A stretch of DNA of 64,000 nucleotides from Carcharhinus amblyrhynchos (GCA_965287045.1 OZ336870.1:164176001-164240000), one strand, 5' to 3'; shown: positions 1 through 64,000, numbered from the stretch's first letter. Program-made: numbers and translations. The notes: generated by a model from the letters alone, not told the origin.

Positions 1-1827
1 ATGGAAGTTTCAGAAGTGAGGTGATGAGATGTAGTATTGGCATGTACTATTGAAATGAGCAGAGGGTTAGGTAGCATCTGTGGAGAGAGAAACAGAGTTG
101 ATGGGCCGAATATTAAGGCCCCTCTGGTTAGCAGGATTTTCCAGTCCTGCCAAAGTCAATGGACATTTGGATGGTTCTCTGCATTTACCAGGCTGACCCC
201 CATCGCAGTGGGGAGGTAAAATTCAGCCCAATGTTTCAAATTGGTGACCCTTCCCTCGAACTGGGACGAAATAGAAATGTAGGAGGTTTAGGCAAGTGAA
301 GGATGGGTGAGGGATGAAGGGTGAATGGGAGAGTTGGGGCGGGTAGGGAGGGGGGGAAATGAGGCGCTGTGGTACTGCGTGCTGGCTAGAGAGGGCGGGC
401 AAAAGAACAAAAGGGAAGGTCTGTGATAGGGCAGGAGACAGGAGAGATTAAATAACAAAAGATTTGAGCTTAAGGCAGTGGGACAAGGAAAGAAATAAAA
501 GATGTGTCTAGAGGAGGTGTGAATGGCAGAGTAATGAACTGCGCCTGATTTTAAAACTCAAAAACAAAAGTTTGAAACCAAAAGCTGCAAAGATATAGGA
601 AAAAAAGCAGGGTCAGAGATTGGGGTCAGAGGTCAAAGATTATAGTCAAATTGTTGAGCAGAATGTCGAATCCAGATGGCCTTAAAATTCCTTAAACTTG
701 CATTAAGCTTCATTGGAACATTGTAGGAGACCAAGGATAGGGAGATCAGCAAGGTGAAGAATTAAAATGACAGGTACCATCAACCCTGTCATTTAATCTC
801 TTTCCTTCTATCACAGATGTTGCCTTTTGTTCCTTTCCCACATTTTCCCCTGTCACTTCTTCCTGGTTGACTATCTCCCAGTGCAGTCTGGGACCTGTGT
901 CATGACAGATGGTTTCCAGGCACCTAAAGCATTCTTGGTCTAAAGTTGCCTTTTTCCCATGACTTGTCCCTGGGTGCAAGGTGCTACTGCCTGCCTTTCT
1001 GGAACCTGTCTGCTGTTTCCTCCAACTTGCCTCTTATCTGATGATCTGCCTGGGTGGAGAAGGCTGACCTGAGAGACATCAGTGTCAAGCTGATAGGCCC
1101 AAACCACGGGCTCTGGATCAGTGGCCTCATTCATCTGTGGATTGAATGATCTAATGGCACCTGTCAGATCTAGATGGCACCAAGAGAGTACCAACAAGGA
1201 TTTGGAAATGGGGACATTGTTTCTGAGGTTTGGTGCCCTGACAGGCTCCCTCGCCACTTCTTGGGCGCAGAGTTGCCACATACGTGCTTCATTGATGCAA
1301 CGAAGAAACCGCTTCCCTCCTATTGCTTCAAAGATACAAATTGTCTTCCCCTTGCTCTCTGCTGGGAAGGTGACACCTTCTTATTCCTACACCTGTTTGC
1401 ATCCTTAGCCTCTGCTTGTGCTCTCTGCACCCCCAGTTGACAGCAGTGCTACATGGAAGTGGAGAAACAAGTCAGGCAGGCTTGTCAAGAAGCTCGAGGT
1501 GGAGGAACATAAGACAAGAAGTTGCTCCAGGAAATCTTCATTGAACTTGGCTCTGATTTCCTCTCAGTCATTCTCACCATTCTTTTCCTCAACTTCGACG
1601 TACTCACACAGAAAAGTAACTCCATAATGATGTGTCTCAGGTCAGCCTTCCTTACAGCACAGATGAAGGCCATTTGACCCATCGATTCCATGCCTTCTCA
1701 AGCATCTCCTCAGACATCTGAAGTGAGGGATTGGAGAGATCACAGAAGAGGAATCCATGTTCTACCATCTCACATAGAGTGACAAGAACAATTATACTGT
1801 CTAAGATTTCTCTAAGAACAACTGCCT

Positions 1828-2133
1828 AAAGTAAAGTTTATTTATTAGTCACAAGTAGGCTTACATTAACACGCAATGAAGTTACTGTGAAAATTCCCTA
1901 GATGCCACACTCCACGGCGCCTGTTTGGGTACATTGAGGGAGAATTTAGCATGGCCCATGCACCTAACCTGGTCTTCTGGACTGTGGGAGCAAACCAGAG
2001 CACCCGGAGGAAACCCACACAGACACAGGCAGAACGTGCAAACTCTGTAAAGACGGTGACCCAAGCTGGGAATCGAACCTGGGTCCCTGGGACTGAGGGA
2101 GCAGTGCTAACCACTGTGCCACCATGCTGCCCC
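1828..2133 (-). mobile_element. tRNA-derived V-SINE, tail type B (...gtaagcctacttgtgactaataaa)
   Basis: tRNA-like head and V-domain in reverse complement; many related copies in the window. Confidence 0.85.
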
Positions 2134-2786
2134 TTTTTTGTTTCTGCCTCAAACAGATCAAATCATTCGTGGTCAAAGCATCTTTTAAAAAGGACTAAAT
2201 GCCACAAGAAACAATGAGTTGGGTTTGGTGGATACTGGATGGGGCTACACAGAGAGTCAGCCTGGGAACAGATTGATCTCCATGGAGACCCTTCGTACTG
2301 AGGCTAGCAATCTTCCAGTCAGTGACTTGGGTGTTGCTGCTTATCAACATTGTGCAACAGCAGTTTAAAAGGAGACGCCCATTTTAACACTGGGGACAGG
2401 AAGAAGCCATACTGCAATATTCTGAAGGGTCCCTGGTAGCTCAAAGCTGGGCCTGAGTGAGTGTAAGAAAGGAGCACGAGTAAAGTAGAAATGAAATGGA
2501 GAACACTCAGAATATTCAGCAGCCCCGACTGCCTCTGTGGAGAGAAACTGAGTTAACATTGCACATTGCTGAGCCCCCAGATGTTGGAGATGTGTTAAGC
2601 AGCTATAGAGACAGGAAAAGGGAACAGTGAACAAAGGCAAGAAAAAAGGGAAGGTCAGTGATTTGGTATAAGTCAGGAGAGATACGGCAACAACAGGCAT
2701 GTGGTGATGTAAGGTAGAAGTAGGTGATAGTGGGATACCACCTAAGAGGTTCTAAGAAGAGACATTATTGGCAATGGCAAAATAGA

Positions 2787-3440
2787 AACGTAAGAAATAG
2801 AAGCAGGAGTGGGCCGTTCAGCACTTTGAGCCTACTCTGCCATTCATTATGATCATGGATGATCATTGAATTCAATACCCCTTCCCCCATATCCCTTGAT
2901 CCCCTTAGCACCAAGAGCTGTATCTAATTCCTTTTGAAATCAGCCAACATTTTGACCTCAACTACATTCTGTGGGAGTGAGTTCCACACATTCACCACCC
3001 TCTGGGTGAAGAAATTTCTAACCCCTAGTTCTGGACTCCCCTCACCATCGAAAACATTCTTTCTAAATCTACCCTGTCTAATCCTGTTAGAATTTTATAA
3101 GTTTCTATGAGATCTATGAGGGGAATTTCACAGTAAGTTCGTGTCAGTGTTAATGTAAGCCTTACTTGGGACTAATAAATAAAACTTTAACTTTAAACTT
3201 TAAAAGATCCCCTGTTACTCTTCTAAACTCCAGTGAATACAGTCTTAACCAACTTAGTCTCTCCTCACATGACAAACCTGCCATCCTAGGAATCAACCTG
3301 GTAAAGCTTCGCTGCACTCTGTCTGTAGCAAGGGCATCTTTCCTCAGATAAGGACACCAAAATTGCACACACTACTCCAGATGTGGCCTCATCAATGCTC
3401 ATTATAATTGCAGCAAAACCATCCTATCCCTATACTCAAA
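2787..3440 (-). mobile_element. CR1/HER1 LINE 3' fragment, interrupted by a type-B SINE tail (~3120-3200)
   Basis: ORF 3162..3368 QFWCPYLRKD...VQRSFTRLIP...LYSLEFRR is the CR1 ORF2 C-terminus. Confidence 0.85.
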
Positions 3441-4514
3441 GCCTAGCAGCTTCTGTCTGAGAAAATATGGTTAGTGGTTATGAACTGAAGTCATTGAACT
3501 GTTCATTGGCTCCAGAGGCTGTAGCATGCCTAATTGAACAATGAGAACTTACTGCTTGAGGTTCAGTGTAGGAGACAGAATGGGAGTGAGCTGGAGAATT
3601 AAACTGACAGGGTAAACGGAAGATCAAAGTCATCCAAGTAAACTGAACGGAGGTTTCCACATAGTGACCTGTCTTTAGTCTCCTCGGTGTAAAGGGGATC
3701 ACATTATGAGTAGTGAATAGTCTGTACTAAATTGATAGGAGTATGTGTTAAGCATTATTTCATATGGAAGCATGTTTTGGGAACTGGTTAACAGGAAGAG
3801 AGGAGGTAAGAAACATAGAGACATAGAAGCTAGGAACGGGAGGAGGCCATTCGGCCCTTCAAGCTTGCTCCGCCATTCATCACAACCCTGGCTGAATGTC
3901 CAATCAATAGCCCAATCCTGCTTTCTCCCTATAACCTTTGATCCTGTTCACCCCAATTGCTATATCTAGCCACCTCTTGAATATATTCAATGTTATAGAA
4001 ACAGAGCGAGTGTTACTTTCCTGGTGTGGGGAGGTACTGTGGGACAGAGAGCAGATGCTGGGGGAGATTAGGGAGCTGGACCAGGGTGACACAGAATGAG
4101 TGGTCTCTTCAGAATGGTAAAGGGAAACGAAGGGCGTGTTTGGAGGTTATGGAAATAATGAAGGGCCACCCTGAATGTGAAGACTGATGAGGTGGAAGAT
4201 GGAGAGATTAACGAGAGTTTAGTTAGCAGGATTTTCAAATGGCAGTGAGATTGGGAGTGGGGGCTTAGTGGCTAGAACCAGAGGCAGCCAGGTAGAGTAG
4301 TCTCTGTGGGAGAGCCAGTCTGCCAGTATCTTCCTGCCTCATGGCCATTCCCAAGGAGGTTGGGTCGGAGGTGCACAGGCTTCTCACAACTCAGGCAGCA
4401 GACAACCAATGACAATAATTAGGCCCCTCTCCTGGTCCTGCTGAAAAGAAGCAGCCTCCCAGCAGCTCCAGAATAATTGAGAGAGTGTCCCAATCCTTTC
4501 CCCAGTAATGGAAC

Positions 4515-4850
4515 AAAATAGTCAACATATTTTCCCAAAAGTAGGGGAGTCTAAAACTAGAGGGCATCGCTTTAAGGTGAGAGGGAGGAGATACAAAAAG
4601 ATCCAGTGCGGCAATTTTTTCACTCAGAGGAGGGTGAATGTCTGGAACAAGCTGCCAGAGGCAGTTGTAGAGGCGGGTATAATTTTGTCTTTTAAAAAGT
4701 ATTTAGTCAGTTACATGAGTAAGATGGGTATAGAAGGATATGGACCAAATGCGGGCAACTGGGACTAACTTAGTGGTTAAAAACTGGGCAGCATGGACAA
4801 GTTGGGCCAAAGGGCCTATTTCCATGGTGTAAAACTTTATGACTCCATAA
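4515..4850 (+). mobile_element. CR1/HER1 LINE 3' fragment
   Basis: TRGHRFKV...NFFTQRRVNVWNKLP...GYG motif. Confidence 0.85.
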
Positions 4851-5261
4851 ATGATGGCTACAGGTGTGACAGTTGGCTGCCATGTTGAGTGGGTTCTCCT
4901 CCACAATGGCGAGTTGGCAGCTGTGGCCATTTCTATCATCAAAACATTTAAAAGCACTGAGAGGATGCCTCCATTTTGAAGTACCTTCTCTCTCCCTTCC
5001 CTCTTGAGGGCTGCCTAGTGCTGGGAGACATCCTGCCAACCTTAATTGGATGATGGTCATTAATTCCTATGGGGGGCACAGTGATTTCCAGATTTAATCC
5101 CTTTGTAGGGGCCCCGATTTCAAAACAAAAATCCTACCCAACGTTTCAGATTGTTTCATCAGGGCGTTAAGAGATGTAACAGGGATTACAGACAGTTGAC
5201 ATGGCGACTGGCAGACTCAGGCTGTGCGCTAAAAGCTGAATGTTTCGTTCTCTTTTACCAG

Positions 5262-5339
5262 GAACAGTTTAGCAAACAGAAGGGCTACCTAGAGGAGGAG
5301 CTGGATTACAGGAAGCAGTCGCTGGACCATGCCTATATG
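5262..5339 (+). CDS. JAKMIP1: JAKMIP-family internal coding exon (EQFSKQKGYLEEELDYRKQSLDHAYM)
   Basis: Acceptor tcttttaccag|GAA, donor ATG|gtagga, 78 nt, phase 0/0. Peptide matches the conserved JAKMIP1/2/3 QKGYLEEELDYRKQ block. Paralog assignment to JAKMIP1 is inferred (RQSRE motif, terminal LWP, downstream C4orf50-like gene) and less certain than the family call. Confidence 0.9.
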
Positions 5340-5673
5340 GTAGGATCAGCATTCCTCAATGTATTTCTCAGAGTCAGGATGAAATGAAGTCTGAATGATT
5401 GGGAGATCAGCCCTGGGCAGGGTTGTATGTACTAAACACTAGCTGTAAAAATAACTAGCTCGCGAGAGAGAGAGAAAGCGGTAACTTGTTTAACCGATTC
5501 CAAAGAGGAACAGATAAAAGACTGAATCATTATCACTTACGAGTATAAGATGTGTGTCTATTATATCAGTTCTTATTCCTTCAATGTGGACATTTTCACC
5601 CATCCACTTGCAATTGGGAGGAGCACGCCTGCTGCCAGAGAAACATTGGGCAGAGGAATTCCACATTGTTCCA

Positions 5674-5976
5674 CATAGAATCCCAATAGTGCAGAAGGAG
5701 GCCATTTGGCCCATTGAGTCTGTACTGACCACATTCCCACCCAGACCTATCCCCGTAACATTCATTTACCCTGCTAATGCCCCTGACGTTAAGGTCAATT
5801 TAGCATGGCCAATCAACCTAACCAGCATACCTTTGGACTGTGGGAGAAAACTGGAGTACCCAGAGGAAACCCACGCAGACATATGGAGAAAGTGCAGACT
5901 CCACACAGACAGTGACCTGAAGCTGGAATTGAACCTGGGTCAGCAGTGCTGTAACCACTGTGCCACCATGCCAACC
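5674..5976 (-). mobile_element. HE1-type V-SINE (CR1-like tail)
   Basis: V-domain plus gggattctatg tail in reverse complement. Confidence 0.85.
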
Positions 5977-6225
5977 CTTGTGTTTGTTTCATTGTTGTAA
6001 AATGGACCTAGTGACAATCTGAGCAGTGGGGAGGCCCTCTCTTGATTTGCAGATGCACCTGAACCTCTGCCGCAGGGCCTTGATTCTAGGCAGCTCTGAA
6101 ATGAGTGGAGGCCTCATCCCATTATGGGAGAGGCTGCCCTCCATTTCATGACCCATCCATAAACTTCAACTGACTGGAGCAATTAAGGTACAGGCAAAGG
6201 GCCTGTCCTGCTCAACACTGCACTA

Positions 6226-6514
6226 GGATGGCACAGTGGTTTGCACTGGTGTCTCACACTGCCAGGGATCCCGGTTCAATTCCCAGCTTGGGTCACTGTC
6301 TGGATGGACTCTCTCCGTGTCTGTGTCGGTTTCCTCTGGCTGCTCTGGTTTCCTCCCACACTCTGAAAGACGTGCTGGTTAGGTGCAATGGCCATGTTAA
6401 ATTCTCCCTCGATGTACTCAAACAGGCGCCGGAGTGTGGAAACTAGGGGATTTTCACAGAAACCTCATTGCAGTGTTGATGTAAACCTTACTTGTGACAC
6501 TAATAAATAAATTT
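6226..6514 (+). mobile_element. V-SINE, tail type B
   Basis: tggcacagtggtt...ggttcaattccc head; cttgtgacactaataaa tail. Confidence 0.85.
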
Positions 6515-7269
6515 AAGATGGTTAAGCTGTAAATATGTTTCTTACCAGACATACTTTGATGATGAGTTGAGTTGACACCTCAGTCAGCCCACACCTGATC
6601 CTCTTCCTCTTTTCCTCATGTCCACTCATTCCAGGATTTACTTCAGTGACATTACACTTGAGGCAAATGACTCAAATCAGATTGAGTCATAGAGGTAAAG
6701 TGTGACTGTTAAAATAGGCTTAAGAACAAATTTAAAATGGAATTTGACCTTGTAGTTTGCTGTTAATGAAGTTCCCAAGAATAGGCCCAAATAAGTAAAC
6801 CGTGTTAACATCAAATATCTCTAAATTATCTTTCTTCAAGAGCATCAAATAGATTTTAAATACCAACATATGTTAGTTCACTTCTTATGGTGTTGCTCGT
6901 ACAAAGAAAATTTGCCTCACTCCTAACCCCTTTTCAAGAATAATTACATAAATAAAACTTGGTATCTAAATCTTTATTTTCTAAGTATGGAATTGTGTTT
7001 TAGTCAATACCTCAGAAATTCATCTGTTTAATGAACCAGTGTGGCAACGTGTAAAACTTGCTTTTGTAGTAAGATGTGTCAGCATTGGGGTAGTGGCACC
7101 TCAGGAAGACGATAATACATTGAAATTCCACCCAGGGGACTTAAGCCAGCTTGATGTTTCAATGCTTTATTATTGGAAGAACCATCATTCTGAGACTAAA
7201 GCATATGTTTTACTCGTGAATGAAAAGAATTCAGGCTTGAATTTAATCTGATGCCTCATATCTCTCAGA

Positions 7270-8110
7270 TGGATTTAAAAGATCCTGCACCATTATTTGA
7301 AGAAAAGTAGGAGCCTAGGATCCTGGCTAATATCCATCCTTCAAATCGACATCACTGAAAAGCAGATTACCAGATAATGATTCCGTTGCTGTTTCTGGGA
7401 TCTTGCTGCCTGCAAATTGGCTGCCATGTTTCCCACAATGCAACAGTCTACACTTCAAACGCATCTCGTTGCCTGTGGAGGGCTTGGTACCTCCTGAGGT
7501 CATGAAAGGCATTCATAAATTAATATATTTTGCCCCTTTCAAATAATTGAAGAAATCCCACGTTAAAAATCCTTCCATAAAGTGGCTCAGAAAATCAGCA
7601 AGTGTTGGCCCCTTGTCGTTTTTTTAAAAAGGTTTGCATTTGTAAAGAACCTTTCACACCTACAGGATGTCGCAAAGTGCTTTACAGCCAATGAAGTACG
7701 TGTGAAGTACAATCACTGTTCTAAGGTAGGAAATATGGTCACCAATGACCACAGCAAACTCCCACCGACATAAGCAGATAATCTCGTCTCTTCTTTGTTG
7801 TGATAGAGGTTAGAGTTATAGTGATTTACAGTGTGGAAACAGGCCCTTCAGCCCAACTTGTCCATGCCATGACTGATGAAACCAAGCATGCCGAATGCTT
7901 TCTTCACCACACTGTGACTCCACTTTCAAGGAGCTGATGTTGATTGAGGGATGAATACTGGCCTAGACACCTGGGACAAATGCCTTGTTCCCTTTCAAAA
8001 TATTGCCAAGGGACCACCTGCATCAACCTTTAAAGCTTTAAAGCTTCATCTGAAAGGTAGGGAATGCTGACAGTGTGACACTCCCTCACCCTGGAGTGGT
8101 TCCAAGTCCT
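7270..8110. mobile_element. Degenerate Deu-domain (SacSINE1-like) SINE fragments in both orientations plus a short CR1 tail
   Basis: aaagatcc..gcacc/atttgaagaa and ggatcttgctg..tgcaaattggctgcc blocks at ~7270-7520 (+); reverse copy at ~7640-8110. Confidence 0.55.
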
Positions 8111-9257
8111 GGATCACCCCAGATAACGATGGAATCTGTATAATCGATTTGTTTCTGACTTGTATTTTGTCACAATTCATAAGCACAGACATAAAGATTG
8201 ATTTAATGGCCAAATACTGCAGATACTGGAATCTGACATAAAAACAGAAAATGCTGGAGAAACTCAGCAGGTCTCACAGCATCTGTGGAGAGAGAATAGC
8301 GCATGATAGGTGTAAAGGTAAATGTTAGTGTATGCAGGAGCATGGGTTGGCATGGGATGGAATTAGGTTGGCATATTAGCTCTAAAGGACATGGGGGTGG
8401 GTGGAGGGCTTGAAATGGCGTGGGTTGGCATGGCTGAGGCATGGGGCTTTTTTTTGTTTTATTCATTTTTTGATATCTTTAACAAGTGCCAGAGGACTGA
8501 AACTGGCCTTCCTCTGCAGCCGGCAGCCTCTGAACGCTTTCCAGGGTCACCATTCTCATTTTCACCCGTGCCCGCCCCAATCCAAACATCAGAACCTCTG
8601 GAGCACTTCCTCCCAGTTTAGGTTTATGGAAACGGAATTGCCCTGATTTACCGCTCCTGACCCGGGGGCCAAAGCTCCAGCCGTTAAATGACAACATAGT
8701 TAGTGGGGCAGTGGAAATGTTGAAAACGAGCATTCAGACTGATACATGCAAAGGGATGGAAGTGAAATGGGCACAAAAACTGGGACCTGAAATTGGTGAA
8801 TTCTGTGTCGATTCCAGAAGGTTAAACTAAAAGATTATACTCACACATACAAAATATAAATGTGCAAAAGTAGTCCATTCAGCCTCTCAAGCTTGCTCCA
8901 CCATTTGATGTTGTTATGACTGATCTGTTTGTGTACCAAGTTCTACATCGACTCCTGGTTAACCTTTGAATCCCTTGCCTAACAAAAATCTATCTATCTC
9001 TGCCTTAGAAATATTCAATGCCCCACCTCCACCACCTTCTGAGGCAAAGGGTTTGAACGTCACACAGCCCTCTGAGAGAAAAAATTCCCTCATCTCCATC
9101 CTAAAAGGACGAACTTTAATTTTAAGTGTTCCCTGGTTCTGGAGTCAACCACAAGAGGAAATATCCTCCCAATGTCCATTTCTCAATACAAACATCTCAA
9201 ACTTTATCTTTATCAAAATCATCTAGAAATCTCAGTATCCATTTGTTGCTTTAAATT

Positions 9258-9510
9258 GGGCAGCACGGTGACAATACCAGCCTATGGTGACTGCACGTTC
9301 TCCCCGTATCTGCGTGGGTTTCCTCCGGGTGCTCCAGTTTCCTCCCACAGTGTGAAAGATGCGCTGGTTAGGTGCATTGGCCATGCTAAATTCTCCCTCT
9401 GTGTATGAAACAGGCGTCAGTGTGTGGTGACTCGGGGATTTTCACAGTAACTTCAGTGCAGTGTTAATGTAAGCCTACTTGTGACAATAATAAATAAACT
9501 TTAAAAACTT
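9258..9510 (+). mobile_element. V-SINE, tail type B, internally deleted head
   Basis: gggcagcacggtg start, V-domain, cttgtgacaataataaataaa tail. Confidence 0.85.
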
Positions 9511-9984
9511 GAAGGAGCAGAAAAAGGGGAATTAAAAATTACACTATCTGAAATCTTTCTGTGAAATGACACTGAAGAATCAACTAGGTTTAAATAAATT
9601 TGTGTAAATAGACAGGTTTTGATTCGTTATGGTAATCAGTGTTAATGTTGGCTGAGTAGAATATTCTCATGAACCCCCACTTTTATAATGTAGTCCCAGC
9701 ATCAATCATGTCCATAGCATAGGCAGTGTAGTCAATTGTAAGGTGGACCTCCCTTTACCCTGCCACAGGGTGATGCTAAGGAGAATGATGGTTACTTCTG
9801 CTGGTATAACCTGTGGTGTTATAGCATTACTGTCACAACTAACCATGCTCATGAATGTGAAATTTTACTTAAAATGAAGTAGCGTGCAGTTCAGAATATC
9901 TGCTCTTTGATTCCAGAACCAAGTTGAAAACTGTTGATGCAGCTAGGTGTAAAATGAATAAGATGCACTGAAGATGAGAAAGGT

Positions 9985-10228
9985 GAAGGTGAGGAGAAAC
10001 TTCGAAAGAGATGTGAGGAGCAAGTTTTTTACAGAGTCTGGTGTCTGGAACACATTGCCGGGGTGATGGCGGAGGCAGATGGATAGGGGCATTTAAGGAG
10101 CTTTTAAATAGGCACATGAATATGCAAGGAATAAAGGGATATGGACCAAGGGCAGGCAGAAGGGATTGGTTTGATTTGGCGTCATGTTTGGCACAGCATC
10201 ATGGGCCAAAGGGCTGTGTTCTATGTCC
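9985..10228 (+). mobile_element. Degenerate CR1 LINE 3' end
   Basis: tttttacagag...tctggaac...ggatatggaccaa...gggccaaagggc pattern. Confidence 0.7.
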
Positions 10229-10455
10229 TGACATACTGACAAGATATATATGTAGGGAAGTCATAAGCGTACACTTCCGCTGTGGAGAGGAGTATATTTG
10301 GATATGTGCTGTTTTGATTCAGAAAGCTAAAAGGATTGCCTCAGTGGTCCAGCGCCTGTACTGTTTTGGTGCTGTGTAGCATTGTGCTGTGTGGAATGTG
10401 ACAATCAGGCTGGCGAGAGCTGCCAAAGCATTTTCACCGCCACGCCCCTTGTCGA

Positions 10456-10687
10456 GTTACTATGGCAACGTTGGTGGAAACACAGTGACCAATTCAGAGC
10501 CTTCAAGGCTGTAGACCTCAAACTACGGCCGGCTCAGAATGAGTGTGTTTACCAGATCGGATTTAGAGTTCTTAATATCAGTGGGATGTTGTCGCCTTCT
10601 CGGCTGCTGCCTGTGATGTTGAAACTGGATATGTTGGTCATAATGCGAAGTGTCTCAACTGTTGTTGGACATGTTGCTAATGGCAAC
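10456..10687. promoter_or_regulatory. Pair of RFX X-box-like palindromes in unique intronic DNA
   Basis: GTTACTATGGCAAC (10456-10469) and GTTGCTAATGGCAAC (10673-10687). Motif match only. Confidence 0.45.
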
Positions 10688-10974
10688 AAAAGGGCACAGT
10701 AAACTTTCTAACAATAGGGTGGCGTTCCAAGGAACCTATTTTATATTGTGACCCTTTCAGTAGTCAGCCTGTTTTAGGTGTCGCTGACACTATATTGCAC
10801 AGGGTGCCCCTATTGCCCTCTTGCTTGTCTGCCTTGTGTGAATTCTGATCCTTTTGCTCGAACAGTGCTGTGGGTTTACGTCACGCGGCTAACTCTTTCC
10901 CTCACAAACAGCCTTTCGTTTTAATGAGTTAATGCCTGCTGCGTTAATATGTGTGTGTACACTCTCCTCCTCAG

Positions 10975-11178
10975 CAAATTCAGGAGCTGGAAGCCACCCT
11001 GTACAACACTTTGCAGCAGTGCCCTGGAAACAAAGTGAGTGAATCTCTGACGGAGGTGCAGAAGGAAGAGCTGAAGCTGGCAGTCGAGAAGTGGCGACGC
11101 CAGGTCCTGAGGCAGAGCCGGGAGTACGATGGTCAGATTTTACAGGAGCGTTTGGAACTGTTGCAACATGCACATCAG
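10975..11178 (+). CDS. JAKMIP1: JAKMIP-family coding exon (QIQELEATLYNTLQQ...QERLELLQHAHQ)
   Basis: Acceptor ctctcctcctcag|CAA, donor CAG|gtatta, 204 nt (68 codons), phase 0/0. Matches the JAKMIP C-terminal coiled coil. Confidence 0.92.
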
Positions 11179-11668
11179 GTATTAGACGTGCCCAGCATGT
11201 TACAGGTAGTACTCAAATCTGCTTGAAATGCTGCGCTTTGCTCCTTCAGTTAATTATTTCAAAAGTAGTGAGGTTAATCAGGCTGATTATGCCCCTTTAA
11301 CAGCCAACTCATTTTGATGTGTTTTTTTCTGAGCCAGTAAGTGGTACTTGGAGCATGTCTATTGACTTGTTTATATTGCCTTATTCAAAGGCTTAATTAA
11401 TGCAAACAGGCTACTTGCAGTCCTGAAGAAAATAAATTTCCCTGAGAAAGCTCCACATTAGACACAGAAAACGCAGGCACACGTGTAAACACTAAAGGAC
11501 TTGCCCAGTAATTAACCTTATTGCTTTGTCAAACACCTGGGCAGCACACTTATTATTTGAAGAGTTGTTTCAGTACCACATCTGCTTTTAAAGAGACAAC
11601 TTGGGCTACATGCTTTTGAGGGCAACTACTATTCTAGGATAGGGAGGGGAGGTGCTGATATGAGCCTT

Positions 11669-11977
11669 TCATAGAACCACAGAATCCCTACAGTACAGAA
11701 GGAGACCATTCAGCCCGTCAAGTCTGTGCCAACCATGATCCCACTCAGACCCTTTTCCCATAACGCCACACATTTGCCCTGCTAATCCCCTTGGCACTAG
11801 GATCAATTTAGCACGGCCAATCAACCTAATCTTTGGACTGAGAGAGGAAACCGGAGCACCCAGAGGAAACTCACACAGACATAGGGAGAATGTGTAACCA
11901 CCACACAGTGACCCGAGGCCAGGAATTGAGCCCTGGTCCCTGGCGCTGTGAGGCTAACCATAAACCACTGTGCTGCT
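11669..11977 (-). mobile_element. HE1-type V-SINE
   Basis: Full head, V-domain and tail in reverse complement. Confidence 0.85.
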
Positions 11978-12357
11978 CCAGTTATTCAGTTGTATACAGA
12001 ACAGGGCTTTTCGGAAACCTAATCTGACTAATCTCTAAATTCATACCATCACTGCTTTTATACAGAGCAACAGAGATGAATTTACAGCTGGTGGGGCTCT
12101 CTACAGCTTCATTTCCCAGCCCCTCCATCCTGTGATCTGAAGGTTGAAGCCCACTTCTCACATACGCCCTCTCATCCCACTTCACCCCTCACCACTCACA
12201 CTTCATACTCATTCTCTGGCCCCCCTCGTACCCCATTACTTTCAGTGGGGTAGTGGGGCATTTTGAGATAAAAATCAACATTGGCCATTTAATTTCCCTA
12301 TCTTCTATTATGTTGTTTTTCCATGTATTAATCACTTGAGTCCCCCAAATGTCTCCA

Positions 12358-12478
12358 AGGCTTTGACAAAGAGTCATCTGGACTCGAAATGTCAGCTCTT
12401 TTCTCTCCTTACAGATGCTACCGGACCTGCTGAGATTTTCCAGCATTTTTTCTCTTTTGGTCTGTAAACTTCTGTTTT
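12358..12478 (+). mobile_element. Penelope-like terminal repeat fragment
   Basis: gctttgacaaagagtcatctggactcgaaatgtcagc...cagatgctaccggacctgctgagattttccagcatttt; same family as ~2490-2560, ~8205-8300, ~44947-45110 and ~46400-46495. Confidence 0.6.
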
Positions 12479-12627
12479 TTGAGTGAAAAATATTATTGCC
12501 AGTTGACATTTTATTTTAAACCATAAATCACTCTTTAGTATGGTGAGACATCCATTATTCAACAGTTTAATCATGTAATTCAAGCCCATTGATAGATAAA
12601 TTACAGAGCTTTACTTACAAGATATAG

Positions 12628-13140
12628 AATTTGATTTGATTTATTATTGTATTAGCGTACAGTGAGAAGTGTTGTTTCTTGCATGCTATAGAATAAAACA
12701 TAGAATCTTACAGTGCAGAAGGAAACCATTCGGCCCATCAAGTCTGCACAGACCACACCCCCACCCAGGCCATATCCCCATAATCCTGCATATTTACCCT
12801 CCTAATCCGTCTGAGATACAGGGGCAATTTAGCATGGCCGATCCACCTAACCCGCACATCTTTGGACCGTGGGAGGAAACCAGAGCACCCGGAGGAAACC
12901 CACACAGACACAGGGAGAATGTGCAAGCTCCACACAGACAGTGACCCAAGCTGGGAATTGAACTCAGATCCCTGGCGCTGTGAGGCAGCAGTGCTCACCA
13001 TTGTGCTGCCTTATACAGACAAAGCATACCGTTCATAGAAAAGGAAAGGATTGAGTGCAGAATGTGGCATTACAATCATAGTTGGGGCGTAGAGAAAGAT
13101 CAACTTAGTGCGAGGTAGGACCATTCAAAGTCTGGTGGAA
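12628..13140 (-). mobile_element. Rex1/Babar-like LINE 3' end with a nested HE1 SINE (~12700-13010)
   Basis: tttgatttgatttattattgt terminus; the LINE sequence resumes (tatacagacaaagcatacc) after the SINE. Confidence 0.75.
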
Positions 13141-13579
13141 AAGAGTCAGCATAAAGTTTTAGAAACGTAGAACGAGAGTAAAACATAGAATTAGAAGGTA
13201 TGCTGGGCACAGCTTGTAAGAAGCTGCCTCGCTCAGGCGCCATCTTGAGGAAAAAAAACAATTTGAATAATATTTGATTTGAATAAAACTGGGTGAATAG
13301 AGTTAAGATACAGGTCAACCATAATGGCTTTTTAACAGCTGTATTAACTTGTTCTGCCACTTTACATTGGGAGGCCTTGCTGTCACATTACTATTGTGCA
13401 GCAAACTCTGGAGTCAGTTATTCATGATCAGAACACAGGCAGCAAGAAAAGGTGAGCAGGGCTTTTGCAACCAGGACATTGCATAGACGCACACAGCAGA
13501 AGGTGTGAACCAAGGAGACAGCAGGGAGAGGAGCTCTGGCCTGTATCATAGGACAGGCTGCACAGTGAAAGTTAGTTCG

Positions 13580-13898
13580 AAATCATAAAATCCCTATGGT
13601 GCAGATAGAGGCTATTCGGCCCATCGAGTCTGTACTGAACACAATCCCACTCAGGCCCTATTCCTGTAACCCCACATATTCACCCTGCTAATCCCCTGAC
13701 ACTAGGGTCAACTTAGTATGGCCAATCAACTAAGCCACACATCTTTGGAGCGGGGGAGGAAACCGGAGCAACCAGAAGAAAACCACACAGACACAGGGAG
13801 CTTATGTAAACTCCACACAGTGACCCGGACTGGAATTGAGTCTGGGTCCCTGGCGCTGTGAGGCAGCAGTGCTAATCACTGGGCCACCATGCCACCCC
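13580..13898 (-). mobile_element. HE1-type V-SINE
   Basis: Full-length copy in reverse complement. Confidence 0.85.
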
Positions 13899-14316
13899 AT
13901 TTTATATTCTATATTTCACATTAAGTGGAGCTAAAGTTGTCTACTCTATATTAGTAGCAGGTGAATACAAATTCAACAAAGTCATTTTGATCATACCTAT
14001 TGCCCTGTAACATAGAATAAGGCATCTCTCAATTGAAACCCAACTGCACCTCAACTAATGTTAACTTAGTCCATGGTCAGTGAAATTGTAGCAATGTGTA
14101 AAGTGATGTGGGTATCTAGTTTAGGTCTTGAGGATGCTATTGTTACAACCCTGGGTTATATTATCTTGCACATAAATGGAGTATGGCATGAGTCAACTTG
14201 TATAAAGGTAAAACATTCCAATTGCTTTCGAGAGTGGCTGATCCTTTTGAGCCTGGAAAGGTAGTCGCGACAGACTGGAAATTGTTCGTGTCACTTAATT
14301 AGCCAGGGTGGAGTTT

Positions 14317-14519
14317 CATAGAATCATAGAATCCTACAGTGTAGAAGGAGGACATTCGGCCCATCAATCTGCACTGGCCACAATCCCACCCAGGCCCTTA
14401 CCCCATAACCCATGCAGTTACCTTAGCTCGTTCCCTGACTATCAGTTGCAATTTAACACAGCCAATCTACTTAACCCGCATACCTTTGGGCTGCGTGAGG
14501 AAACCAGAGCACCCAGAGG
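14317..14519 (-). mobile_element. 5'-truncated HE1-type V-SINE
   Basis: catagaatcatagaatc tail and part of the V-domain. Confidence 0.8.
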
Positions 14520-14969
14520 CTGAACCATAAAATGTTGAGAAGCCAATTAATCCCTTTCCATTGTTAATGAACCTTCTGGCATCTACTGTGCTGTATAAAT
14601 GACAATGAATTGTAATGTATTCCAATGTGCTGTGTGCAGTATCCAGGCTACTGATAAGTTTGGCTGGAGGCTGGAGAATCCTTGGCTGTGAATGGGTGTC
14701 AATGGTAGGGGCCATGAAATTTAGACAGGGGGCGTCAAGTTGATTCCTCCACACCCGTTGCTGGGCGGAGGGCTAAAAATCCTGAGAGGCTCGCACGAGT
14801 TAAAGCTAACCTGCACGACTCAAACGCACCCTGCATCTCCTAAAGGACACTTCACCGTGACTGGAGCCAGTGTTGGAAGTTATGCTAAAATTCTGACATG
14901 GGAAGACAGTCACGGCACAACCTGGCAGGGAATGGGCTCCAAGATTTTCTGATGTTGCACTGGCCAACA

Positions 14970-15115
14970 TTAAGGGCATTTAAACGATCATTGGATAAAC
15001 ACGTGGATGATATTGGAATAGTGTAGGTTAGATGGGCTTTAGATTGATTTCACAGGTCGGCGCAACATTGAGGGCCGAAGGGCCTGTACTGCGCTGTAAT
15101 GTTCTATGTTCTATG
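14970..15115 (+). mobile_element. CR1 LINE extreme 3' end
   Basis: gggccgaagggcctgtactgcgctgtaatgttctatgttctatg terminus. Confidence 0.75.
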
Positions 15116-15316
15116 GAGATGTTGTCCACCACTTCAATGGGCAGTAAGTGAAAATGAGGAGAGATCTATTCAGTCCACACTGGATTGATTGAGGAAGCCC
15201 CCTCTACAGCCCTTACAAAGGCAATGGGAGCAGAGAGCTGTGGTCAGTGCTCGGAATCTAGCTGAAGGGCTTGAACACAGTGTTACCAACAGCTTCCATG
15301 ACCCCTTCATGAGTGA

Positions 15317-15670
15317 TTTTGATTAGATTTGAGTTGATTTATTATTGTCACATGTATTGGTATACAGTGAAAAGTATTGTTTCTTGCGCTCTACACAGAC
15401 AAAGCATACCATTCATAGAGAAGGAAACGAGAGAGTGCAAAATGCTGAGTTATAGTCAGAGCTGGGGTGTAGAAAAAGATCAACTTAATGCGAGGCAGGT
15501 CCATTCAAAAGTCATGATGGCAGCAGGGAAGAAACTATTCTTGAGTCAGTTGGTACGTGACATCACACTCTTGTATCTTTTTCCTGATGCAAGAATGTGG
15601 AAGAGAGTATGTCCGTGGGGTTCTTAATTATATTGACTGGTTTTTCAAGGCAGCAGGAAGTGTAAACTGA
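15317..15670 (-). mobile_element. Rex1/Babar-like LINE 3' fragment
   Basis: Same family as 25188-25930 and 51437-52045. Confidence 0.75.
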
Positions 15671-15750
15671 CTGGTTAAGGTCACTGAAAATATCACTAAT
15701 TGCATCATTAGCAACTATCTCATTTTGTTTTTGTAGTGCTTGGTTGATTA

Positions 15751-16700
15751 TAAGAACATAAGAAATAAGAACATAACATAAGAACATAAGAAATAGGAGC
15801 AGGAGTAGGCCATCTAGCCCTTCGAGCCTGCCTCGCCATTCAATAAGATCATGGCTGATCTGTCATGGCTCAGTTCCACATTCCCGCCCTTTCCCCATAA
15901 CCCTTAATCCCCTCGCTTATCAAAAACCCATCAACCCGTGTCTTAAAAATATTTAGCGAGGCAGCCTCCACCACTTCAACGGGCAGAGAATTCCAGAGAT
16001 TCACCACCCTTTGAGTGAAGAAGTTCCTCCTCAACTCCGTTCTAAACCGCCCCCCCTTTATCTTGAGGCTGTGCCCCCTAGTCCTACTATCCTTTCTGAG
16101 CGGGAAGAGTCTCTCCACCTCTATCCTATCCATCCCATTCATCATCTTATACGTCTCAATGAGATCTCCCCTCATTCTTCTAAACTCTAACGAGTACAAG
16201 CCTAATTTATTCAGCCTCTCCTCATAGCTCAACCCCCTCAACTCCGGCATCAGCCTAGTAAAACTCCTCTGCACTCCCTCCAAGGCCAAAATATCCTTGC
16301 GTAAGTACGGCGCCCAAAACTGCACACAGTACTCCAGCTGCGGCCTCACCAATGCCCTATACAGCCGCAGCAAGACCTCCCTACTTTTATATTCAATCCC
16401 CCTTGCTATGAAGGCCAGCATCCCATTCGCCTTCCTGACCACCTGTTGCACCTGCAAGCTGGGTTTTTGTGACTCATGCACAAGGACCCCGAGGTCCCTC
16501 TGCACCATTGCCTGCTGCAGTTTTTCTCCACGTAAGTAATAATCCTTCCTACCATTATTCCTACCAAAGTGGACCACCTCGCACTTGCCAACATTAAATT
16601 CCATTTGCCAGTTCCTGGCCCATTCGCCCAGCCTATCTAGATCCTTCTGCAGACTCTCCAAACCCTCCGCACAATTTGCCGTTCCTCCAATCTTGGTGTC
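15751..16700 (-). mobile_element. Young 5'-truncated CR1/HER1 LINE with an uninterrupted 263-aa ORF2 C-terminus
   Basis: ORF 15870..16661 (LQKDLDRL..WQMEFNVGKC..VRPQLEYCVQFW..FFTQRVVNLWNSLP); tandem (ttcttatg)n tail at 15751-15795. Confidence 0.92.
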
Positions 16701-16815
16701 TATTTAAATCCTATTAAAATACAGTGATTCAAAGGAGTTATCTAGTGCCCCAGCTCCATGGGGACGTTTGGGTTGTTAGAGAGCCTTGTAACAGAGAGGG
16801 AACATGTTCCAGCTA

Positions 16816-17030
16816 GCCGTGGCTCAGTGGAGATGGGATTCTCACGCCCTGAGACTGAAGGTTCCGGCTTCAAGTCCACTCCAGGGCTTGAGCACAGAAA
16901 GCAAGGCTGATCTTACAGTACGGCATTGAGGAAGTGCTGCACTATTGGAGGCGCCATCTTCCAGAGGAGACATTAAACTCAGGTCCCATCTGCTTGCTGG
17001 CTGTGAAAGGTCCCAGGGCACCATTGCTGA
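16816..17030 (+). mobile_element. Deu-domain (SacSINE1-like) SINE, 5' part
   Basis: gccgtggctcagtgg tRNA head, then gtgctgcact..ggaggcgccatctt...gagacattaaac block. Confidence 0.65.
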
Positions 17031-17147
17031 GGAGATAGCTGTGAAATTCTACCGAGAGTTAACACTGTGGGTTATGATCTTCCGTTCAAACTGGACTATG
17101 TTAGAGGTGAACAGCTTTTAAAAACAAGTGCAAAGCCTGTGAAGATG

Positions 17148-17380
17148 GCGGGGGTGGGGGGCTGGGGGGCTGGTGTTGGGAGGTGCTGGGTGGGGGGAGG
17201 AAGTGGGTGGGGGGCGAAGAGCAGCGTGGGGGAAGAGGAGTGGCAGGAGCGAGTGGGGGAGGAGGAGGTGGGTGGGGGGAAGAAGTGGATGGGGGGACAA
17301 GCAGGGTGGGGGAGGAGGAGTGGCAGGAGCGAATGGGGGAGGGTGGGAGGAGTGGGGGTGGGGAAGAGGGTGAGGGGGGT
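17148..17380 (+). repeat. G-rich purine tract with an ~80-bp imperfect duplication
   Basis: Many G4-G6 runs; gaggagtggcaggagcga(g/a)tggggga occurs twice. Confidence 0.85.
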
Positions 17381-18407
17381 GTACACAGAAGGAGAAGTCA
17401 GTGATAAAGCGAAGGCAGGAGTTATTGTATTGTAAAAGTGAAGATGGTGCGCATAAACACCTTTCCCTTTTCTTTTATCCCCTGCACCTTACTACACTTT
17501 CTACAAAGATACTGCCTTTGTACTCTCTACAAAAATACTCACTGCTAACATCTTGGTTGTGATAAAATGCTTTTGATATTTTCCTCACAAACAGAATTAA
17601 TACTAACGTCCCTGGCTTAGTGCCAGCTTTGAGAGGCGCGGAGAGTGTTACTGGCTGATCAACCCTCATACTCAGAGCAGCTAAATTAAAAAAAGAAGCC
17701 AAGCCTGTTCCTATCAGTTTCAGTTTAGGAAACCTGGTTGGCATGGATGAGAAGGGTTGAAAGGCCTGTTTCTGTGCTGGATATCTCTATCAGCCTATGG
17801 GTGGAATTGTCCTGTCCCGCCCGCCATAGGAATGATAGCGGGTGGGGCGTGGACCACACAGAGGTCCACAGACCTTGGGCAAGATTTTCCTGTCTTAGGG
17901 TGAGCACAGTCGGAAAATCCTTCCCTCTGACTCTATTTTCTTCAATAATAATGAAAACACAGAATCTGAAGCACTTGTCATTACCTGTAAGTGCTTCTTC
18001 AATAATTTACCTTCCATGTTTCTTCTTACTCTCCAAATGATAAATGATTTGGGGGGAAGAGCTTTCATTACTTAGCCCATTAGTTATTTGTCAGATTGGC
18101 AAAAGGTTATTTTTTTACTTGCAAACAGCTCAGAAGCAGCTGTTATTTCTTCTCCCAGTGACGGTTGCACGCATTGAAGGGGATCACTGTTTTGTCAACA
18201 AATCTTATCAAAACCCTGCTTAAACAGTTTTATCTCATGCGACGCTGGAGGTAAGACAGGAAATCAGTGCTCTGGATTTATTGCTCAGTCTGAGATTCAC
18301 TAATAACACATGAACAAACAAGTGCTGCGCTGTTTCTGACAGGTTGTTCTCTCAGGTTTCTCTTTGTAAACGCAAGGCACAGTTTTCTGAGGTCACGCTG
18401 ACTTCCA

Positions 18408-18680
18408 TTTTAATTCATTCATGGGACATGGGCATCGCTGGCTTGTCAGCATTTATTGCCCATCCCTCGTTGCCCAAGAGAAGGTGGTGGTTAGCTGCCT
18501 TGTTGAACAACTGAGTGGCTTGCTAGGCCATCTCAGATGGCAGTTGAGAGTCAACCACATTGCTGAGGGTTGTGGAGTTATATGAAGGCCAGATCAGATA
18601 AGCAGATTTCCTTTCCCAAGGACATTCATGAACCAGATGGTTTTTTCCGACAATGAACTTTTTACAGTCATCAAGAGATT
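18408..18680 (-). mobile_element. tRNA-SINE family C, 3' part
   Basis: Similar to 29425-29771 and 63805-64000. Confidence 0.65.
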
Positions 18681-18699
18681 ATAGATAGCTCCAAGAAAA

Positions 18700-20965
18700 A
18701 CAGGTAGGTAATAGTAGGGGACTTTAACTTTCCCAACGTTGACTAGGACAGCCATAGTATTTGGGGCATGGATGGAGAGAAATTTTGTTGAGTGTATTCA
18801 GGAGGAATTTCTCATTCAGTATGTGGATGGCCTGACTAGAAAGGGGGCAAAACTTGACCCCCTCTTGTGAAATAAGGGAAGGCAGGTGACAGAAGTGTTA
18901 ATGAGGGATCACTTTGGGACTAATTCCGTTTGTTTTAAGATAGCTATGGAAAATGATAGGTCTGGTCCAAAAGTTAAAATTCTAAATTGGGGCAAGGCTA
19001 ATTAGACAGGAACTTTTGAAAATTGATTGGAGGAGTCTGTTGGCAGGCAAAGGGATGCCCGGTAAGCAGCAGGCTTTCAAAAGTGCGTTAGCCAGGGTTC
19101 AGAGTAAGCACATTCCTTTTAGAGTGAAGGGCTAGGCTGGTAGAAGTGGGGAACCCTGGATGCCTCAGGATATTGAGACTCTGGTCAAGAAGAAGAGGGA
19201 GGCATATGGCATGCATAGGCAGCAGGGATCAAGTGGATCCCTTGAAGAGTATAGAGGGTGCCAGAGTATAGTTAAGAGAGAAATCAGGAGGGCAAAAAGG
19301 GGGAAAGAGATTGCTTTGGCAGATAAGGCAAAGGAGAATCCAAAGAGCTTCTATGAATGCATAAAAGGCAAAAGAGTAACAAGGGAGAGAATAGGGTCTC
19401 TTAAGGATCAAAAAGGTCATCTCTGTGTGAATCCACAGGAGATGGGTGAGATCCTAAATGAGTTTTTCTCATCGGTATTTACTGTTGAGAAAGGTATGGA
19501 TGTTAGGGAAATAAATAATAATATCTTGAAGAGTGTACATATTACAGAGAAGGAGGTACTGGTAGTCTTAGAAGCGCATCAAGGCAGAAAAATCCCTGGG
19601 ACCTGATGACGTGTATCCCAGGGTGTTGTAGGAGGCTAGGGAAGAAATTGCAAGTCCTCTAGCAGAGATATTTGAATCATCGACAGCCATAGGTGAGATG
19701 CCTGAAGATTGGACAGTGGCAAATGTTTTGCCTTTGTTTAAGAGGGGATGCAGGGAAAAGCCTTAGAACTACAGGTTGGTAAGCCTACAGTCTGTAGTGA
19801 CTAAGTTTTTAGAAGATATTCTGACTGACACGATCTACAGGCATTTAGAAAGACAAGGACCAATTAGGGACAGTTAACATGGCTTTGTGAGTGGAACATT
19901 TTTTGAAGGGGTAACGAAGAAGATGAGGGTAGTACAGTCAACATTGTCTACATGGACTTTAGCAAGGTCTTTGACAAAAAACCGCATGGTAGGTTGTTGC
20001 ATAAGGTTAGAAACCTGTAAAACTCTAACAGGACTAGACTGGGTAGATGCAGGAAGGATGTTCCCGATGGAGGGGGTTCCAGAACCAAGGGTCACGGTCT
20101 AAAGATCTGGGGCAGACAGGACTGAGGTGAGAAGTCAGGAGTTAGGAATACTGCAGCGAGTAACTCACCTCCTGACTTCCAAAGCCTGTCCATCATCTAC
20201 AAGGCACAAGTCAAGCGTATGATAGAATACTCTCCACTTGCTTAGATGGGTGCAGTTCCAACAACACTCAAGAAGCTTGACACCATTCCAGCACAAAGCA
20301 GCCTGCTTGATTGGCAACACATCTATAAACATCCACTCCCTCTACCATTGATGTTCAGTAGCAGCAGTGGGTACCATCTACAAGATGCACTGCAGCAATT
20401 CACCCAAGATCCTCAGACAGCACCTTCCAAACCCATGATCACATCCATCTAGAAGGACAAAAGCAGCAGATACATGGGGAAACCACCACCTGGAAGTTCC
20501 CCTCCAATTCACTCACCATCCTGACCTGGAAATGTGTCGCAGTTCCTTTGCAGTCGCTGGGTCAAAATCCTAGAATTCCCTCCCTAATGACATTGTGGGT
20601 CAACCCACAGCATGTGGACTACAGCGATTCAAGAAGGCAGCTCACCACCATCTAGATCATTACCCAACTAGGGATGGGCAATAAATACTGGCCAGCCAGC
20701 GACACCCGTGTCCCACAATTGAATACAAAAGTGGTGAGCCTGTGGAATTTGCTACCACAGAAAGCAGTTGAGATCAAAACAGTGTTTGTTTTCAAGAAGG
20801 AATTGGATATAGCTCTTGGGGCAAAGGGTGTTCAAAGGATGTGAGGCGTGGTGGGAGTGGGATCAGACTGTTGAGTTGGATGATCAGCCATGATTATAAT
20901 GAATGGCAGAGCAAGCTTGAAGGGCCAAATGGCCTCCTCCTGCTCCTATCTTTTATGTTTCTGTG
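18700..20965 (+). mobile_element. Degenerate CR1/HER1 LINE (endonuclease end to RT to 3' tail) with internal deletions and a nested second LINE
   Basis: GDFNFP-like start, ORF 19160..19606 (KENPKSFY..KGKRVTRERIGSLKD), cctgaagattgg..gtggcaaatgt, atggactttagcaagg; tail resumes at ~20731. Confidence 0.85.
20143..20730 (+). mobile_element. Second CR1-superfamily LINE 3' fragment (family 2)
   Basis: IYKAQV..EYSPLA.MGAVPTTLKKLDTI; tail gggatgggcaataaatactggcc...gtcccac. Other copies at ~21300-21540, ~22665-22920 and ~48500-48850 (all -), and ~53645-53786 (+). Confidence 0.75.
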
Positions 20966-21934
20966 AAAGCTGCCCCAGTGGTTCCAGTAAATGGTTCCTG
21001 GAAGATTTTCCTCTCTATTCTTCATGGATGACCGTCCCCACAACACTCCCTCCCCCTGTAAATTTTAACCTTTACATACCTGTCCTAGTACACCTCCGTT
21101 TTGTCGTGACCTCAAGGTCTTTGGTCTGCTTGAGAAGTGTGTATCTCTTCTGGGTGGCACTGCTGAAGCTTCTGGCGGCACTGCTGTTAGCCCTGAGGAG
21201 TGCACCCACCATCCTCAACTGAACTGCTGACCCATAGGCAGCCGATTAGAAAGGTCAGCTTCAGAAAAATCATCAAACAGGTCCCACTGCCAGTAAAGGC
21301 CTTTTTTAAAATTAATTTTATGGGGTGTGGGCGTCCCTGGCTGGATCAGCATTTACTGCCCATTCCTAGAAGCCCTAGAGAAGGTGGTAGTGAGCTTCCT
21401 TCTTGAACCGCTGCAGTCCATGTGGTGTAGGAACACCCACAGTTTTGTTAGGGAAGGTGTTCCAGGATTTGGACCCAGCGACAATGATATAATTTCAAAT
21501 CAGGATGGTGAGTGACTTGGAGGAGATACCCTAGGTGATGTCGGGGTCCTGAAACTCGCTGTAAAATTCAGTCCATCAACTTATATTCTCCCTCCAAGAC
21601 CACTGTCAATCTCACTGAGTGTTTTCAACATTTTCTGATTTCCAGCAACTGCATATTTTGCTTCTGTATTGAAATGAAAGAGGAATTTGATTCCATCTCA
21701 GTTGAGGATATGCATTCTTTGTGAAATTTTTTTTAAGGGTTTAATTAGTTGGAACAGAAGAGCTGGAAGAGGCTTCTATTTTACTTCCCATTGTTTTCAG
21801 TGATTCATTCCAAAAGTAATATGTACCCTTGTGTTAAAACAAGTGGCAAATAAAACTGGCTACACGATTTTTCTTGAAGCTGGTATCCTGTAATTATCTG
21901 ATCAAGGACAGAAAATCCTTGCTGTCCAATGGCA

Positions 21935-22285
21935 GTGGCGTGGTCGTACGGTGATTAGGACTGCTGCTTCATAGCACTAGTGATCTTGGTTCAATTCCAG
22001 CCTTGGGTGACTGTCTGTGTGGAGTTTGCACGTTCTCCCCAGGCACTCCAGTTTGCACACTCTCCCCTCCGGGTGCTCCGATTTCCTCCCACACTCCAAA
22101 TATGTGCAGGTTAGATGGATTGGCCGTGCTAAATTGCCACTTAGTGTCCAAAGGTGTATGGATTAGCAAGGTAAATATGTGGGATGTTGGGGAGAGGGTC
22201 TGGGTTGGATGCTCTGTCGGAGAGTCAGTGCAACCACAATGGAGCTGAATGATCTTCTTTTGTACTATTGGTACTCTAGGAATTG
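21935..22285 (+). mobile_element. HE1-type V-SINE with a small internal duplication
   Basis: Head, V-domain and tail; agtttgcac..tctcccc is repeated. Confidence 0.85.
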
Positions 22286-23449
22286 GATTTAAATTAATAA
22301 TGGTCCAAATTTTGCATTGGCAAGGCATTTATGTGCTTTGCTGTTCGATGGACATTTAGCATTTTTCCTTTTTTATTTTCTTGCATGGAAGTTTTGGAAA
22401 GTACAAGCTCATGAAGCCAAAATCAACAGAATTATTAATGCTCAGCCATATTTCCAGTAACTGTGTATACAGTGCTGTTATGTGATATTATTGGCAGAGA
22501 AATTTACTTAATCTCTAGGTATGGGGCCTGGATGTTCCTTGCTTTGTCCAGCTACTTGTGCATCTATTTTACAACTCAACACTGACAATTTCTGAAACAA
22601 CGATAAGTAGTATTTGTTTAGTCTTTTTCCTCTTTCTTTATATAGCCTCCACATATTTGCCTTTTTTGGCTTATTCTTGTGATGTGGGCATCACTAGCAA
22701 AGTCAGTATTATTTCTATCTCCAGTTACCTTGGGAAAGTACTGGTGAGAATTCCACCTGAACAGTCCATTGCAGGACTGGTTGAGAATTCCAGGAATTTG
22801 ACCCAGCATCAATGATCTAAGGCAACTTATTTCCAAGTGGGGATGATTGTCCAGGTGGTCCCATGTACCTGTTGTCTTTGTAGGTAGTGGAAGTTGCAAG
22901 TTTTGGAGGTTGATGGTGTGGATGGTGCCCCGGATAACTGACTGAAGACCTTCTAAGTCTAAGAGAGCCATTTTACATTGTATGAGACTGGAGCTGGATT
23001 AATACTGAGATTTTCTTTCATTCCCTCCTGGTGGAAAAAGACCTAGCCTGACCCAGATGGTGCATCATGTCCGATTAGACCTTATTGCTGGAATTTTGCC
23101 AACCCGCCCGCCATGGGAATCAGAGCAGGTGAGGGGTGGACTGTGGAAAGATCTGTTGACCTTGGGTGGGATTTTATGGTTTCGAGACCAGCAAGACATA
23201 AAATCCCACCCAATAGTTTAGGGAATCGCAGACCCAAACACACATCTTTCCAATTTGTGGTACATGTGTTCAAAATCCACTGTGCAGTTTCAAATTGACC
23301 TCAACATCTCTCTCCCTGTTACTACATTATCAGACTGTTTATCTGTACTGGATAAGCAGAAAATTTCCCCAACAAAGTATTTGGAAACGATTGTGTTCAG
23401 TGCTCACCACAAGCTGTTAATCCCTAGCCACTGATTCCATAGCACCGAG

Positions 23450-23710
23450 AAATCAGATAGGGAATTCAGAATATACTTTTTGGTTCAAAGAGTGATGAGA
23501 ATGTGGAACTCATTCCCACATGGAGTGATTGAGGCAAATAGTATAGATCCCTTTAAGGGGAAACTAGATAACTAAATGTGGGAGAAAGATTAGAGGATTA
23601 TACTTGTTGAGTTAGAGAAGGAAGGATGGTAAAAGATTCGAGGGCAGCATATTGATATAGGCTAGTTGGGCTGAGTGGCCTGTTCCTTTGCTGCATATTC
23701 TATGTATTCG
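23450..23710 (+). mobile_element. Old CR1 LINE 3' end
   Basis: caaagagtgatgagaatgtggaactc...gggctgagtggcctgtt pattern. Confidence 0.65.
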
Positions 23711-24014
23711 TTGTGTAAAAGCTGCCTTTTTCACCAGGTATTCTGCCTTATATCCCCTTATGTGTCTCAGTGTCAAATTTTGTTTGCTAATGCTTCATGA
23801 AGTGTCTTGGGACCTTATACTACGTTAAAGGTGCTATATAAATGAAAATTGTTGTTGGTTTATTAACAAATAATTTTGAAAAGCACTCGCTGTACTTTGA
23901 TGCCACCATTTAGCTTACAGTCTGGATAAGCAGGCTCCAACTTCTAAGTTTTTATTTCCCATTACCCATTGTTTCCTAGACAACATGATGCATTGAATTA
24001 GACTGACTTGTCAG

Positions 24015-24211
24015 TATATGTGTGTGTGTGTATGTTTGCGCATGTGTGTACATGCGCTTGTGTGTTTGCGCATGTGTGCACATGTGTAAGTGTGTGTTTA
24101 CGCATATGTGCATGTGTGTAAGTGTATGTGTGTGTGTTTGCGCATGTGTGCACGTGTATGCGTGTGTGTGTGTTTGTGTATGTGTGTGTGTATAGATGCG
24201 TGTGTGTGTGT
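24015..24211. repeat. Compound (TG)n / purine-pyrimidine alternating minisatellite
   Basis: Units of ~30-40 bp containing tgtttgcgcatgtgtg repeated 4 times, flanked by (tg)n. Confidence 0.9.
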
Positions 24212-25187
24212 CTACTATACAATACTATACAAGAATTAGGATATCTGAGACAGACCTTGATTAAGAATAGGGTATCAGATTTAAACCTGGAGGGAAGGAG
24301 AGGAAATTAAAACTTTGCCAGTTAACAAGGGATTGTAGTGAGATCGGGATAAACGCCTGTGGAGAGGAAACATCAGAGGCAGGCCGGAGGGGGTAGTGAA
24401 CAGAACAACACTCTTGAGGGTGGCAAAGATTGCTTCTTTTGATCTTTTTCCGTTCAAATGGTAGAAACATTAATACCTGAAAAGAACAAGGAACGTGTGA
24501 ACAGCGAAGCAAGTATGAAAACAGCCGAGATGTGTGAGAAACGGGTCAGGTATGGAATTGAGAAAGGTTTGAAAGAAGGGCATAGTTAAACTCTGGAGTC
24601 AATGTGTTAATCAAAATATTGCTTCTCACCTCAAAATATTGATTCTCGTAATCCATCAGAGTTTACTCCACAAACTAATACAACCCACAGCAGCGACTGG
24701 AAATGGTTAATTAGCTTCCTGCCTGGATAAAGGGAAAGGCCGAAATCTTTCACTCCACAATCTTGTCAACACTGATTGGAATTCTCCAGCGTGGAAACAT
24801 TTGATGAAAATTGTCACGTTTTACTGGTTCCTGCAAGACTCTTCCAAGATCTCATTGCTTTTTGTGGGACCTTGTCATCACAAATTAACTTCCCCATTTG
24901 CTTGCAAAGCATCTGTAGTGGCACTTCAAAAGTAAAATCATTGGCTCTGGCACACCCTGGAACAACCTGAGGCAATGATTATAAACGCAGTGCCTTCCCT
25001 TCTTTCTCGATTATAATTCTCCTTAACGTGGCTATATTTCTTCATAATTAAATCCTTTGACGTTAGGGATTAGCCTTGTGGGTAGTCCTTTTTTGTACTG
25101 CTTCTAGAACTTAGATAAAGTTACCTTCAGTGGTCAGAATTGAATATAGTGCTTTTTAGTAAAGCATATAGCACTTAAGCTCATTCT

Positions 25188-25930
25188 ATTTGATTTGATT
25201 TGATTTACTATTTGATCTGATTTATTATTGTCATATGTATTGGGATACAGTGAAAAGTATTGTTTCTTGTGTATTATACAGACAAAACATACCATTCATA
25301 GAGTACTTAAGGGAGAAGGAAAGGAGAGGGTACAGAATGTAGTGTTACAGTCATTGCTAGGGTGTAGAGAAAGAAGAACTTAATGTAAGGTAGGTCCATT
25401 CAAAAGTCTGATGGCAGCAGGGAAGAAGCTGTTCTTGAGTCAGTTGGTACATACATGATCTCCGACTTTCATATCTTTTTCCCAACGGAAGAAGGTGGAA
25501 GAGAGTATGTCTGGGTTGCTTGGGGTCCTTGATTATGCTAGTTGCTTTTCTGAGGCAGCAGGAAGTGTAGCTGAGTCTATGGATGGGTTTATGTGATAAA
25601 CTGGACTACGTTCACAATCCTTTGCAGTTTTTTTGCGGTCTTGGTCAGCGCAGGAGCCATACTAAGCTGTGATACACCTGGAAAGGACGCTTTCTATGAT
25701 GCATCTGTAAAAGTTGGCAAGAGTTGTAGCTAACGTGCCAAATTTTTTTCGCCTCCTGAGAAAGTAGAGGTATTGGTGGGCTTTCTTAACTGTAGCGTTG
25801 GCATGGAGGGACCAGGAAAGGTTGTTGGTGATTTGGACATGAAGCTCTCGACCATTTCCACTTCATCACCATTGATGTAGGAGCATGTCTTCCACTATGC
25901 TTCCTGATATCTCCTTCATTTTACTGATAT
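25188..25930 (-). mobile_element. Rex1/Babar-like LINE 3' fragment
   Basis: (tttga)n terminus; RT C-terminal region recognisable in reverse (cctcctgagaaagtagagg, gctgtgatac). Confidence 0.8.
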
Positions 25931-26339
25931 TGAGGGAAAGATTATTGCTTCTGTATGCTTTGTTAAATATCGCTTTGCAATTGATGTGGCAAATGATGAA
26001 CTCACACCCATTCCCAGCTAATCTGACACCATTCATTAATGGATTCCCCGTTTTTCTTCCAATATGCAACTGTCTCATTTGTCTAGATTAAATCTTGCAT
26101 ATTTCAGTTTAGACCACTAACCGCTGTTTCACTCTGGATGCAGCCTGACCTGTTGGGTGCTTGCAGCATTTTCTGTTGGTGTTTCCAGATGTTGGTGACC
26201 AGAAGCTTCTGTCGAAATAGTCACTTCCACTAGCTGCTGTCATTTATATTTACAGCATGCGCTGTATTTTGCCCTTATTTCACTGTGATTCCATCCATTT
26301 ATAGAGGGTTGATTACCCAGGACCTTTAGCTCCTGGCAG

Positions 26340-26470
26340 GGGGACTAGTTAGGCTAAATGCAGGGGTTTATGGGGATAGGACCTGGGTGGGATTGTGGTC
26401 AGTGCAGATTCGATGGGCCAAGTGACCTCCTCCTGCACTGCAGTGATACTGTGACTTTATGATTCTATGA
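26340..26470 (+). mobile_element. HE1 SINE 3' fragment
   Basis: gggtgggattgtggtc...tatgattctatga tail. Confidence 0.7.
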
Positions 26471-28046
26471 ATCATGGTGACCTCTTGGGTGTTAGGCAAA
26501 AAATGGGATTCTTGTTGGGAGTCAAACCTGTTGCAAGTCTCCCTGCCCTCCGTGCCTGTCCTGATCAAATTCCTGGCCACAGCAAGTGGGAACCTGATGA
26601 CTAATCATAATTGGTCATTTAAATGTTATTTTTGGGCTGGAATCCCAATTCCAGGGAATTTTCACAGTAACTTCATTGCAGTGTTAATGTTAGCCTACTT
26701 ATGACTAATAAATAAATAAGCTTTTTAAAACTTTACCACACCCTCCTGCGATGCTCATGCCCCCTCCAGTGGGATGTTCAGATATTGGTAGACATGGACC
26801 TGGAGTTTGGACTCAGAAAGGGGGTCGACTTTGTGCCCAGGTGCCTCTCTGCTACTGCCGAGCAGCAGAGGGAGGGTCCCCCAGGGGCCTGGGGAGGGAG
26901 GGGTGGGGAGGGGCGGTGGTTGATGGGCTGAGGCTGATGGAAGAGGATTGACCTCGGGACTGTAACCTATGATGGGGGTCTTGTGGTTGGATGGCCCATT
27001 GTAAAGGTAGCTGCATTCTACCGGACAGGCACTGCCAACGTTTACGGGGAAGAACTCTAGTTTTCCCTCTTGCGGAAGCACTTATAGCAAAACTGAAGAA
27101 TCGCAGCCCATAATGTTCAGTGAACTTGGCAATCTGGCTTTGATGTGAGCACTGTATCCCTCTGTTAATCTGATCATCTTGAATTACATTTCTGAGTCCA
27201 GGTTGTTCATGTAGGGAAGGTCAAATAGAGTCCCAATGCATTTCACCCATCCCAAACCACTTCCCCAACAAGCAACTAAGGCTTAATTTCTAATCCAATT
27301 TCCCAACTAACTCCAATTTTATTTAGGATATCCATTGCAATAAGCCTATGTGGGATGCTTTAATTAAAGGTATTCCAGAAGTCCACCTATACTATGTTCC
27401 AAGGCTTTCATTGTCTGTTTAGGGTGTCACTTCATTCCTGCCTTCTCATTGTGCTTGAAGCAAAGTTCAACCCATCTCCTATTTTGATGTTCTTTGTCAG
27501 GAAATCAAAGCCCTTGAGTTCCTCCAATCTGTAGTTCTTTCGACAATCGGCAGTGTATGAAAACCCAATCTTGCCATTGTCAAATCTTATCTCCCCTCCT
27601 GTTCTTTTCAACCACAGTCGTTTCATTGTAATGGGCAGAAACTTCTCAATGAAAAAGCAGGAGAAAAAAGCAGCAGCACGTAGACGCTGAAGGAAATCAG
27701 GTACACGAGTGCCTGGCAAATTTATTTCTTCACAAATTTAATGTGAACTCAAGGAAAGAAAAGCAACATTGCCAAAAGCTTCAAATTGTCTATTTCTTGT
27801 ACCTATCATTGTTCAGTGAGATGATTTGGGTCTGTTATTCGAACGAAAGGCCCAATCATCGTAAGAATGTCATTAGTTTAAAGAATTTGCTGCTCGAAAA
27901 ATTGTTGGCCAACTGTGCTGCTAAAGCCACTATGTTATTAATCAGTTCTCTTTTAGATTCTTAATCATGTTAGTTGGAATTAGTTCCAGGGATATACTTG
28001 TATTTGCAAAATCCAGGTCTAAGTCAGAACGGTGATCACTCTGTTA

Positions 28047-28357
28047 ACATAGAATCATAGAATCCCAATAGTGCAGAAAGAACACTCCCACCCAGGCCCT
28101 ATCCCCGTAACCCCACATATTTACCCCGCTAATCCCTCGAACTTACGCATCCTGGGACACTAAGGGGCAGTTTAGCATGGCCAATGCACCTAACTCGCAC
28201 ATCTTTGGACTGTGGGAGGAAACCAGAGCACCTGGAGGAAACCCACACAGACACGGGAAGAATGTGCAAACTCCACACAGACAGTGATGCAAGCCGGAAA
28301 TCAAACCCAGTCACTGGAGGTGTGAGGCATCAGTGCTAACCATTTCCTCCCTGTGCC
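28047..28357 (-). mobile_element. HE1-type V-SINE
   Basis: Head, V-domain and tail in reverse complement. Confidence 0.85.
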
Positions 28358-28439
28358 ATAATTTCAAATTGTTCTGATTTTTCAAGAGAACTGCAGCGTT
28401 CATCCAAAGGACTCAGTTCCAGTATCGCATGAGCATTAG

Positions 28440-28990
28440 TCTTTGCTGTGTTAAACCTGTGAAAAGGGATTTATCTAAAGGAAGTTGTGGTTTTGATTGG
28501 AACATCTCAGATATATTTGTTAAGGGTTGTACATTGTTGTTGTTTTGTAGCTGATAAAAGTTGTTAATTTTGTGTCCATACATGTGAACTATATTCTTAA
28601 ATAAACTTTGTTCGATAAAAGCTCCCTACTGGGTCATTTGAGCCATACCTGAAGTGAAGCATATCATGCTTAAATTAGCCAAATTCAAGATGCAAAACTT
28701 ATGATCCATGCAGGCTCCACAAAATATTGTGGAATTTCTGACCTGAATCATAACAAACTCTAAGATATATTAGGAAGTTAGCTGAGACCACAACTTTTTG
28801 ATTCTGGCATTAGTGTGAAGATACGGTGTTTCACTCCAGGTGTGATTCTATTGACCCACTAGGATGCTTTTAACGAAAGAATTTTTATTTAACTATACAG
28901 TTTAACCATGACAAAAATAATTCTTACCAGCTGAAATACTTATAACATGAGGAGATATAAATTTTAACAGAAAATGCTAGAAGAATTAAA
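28440..28990. mobile_element. Two oppositely oriented LTR-like fragments
   Basis: 28588-28661 and 28827-28902 are diverged reverse complements; both resemble 56583-56658. Confidence 0.5.
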
Positions 28991-29424
28991 AATGCTTCTA
29001 ATTCTTAGGTAATTATATATGGATACTCACCCTGATCCCCCAAGGATCTCCCCCCTCAAGTACTCTCTTGACTCCCTAACTACCATCTCTGAATCCCAGA
29101 TTGGGCCCCAATCCCTGACTACCCCATTACCATGTTTCCCCCCCTCCCCCACCCATGACTACACCCATGCCCCATTATCCTCCAGACCATCCTACCGACC
29201 ACACAACCCCCTTCCACAGACCACCCAACCCACCCCCAGCAACCAGCTGATTTTCCCTTTTTGACCACAATTCCCACCCCACTTCAACGATCACTTCCCC
29301 ACAAGCCAACTGATATTAAACCACCCCCCTCTCCCCACCAACCAACCTCCCTCGCAACTCTCCTGATCCAATTACACGCTTTCTCCCTGGTCTCTCAGAG
29401 TAGCTGGGCCTTCCAACCTATCAG

Positions 29425-29771
29425 CTTTTTAAAAAAAAAAATTTGTCGGACATGGGCGTCACTGGCTGGCCAGCATTTATTGGCCATCTCTAATTGCCCT
29501 TGGAGGACACATTGCTATGGCTCTGGAATCACATGTAGGCCACACCAGGTTAGGACGACAGATTTCCTTCGCTGAAGGACATTAGGGAACCAGATGGGTT
29601 TTTCCTGACAATCAACAATGGTCATCTGTAGATTCTTAATTCCAGATTTTTTTTTATTGAATTCAAATTCCACCACCTGCCCTGGTGGGATTCGAACCTG
29701 GGTCCCCAGAACATTAGCTGAACTTCTGGATTAATAGTCTAGTGATAATACCACCATGCCGTCACCTTCCC
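29425..29771 (-). mobile_element. tRNA-derived SINE family C, near full length
   Basis: Reverse complement shows A box (ggcatggtggta) and B box (ggttcgaatccc); 3' tail shared with LINE family 2; poly-A end. Confidence 0.75.
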
Positions 29772-30219
29772 TAAGTGCTGGAAAAGAGACTGTGTGATTT
29801 CCTCGTCTCTGGTGCACTCAACTGAAGGGCTTTGGAAGGTACTAGATTGCTGCTTTCTCGCCTTGCCAGAGTCAGAAGGTCAGGCGAGAGAGGTAGAACG
29901 GCACTGCAGTGAAAGTAAGTAGGTGCAAAGTGGCAGTCTGTTTGTGATTGCCGCTCCATGGAAATCCTGGACCTTCATGTTAATAATGGAGTGCAGACTG
30001 TCGAATGGAATGCTAATGATTGGCACACTCCTCATTTATCTCAATCAGTTCAGTGTAAATCAGGACAGTGCTTCAAGGAGGCAATGACTTCCTGGTCAAG
30101 CATTGTGTTTACTAATCAATTTTCCTGTTTGGGAAAACTTAAATTTTGTCTTGAAATCAACTATTCAGGTGATTTAGTTGGTAAATGCACCATCTAATGT
30201 GGAATTAATATAACCTAAT

Positions 30220-30540
30220 GGGGTGGCACAGTGTTAGCACTGCTGCCTCACACTGCCAGGGACCCTAATTCAATTCTGGTCTTGGGTCACTGTCTGTGTG
30301 GAGTTTGCAATTTCTCCCCATGTCTGTGCAGGTTTCCTCCGGGTTCACTCCAGGTTCCTTCCACAGTCCAAAGATGTGCGGGTTAGGTTGATTGGCCATT
30401 CTCAATTGACCCTAGTATGTGGACGAGTAGCAGGTTTAAATGTATGGGGTTACGGGAATAGGGCCTGGGTGGGATTGTGGTTGGTTCAGACTCGATGGGC
30501 TGAATGGCCTCCTTCTGCACTGTTGAGATTCTATGATCCT
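30220..30540 (+). mobile_element. HE1-type V-SINE
   Basis: Full-length copy. Confidence 0.85.
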
Positions 30541-30789
30541 GTAAACTAATGCAAACAGCTCATAATGAGCCCACAATTGATCCTTTGAACATAAAGTTCC
30601 CCGCAATAATGTTGTTAGCAAAGGCACAACCCCTGCCCCATTCACACCTCCCAGGTTGAGGGGCTGTCTCTGTGCCTATGTGCCCACCATCTCTCCTCCA
30701 TACTCGACCCTCAATCCCTCAGTGCTCTGCAACTTTGTCCCAAACTGCACCCCCCGCATTCATCCTGCTAATTCTCCTGACACTATTCA

Positions 30790-31520
30790 ATTTAATTCCA
30801 TTCAACCTTATTGTCACTGTATAGTGCACAAATACAAATACAACGAAAAGTGAGCTTGCAGGCTCCCAAGATACAAAGAAAAAGTAAATGCAAGTTTGTC
30901 ATTATAAAATCGTGCCAACAGTCATTAAGTGCGTACATGCATATTGCACAATACCCATCGCCTTGGAATATGTTAAAGGACGGAGTTCAGTTGGGTAACA
31001 GCTCTGGGGAAGAAGCAGTTCCTGAACTTGGCCGTATGGGGTCAAATGCATCTGTAGCGCCTCCCAGATGGCAGGAGGACAGTCTGTGGCTGGGATGGGT
31101 TGGATCTCTGGTGATGCTGAGAGATCTCCGCTGATAGTGTTTGTGATAAATGTCCTGGACGGCTGGTAGCTGGATGCTGATGGTGTGTATTAGGCAGCTT
31201 TGACTACCCGCTGCTGTGCTTTCTGATCAGAAACTGCCCAACCACACCGTAATGCTGTTCGACAAGATGCACACGATTGTGCACATTTGAGAGTAGCTGG
31301 GGGGCTCTCTTTAGCCTCCTCAGGGGCAATTTAGCACGGCCAATCAACCTAACCTGCACATCTTTTGTGTGTCGGAGGGAACCGGACCACCCAAAGGAAA
31401 CTTGCATAAATACAAGAATGTGCAGACTCTGCACAGACAGTGACCCAAGCCAGGAATCGAACCCGGATCCCTAGGGTTGTGAGGCAGCAGTGCTAACCAT
31501 TGTGCCACTGTGCTGCCCCC
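30790..31520 (-). mobile_element. Diverged Rex1-like LINE fragment joined to the 5' part of a V-SINE (31322-31520)
   Basis: ttattgtcac...ggggaagaagcagttcctga...gcctcctcagg pattern, then V-domain and head in reverse. Confidence 0.65.
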
Positions 31521-31708
31521 AATTTTGTTGCCAATTTTCTGCCTACTGGTGTATATAGCTTGTATTCATGGACATTGAAGTAACTGGCATGCTGTAGTCA
31601 GCATGATGCAAGGTCAGAAAATTTTAACAGAAATCAAGGGCAGTAGCAGCTAGAAGAACAAAATAAATCAGAAGGCCTGAGATAAGAGAGAAAGAAGAAA
31701 TGAGTACA

Positions 31709-32024
31709 ATCATAGAATCCCTACAGTGCAGAAAGAGACCATTCGGCTCATCAAGCCTGCACCGACAATGATCCCATCCAGGCCCTATCCCTCTAAGCTC
31801 ATTTATTTACCCTGCTAATTCCCTGACACTAATGGACAATTTTAGCGTGGCCAATCCATCTAACCCACACATCTTTGGACAGTGGGAGAAAACCGCAACA
31901 CCTGGAGGAAGCCCAGGCAGACATGGGGAGAAAGTGCAAACTCCGCACAGACAGTGACCCAAACGGAATCAATTCCGAGTCCCTGACACTGTGAGGCAAC
32001 AGTGCTGTAACCACTCTGCCGCCC
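31709..32024 (-). mobile_element. HE1-type V-SINE
   Basis: Full-length copy in reverse complement. Confidence 0.85.
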
Positions 32025-32399
32025 TTAAATACAAGTAGACCACAGCGGAAATGATGAAATGGAAGAGTGAGAGCCGATGCAGGGAGCTAAGAAGGAAATA
32101 AAGGAGCAAAAGGGGAATGGCTGAAGGCTGGCTGGGAATAAAAAAAGAGTTGGATTGGACTGACTGGAAATTGCTAAATTATGGAGAGTTATTATAACAT
32201 AATATCATTGCTGAAAGTATTTCAGGAGGCATTTTTCAGTTATGCGTGGTTCATATAAAGGAAGTGTTGATCTCTCTTCTATTTGATAGCTGGGAAATTC
32301 AAGATAGTTTGCTTAACAAACACAAGGTGGGGCCAATTTTACTGTCTGCTATGCAAAAGGAAGAAGGAACATGTATTTATATATTTATAGAGTACAGCT

Positions 32400-34165
32400 T
32401 ACAATCTTCATGTGCCCCAATATGCTTGACAGGTAATGAAGTACTTTTGAATTGTAGCCACTGTTATAATGTCAGAAATATGACAATCAATTTGCGCACA
32501 GCAAGGTTCCACTAGCAGCTGTTAAATACAGACCAGATCATTTATTTTGGTGACGTTGATCGAAAATATCAGCTAGACATCAAGGAGAATCCCTCTGCTC
32601 CATTGAAATGGTGCCATGGGATACTTTACATCTGCCTGAGAGAGAAGAAAGCCCTCTGTTTAACATCTTATCAGAAAGACGGCACTCCTGACAGTGCTGC
32701 ACTCCAGCAGTATTATGCTGAGTTTTGGTTTTGATTTGATTTATTGTTGTCACATGTATTAGTATACAGTGACATGTATTATTTCTTGCGCTATACAGAC
32801 AAAGCATACCATTCATAGACTACATAGGGGAGAAGGAAAGGATGTAGAATGTAATGTTACAGTCATAGTGAGGGTGTAGAGAAAGATCGGTTTAATATAA
32901 GATAAGTCCATTCAAAAGTCTGATGGCAGCAGAGAGGAAGCTGTTCTTGAGTGCTGGAGCATCAGCCGTGATATTGGACAAAGCTTTATAAGATTGATTC
33001 TAAGTGTCCAGCTAGCGTGAAAATTAGGAGATTTCCTGATCCATTTTTTGGGTGGGTTTTCATGCCCAATCCTATGTACTTAATCATTGACAAAATGGTC
33101 TAGACTATTTCTAGCTGTCGTAGGCAGTGGGTTGGACTTAATTCGTCAGCCAGCCAGCAGAGGGAGCTAACGTGCATGTGCAGACCTCTGATTCTGCACG
33201 TGTGTAATTGTAACTGATGAGGTCTGATAAACAGAGCTGTCAGGCCACTGCACTGCAGGCAGCCTCAACCAGCTGCCCACCCCCAATCACCAGGCCCACA
33301 GTCGATCCCGAGTCCCATAACACGTGGTCATCTAGCCCCCGCCGCCCAGACCGATCAGGCTACCCTCCTCTGCCTGATCCAAGCGCAACTGCAGAGTGGC
33401 AGCAGGCACCACCCCCCCCGCCCAAATCCAGTTGCAGAGTTTACAGCGGGCCATCACCACCCCCCCCCACCCCCCCCACCCCCCCCGCCCCGATCCAATC
33501 CAGTTGCAGAGTGTGCAGCAAGCCCCTCTGATCCAGAGTGAACAAGAGGCCCCTCCTCCCCCTGATTGGGTAACCCCTTCATGCACCGGCCCTCCATAGA
33601 CCCTGCCCCTGGCACTGTCTGGTGGGCAGTGCCGAGGTGCCTGCTGGGCATTGCCCAGGTGCCAGGCTGGCAATGCCTAGGTGCCCAGGTGGCACTGCCC
33701 AATGTACAGCCCCCTTGCCCTTGGCCAACCCGGGGAGGGGGGGAACCTCAATGTCCTCCAGTTCCATCAGCGAGGCCAACAGGACCGTTCCCCGCTATTT
33801 TCCTCGCTAGAGAGAACCTCTCCGGGTGAGGCCATAAAGGCAAGTGAGTCCGGATGATTGAGCGTTGAGCTAGCTAATCACATGGAAATGAACATTTAAA
33901 TATATTTGAATAAATTATTCAGCTCTTGCCCATATCCGGAGTGAGGCTGTCCGCGCTGGAAATCCGGCTCTCATAAAATTGCAAGAGCCGAGAAATCGGC
34001 TGTGATCCTCATTGTTCGGCACTCACGTGACTTCACTGGTTCACTCCACCCTTCGATGGGCAGGGTGAGCCAATAAAATTCCACCCATTGTGTTCAAGAT
34101 TTTGGAGTGAGATTTGAACTCACAACTTTTTGACTTGGTGGTGAGATTCCTCCCACAGTGCGCTG
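32400..34165 (-). mobile_element. Deu-domain SINE split by a Rex1 3' end (~32725-32952) and a ~1.1 kb GC-rich non-autonomous element (~32980-34086)
   Basis: Deu block at 32400-32720 continues at ~32951-32975, and the tRNA head lies at ~34090-34165. Confidence 0.6.
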
Positions 34166-34381
34166 TCTAACAAGTGAGTTGCTTCCTATGTTTTTAGGCC
34201 CCAGGCCTTTGAACCATGCTCCTTGATTCTGGAAACTCACAGGTCATTAATCTGCCAGTTTTCCACAACCTTAGGGCCTTCACCTACTTCCCCCAGACTT
34301 TGTTAGCTCTTCAAATCAAGACTCTGAGAAGCACATCTCAACAACATCTATCTAGGCCCCTTCTTATTGTCAAACCCACAC

Positions 34382-34508
34382 AGGGCGGGATTTTATGGCC
34401 TTGCTGGTCCCAAAACTATAAAATCCTGCCTGAGATCAATGGACCTTTCCACGGTCAGTCCCTTGCCTGCTCCGAATCCATGGTGGGAGGAATGGTAAAA
34501 TTCCAGCC
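34382..34508. mobile_element. ~130-bp MITE-like element with imperfect terminal inverted repeats
   Basis: gggcgggatttt...aaaattccagcc termini; related copies at ~130-228, 17778-17926, 23086-23211, 51750-51845, 59069-59204 and 60151-60278. Confidence 0.6.
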
Positions 34509-34914
34509 ATAGTGTTTATCAGTCAATATGATTGGTACTACTTGGGTAGAATTTTAAGGATGGTGAGTGATTGGCCCTTACCTGCCCAAGAGTTGGTGCC
34601 TAATGCACAGCTGTTGACTCTTGAACTCCCACTCGTTCGAACGCTGATTGACAGTGGGCGAGACTTTCTATGGCCTTGGAAGGCTAGTCAACAGCTTTTC
34701 AAGCCGGCCAGGCACAGAGCTGCAGTGGCCAGAAGCAGTTACATTGCCGAGAGTCGTGTAGACTGAAGACAATGTCCATTCCTTGGGCCTCCAGAGTTTA
34801 CATTCCATTGTGAACAAATGACACGTCTTTTGATACACTGCAGTTACAAACAATGTTACATACTCTTCATATTATAACCCAATCCCGCAGACACTAAAAC
34901 CATTCAGAACAAAT

Positions 34915-35200
34915 GGGCGATATGGTAGCACAGTGGTTAGCACTGCTGCTTCACAGCGCCAGTGACCTGTGTTCAATTCCCAGCTTGGATCACTGTCTGT
35001 GTGAAATTTGCACATTCTCCCCATGTCTGCATGGGTTCCTGTGGGTGCTCCAGTTTTGTCCCACAGTCCAAAGACATGCTGATTAGATGCATGGACCTGA
35101 ACAGGTGCTGGACTGTGGTGACTAGGGGAATTTCACAGTAACTTCACTGCAGCGTTAATGTAAACCTTACTTATGACTAATATATAAATTTTTAATTTAA
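34915..35200 (+). mobile_element. V-SINE, tail type B
   Basis: Full-length copy. Confidence 0.85.
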
Positions 35201-35237
35201 CAAATGTTAATAAAACTTTCTACTATAATTTTTTGGT

Positions 35238-35498
35238 TACAAGTAAGGCAATTAACATTGCAATGAAGTTACCGTGAAATTTCCCTAGTCACCACACTCT
35301 GGTGCCTGTTTGGGTCAATACAGCTAACCAGCATTTCTTTCAGACTGCGGAAGGAAACAGGAGCACCCGGAGCAAACCCACACAGACACAAGGAAGAACA
35401 TACAAACTCCACACAAACAGTGGCCCAAGCCGGGAATCGAACCCTAGTCCCTGATGTTGTGAGGCAGCAGTGCTAACCGCTGTGTCAACGTGCAGCCC
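35238..35498 (-). mobile_element. V-SINE, tail type B
   Basis: Inverted relative to the neighbouring copy. Confidence 0.85.
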
Positions 35499-36203
35499 AT
35501 AATGTCAAAAAGAAAGAAAAGTTTCCCTCTAAGACAAACATTCTGCCCTACAACTGGGGTTAATCAATTTAATCAATGTTTAGGTTTTATTTAAGGGCAG
35601 TGTTATCCTAAGTAAACTACCTTTTAGTCATTCCTTCAAAGCTGATGAAGAAGTGCCCACAATACATCCAAAACAATATGCACCACTTAAAGTGTTGTTG
35701 AAGTTGTTACAAGATCAATTCTGAAGCACCCTAGCCCTGAATTTTGAATTTCCCAGCCATTGGAACTTGTTTCCAAACTTATCAAGGTCACTGAGAAGAG
35801 TGCACTGTGCACAGAGCTTTTTCAGTGAAACTGACAAGCTGTGAATACTTTGATCAGTTATGTTGAAGAGCTCAAGCTCTTCATTGAGAGGGAACTGATC
35901 AAAGCTCTTCTCTCAGCGAGTGCAGCTGCTACTTGACAGGTAGCCGTCGGTTGTTTGGAAGCCACTTTGCCTGTCTAGCCCTTCACACACCTTCAGGCAC
36001 ACTTCCCTGCTGCCAGATTTCACTGCAATGTTTGAGCACCTTTCAGCTCTGCTGACTGTCAACAGCAGAGGCCCAACCGTCCCAAGGAGGTCAGGATCAC
36101 CAACAAAGGTTCGACATGCAGGAAATCAGCTTTCTCAATCCATCCGAGCATCAGGGCTTCATGGAGCTCAGGCTCTTGCAGCAGGTTGTTGTTGATTTCT
36201 GCT

Positions 36204-36378
36204 GCCAATCAGCCTGACCCGCATGTCTATTGAATGGGAGGACACCGGGGCACCAGGGGGAAACCCATGCAGACACGGGGAGAAGGTGCCAACTCCACAC
36301 AGACCGTGCCTGAGGCCAGAATTGAACTTGGGTCCCTGGCGCCGTGAGCCAGCAATGCTAATCACTTGTACCAACGTG
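36204..36378 (-). mobile_element. V-SINE 5' part
   Basis: Head and V-domain only. Confidence 0.75.
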
Positions 36379-36429
36379 ATGTCCGACCGTTCAGAGAATC
36401 AGGTTCCAGACCCAAAGCTGTTTAGCCAA

Positions 36430-36735
36430 GGGTGGCACAGTTGTACAGTGGTTAGCACTGCTATCTTACAGCCCCAGAGACCTGAGTTCAATTCCTGGCT
36501 TGGCTCATTGTCTGTGTGGGGTTTGCACGTTCTCCCTGTGTCTGTGCAGGTTTCCTCCGGGTGCTCCGGTTTCCTACCACAGCTCAAAAGATGTCTTGGT
36601 TAGGTGGATTGACCATGCTACATTCTCCCTCAGTGTACGCGAACAGACTTTGGAGTGTGGTGACTCGGGGATTATTCACAGTAACCTCATTGCAACGTAC
36701 TTGTGGCAATAATAAATAAGCTTTAAAAAAACTTT
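36430..36735 (+). mobile_element. V-SINE, tail type B
   Basis: Full-length copy. Confidence 0.85.
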
Positions 36736-37455
36736 TAACGTTCCCTTCCATGTGTCCGGAAGGAGCAATGTTCGAGGATGGGGTTGGGGGGTGTTGTGGA
36801 TCGTTGTAATGTAAATACTTGCTTTAGTGTGTGATTCTCAGGGCTGCCAATGACATGACAAGTTGAGCTGCCGTAGATCAATGGGCTTTCATTTGCCCGT
36901 GGGTACATCAAATCCACAGGGAAGCATTTTGCTGTGAGCGGCCAGTCAGTCTGATTTAGTGGTCACTTAACAACTACTAAAAACATCGTTTCTCACATTG
37001 TGGAAATGCAGCAGTGACAGAGGGACGAGGAAAGCACAAAAGGATCTGGAGACGGGCAAAGGGGATACATCAAATGAAGGGCTACATTTGAAAAATTAGT
37101 GCCTCAACTCTTCACATGAAACAATTCATTATATTCTTGTTGTAAGACATGTAAACACTGGTGTAAAGCACCTTTACTGAAAAGCCAGTAGTCTTTCAGT
37201 CAGCACAGTAAGTAAGGACTGCTAAAATATGGACAGGAAATATTTATATTTTAAGATTTGCTGGTATCATGTGGTTATCAATCCTGATCTACCACAGTTT
37301 AAAATAAAGAACTGAAGTTTGCTGCTTTTCGAAGACTAGCACTTTATTTTCTTTTATCTCCTTACTTTCCACAATGACGATATGATCTCTCTCTCTCTCT
37401 CTCTCGAGTTCACCGACTGAAAGAATGATTCGTTTATCATTTCTCTTAAGCTTGT

Positions 37456-37469
37456 GTTCCCATGGTAAC
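37456..37469. promoter_or_regulatory. Canonical RFX X-box GTTCCCATGGTAAC
   Basis: Exact fit to GTTNCCATGGNAAC in non-repeat DNA. Motif match only. Confidence 0.4.
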
Positions 37470-38380
37470 TCTGTGCACATAAGCTTCCTGGTCTGGAGGC
37501 ACACTGGGAGCCTGTGTCTGCTCAAACAAAATGACCATTCAGCGAGAGGTGTGCAGGTGCTGAGGAGACATACCGTCTGGGATAGACTGGTTGCTTTCGC
37601 AGGCACCAATGCACCTCCCCCCCCCCGCCACCCCTTGAAAGGAGAGAAAAAGGGACTCTTCCAAAAGTAAATGCTGCTGGCATCTTTTATTTGAGTTTAT
37701 TTCACATGTCCTTGGCACAAGAATGTTCACCCCGAAGGAGAAAGCAAAAGCTCCCGACGCTATCGCCACTTGAGAGTCATCTGTACTTGTTTTAACACTT
37801 GAGTAGTCAGTAGCTAAGCAGCTGCTGAGACTATTGGCCTTTGTCCTCGCCCAGATTAGCAACTGAGCTTTTAATCTCCGTTTATTGGAACACTGCAACG
37901 ATTCTGGGAACTGTATTGTTGCCTTTACATACCTGCTTCTCCCTGAGTAGCTGTGTTTTTAACTGAGTGGGTATCACTGCTTATTATTAATTAAGCAGTC
38001 CACATAAAGGTTATTTTAAGCAAAGCATTGAAGAACTATGGAATATTTTGGGGAGTTGATTGTAGCATCTTTCTGAAAGCTTACTGGAAAATGATTGTAG
38101 GTTGCTTTGAAAACAGAACTGCACCCCCTAGCTTGCAGAGTAAGAACAGGATCTTTTTAAATTGCCCGATAACTCATCGGCAAGAAAATTGCCAATTACT
38201 CAACAAACTAATTTAGAAATAAAACTAGAAAGCTTTAACGTTACTGTGTAGGTTTGAGTGCACAACACATTGTTCCCCGCAATGAAACAGAAACCATCTA
38301 TGCTTATTACTGCTTTCCATTTGCACATTACAGGATGTGTTTGGTTATTCTCTAACAATCTGTGGTTTGTTCCCCCGCAG

Positions 38381-38446
38381 AGAATTAAAGAATTGGAAGA
38401 CAAGATAGAAATTCAAAAAAGACAAATCAAAGAGATAGAAGAAAAG
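38381..38446 (+). CDS. JAKMIP1: JAKMIP-family coding exon (RIKELEDKIEIQKRQIKEIEEK)
   Basis: Acceptor ttcccccgcag|AGA, donor AAG|gtgaga, 66 nt, phase 0/0. Follows a ~27.2 kb intron. Confidence 0.92.
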
Positions 38447-38719
38447 GTGAGAGCTAACAGTCGAATTGACAATTTTTATTATAAAATTAATTGCATGTTT
38501 TTATGTATTTTAAATTAATTGTGAATAGACCAGTAACAATAAACACTTGAAAATATTGTCAATTTATAGTATTGCAGATAAGTGCGTTTATTTACGTACA
38601 TTATTAGACTTTGATCTGGTGCTAACATTTCTCTCTTCTTTAAACCTCTCCTTGCTCCTCTCTTTTTCTCCTGCTCCCACTTGTCTCCTTTACTTTCTGT
38701 TGGATTTTTATGTTTCCAG

Positions 38720-38770
38720 TTTTTGTTTCTATTTCTGTTTTTCTCTTTAGCTTTTATCCTCTGGCCCTGA
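38720..38770 (+). CDS. JAKMIP1: JAKMIP last coding exon, C-terminal transmembrane tail anchor FLFLFLFFSLAFILWP*
   Basis: Acceptor tgtttccag|TTT, TGA at 38768-38770. Peptide is the characteristic JAKMIP terminus. The exon probably extends to the donor ag|gttagt after 38792. Confidence 0.93.
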   Translation, partial: FLFLFLFFSLAFILWP

Positions 38771-40848
38771 CGGCCAATCTGCTGAAGCACAGGTTAGTGG
38801 GCGATACTTACTACCTGATTGTACCTGATCCCTAAGGGGACTTGCTGGGCCGTACTGAGTCAGTCTGTACTAGAAGAATGACCCTCTTATGAAGTTGATG
38901 TCCCTGATTGCTCTTAGCACTGAATGTCCTGAGCCCTGAATGAGATTTTAAGCACTTTTTAGATGGCGAGATATTCAACTGAACATCAAGTACCCTTTGT
39001 AAAAGGTGATTAAATATTCCTACTGAGCATTAAAACTGATCAGCTAAAATGGTTTGATCCAGGACAAACTTGTTGCATTGTTCAATCTCATGCAATCTCA
39101 TCCATTACGTGAGGGGTGGATCATGGAAAGGCCTGTTGACCTCGGGCAGGATTTTTCAGTTTCGGGATGAGCGAGGCTGTAAACTCTCACCCATTAGAAA
39201 GTGGGTGATTTTACCCATTTAGGTTAGAAAATGAGTGATATTAAAAGATGTGTCTCAGCTTGGTTTTGAATGATAAGAAATCTTTTTCAATCAAATGAGC
39301 CATAAATATGGGGCTGGATTCTATAACCCTTCCCTGCCAGGTGTGTTTTAGGTGCGGCGGTGGGGGACACCATGTTCCCGCTCAACAGAATCCCCATAAT
39401 AGGGGGCCGCCACTGAAAAAACATGGGCAACGACCTTATTACCAATTAATCCTATTTCACACTACGCACGTCATAAGAGCTTTGGCATGGGCAGCTGGGT
39501 GAGAAGTCCACTTTTGAAAGAGGCTTTGGAATCACAGGAAGGAAGGGAGCAACGTGTTTGGAGGCGTGGGGGGGTGTGCCCATTGCACATTGGGGGCAGC
39601 CCCCCCCCTTTGTTCCTCCCCACCTGACCTTTAAGATCCAGCCCTTTACCCCTCCCTCACCTCTCCCTCCAACTCCCCTTTAGCTGATATGGCTCTGGGA
39701 CCTACTGATGTTCTTCCTGGACCTCATCGCAGTGCCCGCTACTCGGTTCTGGTGCTGCTGAAACTACTGGAGCTGTTGGCCAATTGGATTGGCTGGCAGC
39801 TCTGGGGGGAGTGGGATTTCCTCCCACCGAGGGGCAGATGTCCCACTCTCAGTTGAATATTCCAGTGCAATATTGCGCTGGGGCGAACTTTTGTTTTTGG
39901 GTCCATCGGCTACCAACCAACTCTTAGAACAGGGGGTAGAGCAATACGAATCCTGCTGTCCCACCACCTGTGAAATTCTACCCATAGATTATTTTCTTGA
40001 ATAACGTAGCATGCAGGGGTTATTTAAATGCAGAGCTAATGTACATTTAAGGATTTGTCCAATGTGAAAACTTTCTCTTCGATTGTAACTGCAACATCAG
40101 CAGGCTGTGCAAGGGTGTTAAAAAATTTAATACTGGGACCAAGTCCTCAACACAGTGCACATTTTCTTTGATGTTGACTGAAGGCAGTGCATCTGAGTGC
40201 CCTGCCGTGCAGGAGCAGGACATTTCATTAACGTATTTTAATTGTGCTCCCACACGGTGTAAAGTGCTGTATTAGTTTCCCAGAGATTGGGCAATCCAGC
40301 AGTGAATGGAAGATGGGACCCTGCTAGCTCCATGAGGCGAGTGCTTTTTCCAGCACTCCTTGTGGGCCAAGAGGAACTTGACTGCTTCCCTCAGTCCCTC
40401 ATGGCAGCTTGTGGCCTCCCCATCGTGATTTCTCTCTTCCACTCTGCCCCTTTATCCACCTCCCTATTGTTGAAGGCTGTCAGTAAGCGATTTGGCTGGC
40501 TGCCTGCGAGGCAATTAAACTAGAAAATGTTTTATGCTCGCTGGACCTCCCTGTTCCCAGCCTTGTTGGTTTCTTTCACCTTCCCAATACCCTCATTTTT
40601 GTCACAGGCGTGTAGTGTTTAGGGTTTCTTGATAACCGAGCCATTTTCTGGCAAGTTAAATGAAGCCTGTCATTGATTATAAATAATCAGCTCCTTTGAT
40701 ATTTATTATGGGGCATGTTCAATATTGTATTAATCTATAGATAAATATATGGAATCTCAACTTAATGTACTTTTAATTCTCGAGTGAGTAGCAGAATTTG
40801 CAGCCAACTCTAACTAGGCCTTTGCTTTTAGAGGCCAAATAAAAATTA

Positions 40849-41083
40849 GGCGGCATGGTGGCGAAGCGGTTAGCATTGCTGCCTCACTGCGCCAGGGACC
40901 TGGGTTCAATTCTTGGCTTGGGCCACTGTCACTGTGGAATCTACACACTCTCCCCATGTCTGCGTGGGTTTCCTCGGGGTGCTACAGTTTCCTCCCACAG
41001 TCTGAAAGATGTGCTGGTTAGGCACATTGGATATGCTAAATTTTTCCTCAGTGTACCCAAACAGGCACCGGAGTGTGGTGACC
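40849..41083 (+). mobile_element. V-SINE type B, 3'-truncated
   Basis: Head, V-domain and aaacaggcaccggagtgtggtgac, then stops. Confidence 0.8.
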
Positions 41084-41659
41084 CAGAGGAAACCCAAAGG
41101 ACTCCCCCCCACCCCCACCCCACCCCTGATTGGCTGCTGGTAACCCCAATAGGGTTTGTTTGGTGCATTTCTGGAGACACAGGAGACCCATAAAAGTATC
41201 TTTTGATCCCTGAGCCACCATTACATCCTGGTAGGCTTGGAAATAATTGGATTTAAGTAGGCCAGTTCCTTTCCTGTTGCCAGTGGATGAGTGCCTATGT
41301 TAGCCCCTTCCTGCTGCTAACTAAATCTGGAACAAATTCCTGCTCCCTGGAGAATCCGAGTGATTCTCCAGGCCCGGCAGCCATCTTATTCACTCAGTAA
41401 ATTCTGCTCAATATCTGTGAGCATTCCCATGGTTAAATAGCTTCAACTTAAGTACCACTTATGAAGAATAAGAACATGTGAAGAGCAATGCAGCATGAGT
41501 TAGTGTCATTAGTAGGTGTGGAGAAGGAAAGTTAATAAACTTGGGCTGTAAAGTTAATACTGAGTAGAAAAATGCCCATGTGGCTTTATAAGAGTACAAG
41601 ATTTAACCTCTATTTAATAATCCTTTCATCTGCAATTTTTACATTATCTTTATCATTAG

Positions 41660-41965
41660 ACTGCAGGAGAGCTCACAGAAGATAAAACTAAGCGGACAGA
41701 GCAAATTTCAAAGTGTACAAAGCAAAATGCATACATTGACGTGGAGGCATTGACCAAATTCCAAGCTTCTACAAAGGACAAACCAGAACACAAGGAGAAA
41801 ATAGACCCACGTGCACATGTTATGTCCACATTGGAAGATGCCATTCAAAACTTTCCAATATTTATCTACTTACTGAGGAGGAAGATCTTCCTGACGACAA
41901 TTTGATTTTAAACGATCTAGGAATTGGACAAAAATTTTAATAAAATATATATATATATACACCTG
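41660..41965 (+). other. Candidate terminal (3'UTR or alternative C-terminal) exon of the JAKMIP gene
   Basis: Pyrimidine-rich acceptor atctttatcattag|ACT at 41659/41660, 81 open codons to TGA at 41903-41905, and AATAAA at 41939-41944. Confidence 0.5.
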
Positions 41966-41977
41966 AATGATTTAGAA

Positions 41978-44266
41978 ATGATGGGGAGCAAACTTATAAA
42001 AGTGCAGAGCGATAAGGGGAACGGGCAAGATGGTGAAGATAACAGCAGGATGCAATTAAAGGAGCCACACATTTCTGAGGAACCACACACAGAACCGATG
42101 ACTCCCACAGAACCGAAGGGAGGAGCACATTTGGAGTCTCTTCTGGGGGAGACGGCAGATTTAAATAACCAGACCTTAGCAGAGCAACTCATACAATTAA
42201 AGGAAGAAAACAAACACAGTGGTGGCAGGATAGCAGAACTTGAAGATCATATTTTAAAATTACAGAACTTGCACAGCTCGGCAGAGCCGGGGCTCAGGGA
42301 AAACGTGGACAATCAGCAGATTTTGGAAGATAAATTGAGGGAGTACGAGAGGGAGTCTGTGGCTTTAAGGAAAAAGTTGAATGAGATGGAGCTTTCGTAT
42401 CATCGACTTCAATTCGAATGTGATGCCCTCAAAGGCAGACTGGCCTCAGTGAGGGAACTGGACTCACTGGAGTCTCGTAGCAGCGATGAGGAGGCTGAAA
42501 GCAAACCGGGTGCCAAAACAGAGCTGCTCCAGAGCCTCAGAAATCTAGAAGGGCTGCTAAAGATCAAGGAGATGAGCGAGAAGGAGCTGACGGACACGGT
42601 GGAAGAACTCCGAGGGCAACTGCTGCAAAACCAGGAGGCTCAGAGGCTGCTGAGCTCACGCTGTGCCAAGCTGGATCAGTTGACGAAGCAGAAGGAGGAG
42701 GTGGAAAGGCGGCTGGAGGAGAGGTACGGCCAAGTCGAGCAGCTGCAGAAGGAGAAGGAGAGCTCGGAGGAAGAGTACCAGGAGCATGTCAAAATGTTGC
42801 TGGAAGAGATCAGACAGCGGGACGAAGCCCACTCCCAACTCGAGGCAATCAACAAGGAGCTGCTCCACAGAATGGGGGAGGCGGACGAGGCCAGAGAGGG
42901 CCTCGAATCGAAGATTGCCAAACTGAGGATGGACTTGGAAGAGAGGGTGGAGAGCGAGTTAAAATTTAAGAAGCAATGTGCGGATCTGGAAAAGACCGTG
43001 CGGGATTGGGAAGATCTTGAGCAGCAGCTGAACGAGCAGTTTAAACAGGTGGAAAGGAAGCAAACTGGCAAGATTAAAAGTCTTCGCAAACAGTTGGAAG
43101 AAAAAGATGACGCCCTGCAGAAGACTTTGCAGGCGCTGGAAGAACTCAAGGAGGGCATCAGGGAGGCAGAGAAGGGCCTCCAGGAAAGGCAGCAACTTAC
43201 TCCAGAGATTCTCGAGGAAAAGAGGCAGCTGGAGGCAGAGTTGAGCAGAATGGTGGAGGCCGAAGTGGACAAGGCTGGCTTGATTGTGAAGATGAGGAGC
43301 AGGTTCGAAACGGAGCTGAACGACAAGAGCAAAGAGCTGGAAGACTTGAAGGATGAAGTGGAAAGGTGGGAGGACGAGGTCACCCGACTGCAGGAGCAAC
43401 AGAGGCAGCAAGAAGAAGTCAACAGGAAGCTGCTGGAGAGAAACAGGATGCTAGAAGAGATGGCGGGAGATCTGCAGCAAGGGGAGACCAAGATGCTGCA
43501 GGAAAAGATCGCCCGCATGGAGAAGCTCATCAGCATGAAAGAAGAGACGGAGGAGAAGCACCAGGCCAGGATCTCCAAGCAGGAGTCCTTGCTGAAAGAA
43601 ATGGAGGAGACCCAAAGGAGGTTGGCGCAGCGCAACGAAGAAATGGGCACCAGGCAGCGCGGGATGAGTGAGGAGATTCACCGCTGGAAAACCAAATGCT
43701 CTCACCTCGAGAAAGTGGAAAGAGAAGTGAAATTTGAAGCCAAGTGCCAGCGAGATAGGATTAAAGAGTTGGAAGTTGCGAAAACCACCTTGGAAGGGCA
43801 ACTTCAGAGGAAGATCAGCGAGTTTGATGAGCTGGGCTCTTTGAAGAAGAAGGAACTGGCAAGTGTGACGGCGGAGCTCAACAGCAAGATTGAAGAGCTG
43901 GAGCTCAAAGAGTCTGCCTGTCAGGCAGCCAAGCACAGCCTGGAAACGCAGCTGAAAAAAAGGATGAAAGAGTTTGACGTTTCTGAGGCGAACGTGAAGA
44001 GCCTTCGGAGGAAACTTGAGGAGGCCTTGGAGGAGAAGCAATGCGAGATCAGGAAGGTTGAAAGCAGTATGCGGCAGGAGAAGGCGGCGCTGGAAGCTCA
44101 GCTTGTTGAAGAGTCTCAGTTAGTCATGTCTCTGCAGGCCGCGGTTAAAGAGGGATGCCAGCTCTCCCACACGTTGAAGGGAGAGTTGCACAGTAAAGAG
44201 GCAGCTCTAAGACTGTTGCAAGAGGAGCACACCATGCTGCTGGAGAGGATTCAAGCTTTGGAACAG
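41978..44266 (+). CDS. Giant exon of an uncharacterised long coiled-coil protein (C4orf50-like by position); start uncertain
   Basis: Stop-free E/K/L/Q-rich heptad ORF, repeat-free and more GC-rich than its flanks. First in-frame ATGs at 41978 and 41981; donor CAG|gtaggt after 44266, phase 0. Confidence 0.85.
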
Positions 44267-44365
44267 GTAGGTGTGACATTCCCTGGGATTGCGAGGGCAG
44301 TGACATATCCTGGGAGGGGGTCGGTAACTTGAGTCAGACTTTGAATCTGACTGGTTTCCAATTTC

Positions 44366-44756
44366 TAGAGTAGAATCGCTACAGTGCAAAAGGAGGTAAT
44401 TTGGCCCATCAAGTCTGCACCAAGTCTCTGCCAGCGTATCTTACACTGTCCTGCCCCTAAAACCCCACACATTTTCCAATCCACCTAACCTACACATTTG
44501 GGACATTAAGGGACATTTTTGTTTACCATGGCCAATCCACCTAACCTTCACATCTTGGGACACTAAGTAACAATTTAGCATGGCCAGTTCACCTAACAGG
44601 CACATCTTTGTGCTGTGGGAGGAAACCCATGCAGTCACAGGGAGAATGTGCAAACTCTATACAGTCACCCGAGGCCGGGTCCTGGGTCCCTGGGTCAACC
44701 TGCGTCCCTGGTGCTGTGAGGCAGTAGTGCTAACCACTATGCCACTGTGCTGCCCT
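44366..44756 (-). mobile_element. HE1-type V-SINE with internal tandem duplications
   Basis: ccaatccacctaacc...gggaca unit repeated; starts 100 nt after the giant-exon donor. Confidence 0.85.
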
Positions 44757-45796
44757 AAATTTTGCGCAGAGGAGTGTGCTTGCATTCGTGGATGCTTCTT
44801 AACTCCGCTGACTTCACGCTTTGTGCAACCTATGGTTCATTTGTGAAGGGGTTCACCCATGTCCGTTCCAGTGGAACTGGTGTCAGCCTGGGTTCCGAGG
44901 TCAGGGTCCTGAAGACCCCCAAATTAGAGAGAATTTATCTTAAGTGAAAAGCAGAATAGTGCAGACTCTGGTAATCTGAAAAAGCTGGAAATAGTCAGAA
45001 GGCGATGGCAGCATCTGTGGAGACAAACAGTGTTGATGTTACAGATCTGTTCACTTTAATCAGAACTGGAAAAGTTAGAGATATAACAGTATTTGAGCAA
45101 AGGGTGGGTGGGACTTCAGCCTGCCACTCCGATATCTTCTATCGGGACTCCATTTTTTCTAGGACAATTTAATTTTCCGTCAATTAGCATCTTATCCCTG
45201 CAAAGGCTTCTTTATTGGCCTCTGACAGATAAACTTTGACCTTCTTACAAGAATCTGTGAAACTGCGAGCTTGGCTTCATTGTGTTAAAATAAAGTCAAC
45301 AACATTCATTGAGGATTTATCCAAATTTGCACTAAGTTCTTACTTTACACAAGAACAGTCAAACTGAATCGGGGCACCATTGTCTTCTAACTTGTTTTCG
45401 TCCTAAAGTACAAACTCTGTGGTTATAAATGTTAAGACAGGTGTTGAAATAATGAATTTAATAAGTTTCTTCAGCAAGTGTTTCTGTAGCACTGTTTACA
45501 TGAATGTTTTAAATTGAATTAATTAGCATTTGACTTCATTGCGTGTAAACCCTGCACGCAGATGCCATCTGTGTTAGCCACGACAATTTTTTGTTGCTGT
45601 ATTTTACACTACTTGACACCAGCTGTACCAACTTTATATATCTTCACCAAACCAATTAAACATTAACGTACTTGTCACCATCAATGTCAGAAAGGTGTGA
45701 AAATATATTATGGGTGTCAGCCATGGCTCTTGCCTGAGTCAGCAGGTTGTGTTGTCAAGTCCTGCAGTACAGCACAACATCTAGGCTATTACTCAT

Positions 45797-46077
45797 TGAA
45801 TCCCTGCAGGGCAGAAGAGGCCATTTGGCCCATTGAGTCTGCACTGACTCTGACAAAGTATCTTACCCAGGCTCTCTTCCCCCTGCCCCATCCCTGTAAC
45901 CCCATGCACTTACCATGGCTAATCCACCTAATCCACACATCTTGGGGCAATTTAGCATGGCCAATCCACCCGACCTGCACATTTTTGGACTGTGGGAGGA
46001 GACCAGAGCACACGGAGGAAACCAATGCAGCACAGTGAGAACATGCAAATTCCACACACCCGGGTCCCTGGCCACTG
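45797..46077 (-). mobile_element. HE1-type V-SINE
   Basis: Tail and V-domain, shortened head. Confidence 0.8.
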
Positions 46078-46394
46078 TAACATCCTTAAGAGTAATGCTA
46101 TGGGAGTATTGCATTTTCAGAGTTTACATTGTATAGATGAGCTATTAAACTGAGTCCTGCCCACCCTTTCCTACAGTATGGCTACTGTTTGGGGATCTGT
46201 ACACTGCTCTTAACAATGTCTTCCTTCTTTTGCTGTTTTTAACCTCCAACCAAATAGGCTCAACATCATCTGAGCCTACATCATCCGCTATTTATTCTTC
46301 TTACAAGAAAATCCCCTCACTGACATTTGTCTTTTTCAAAAATACAGTGCAAAGTTCATGTTTATCTGGCAACAGAAGATGAGAGGTTAAGCAC

Positions 46395-46835
46395 AACACC
46401 AACAGAAAATGCTGGAAAAACTCAGCAGGTCTGACAGCATCTGCAGAGAGAGAATACAGCCAATGTTTCAAGTCAGGATGACCCTTCGTCGGAGCTCTTA
46501 TAGTGCATGGGAAGCACTGCTTCACCTGAAAAGAGTGTTTGGGACCAGAGATAGTGAGCAGGGAGGGGGTGAAGGGGCGGGTGTTGCACCTTCTACGATT
46601 GCATGGGAAGGTGTTGTGGGCAGAGGGTGAGGTGTTGGGTGTGATGGTGGAGTGGATCAGAATGTCCCAGAGAGAACGGTCTCTGCAGAATGTGGACAGG
46701 GGGAGTGAGGGCAAGATGTGTCGAGTGGTGGCATCATGCTGGAGTTGGTGGAAATGGTGGACAATGATCCTTTGAATGCGGAGACAGGTGGAGTGAAAAG
46801 TGAGGATGAAGGAGGACTCTATCCTGGTCCTGGGA
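46395..46835 (-). mobile_element. Penelope-like retroelement fragment (RT to GIY-YIG linker plus terminal repeat)
   Basis: ORF 46301..46714 contains FCRDRSLWDILIHS...TFPCNRRRCNT...GPKHSFQVKQCFPCT, typical of the Penelope Cys-rich linker; degenerate hammerhead at ~46458-46496. Confidence 0.75.
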
Positions 46836-47653
46836 GGGAGTTTCAGATTACAGCACCCACAGTATCTTGCCTTTATCCAGGAGGTTCAGCACATTCATCC
46901 TCAAAACCAAAAGGAAGTGTCAGTTGTAACCTTCAGCCTGAGACCAGACAATGAAGATCCATGTTTTGTTTGTGCAATCAATGAAAATAGATTATCAATA
47001 GTATTATGCCAATATTTGTAGTCAGCCCTTGTATTTGGAGTCTTATCGTACAAAACATTACACAAAAGATCAAGAAGGACTTTAAAATCATTGAAATTCT
47101 TTGTCACAAAAACCTGGGTCAGAGAAACATTTTCATTTTTGTAAGACTTAGTTTTAAAGGTTGGCTACTCAGTGTTCCCCCATAGGACTGAGACAACATT
47201 GGAAGCACTTTGTGTGTGAATCTAATGCGAAGGTATCCTGATGCGATGCCATTGTTGCAGTTCTTTGGAGCTGTAACATTAGAGTGTTCCATCAATATTA
47301 CATGGCCACTTTGTCCAATGGAACTAACAGTAAGGTCCTTTTATCATGAATAAATAAATGACTCTTCACCGTATTGTGGAGATACTATTCGAGCAGCTGG
47401 TCACTGCAATTAACCCAACAGAGACTGTCTCAATGTGAAAATATCTATTCCATCTGAAGACTGAAGTATTTTCAGTAGTGCGACATTTCTTGGGTTCACT
47501 TGGCCCCAGTGAAAGACAGCATTGTTTTATCTTCGTATGGATTCCCTGGATGATAAAGTGAAGGAGATTAGTTATCATATTATCTCACCCAGAAAAGATG
47601 GAATGGATGTGCTGAACTTTAATGTAACCATTGGTACCTCCTGGCAATTGCAG

Positions 47654-47820
47654 GATCTGGAGGAGGCAAAGAACGAAGGGTCAAGACACAATGAGTGGGC
47701 GACCAATAAGCGTGAAATCAATGTCCTTGACCAGAGATTGGAGGAGTTCGCACAGTCTGAGAAGACCCTCAAACAAGCCATTGACAACTCCAGGAAGACA
47801 GAAGCTGCTTTACAAAGAAG
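47654..47820 (+). CDS. Coiled-coil gene exon (DLEEAKNEG...KTEAALQR)
   Basis: Acceptor aattgcag|GAT, donor AAG|gtaagg, 167 nt, phase 0/2, coiled-coil composition. Confidence 0.82.
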
Positions 47821-48044
47821 GTAAGGACATACAAGAGGTTATGGCACTAATTCTTTTTCTTGGGCGTATCTGGCAATTTCGAACTGGTTCAGGTTAAGGG
47901 GCTCTTAGGAGGGGAAGGCCTTATCATCACAAAAATTTCCTGAACTTTGCCTACTCTACTTTAGCGAACATGAGGATTGTTAATTAGCTGGTGATACCGA
48001 AACAAGTAAGAGCAATTACAATACCACTTTTATGAGCTTACATT

Positions 48045-48180
48045 TTTAATTGGTAATGGGTTGAGGGATTATGGGGAGAGGGCAGGAAAATGGGGATGAG
48101 GTGCACATCAGCCATGATCAAATGGCGGAGCGGACTCAATGGGCCGAATGGCCTAATTCTGCTTCTACATCTTACAAACT
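48045..48180 (+). mobile_element. CR1 LINE extreme 3' end
   Basis: Similar to the tail at 59575-59680. Confidence 0.7.
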
Positions 48181-49186
48181 TACGCCTTTATTACAGAATG
48201 AGAGGTCACATGACACCAGGTTATAGTCCAACAGGTTCATTTGAAATCACAGGTTTTCGGAGCGCTGCTTCATTGTCAAGTGAAGTATAAAATGGTGCAG
48301 GAATTCAGGCAGAATGACCGATTTCCAAAAATCTCTGCAAACAACTGGAACTCACACAGTGAATGATGCATTAAAGACTTTTGGAATTAACAGTAGCTGG
48401 ATTTTTGATGCTAAGGGGAATGAACCCCAGAGCGTAGCTATTGTGTAGCTATTTCAGTGAACCTGTACAGACACAACAACCTGAATCACTTACTTTTTGT
48501 CCATTTATGGGATGTGGACATCACTGGCTAGACCAGTGTTTATTGCCCATTTCTAATAACCTCTGAGAAGGTGGTGATGAGCTGATTTCTTGGACTGCTG
48601 CAGTCCATGGAGTGTAGGAATACCCACAGCTCTGTTAGGAAAGGAGAGCCAGGATTTTGACTCAGCAGCAGTGAAGGAATGGAGGTGAAGTTCTGCCTCT
48701 GTAGTGAATTTTTAAGGTGGTGGATGGGATGGCACAAAGTGGGCTGCATTTTCCTAGATGGTGTCGAGCTCCTTGAGTGTTGTTGCAGCTGCACTCAACC
48801 AACAGAGTTTTCCTTTTCCCCACCCGCGACTTGTGCTTTGTAGATTGTAGACAGTGTGTGATTCTAGACCAGCTATATTGTGGTGCAAATGAAAGCCTCT
48901 GGGTGCGATCTTATCTGCCAATCACACCAGGTGCCTGTTCCAGCGAAGTCGGAGAATTTGGCATCCAGCCAGATCTTTGGTCACTGCACCAGGATGGGAA
49001 AATCCCGCCTGAGTGAACGGTGGTACGATTCTAGCCTGTGAATCAAACACAGGCTGCAAACTTCTATAGCCGCACTTGCTTGTTGAGTTTTTGGGGAATT
49101 AATAGTTATGGAAAGAGTGCAATGGGATTTCATCAGAAGTGTTCCTTGGCCAGCACAAATTTCTGGCAGCCCAAGTGTTTTTTAAA

Positions 49187-49457
49187 AGAAAGTTTATTTA
49201 TTAATCACAAGTAGGCTTACATTAATACTACAAGGAAGTTACTGTGAAATCCTCCTTGTTGCCACAATCAGGTGCCTATTTGGGTCAATGCACTTCTCCC
49301 AGACTGTCAGAGGAAACCAGAGCACCTGGAGGAAACCCATGCAGACATGGGGAGCATGTGCCAACTCCACACAGACAGTGACCCGATGCAGAAATCGAAC
49401 CCAGGACCCTGGTTCTGTAAAGTAGCACTGCTAACTAATGTGCTGTCGTGTTGTCCC
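49187..49457 (-). mobile_element. V-SINE, tail type B
   Basis: Reverse-complement copy. Confidence 0.8.
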
Positions 49458-50785
49458 ACAGTGCTACTGTGCTGTGTTAGGGAGAGAAAAAAGGGTATGC
49501 AAAGGGGGTGGGAAGCAGCTTAGCTAAAATCTTGCACAGCAATTGAATTACCCTCAAAAATCTGCATGCACAAGTCATGGAAATGCATCGAATGGGTCTG
49601 TTACTATTGTACCCAGCAACTTGCTCATTAACACGAGTCAGTGCTACCCAGGCTATTTAGCGGATGCACACCTGGCATGGATATTGGGTGTCTCTGACAT
49701 TATTTAGCAGTAACCGACACCTCTTAAAGAGGTGGCCATGCTGGTAAAATCAGGGTTTATAGTATTAATGATGTTTGAGAAGCGTAGAATGATAGTAAAA
49801 GATAGAATCTGAAGGTATACTGGACTTAGCTTGCAAGAAACCGCCTCGCTCCGGGCACCATCCTGAAAAAATTGGTTCATTTCTGATTTTCAGATATGGT
49901 AAGGACAAATCACAATAGTTTCTAGAATCTAGATCTTTGAAGTTGTGACATAGAAATGGTGAAAGGAGTCAGTAACTACACCCTTTTTTAATAACATTTT
50001 CTTCTTCGTTCTTGTTATAAAAGCTTCCAAAATGGCAAGCAAGCAACTGCAGGGAATTGGAAATGTCACGAATAGGGAATGAAATGAGAAATTATGGCCC
50101 ATTAAAGCTTCAGCAACTACGTTCAAATCATTTCTTATGAATACATTGAATCTTTTGCTCAGTGAATTTTGGAAGTCAATATATTGTAAGAATACCAGAA
50201 AATCTTCATTAGTGTGAATGTGTCTTTGACGGTTAATAGGGTAGAGTCACTCCATCAGACCCTTCCTTGTTCATGGAATGCAAAGTACATTCATAATTTA
50301 GAATGTCACTAAGTCAAAGTGCTGGACTCCTTTTAGATTCGCTTTGGTGGAATTGATTAAAAGGGACGATTGTTAGAGCATGAATTAAAACAATTCTATG
50401 GTTTGAATGAAACAAGTCACAGTTGTTCCACCTGAACAGGTTGTGTAGATGAGCTATTTGAATAACAAAAAAAAATTCAACAGTCTACAATGCCAGACGA
50501 ATGCCTCGGAAGAATTTTTAACTAGAAGGGTCAGATTTAACATTAAAAGGCAGTCTCTTCTGACAATTGAACTGTAATTGTCTATTTTAATTAGTTTTAG
50601 GCAATGCACGTGATTTTGTAACATTTTTACCCCCTGCTTTTGTTTCTGAAGAAAGCTCAGGCTGACAATTTTACCTCCTCAGCTTGTTGGGAAATGGATG
50701 GATGCAGTTAAAGTGGAATCCAGTTCCTTGGAGATGTGAGCCAAAACACACAGTTGATAGGTGGGGAGAAGGAACCCATGTGGCC

Positions 50786-50989
50786 TGTTATGTATGTTGG
50801 GGCGTGACCCCTTTAAGGGAATGGGTCAGGTAACTCAAGTATGGGATAAAATGCTCAGGGACAGTCCTGAGAGGGCAGTTGTCACTTGGAGTGTGGAGCG
50901 AGTAAGACTGCAGTAAAGATTTGTGTTCCATGATGTCTGTTTGTGGAATGACTTCTTGAAGATACACCACATTACTAAAGGATTTAACA
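50786..50989 (+). mobile_element. Short solo-LTR candidate (204 bp)
   Basis: TGTTA...TAACA inverted termini; flanks tggcc / tggtc (5-bp TSD with 1 mismatch); internal gataaaa and agtaaa signals. Confidence 0.55.
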
Positions 50990-51436
50990 TGGTCCGTCAA
51001 GGCTGCCTCACATTCCTTATGTGTGGAACATCACAAAAGGCCATTCCCCCTGACATACCTACTGCCGCCGCCGTCCCCCACCCCCCTCAACACACTGCCA
51101 TGGCCAACACCCAGGCCCACTAACAGGAACGAAAAACTCAGGAAAATTCTCCTCCAGCTCCACCCCACCCTCAGCAATTAAATCCAGTTCAGGCAATGGA
51201 TTGTGTGTTACCTATAGATATCTCGATGGCTCAGTTCCATAGTGTGGCTCTGCTCCCTTTTGAGGGCATGCAGAGAGTTAGTACCCACTACACCGGGCTG
51301 CAGCACAATCCAAAGATCTCCAGATAGGCACCTACTTGTCAATCTTCACTCAGCAATGCTGCCAGGATGGTTAGTGTTGCAGTATCACATTGGTAGGCAA
51401 GAGGAAAGTTACTCCTCTGAAGTCGGTATGGTTTAC

Positions 51437-52045
51437 ATTTGATTTGACCTGGTTTATTATTGTCACATGTACTGAGATACAGTGAAAAGTATTGTTTCTT
51501 GTGTGCTATACAGCCAAAAACATAAGGAAGAAGGAAAGGAGAGGGTGCAGAATGTAATATTACAGTCATAGCTAGTGTGCCAAGAAAGATCAGTTTACTA
51601 TATGGTAGGGTCCATTCAAAAGTCTGACAGCAGCAGGGAAGAAGCTGTTTTTGTGTTGGTTGGTACATGACCTCAGACTTTGGTATCTTTTTCCCAATGG
51701 AAGAAGGTAGAAGAGAGAAAGGGTAGCTTTTCTAGCTACGCTTGCATCAAGACCAGAAAATCCCGCCTGAGGTCAATGGACCTTTGCATGGTCCGTGTCC
51801 GACCCGTTGCGATTCCCATGGCAGGCGAGACGGGAAAATTCCAGTCTATGTATGGAGTGCGTGGGGTCCTTGATTATGATGGCTGCTTTTCCGAGGCAGT
51901 GGGAAGTGTAGACGGAGTCAATGGATGGGAGGCTGGTTTGTGTGATGGACTTTGTGGTCTCTTGTGGTCTTGATCAAAGTAGGAGCTGTACTGTGATACA
52001 TCAGGAAAGGATGCTTTCTGTTGTGCACCTGTAAAAATTGGTGAA
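51437..52045 (-). mobile_element. Rex1/Babar-like LINE 3' fragment with a nested MITE (~51750-51845)
   Basis: Same family as 25188-25930. Confidence 0.75.
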
Positions 52046-52241
52046 AGTTATAATATTCGATGGGGCAGGTTAATGTGAGCCTTACCCTGAACGTGTCTGA
52101 ATTCTACTTGGCAAATTAATGTGAACTTTAATTCAGACAGTTTCAGGGTAAGGCTCACATTAACTGCCTCATCGAATATTACAACTCTCACCAATTTTTA
52201 CAGGTACAACATAGAAAGCATCCTTTCTGGATGTATCACAG
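51991..52241. repeat. Inverted repeat, ~112-bp arms, 26-nt spacer
   Basis: 51991-52103 vs 52130-52241 are near reverse complements. Confidence 0.85.
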
Positions 52242-52365
52242 CTTGGTGGTAATGGTTGATGTTCTCAGCAAATCAAAAAACATAAAAATCCAGCAAAAAT
52301 ACTTAAATAGAACTTTTTTCTTTCTTGTGGCTCCATATGCTATTGGTTCCTTTATTTCTTTATAG

Positions 52366-52513
52366 AATTCAAGAGTTGGAACTGTCAGAACAAAGGCTCC
52401 TGGATAAAATCAATGAGTTAACTTCCAAATCACAGCAATCATTGGCCAGCGATCCACAACTGACAGGAAAGCTTCGAAATCTGCAAATTTCTGAGAGAGG
52501 TCTTAGAATTACG
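52366..52513 (+). CDS. Coiled-coil gene exon (IQELELSEQRLLDKINEL...ERGLRIT)
   Basis: Acceptor tttctttatag|A completes the AG+A Arg codon from the previous exon; donor ACG|gtaaag; 148 nt, phase 2/0. Confidence 0.82.
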
Positions 52514-52900
52514 GTAAAGTTCATTTTAAACCCTCGTCTTCCTCTATGCTTGCTCCTGTGAAGTCTCTGTCTTTAATTGTCTTTAATTGTCAATTATCCA
52601 ATCCTTCACCCATATGATGATTCTCTATTGTTGGGGAATAGATCATAAGGATTTTGCATTGATGGTAGAACGGGGTAAGGAGTAGGTAGCCCATCGAGTC
52701 AGTCCCAAACAGTTATGGACACCACAGTCCCCATTCAGCAGCACCCCCTCCCCACCCCAACGCAACCACAGCAGCAGAATCAGCACTCTGCTGGAAAAGG
52801 TTTTAAAAACTCTGGACTAAATTTTGAAAGAAAATGTCTTTGGAAATTTGTCTGTGATGTCCAAAGGTGATTCACTAAATTTCAACAGAAAACTGGGAAA

Positions 52901-53093
52901 CATATAGAATCCCTACAGTGCAAAAGGAAGCCATTTGAAACATTGAGCCTGCACTGACTCTTTGACAGAGCATCTTACCCAGGCCCTATCCCCGTAACCC
53001 CACATACTTACCCAGCTAATTCCCTAGCCTATACATCTTGCGACACTAAGGGACAATTTAGCAAGGCCAGTCAACCTAACCCGCATATCTTTG
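52901..53093 (-). mobile_element. 5'-truncated HE1 SINE
   Basis: Tail and end of the V-domain. Confidence 0.8.
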
Positions 53094-54251
53094 CACATCC
53101 CCCAGTATCCGGGCAGCTTCTACATGTAGATATCAGGAACTCATTCACCATCTTCTGAACATTTGCTATGAATTTGTACTCACTGCACAAGTCACCAACT
53201 TGCTCCATTGGTTGCTGACTGTAAACAGTTGCAGAATAAATCCTACTCCAGGAACACCTTGTCCTTATCTGAAGTTAAAGCTCACATGTGTTCTTGTAGA
53301 CACTATTTGACTGCAACCTGTTACAGGCACTGGACTAACTTATCCCTCCACTGCCCCTAACTCGAGGGTAGTGACGGCAATTGAATTAATTGCCCTCAAT
53401 TGTGTTTTGCAAGCACACAAGGTATGTATTGGACCTTCTCCATACAATTCAGTATCTTGTGAAATTGTGCATTTACATGCAGATCTTAGAAAGTTACTCA
53501 CTGCATTAAACTTCTGTATGAAATCCTAATCAAAAATTTGCTGTCGAGTGCAATCCAGATGACAGGAGGCTTTGTAGCCATCCAATCAAAAGGGAAAATG
53601 AAGGCTCTTTTTTGGGCATGGGCTTTTACTGACCTTAGGATCTGGCATTCCCTCCCTAACGGCACTGTGGGTCAACCCACAGAACATGGGCTGCAGTGAT
53701 TCAGGAAGGTGGCCCTTCTTAAGGGCAATTAAGGAAGGGCAATGCCATTGATGCCCATGTCCAACGAATGAATAATTAAAAAAAAAGTAGAAGCTGTGTT
53801 TTCACAATAAACCTGACAGACACTATAAATGTAAACACAATACAAATGGCATTGAAAGAATTGAGGCGTTTCAGAAATGCCAGTCCAGATGCTTATAAAA
53901 TCTTTGAGATGCCAAATAAGAGATGATGGTCCAGATTTTTATCACGGACTGAGTGCTTTTCCATTGTGATAAAAATAGTGGAACTGCCTAAAAATCGCAA
54001 GTGCCTTCATATCCTTCCAACACTTCCCATTTTCATGGGGGTCGGAATGTTTTGCGCATGCACAATTCGCAGAGGTAGGTAGCCATCTGAATTGTCAACT
54101 GCCTTTAATCAAGTTAGATTTTGGAATATCTGATGCATACAGATTTGACCCGGGTCTGGATTTTGCCATGACAGAGGACCTCACCATCGTCACAAAAATC
54201 CCAGAAATGAACTGAAGAATCTAAGCCCTGTTTCATTTTAATCAATAAGCT

Positions 54252-54565
54252 GGGGCAGCATGGTGGCAGACTGGTTAGCACTGCTGCCTCACAGCAGGGA
54301 CTCGGGTTCGATTCCCGCTTGGGTCACTATGTGGAGTGTGCACGATCTCCCCATGTCTGCGTGGGTTTTCTCTGAGTGCTGTGGTTACCTCCCACAATCC
54401 AAAAATGTGCGGGTTAGGTTGATTAGCCATGCTAAATTGCTCCATAGTGTTAGGGGGGATGTTAGATTAGTTGGGTAAATATGTGGGATTGTGGGGATGG
54501 GTCTGGGTTTGTTGTCGGTGCAAGCTCAATGGGCTGAATGGCCTCCTTCGGCACTGTCAATATTC
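54252..54565 (+). mobile_element. HE1-type V-SINE
   Basis: Full-length copy. Confidence 0.85.
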
Positions 54566-55320
54566 TTGCTTGGAAATCAAATTGAAAAATAACTCCAATC
54601 AATCTTATCTTGATATGTAGAACATGATGTTCTACTAATTTTAGAATACTCAAATGCTTTATGTTGCACTCATGGTCAGAAGAAAAGTGCAGTAACAATG
54701 GAGTCATACTGCTTTGAATTCTGTCATTGTTTTGATCTTATTTACAGAATGACAGTAGAGAAAGATATGTGTTTACAGCGAAATTGTAGATGTCTATTGA
54801 AGAAAGGCATTTGTAATTTTGCTGTTAAGAGTGACTCGTAGAAATCTTCCTAGTTACTCCCATTTGCAATTGTACTGCCAAACACTATAGCATTGTCCAT
54901 TGGCTGTAGCTGTGCCATCATCAATACTTAGGCTAAGAAGCTTCCTTCATCCATTGATGAATGAGGCAGATAAATTGCATGCTTATGTCAGTTTCTATGG
55001 TTATTTTTTCCTGAAACAATTCACGAGCTCTGCATCAAGCAAGGCTGAAAGCTAGTGGTTTTTGCTACCAAATAAACCTATTGGACTTTAACCTGGTCTT
55101 GTGAGACTTCTTACCAAGGAAGGCTGAACAGATGACTCTCCCTTTCTTACCGCCTGCCTTAGGAGTATTGAAGGATTGACTGATTAATAATTAACCTGTT
55201 TGGCCACATTATGAACTCGCTGGGTCTCAAAGCCAGAGCCTCTGACTCGGAGGCAGGGACACTATCCACTGCACCACAAGACCTCCCTCAAAATTGGGAT
55301 GGCATATTTCTTAATTTACT

Positions 55321-55528
55321 CAGTAAGAAGTCTCACAACACCAGGTTAAAGTCCAACAGGTTTATTTGGAATCATGAGCTTTCGGAGTGTTGCTCCTTCA
55401 TCAGATGAGTGGATGAAGGAACAGCGTTCTGAAAGTTTGTGATTCTAAATAAACCTGTTGGACTTTAACCTGGTGTTATGAGACTTCTTACTGTGCCCAC
55501 CCCAGTCCAACGCCGGCATCTCCACATC
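55321..55528. mobile_element. Penelope-like terminal repeat remnant forming a foldback palindrome
   Basis: 55321-~55402 is the near reverse complement of ~55412-55493; carries the hammerhead motif. Related pieces at ~48207-48285, ~55047-55113, ~59277-59345. Confidence 0.7.
55372..55408 (-). ncRNA. Minimal type I hammerhead ribozyme motif in a Penelope-like terminal repeat
   Basis: Minus strand reads UCAU CUGAUGA A GGAG caaca CUCC GAAA GCUC AUGA: both core boxes, 4-bp stem I, 4-bp stem II, palindromic AGCU stem III, and a CUC cleavage triplet. Confidence 0.72.
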
Positions 55529-55767
55529 TTAATTTACTGTTAGAAAATAACACAAGAATCCACAGTACCAGGAGTTATACAATTTTCCCATATTACTGAA
55601 TGTCAGTGTTAAGTGTCTACCTTTGTATGCATGTGAGTGACTGTCCTTTTCAAAAATTAAACTAACAAAAGGCTGGCAATCAGGCTCTCTGTCTGCTTCC
55701 TAATAAATTTTCTGATGTCCGTTTTTCACCATTACTTTATTGTTTGCTTTCTTTGGTTTTATCCCGA

Positions 55768-55968
55768 AAGATAAAGCCGCGTTAGTCCCTGGTGACTGTA
55801 GGCTTTGGGGGGTTGCTAACTTGTGGTGATTTAACGTGAGGATCACCACACCTCAGGTGAGGGATAAGATTGAAAAGGTGGAATAACCTCAACTGGGACA
55901 GGAATTGAACCCATGCTACTGGCATCACTCTGCATCACAAGCCAATTGTGCAGCCAACTGAGCTAATC
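55768..55968 (-). mobile_element. tRNA-derived SINE family D
   Basis: Reverse complement head ttagctcagttggctg...gggttcaattcc; second, interrupted copy at ~59220-59830. Confidence 0.65.
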
Positions 55969-56431
55969 CTGAAACACGATAGGACATTGACAGAAAGGAG
56001 CACTGAATTTGGTCAGTGATGAATAAATGAAAACATTGTTAATGTCTCCGTTTCTGATGCCAACAACCAGCCCACTAGAAAATGCTGTTATATTATTATT
56101 TTCTTTTGACCCCAGATAGTGAATAAAAAGAGTAAAGAATTGTAAAAAGACACAGATGAGTCACAGCATGCTCTTCATGCAGAGAAGTCCTTTTTTTATT
56201 GCTTTGTTATTTGAAGTATCAAAGATCTGGTTAGAAATGAAGATACCACAGGGGATTTCTTGCCCAAGATATTTTAGTGCTAAAAAGAGAGCAAGTAAAC
56301 TGACTCAGAGATACCAAGAGAATTAGAGGACAAATATGCCCGTCCATGAGTGTTTTGGTAAAAGTGAGCATCGTGCAGTATTAATGGAGCCAAGTCCCAT
56401 CTTCACAGTAAGGACATCCTCTGTAATGTCA

Positions 56432-57268
56432 TGTGACACAAAGTGTGCTAGATTAAGGACAGATCCAGCAGCACAAAGTGAAGTGCCTATGAAGTGTATT
56501 AAGACTCAGACCAGAAAACTCCAAGGTGTTTGTGAAGTGAGCCTGGACCCTAAGTTTTACATTTAATTGTGGTGAGCTTAAAGTGTTTCACTCCAAGAAT
56601 GATTCAAATGACCCACTAGGAAGCTTTCATCAAACAAAGTTTATTAAAGAACATAGTTAAAATATAACAAAAAGAATTAGGATAACTTTTACCAATTACA
56701 AGATTTAAACATGACTTCATACAATCCTTAACAGCTAGCTATCTCTGTTGTTCCAAGTCAAATACCATCCCACAGCCATACACCCTTCTTCAGACTTAGC
56801 ACAAAAAACAAGTATATTCACATGACGCTGGATCTTTAACTTTTAACACCTGCTGTGTAATTGGCCCTTTGAATGTTGGGTCAACTCTCTGAGGCTCCCT
56901 AGCATTGGAACTTGCAGAAAGTTCTTGGAGAGAGAGAGAGAGAGAGAGAGCAAGCGACATTGCCTTCTTTTATCAGCTCCTGGCAGCAACTGAAAAATGA
57001 AACTAAAAGCTGGACTTTTCTGTGAAGCATAGCTGTCCTGAACCATATGATGAGACCTGTCAATCAACTTCAATTAAACTCCATTTAGCAATCCCAGGGG
57101 ACACATTAAATCTACAGAAACTGCATTAGTCTCGATTAAAAATAAACATGATGTCTGTTACATTTGCCTCAGTAGCAATGAAGGTAACTAGCTACAGACA
57201 AATTCCAGGAACCATCCTGCAGAGAAACATAATTAAAACACATTCCTTAAAGGCACAGTATCGTCACA
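56432..57268 (-). mobile_element. Solo-LTR-like element (~840 bp) with an internal (GA)n
   Basis: TGTGAC...GTCACA termini, reverse-strand AATAAA near 56640, similarity to 28440-28990. No convincing TSD. Confidence 0.5.
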
Positions 57269-57346
57269 GGTACCCTGACCCATCAACAGCAGTATTGTAT
57301 TCTACCACAATCTGTAACCTCATTTGTCTTATCCCTGCCACAAGAA

Positions 57347-57631
57347 AATTTATTTATTAGTGTTATAAGTAGGCTTACATTAACACTGCAGTGAAGTTAC
57401 TATGAATATCCCCTAATTGCCACACTCCGGCACCTGTTTGGGTACACTGAGGGAGAATTTAGTATGGCCAATGTACCTAACCAGCATGTCTTTCAGATTG
57501 TGGGAGGAAACCGGAGGAAACCCATGCAGACATGGGGTGAACGTGCAGACTCCGCACGTACAGTGACCACAGCTGGAAATCAGACCCAGGTCCTTAGCAC
57601 TGTGAGGCAGCAGTGCTAACCACTGTGCCAT
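57347..57631 (-). mobile_element. V-SINE, tail type B
   Basis: Reverse-complement copy. Confidence 0.85.
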
Positions 57632-57870
57632 CTTTTCAGAAGAGTACCTTAATCATCAGAATTCTCTTTAAGATTGGTGCCTCAATTCGTCACAGTAATT
57701 GATGAGCATTTGAAATTCAGTTAACGTATATCACAATCTTTAGGTAAAGATTTAATTATTAGTTTTCTGCCACTTGACAGTTCCCACTTGTTCTCAATCC
57801 AATTGCTGGTGCCTGACCTTGTTCATGTGCACTGATGTTCAAATGGAAAAATTAATGATTATGAGGTGAG

Positions 57871-58183
57871 GGGTGGCAAGGTAGCAGCACATTGGCACTT
57901 TTGTTACAGTGCCAGGGTCCTGGGTTTGATTCCTGGTGCGGTTGACTGTCTATATGGAGTCTGCACATTCTCCACGTGTCTGCATGGGTCTCTTCCGGGT
58001 GCTCCGGTTTCCACTCACAGTCCAAAGATGTGCAGGTTAGGTTGAATGGCCATGCTAAGATTGCCTCTTAGTGTCAGGGGGAACTAGCTAGGTAAATGCA
58101 TGGCATTATGGGGATAGGGCGTGTGCGGGATTGTGGCTGATGGGCTGAATGGCCTCTTTCTGCATTGTAGGATTCTATGATTC
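57871..58183 (+). mobile_element. HE1-type V-SINE
   Basis: Full-length copy ending ~70 nt before the 58255 acceptor. Confidence 0.85.
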
Positions 58184-58254
58184 TTTGAGATGCTGACAGT
58201 TCGGGACTGCAAAGTTCTGTGATGTGTGTTCATTATATTCTTCTTCCTTACAAG

Positions 58255-58974
58255 CTGACTGAAAAGGAGAAATTGGAAGAGGTGCTGAAGGGGAAACTCT
58301 GGCGTTTGCAGAACCATCTGAAGATGAAGGAGGATGAGATGAAGAAGCAATCCGAGTACTTTGAACACTACAAGCAGAAGCAGCAACAGCAAACGATGAA
58401 ACTGCGGGAACGGGAACAGTCACTGCACAGCCAGATTTTCAAGCTGGACAGAGAGAGGATCGACCTGAATGCTACCAGCGTTGTCTTGAGAACGGAGCTG
58501 CAGGAGGTAACGGCAAAATTCGCAAAGCTGGAAAAGGCTCACGCCAAACGGAGGAAAGATCGTTCAGAGCACGAGACGGAACTTGCCAACATGGAAAATT
58601 CCCTGTCCGAGAGGGAGGACCAAATCAAAGACAGTATTCTGGTGCTTCAACATGACCTGAAGAAGCTCTTGGAGAAGGACGAGGCCGCGAACCGGGAGAA
58701 GGAACAGCTCCGTGAAAGACTTCAGCAAGCGGAAGATAATGAAGACTTCCTCGCACACAAGCTGGAAGACTTCCGCTCACGGATCCATGAGCTGAAGCTA
58801 TCGGAGAGCAGCCTGCAAGAGCAAGCGGAGGAACTGGAAGAGGAGAATGAGAAGCTCAGAAGAGAACTTAAAGAAGCGCAGGAGAATGAAAGCTATCTGA
58901 AAGAAGTGCTGGAAGAGAAAGAAAAGCTGGAGAGTTTAGTAGAGGAGAAGAATCGAGTACATAATCTGACATTG
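58255..58974 (+). CDS. Coiled-coil gene exon (LTEKEKLEEVLK...EEKNRVHNLTL), 240 codons
   Basis: Acceptor ttcttccttacaag|CTG, donor TTG|gtaagt, 720 nt, phase 0/0, inside ORF 58219..59046. Confidence 0.85.
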
Positions 58975-59219
58975 GTAAGTGCTAATGCTGCCAAATGTAA
59001 TATCCCTACAAATTATATTAATTCTTTTTATTGTAATCGATACTGAAGCAATATTACTTTAAAACTAAGGCTAGAATCTTATCACCGTTCACGCTGGTGG
59101 GATTTCCCCATCCAGCTACAGTGAACGGAGATTTGGCTAGATGCCAAATTCTCCAACCTCGCTGCAGCAGGACCGTGGCGTGAGTGGCAGGTAAGATTGC
59201 ACCCTACATCTAAAAAAGG

Positions 59220-59830
59220 TAAAATCATTGTGGCTCCAGATGACCATGAGGAGGAGAGCTGACTCGTGGCAATTTATGATGTGGATATGCCGGCGTTGGA
59301 CTGGGGTAAACACAGTAAAAAACCTGGTGTTGTCAGACTTTTTACCACTGGTGGCAATTTAACCACGGATAAAGTAGACATGGAGCAGATGCTTCCTCTT
59401 GTGGGGCATTCTTGGGCGAGAGGTCATAGTCTTAGGATAAAGGGGTAACAAATTTAAAACAGAGTTGAGGAGAAACTACTTCTCCCAAAGGGTTGTGAAT
59501 CTATGGAATTCACTACTCCAAAGCACCCTGTCTGCTGGGACAGTGAGTAAATTTAGGGAGAAGTTAGATTGATTTTTAATTGCTAATTGGTTGAAGGTTT
59601 ATGGGGAGAATGCAGGAAAATGGGGATGAGGAGCATATCAGCCATGATCGAATGGCCTAATCCTGCTCCTATATCTTATGAACCTGAGGATCACCACACC
59701 TCAGGTGAGGTGGAAGGTTGAGAAAGAAGTCTTTCATGAATAGCCTCAGCTGGTAAAGGAATTGAACCTGTGCTGTTGATGGCACTACCTACTTACAAAC
59801 CAGCCATCCAGCCAGCTGAGCTAACCGAAC
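59220..59830. mobile_element. Family D SINE (-) interrupted by a Penelope fragment (~59277-59345) and a CR1 3' end (~59366-59681, +)
   Basis: SINE halves are collinear with 55768-55968; gtggcaattta is duplicated around the Penelope piece and aacc around the CR1 piece. Confidence 0.65.
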
Positions 59831-59929
59831 CCCATAAGCTAAGCCTAGGCTCCAAAAGAATAACATTATTTTCACCTACATTTTTCTTTCCACCTCTCAT
59901 AAGAACATCTGAACTGTACCCTCCGACTT

Positions 59930-61205
59930 CCTTGTCAGTCAAGAATCTATAACTCAGCCTTAAAAATGTCCGGTGACCCAGCCTACATTGTACTCTGGAA
60001 AGGGACAAATGGCTCTCTCCTTAAATATTTCTCAGTAATGCCCTCTTAAATGAGAGACCCTTTAATTTAAAATGTGTCACTTGGTTCTAGTTTCTCCCAG
60101 AAGGGGAAATATCCTCAGTATTCACCCTGTCAATTCTCCTCAGGACCTGATGGGCAAATTTTTCCCATTCAGCTCACCATATGAATCATGGCGGGTGGGA
60201 CATGGACCATGCAAAGATCTGTTGACTTTAGGGGGAATTTTCTGGTCTTGGGGCCAGTATGGCTGAAAAACCCTGCCCTGTTTGCTTCAATAAGATCATC
60301 TCTTATTCTTCTATACTTCACTGGATACAGTGTCTAACCTTTTATCATAAGATAACCCTTTCATCCTCAGAACCAGTTGAGTGAGCCTTCACTGAACTTC
60401 TTCTAATTCTTTCTCAAGATCACAACTGTACACAGTACTCCAGATGTGGTCTCACTAATGCCGTATACAACTCTAGCAAAACATCCTTACTTTTGTATTC
60501 AATCCTCTTGCAATAAATGACACCATTCTGTTTTCCTCCAAATCACTTACTGCATCTGTGCATTAATGTCTTGTGGTTCATGTACCAAGACACTCAAATT
60601 CCTCAGTACTGCTGAGTTTTGTAATCTTTTTTCATTTAAATATTATCCTGCTTTTCCATTCTTCCTGCCAAAGTGGTCCAATTCCTATCTTCCTGCATTA
60701 TGCTCCATTTGTCAATTTTTGCCCACTCACTTAACTTATCTAGATTCCTTTGCAAATGTTCTCCTCGCAATTTGTGTCATCCACAAATACAGAAACCATT
60801 CAAGTCATTTATATAGATTATAAATAGTTGAGGCCCTAGCATTGATCCTTGTGGTATTCTGAAAGATAAGCTTGCCAACCTAAAAATAGCCCATTTATCC
60901 ATACTTTCTGCTTCCTGTTCACCAGCCAATTCTCTATGCATTGTGACACATTACCCCCTATTCCATGAACTCTTATTTTGCATAGAAACCTTTGATGTGG
61001 CAGCTTATTAAATGCCTTTTTGGAAATCCAAGTACATAACATTTGCAGCTTCCCCTTTCTCCATGTTACCTGTTACTTCCTCAAAGAACTCTAGTAAATT
61101 AGTCGAACATGACCTCCCTTTCACGAAATGTTGACTGTGCATTAAGATTTTCTAAGTGTCCTGATATAACTCCTTTAATAATAAATTCTAGCATGTTCCC
61201 TATGG
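59930..61205 (-). mobile_element. Degenerate CR1/HER1 LINE RT region with a nested MITE (60151-60278)
   Basis: ORF 60836..61042 KAFNKLPHQRFLCKIRVHGIGG...IENWLVNRKQKVWING. Confidence 0.85.
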
Positions 61206-61972
61206 CAGGTGATGATTTATGCCGCTATATTCTACCAGCTCTCTCAGAGCTCATCCTTTAGGGGATTCATTACGTATGAATGTGAAAATTAGTGGTTGAA
61301 GAGGATAAGCGGATGGCATCATTGGATTTTCCAGCAGAACTGTTGGATGCTATTTGGGGTGTGGGTTAGATGTGCCAGCATTTAAGATGTACACTCAATT
61401 CCATTAGATGCCAGGTCTAGTGGAAGATGTGTCCATTCACAAAGTGGTGTATAACAGGGAGCTGAGGCCAAAACTCGATGTGCCAGAACTGCTGTCACTG
61501 GTGCCAGAATTGGATTTGACTTTGGCCTGTGGAAAGGAAAGGTGAATTACCTGCCTGACACATTAAACCAAGGAATGGTCACCTTTGTAAGCTTTGACTG
61601 TCCACCAGCATATTTAAAGCAGCTGTTCTGACTTTATACGATCAGAAAATTCTGTTTTGAATATGCTGCTCAGAAAGAATTCTGTAACTTACCTTTTGAT
61701 GGTTTCAGGAAGGGAAATGCCTGCCTCCTACCTTTTTATTTTGGAGCCCTTACCATGGCGTTCAGAATAACCATTCCCATACATGCTGTCATATTCATGT
61801 TGCCTGTTTCTTAGATCTTTCATTTGCCATATCAATAGATGTTTTCCATATTGTAATCAGCCTGGGATTTGGGATTTATCTACTTCCAGTGAGCGTTTGG
61901 TATAGATAACAATATTGACAATTATATAAGAGACTTTAATGTAGTTTTAGGGAATGAATTCTTAAACCAGAA

Positions 61973-62259
61973 TGTCTGTGTGGAGTTTGCACGTTCTCCC
62001 CGTGTCAGCATGGGTTTCCTCCGGGTTCTTTGGTTCCCTCCACAGTCCAAAGATGTGCAGCTTAGGTGGATTGGCCACACTAAATTGACCCTTACTATCC
62101 CAGGACATGGAGATTAGATGGATTAGCCATAGTAAATGTGTAGGGTTACAGGGATCGGGCAGGGGAGAGGGCCTGGGTAAGATACGCAGTCTGAGAGTCA
62201 GTGCAAACTCAATGGACTGAATGGCCTTTTCTGCACTGTAGGGATTCTATGATTCTATG
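61973..62259 (+). mobile_element. 5'-truncated HE1-type V-SINE
   Basis: V-domain and ctgtagggattctatgattctatg tail. Confidence 0.85.
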
Positions 62260-62965
62260 TAAGGCAATGGGGATGCACAAGAGGCCACAGTTGGAAGACT
62301 GCGGAATTCTCGGAGAGTTGTATGATATTCATAGGCACCTTTTTCTTTCTGTAGAACAACAGTGAGTTCCAGTTAAGTTCAGATGAAACACCAGACCAAG
62401 AAACTCCATTGGAGGTGAGAACAAATCTTTATTTTGCAGCTGTTTTAACTCCTGTCTCAGTCGAGTTTGCTTTCTTCGGAATTTTGTAATCCCATTATTG
62501 AACAAGGGATTAACAAAAAGGTCACGTTTCATCATGCGCATGTCCTGTCCACTTAATATTTAAACTAGAGTTATTGGGAAAACCCTGCCCGGAATGCCAT
62601 TTGAAGGTTAAATGGGTACAAATTCATCTGAGCCCATTTTTATCAAGCCATTGGAAAAGTAAGTTGATTGTGTGGAGAAAAGCCAGTTGCAGATTTGCTA
62701 TGTGCCTGTTCCCACAGCTATTGAAAACCAGCTTCATCCTGTGTCTGTATGTCTGTGGGTCACACGTTGAGTTTGCTTCTCTGCAATGATTTGACATTGA
62801 CGTTATTGGAAACTTATGGTCAAACTATAATTTGGCAATGAACTCCAAAAGAAAGCAGAAATGCTAGTTAAGTGTAAAGCACAACATTTTAATCAGTGAG
62901 GTGCAAGACTACAGAAAGGCTCTGTTCAATGAAGGAGCTGATAGTTCTCCAAGCCCCATGTACAA

Positions 62966-63509
62966 AACACCAGGTTAAACTCCAACAGGTTTTTTGGAAT
63001 CACGAGCTTTCGGAGCACTGCTTCTTTATCAGGTGAGTCGAGAGGTATATTTCACAAACAGGGCATATATAAACAAAGGCACAATTGCAAGGTAATGGTT
63101 GGAATGCGAGTCTTTTCAGGTAATCAAGTCTTTACAGGTACAGGCAGTGTGAACGGAGAGAGGGATAATCACAGGTTAAAGAGGTATGAATTGTCTCAAG
63201 CTGATCCTACTAACTGTCCTGGCTTGAGACAATTAACACCTCTTTAACCTGTGATTATCCCTCTCTACACTCGCACTGCCTGTACCTGTAAAGACTTGAT
63301 TGCCCGAAAAGACTCACATTCCAACCATTATCTTGCAATTGTGTCTTTGTCGATGTATGCTGTGTTTGTGAAACCTACCTCTCCACTCACCTGATGAAGG
63401 AGCAGCACTTTGAAAGCTCGTGATTCCAAATAAACCTGTTGGATTTTAACCTGGTGTTGTCAGACTTCTTACTGTGCCCACCCCAGTCAAACGCCAGCAT
63501 CTCCACATC
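62966..63509. mobile_element. Penelope-like remnant as a long inverted repeat (~236-bp arms, ~20-nt spacer)
   Basis: 62966-63201 vs 63222-63458 are reverse complements; same family as 55321-55528. Confidence 0.75.
63387..63423 (+). ncRNA. Minimal hammerhead ribozyme motif with weakened stem II
   Basis: UCAC CUGAUGA A GGAG cagca CUUU GAAA GCUC GUGA; core intact, stem II has two G-U pairs. Confidence 0.6.
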
Positions 63510-63665
63510 AGCATACACAGAGACAGATGAAATTGTGACCTTCGCACTAAGGCATGGTAGAGTGAGTTTTGTGAGTGCGGAATATTTCCCATGAGTTTGG
63601 AGAGCAAACACAGCGTCACTGCCGTATTACTGCTAATCGCTGAAATGATTATTTTTCTGCTTCAG

Positions 63666-63722
63666 GTATCTTCCAAATATAAGCACCTGAGCAGCCTCTG
63701 CAACGCAATGTTTCATCAGATG
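63666..63722 (+). CDS. Probable small exon of the coiled-coil gene (VSSKYKHLSSLCNAMFHQM)
   Basis: Strong acceptor atttttctgcttcag|GTA, branch-like tgctaat upstream, donor ATG|gtaagt, 57 nt open, phase 0/0. No homology support. Confidence 0.6.
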
Positions 63723-63804
63723 GTAAGTTCAGATTCTGATAGTTACTCTGTGGGTAGTTAGTTAATTGCAGTTCAGAAGCTCTAGGAAAATAAAGCATAA
63801 ATTG

Positions 63805-64000
63805 ATTTTTTTGTTATTTGTTCAAGGGATGTGGGTATCACTGGCTGGCCCAGTATTTATTGCCCATCCCTGAGGGCAATTAAGAGTTAACCACATTATT
63901 GTGGATCTGGACTCACATGTAGGCCAGGCCAGATAAGGATGACAGACTTCCTTCCCTAAAGGATATTGGTGAACCAGATGGCTTTTTCTGACATTCGACA
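63805..64000 (-). mobile_element. SINE family C, 3' part (runs off the window)
   Basis: Similar to 29425-29620. Confidence 0.7.

Follow-up and report, generated by a model that had tools for sequence, protein, structure and literature searches.

Bicistronic mRNAs whose first stop codon can be bypassed by alternative splicing, giving a fusion protein, are known from MOCS1, an enzyme pair of bacterial operon origin. Two open reading frames (ORFs) on one spliced RNA are also carried by CERS1(LASS1)-GDF1, MFRP-C1QTNF5, SNURF-SNRPN and MTPN-LUZP6; in LASS1-GDF1 all exon junctions fall within the two coding sequences, and a layout with no exon junction between the ORFs has been proposed for decay-immune bicistronic mRNAs (PMC3951408, text available in part). 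In PALM2-AKAP2, the upstream gene ends in a membrane-anchoring exon and is tightly linked to a downstream gene; alternative splicing can pass over the anchor and continue into that gene (PMC3405040, text available in part). An internal acceptor in the hydrophobic-region exon of rat JAKMIP3/NECC2 produces a longer isoform with a different, anchor-less C-terminus (915 versus 844 aa), detected by RT-PCR (PMC3765260, text available in part). The RIM-binding proteins RIMBP2, TSPOAP1 and RIMBP3 combine an N-terminal coiled coil that is weakly JAKMIP-like (~26 bits) with C-terminal SH3 and Ig_RIMBP2 domains.

The locus analysed here lies in a 64,000-nucleotide stretch of the genome of the shark Carcharhinus amblyrhynchos (GCA_965287045.1, OZ336870.1:164176001-164240000), referred to below as the window. 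Each of its ingredients has precedent, namely anchor-less JAKMIP isoforms, bicistronic mRNAs and read-through of the PALM2-AKAP2 kind; the bypass splice known in MOCS1 is only predicted in the shark. As in rat NECC2, the shark isoforms differ in length (907 versus 828 aa), and given this precedent the anchor-less JAKMIP1 C-terminus is of a known kind. In contrast to NECC2, the shark exon is not terminal, but continues into a 763-codon ORF and is spliced to a multi-exon gene. The shark contigs carry two ORFs per spliced RNA, with exon junctions placed as in LASS1-GDF1; unlike the mammalian examples, both ORFs are long (~890 codons for JAKMIP1 and ~2450 for C4orf50, judged by orthologs) and are apparently halves of one ancestral protein, and the RNA is known from contigs. 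The layout of PALM2-AKAP2, with its bypassed anchor and linked downstream gene, is shared, whereas in the shark the observed splice runs into a stop without producing a fusion, outgroups have the fused form, and the downstream gene is found at only one of three paralogs. The RIM-binding proteins have three SH3 domains, two or three FN3 domains and RIMB1_N; the domains of the JAKMIP-C4orf50 line are JAKMIP_CC3, DUF4527 and a single Ig, and both trees described below place this line on a separate branch.

A single shared exon holds the stop of soluble JAKMIP1 and the start of C4orf50. We consider it reasonably probable that the two genes are halves of a RIMBP-like ancestor, that they are still transcribed as one two-ORF RNA, and that C4orf50 is made from it by re-initiation. 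In the literature searched, which leaves most subscription journals and supplements outside, no account was found of JAKMIP1-C4orf50 read-through, of a shared exon or of a common origin.

The exon shared by JAKMIP1 and C4orf50

The upstream gene is the microtubule-linked JAKMIP1: over its last three common exons, 105-115 of 115 residues are identical to six shark and ray proteins, and exons coding for JAKMIP_CC3 (PF16034) lie 22-35 kb upstream of the window. The features of the locus are listed in Table 1. Between the 204-nt and 66-nt exons lies a 27 kb intron (11179-38380), where the paralogs have introns of ~7 kb and 3.4 kb. A sequence-only reading of this DNA had noted an acceptor opening in the frame of the giant downstream ORF and running 81 codons to a TGA at 41903, and this was confirmed (acceptor AG at 41658-59). 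A search with the 81 codons returned 7 proteins of 22 candidates, all of them JAKMIP isoforms, from 5 species; on this similarity, the frame corresponds to the annotated JAKMIP1 C-terminus that lacks the membrane anchor. The position of TGA 41903 is the end of five of the seven matches (two Scyliorhinus species and Heterodontus). The Pristis JAKMIP1 isoform ends two residues on, at the position of TAA 41909; in Chiloscyllium punctatum the isoform shifts frame and has its end where TGA 41874 lies, as does that of Stegostoma; and the C. plagiosum model shifts frame at an earlier point. The first 45 residues of the 81-codon part are identical at 33-39 of 45 positions, a higher share than the 58-72 of 100 at the beginning of the giant ORF. 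Within the 81 codons, substitutions among close relatives are too few to measure selection.

JAKMIP1 possesses both a tail-anchor exon and the anchor-less alternative C-terminus. The 41660 exon can be entered either by skipping the tail-anchor exon or through the internal acceptor at 38751. The tail-anchor exon is near-identical in all three JAKMIP paralogs of the genome, with a stop and a donor shortly after; the internal AG is present in JAKMIP1 and in the JAKMIP3-like paralog (L016, G000:C17), and absent in the third copy (L010, G000:C13). The tail-anchor exon has no contig cover in sequencing runs X6, X13 and X15, an absence given no weight because a filter can drop such records.

No run is recorded as RNA; X6, X13 and X15 were taken as RNA on account of their spliced joints and of unique intron bins without cover. 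The RNA runs examined numbered four, X6 from one study, X13 and X15 from another, and X18. A contig joining 38446 to 41660 is found in three of the four (X6, X13 and X15); these contigs align to 38378-38444 and then from 41658, with no extra letters, the offset being due to a shared AG. The contig of X6 runs to 42346 with 0 gaps and that of X13 to 42362 with 6 gap letters, both passing through the stop, the AATAAA and the ATG. In X15 the contig ends at 41927 and the next begins at 41973, across the AATAAA and the TA repeat; this break could reflect low depth, the repeat or cleavage. X18 contributes pieces from 42086 only, with no junction-crossing contig among the rows listed. A narrow alignment in which X6 cover appeared only from 42317 has no meaning, as the wider alignment shows the spliced contig. 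In the X13 contig, the 417 letters upstream equal the next four JAKMIP1 exons (204+78+69+66) exactly, a match by length only. The splice from 44266 to 47654 is present in the X6 and X13 contigs.

With RNA contigs of these runs spliced in at 41660 and out at 44266, the interval is one exon with two ORFs. The ORFs do not overlap and lie on continuous spliced RNA sequence, with the stop at 41903 and the ATG at 41978 in the same exon and no exon junction between them; in the RNA contigs there is no intergenic gap between JAKMIP1 and C4orf50. Contigs are not molecules, and overlapping transcripts could give the same contig. Poly(A) read-through, which the sequence-only reading had offered as one way of reaching the downstream ORF, is supported by the X6 and X13 contigs, which cross the AATAAA.

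Table 1. Features of the JAKMIP1-C4orf50 locus, in window coordinates.
Feature	Position	Strand	Basis
JAKMIP1 coding exon, 78 nt, phase 0/0	5262..5339	+	tblastn with shark JAKMIP1; splice sites
JAKMIP1 coding exon, 204 nt	10975..11178	+	94-100% identity to shark JAKMIP1 proteins; splice sites
JAKMIP1 last common coding exon, 66 nt, phase-0 donor	38381..38446	+	tblastn; joined to 41660 in RNA contigs of X6, X13, X15
JAKMIP1 tail-anchor (hydrophobic) exon, with stop and donor	38720..38792	+	both forms annotated in other sharks; exon kept in both paralogs of the genome
Internal acceptor in tail-anchor exon, giving a 42-nt in-frame piece without anchor	38751	+	
Single 2607-nt exon: JAKMIP1 ORF end, spacer, C4orf50 ORF start	41660..44266	+	RNA contigs; splice sites
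JAKMIP1 alternative C-terminus without membrane anchor, 81 codons + TGA	41660..41905	+	71-84% identity to annotated JAKMIP1 isoforms, 5 species
72-nt spacer	41906..41977	+	crossed by X6 and X13 RNA contigs
Spacer content: in-frame stops; AATAAA; short TA repeat; 2-codon ORF	41909, 41918; 41939-44;; 41967-75		
C4orf50 first coding part, 763 codons, coiled coil	41978..44266	+	63-75% identity to 14 elasmobranch proteins starting there
C4orf50 next exon, phase-0 acceptor; in-frame splice from 38446 possible	47654..47820	+	RNA contigs, homologs, phases
C4orf50 exon, end approximate	52366..52516	+	tblastn
C4orf50 exon, bounds from tblastn	58255..58974	+	

The giant ORF represents the first coding exon of C4orf50. 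The Met pair at 41978/41981 is the start of all 14 elasmobranch proteins (of 17 matches) and of 36 of 42 further cluster members, the other six being fragments, chimaera or sturgeon; the chimaera protein begins ten residues earlier. A JAKMIP extension is absent from all C4orf50 proteins compared, which are gene models. The ATG at 41981 has an A at -3 and a G at +4, a strong context. C4orf50 lies next to JAKMIP1, and its orthologs carry DUF4527, SH3 and Ig_RIMBP2 after a long coiled coil; they have two SH3 stretches, one Ig and no RIMB1_N, which places them outside the RIM-binding family proper. In the shark, the exons for DUF4527, SH3 and Ig_RIMBP2 continue in order for ~58 kb past the window, and DUF4527 matches one locus only in the genome. 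RefSeq numbers JAKMIP1 and C4orf50 as separate genes in several sharks. A Scyliorhinus torazame isoform numbering that seemed to span both genes was dropped as evidence; C. punctatum shows separate series.

Co-expression of neighbouring genes can arise without shared transcripts. In human, JAKMIP1 is the top co-expressed gene of C4orf50 (r=0.642), and the available part of the same paper makes no mention of read-through (PMC13657826). No mention of human C4orf50 RefSeq transcripts that share JAKMIP1 exons was found among the papers listed.

Repeated SINE-like elements at 40850-41100, 44350-44760, 45800-46050 and 46400-46600 drew thousands of RNA contigs. A Pfam scan of the ORFs in the window gave nothing above the cut-off; a 277-codon open frame at 15870-16703 on the minus strand has a weak RVT_1 match (E 0.097) and is likely a decayed LINE piece.

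Single-chain relatives and the putative gene fission

A search for long JAKMIP1 relatives gave 13 matches: six vertebrate models from outside RefSeq that combine JAKMIP_CC3 with DUF4527, five RIMBPs of abalone, the protein P0082, and Acanthaster XP_022111213. No shark fusion was among them, a weak negative in a crowded search. XP_022111213 is a starfish RefSeq protein of 4335 aa with 3 isoforms. JAKMIP motifs extend across its N-terminal 600 residues (segment scores of 91, 91 and 32 bits), with no Pfam call of JAKMIP_CC3. The DUF4527 block gives 62 bits, and the C-end reaches 142 bits with the C4orf50 Ig-SH3 profile, compared with 60 bits for an abalone RIMBP. The starfish N-end was searched against 1.84 billion representatives, and 21 proteins from the best 150 of 239 matches were scanned. 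Among these 21, P0104, P0105, P0112 and P0118 (3046-3890 aa) combine JAKMIP_CC3 with Ig_RIMBP2 and SH3, and three of the four match the DUF block. P0082 carries JAKMIP_CC3 and Ig_RIMBP2; at 2029 aa it is encoded on a contig of 6781 nt, with little space for introns, and its best match in the ESM Atlas is a DUF4527/Ig_RIMBP2 cluster at 0.92, with recognition below the threshold, and is a lead only. P0119, with Ig and SH3 but no CC3 match, was not counted as fused, and neither were the rest of the 21 scanned, of which five are long with weak CC3 only and the others are RIMBPs or plain JAKMIPs. Five long proteins (P0173, P0182, P0199, P0215 and P0247; 1065-2116 aa) have a JAKMIP-like N-end or a weak JAKMIP_CC3, and no Ig or SH3; these are possibly independent losses or fragments.

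In a tree of the N-terminal part with the RIMBPs as outgroup, the fused proteins group with vertebrate JAKMIPs (100/99) and the vertebrate clade is supported at 100/100; the tree gives no firm order among the fused rows, two of which are on long branches. In the corresponding tree of the C-terminal part, the fused proteins group with C4orf50 (99/95). From the tree we infer that P0104, P0105, P0112, P0118 and P0082 are invertebrate, Acanthaster being the one of the six fused proteins whose taxon is known. In the fused proteins both parts occur in one chain, in the same order, each grouping with its vertebrate counterpart, as is expected of a gene fission. The RIM-binding proteins, with a related N-end and an SH3/Ig C-end in one chain, make a fission in the vertebrate line the simplest account. 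On these comparisons, JAKMIP1 and C4orf50 are likely halves of one ancestral gene that was split in the vertebrate line. A split ancestral fusion was one of the three explanations in the sequence-only reading; it draws its support from these outgroup proteins, not from the two 1-nt shifts noted there. Weak similarity to the JAKMIP N-terminal coiled coil is also seen in the RIM-binding proteins P0083-P0087, P0179 and P0224, and suggests that the RIMBP and JAKMIP families share an origin. Neither JAKMIP nor C4orf50 occurs in the available part of a paper on Rimbp evolution (PMC7565545).

Neither the junction peptide nor the giant exon could be matched to the fused proteins, so that the break point cannot be placed there; matches to the giant exon came from cartilaginous fish, sturgeon and tarpon alone. 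The tail-anchor segment is absent from the two fused proteins checked. Since the anchor exon occurs in all three paralogs and is absent from these two, and DUF4527 is confined to one locus, the anchor exon likely predates the duplications, and only JAKMIP1 likely kept the downstream half after the duplication that gave JAKMIP1/2/3. The ancestral state would have been a fused JAKMIP-C4orf50 chain, to which the tail-anchor exon would have given a new JAKMIP end before that duplication.

The human orphan C4orf50 would in this way gain an identity and a testable role, as the SH3/Ig-bearing tail of an ancestral JAKMIP scaffold and kin of the presynaptic RIM-binding proteins, and its regulation is predicted to be shared with the neuronal gene JAKMIP1, itself a subject of autism research (bioRxiv 10.1101/2025.10.21.683757, text available in part). 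The locus may represent a gene fission caught with its transcription unit likely still intact.

Routes to the C4orf50 product

In the reading that we favour, the splice choice made after 38446 would set the product. Inclusion of the full tail-anchor exon would give membrane-anchored JAKMIP1. Skipping it (a skip seen in the RNA contigs), or using the internal acceptor, would give soluble JAKMIP1 ending at 41903, with the RNA continuing into C4orf50. Skipping of 41660-44266, by a splice from 38446 to 47654, would give an in-frame fusion, as predicted from the phases. Past the stop, a ribosome would meet the weak 2-codon ORF at 41967, then the ATG at 41978 and then that at 41981 in its strong context, and C4orf50 would be made by re-initiation on the shared RNA. 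On the RNA seen, the stop at 41903 lies 2361 nt before the next exon junction; so distant a stop would expose the RNA to decay, except where translation of the second ORF leaves no junction between the two. Should both long ORFs be translated from a single mRNA, sharks and rays would conserve an instance of re-initiation past a long ORF, something rare in cellular genes.

When the first ORF is as long as ~890 codons, re-initiation is generally inefficient. TGGGA is a re-initiation motif of the calicivirus type, and none occurs in 41600-42000. Five ATGs precede 41978 within the exon. A more ambitious version of the account, which is possible and which we hold tentatively, has a RIMBP-like scaffold of 3000-4300 aa, with the vertebrate JAKMIP family and C4orf50 as its two halves, kept whole in invertebrates and cut within one exon in sharks, a conserved two-ORF mRNA with re-initiation after the ~890-codon ORF, and a splice switch among three products.

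The same anatomy and the same split could be combined with a different source of C4orf50, namely shorter transcripts from a promoter inside JAKMIP1, in a late intron or in 41660-41977, the read-through RNA being a by-product or an overlap of transcripts; we regard this as a serious rival, though the less likely of the two. It would require ordinary scanning and no special mechanism, and the X13 contig does start exactly at a JAKMIP1 exon start, as it would at an alternative upstream or first exon branch; however, the rows listed include neither a loose end nor a second joint at 41660 or within the exon, and a start in the late JAKMIP1 exons would still carry a long upstream ORF and the five ATGs. 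The TA run at 41946-59 is TATA-like, but a start 25-30 nt past it leaves almost no leader, and the repeat is not seen in the chimaera peptide upstream of the Met. The DNA near the stop is similar in carpet sharks despite their shifted frame, which hints at a non-coding role. No CpG island is found in 38000-45000 (observed/expected at most 0.62).

It is improbable that the main link between the genes is instead a spliced fusion protein, in which the in-frame joint of 38446 to 47654, both phase 0, rebuilds the ancestral JAKMIP-to-SH3 chain and the two-ORF exon is a fish-specific cassette. The narrow taxonomic range of the giant exon given above would fit such a cassette, and the arrangement would be comparable to PALM2-AKAP2 (PMC3405040, in its available part). 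The six vertebrate models that hold JAKMIP_CC3 and DUF4527 in one chain also point this way, and those of turtle and godwit pass from the last common JAKMIP1 exon into the homolog of the 47654 exon; but all six are predictions, joined at different places, and the search that found them contained, for what a crowded search is worth, no shark counterpart. The 38446-47654 joint is absent among the RNA pieces listed, whose contigs are unbranched over both observed splices.

Stops, frames and homopolymer runs at the junction

The remaining explanation in the sequence-only reading was that homopolymer errors in the assembly hide a continuous fusion frame. Of that reading as a whole, the split and the read-through are supported, while this part was refuted. 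DNA contigs from X3 (the possible source sample) and X4 (another sample of that study) and from X5 (another study), among 7 of 22 sequencing runs examined overall, span 41300-42700 with 0 gaps in all three cases. The repeat at 41934-67 was skipped in the contig alignment, and the second homopolymer run is partly covered and the first fully; since the first is free of gaps, the stop stays even with the second only partly covered. Other sharks contradict the idea as well, with the JAKMIP1 stop and the C4orf50 Met at matching positions.

The elements from which the continuous frame had been drawn were found in the sequence: a shifted frame open from 41851 as far as TAA 41938, the homopolymer runs caaaa and aaaaatttt, and the AATAAA at 41939-44, 33 nt before ATG 41978. 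The two stops that follow TGA 41903 in frame (TAA 41909 and TAG 41918) had been missed, and the giant ORF counted from stop to stop begins at 41921. The compensating 1-nt shifts do bridge the frames, but not beyond chance: with the three stops fixed, the other codons shuffled, and homopolymer runs of at least 4 allowed, a bridge was obtained in 1333 of 5000 shuffles. The frame common to the acceptor and the giant ORF, together with the 72-nt spacer, lies within one spliced exon. Two other candidate acceptors were ruled out, one at 41921 in the giant-ORF frame, where the G is an A in X4, X5, X6, X13 and X15, and one at 41976, whose phase is wrong.

That assembly errors, or two programmed 1-nt frameshifts, conceal a continuous ORF from 41660 to 44266 is extremely unlikely: frames bridgeable at two homopolymer runs and an acidic-looking shifted frame open for 66 codons speak for it, but the gap-free DNA contigs and the shuffles speak against it, a canonical slippery heptamer is absent at 41846-50, and in Stegostoma and Chiloscyllium the frame shifts sooner, with a stop at the TGA 41874 position and the C4orf50 start unchanged, so that neither an in-frame slippery heptamer nor frames conserved across species, as in programmed ribosomal frameshifting, are found.

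Within 41740-41940, the 66 open codons of the shifted frame end in an acidic stretch. This open frame could be a relic of the frame before the split; chance suffices to explain it, and no fused protein matched the region. A TA repeat occupies 41946-41959, between the AATAAA and the ATG, and the 6 gap letters of the X13 contig over the exon are probably a length variant at this repeat.
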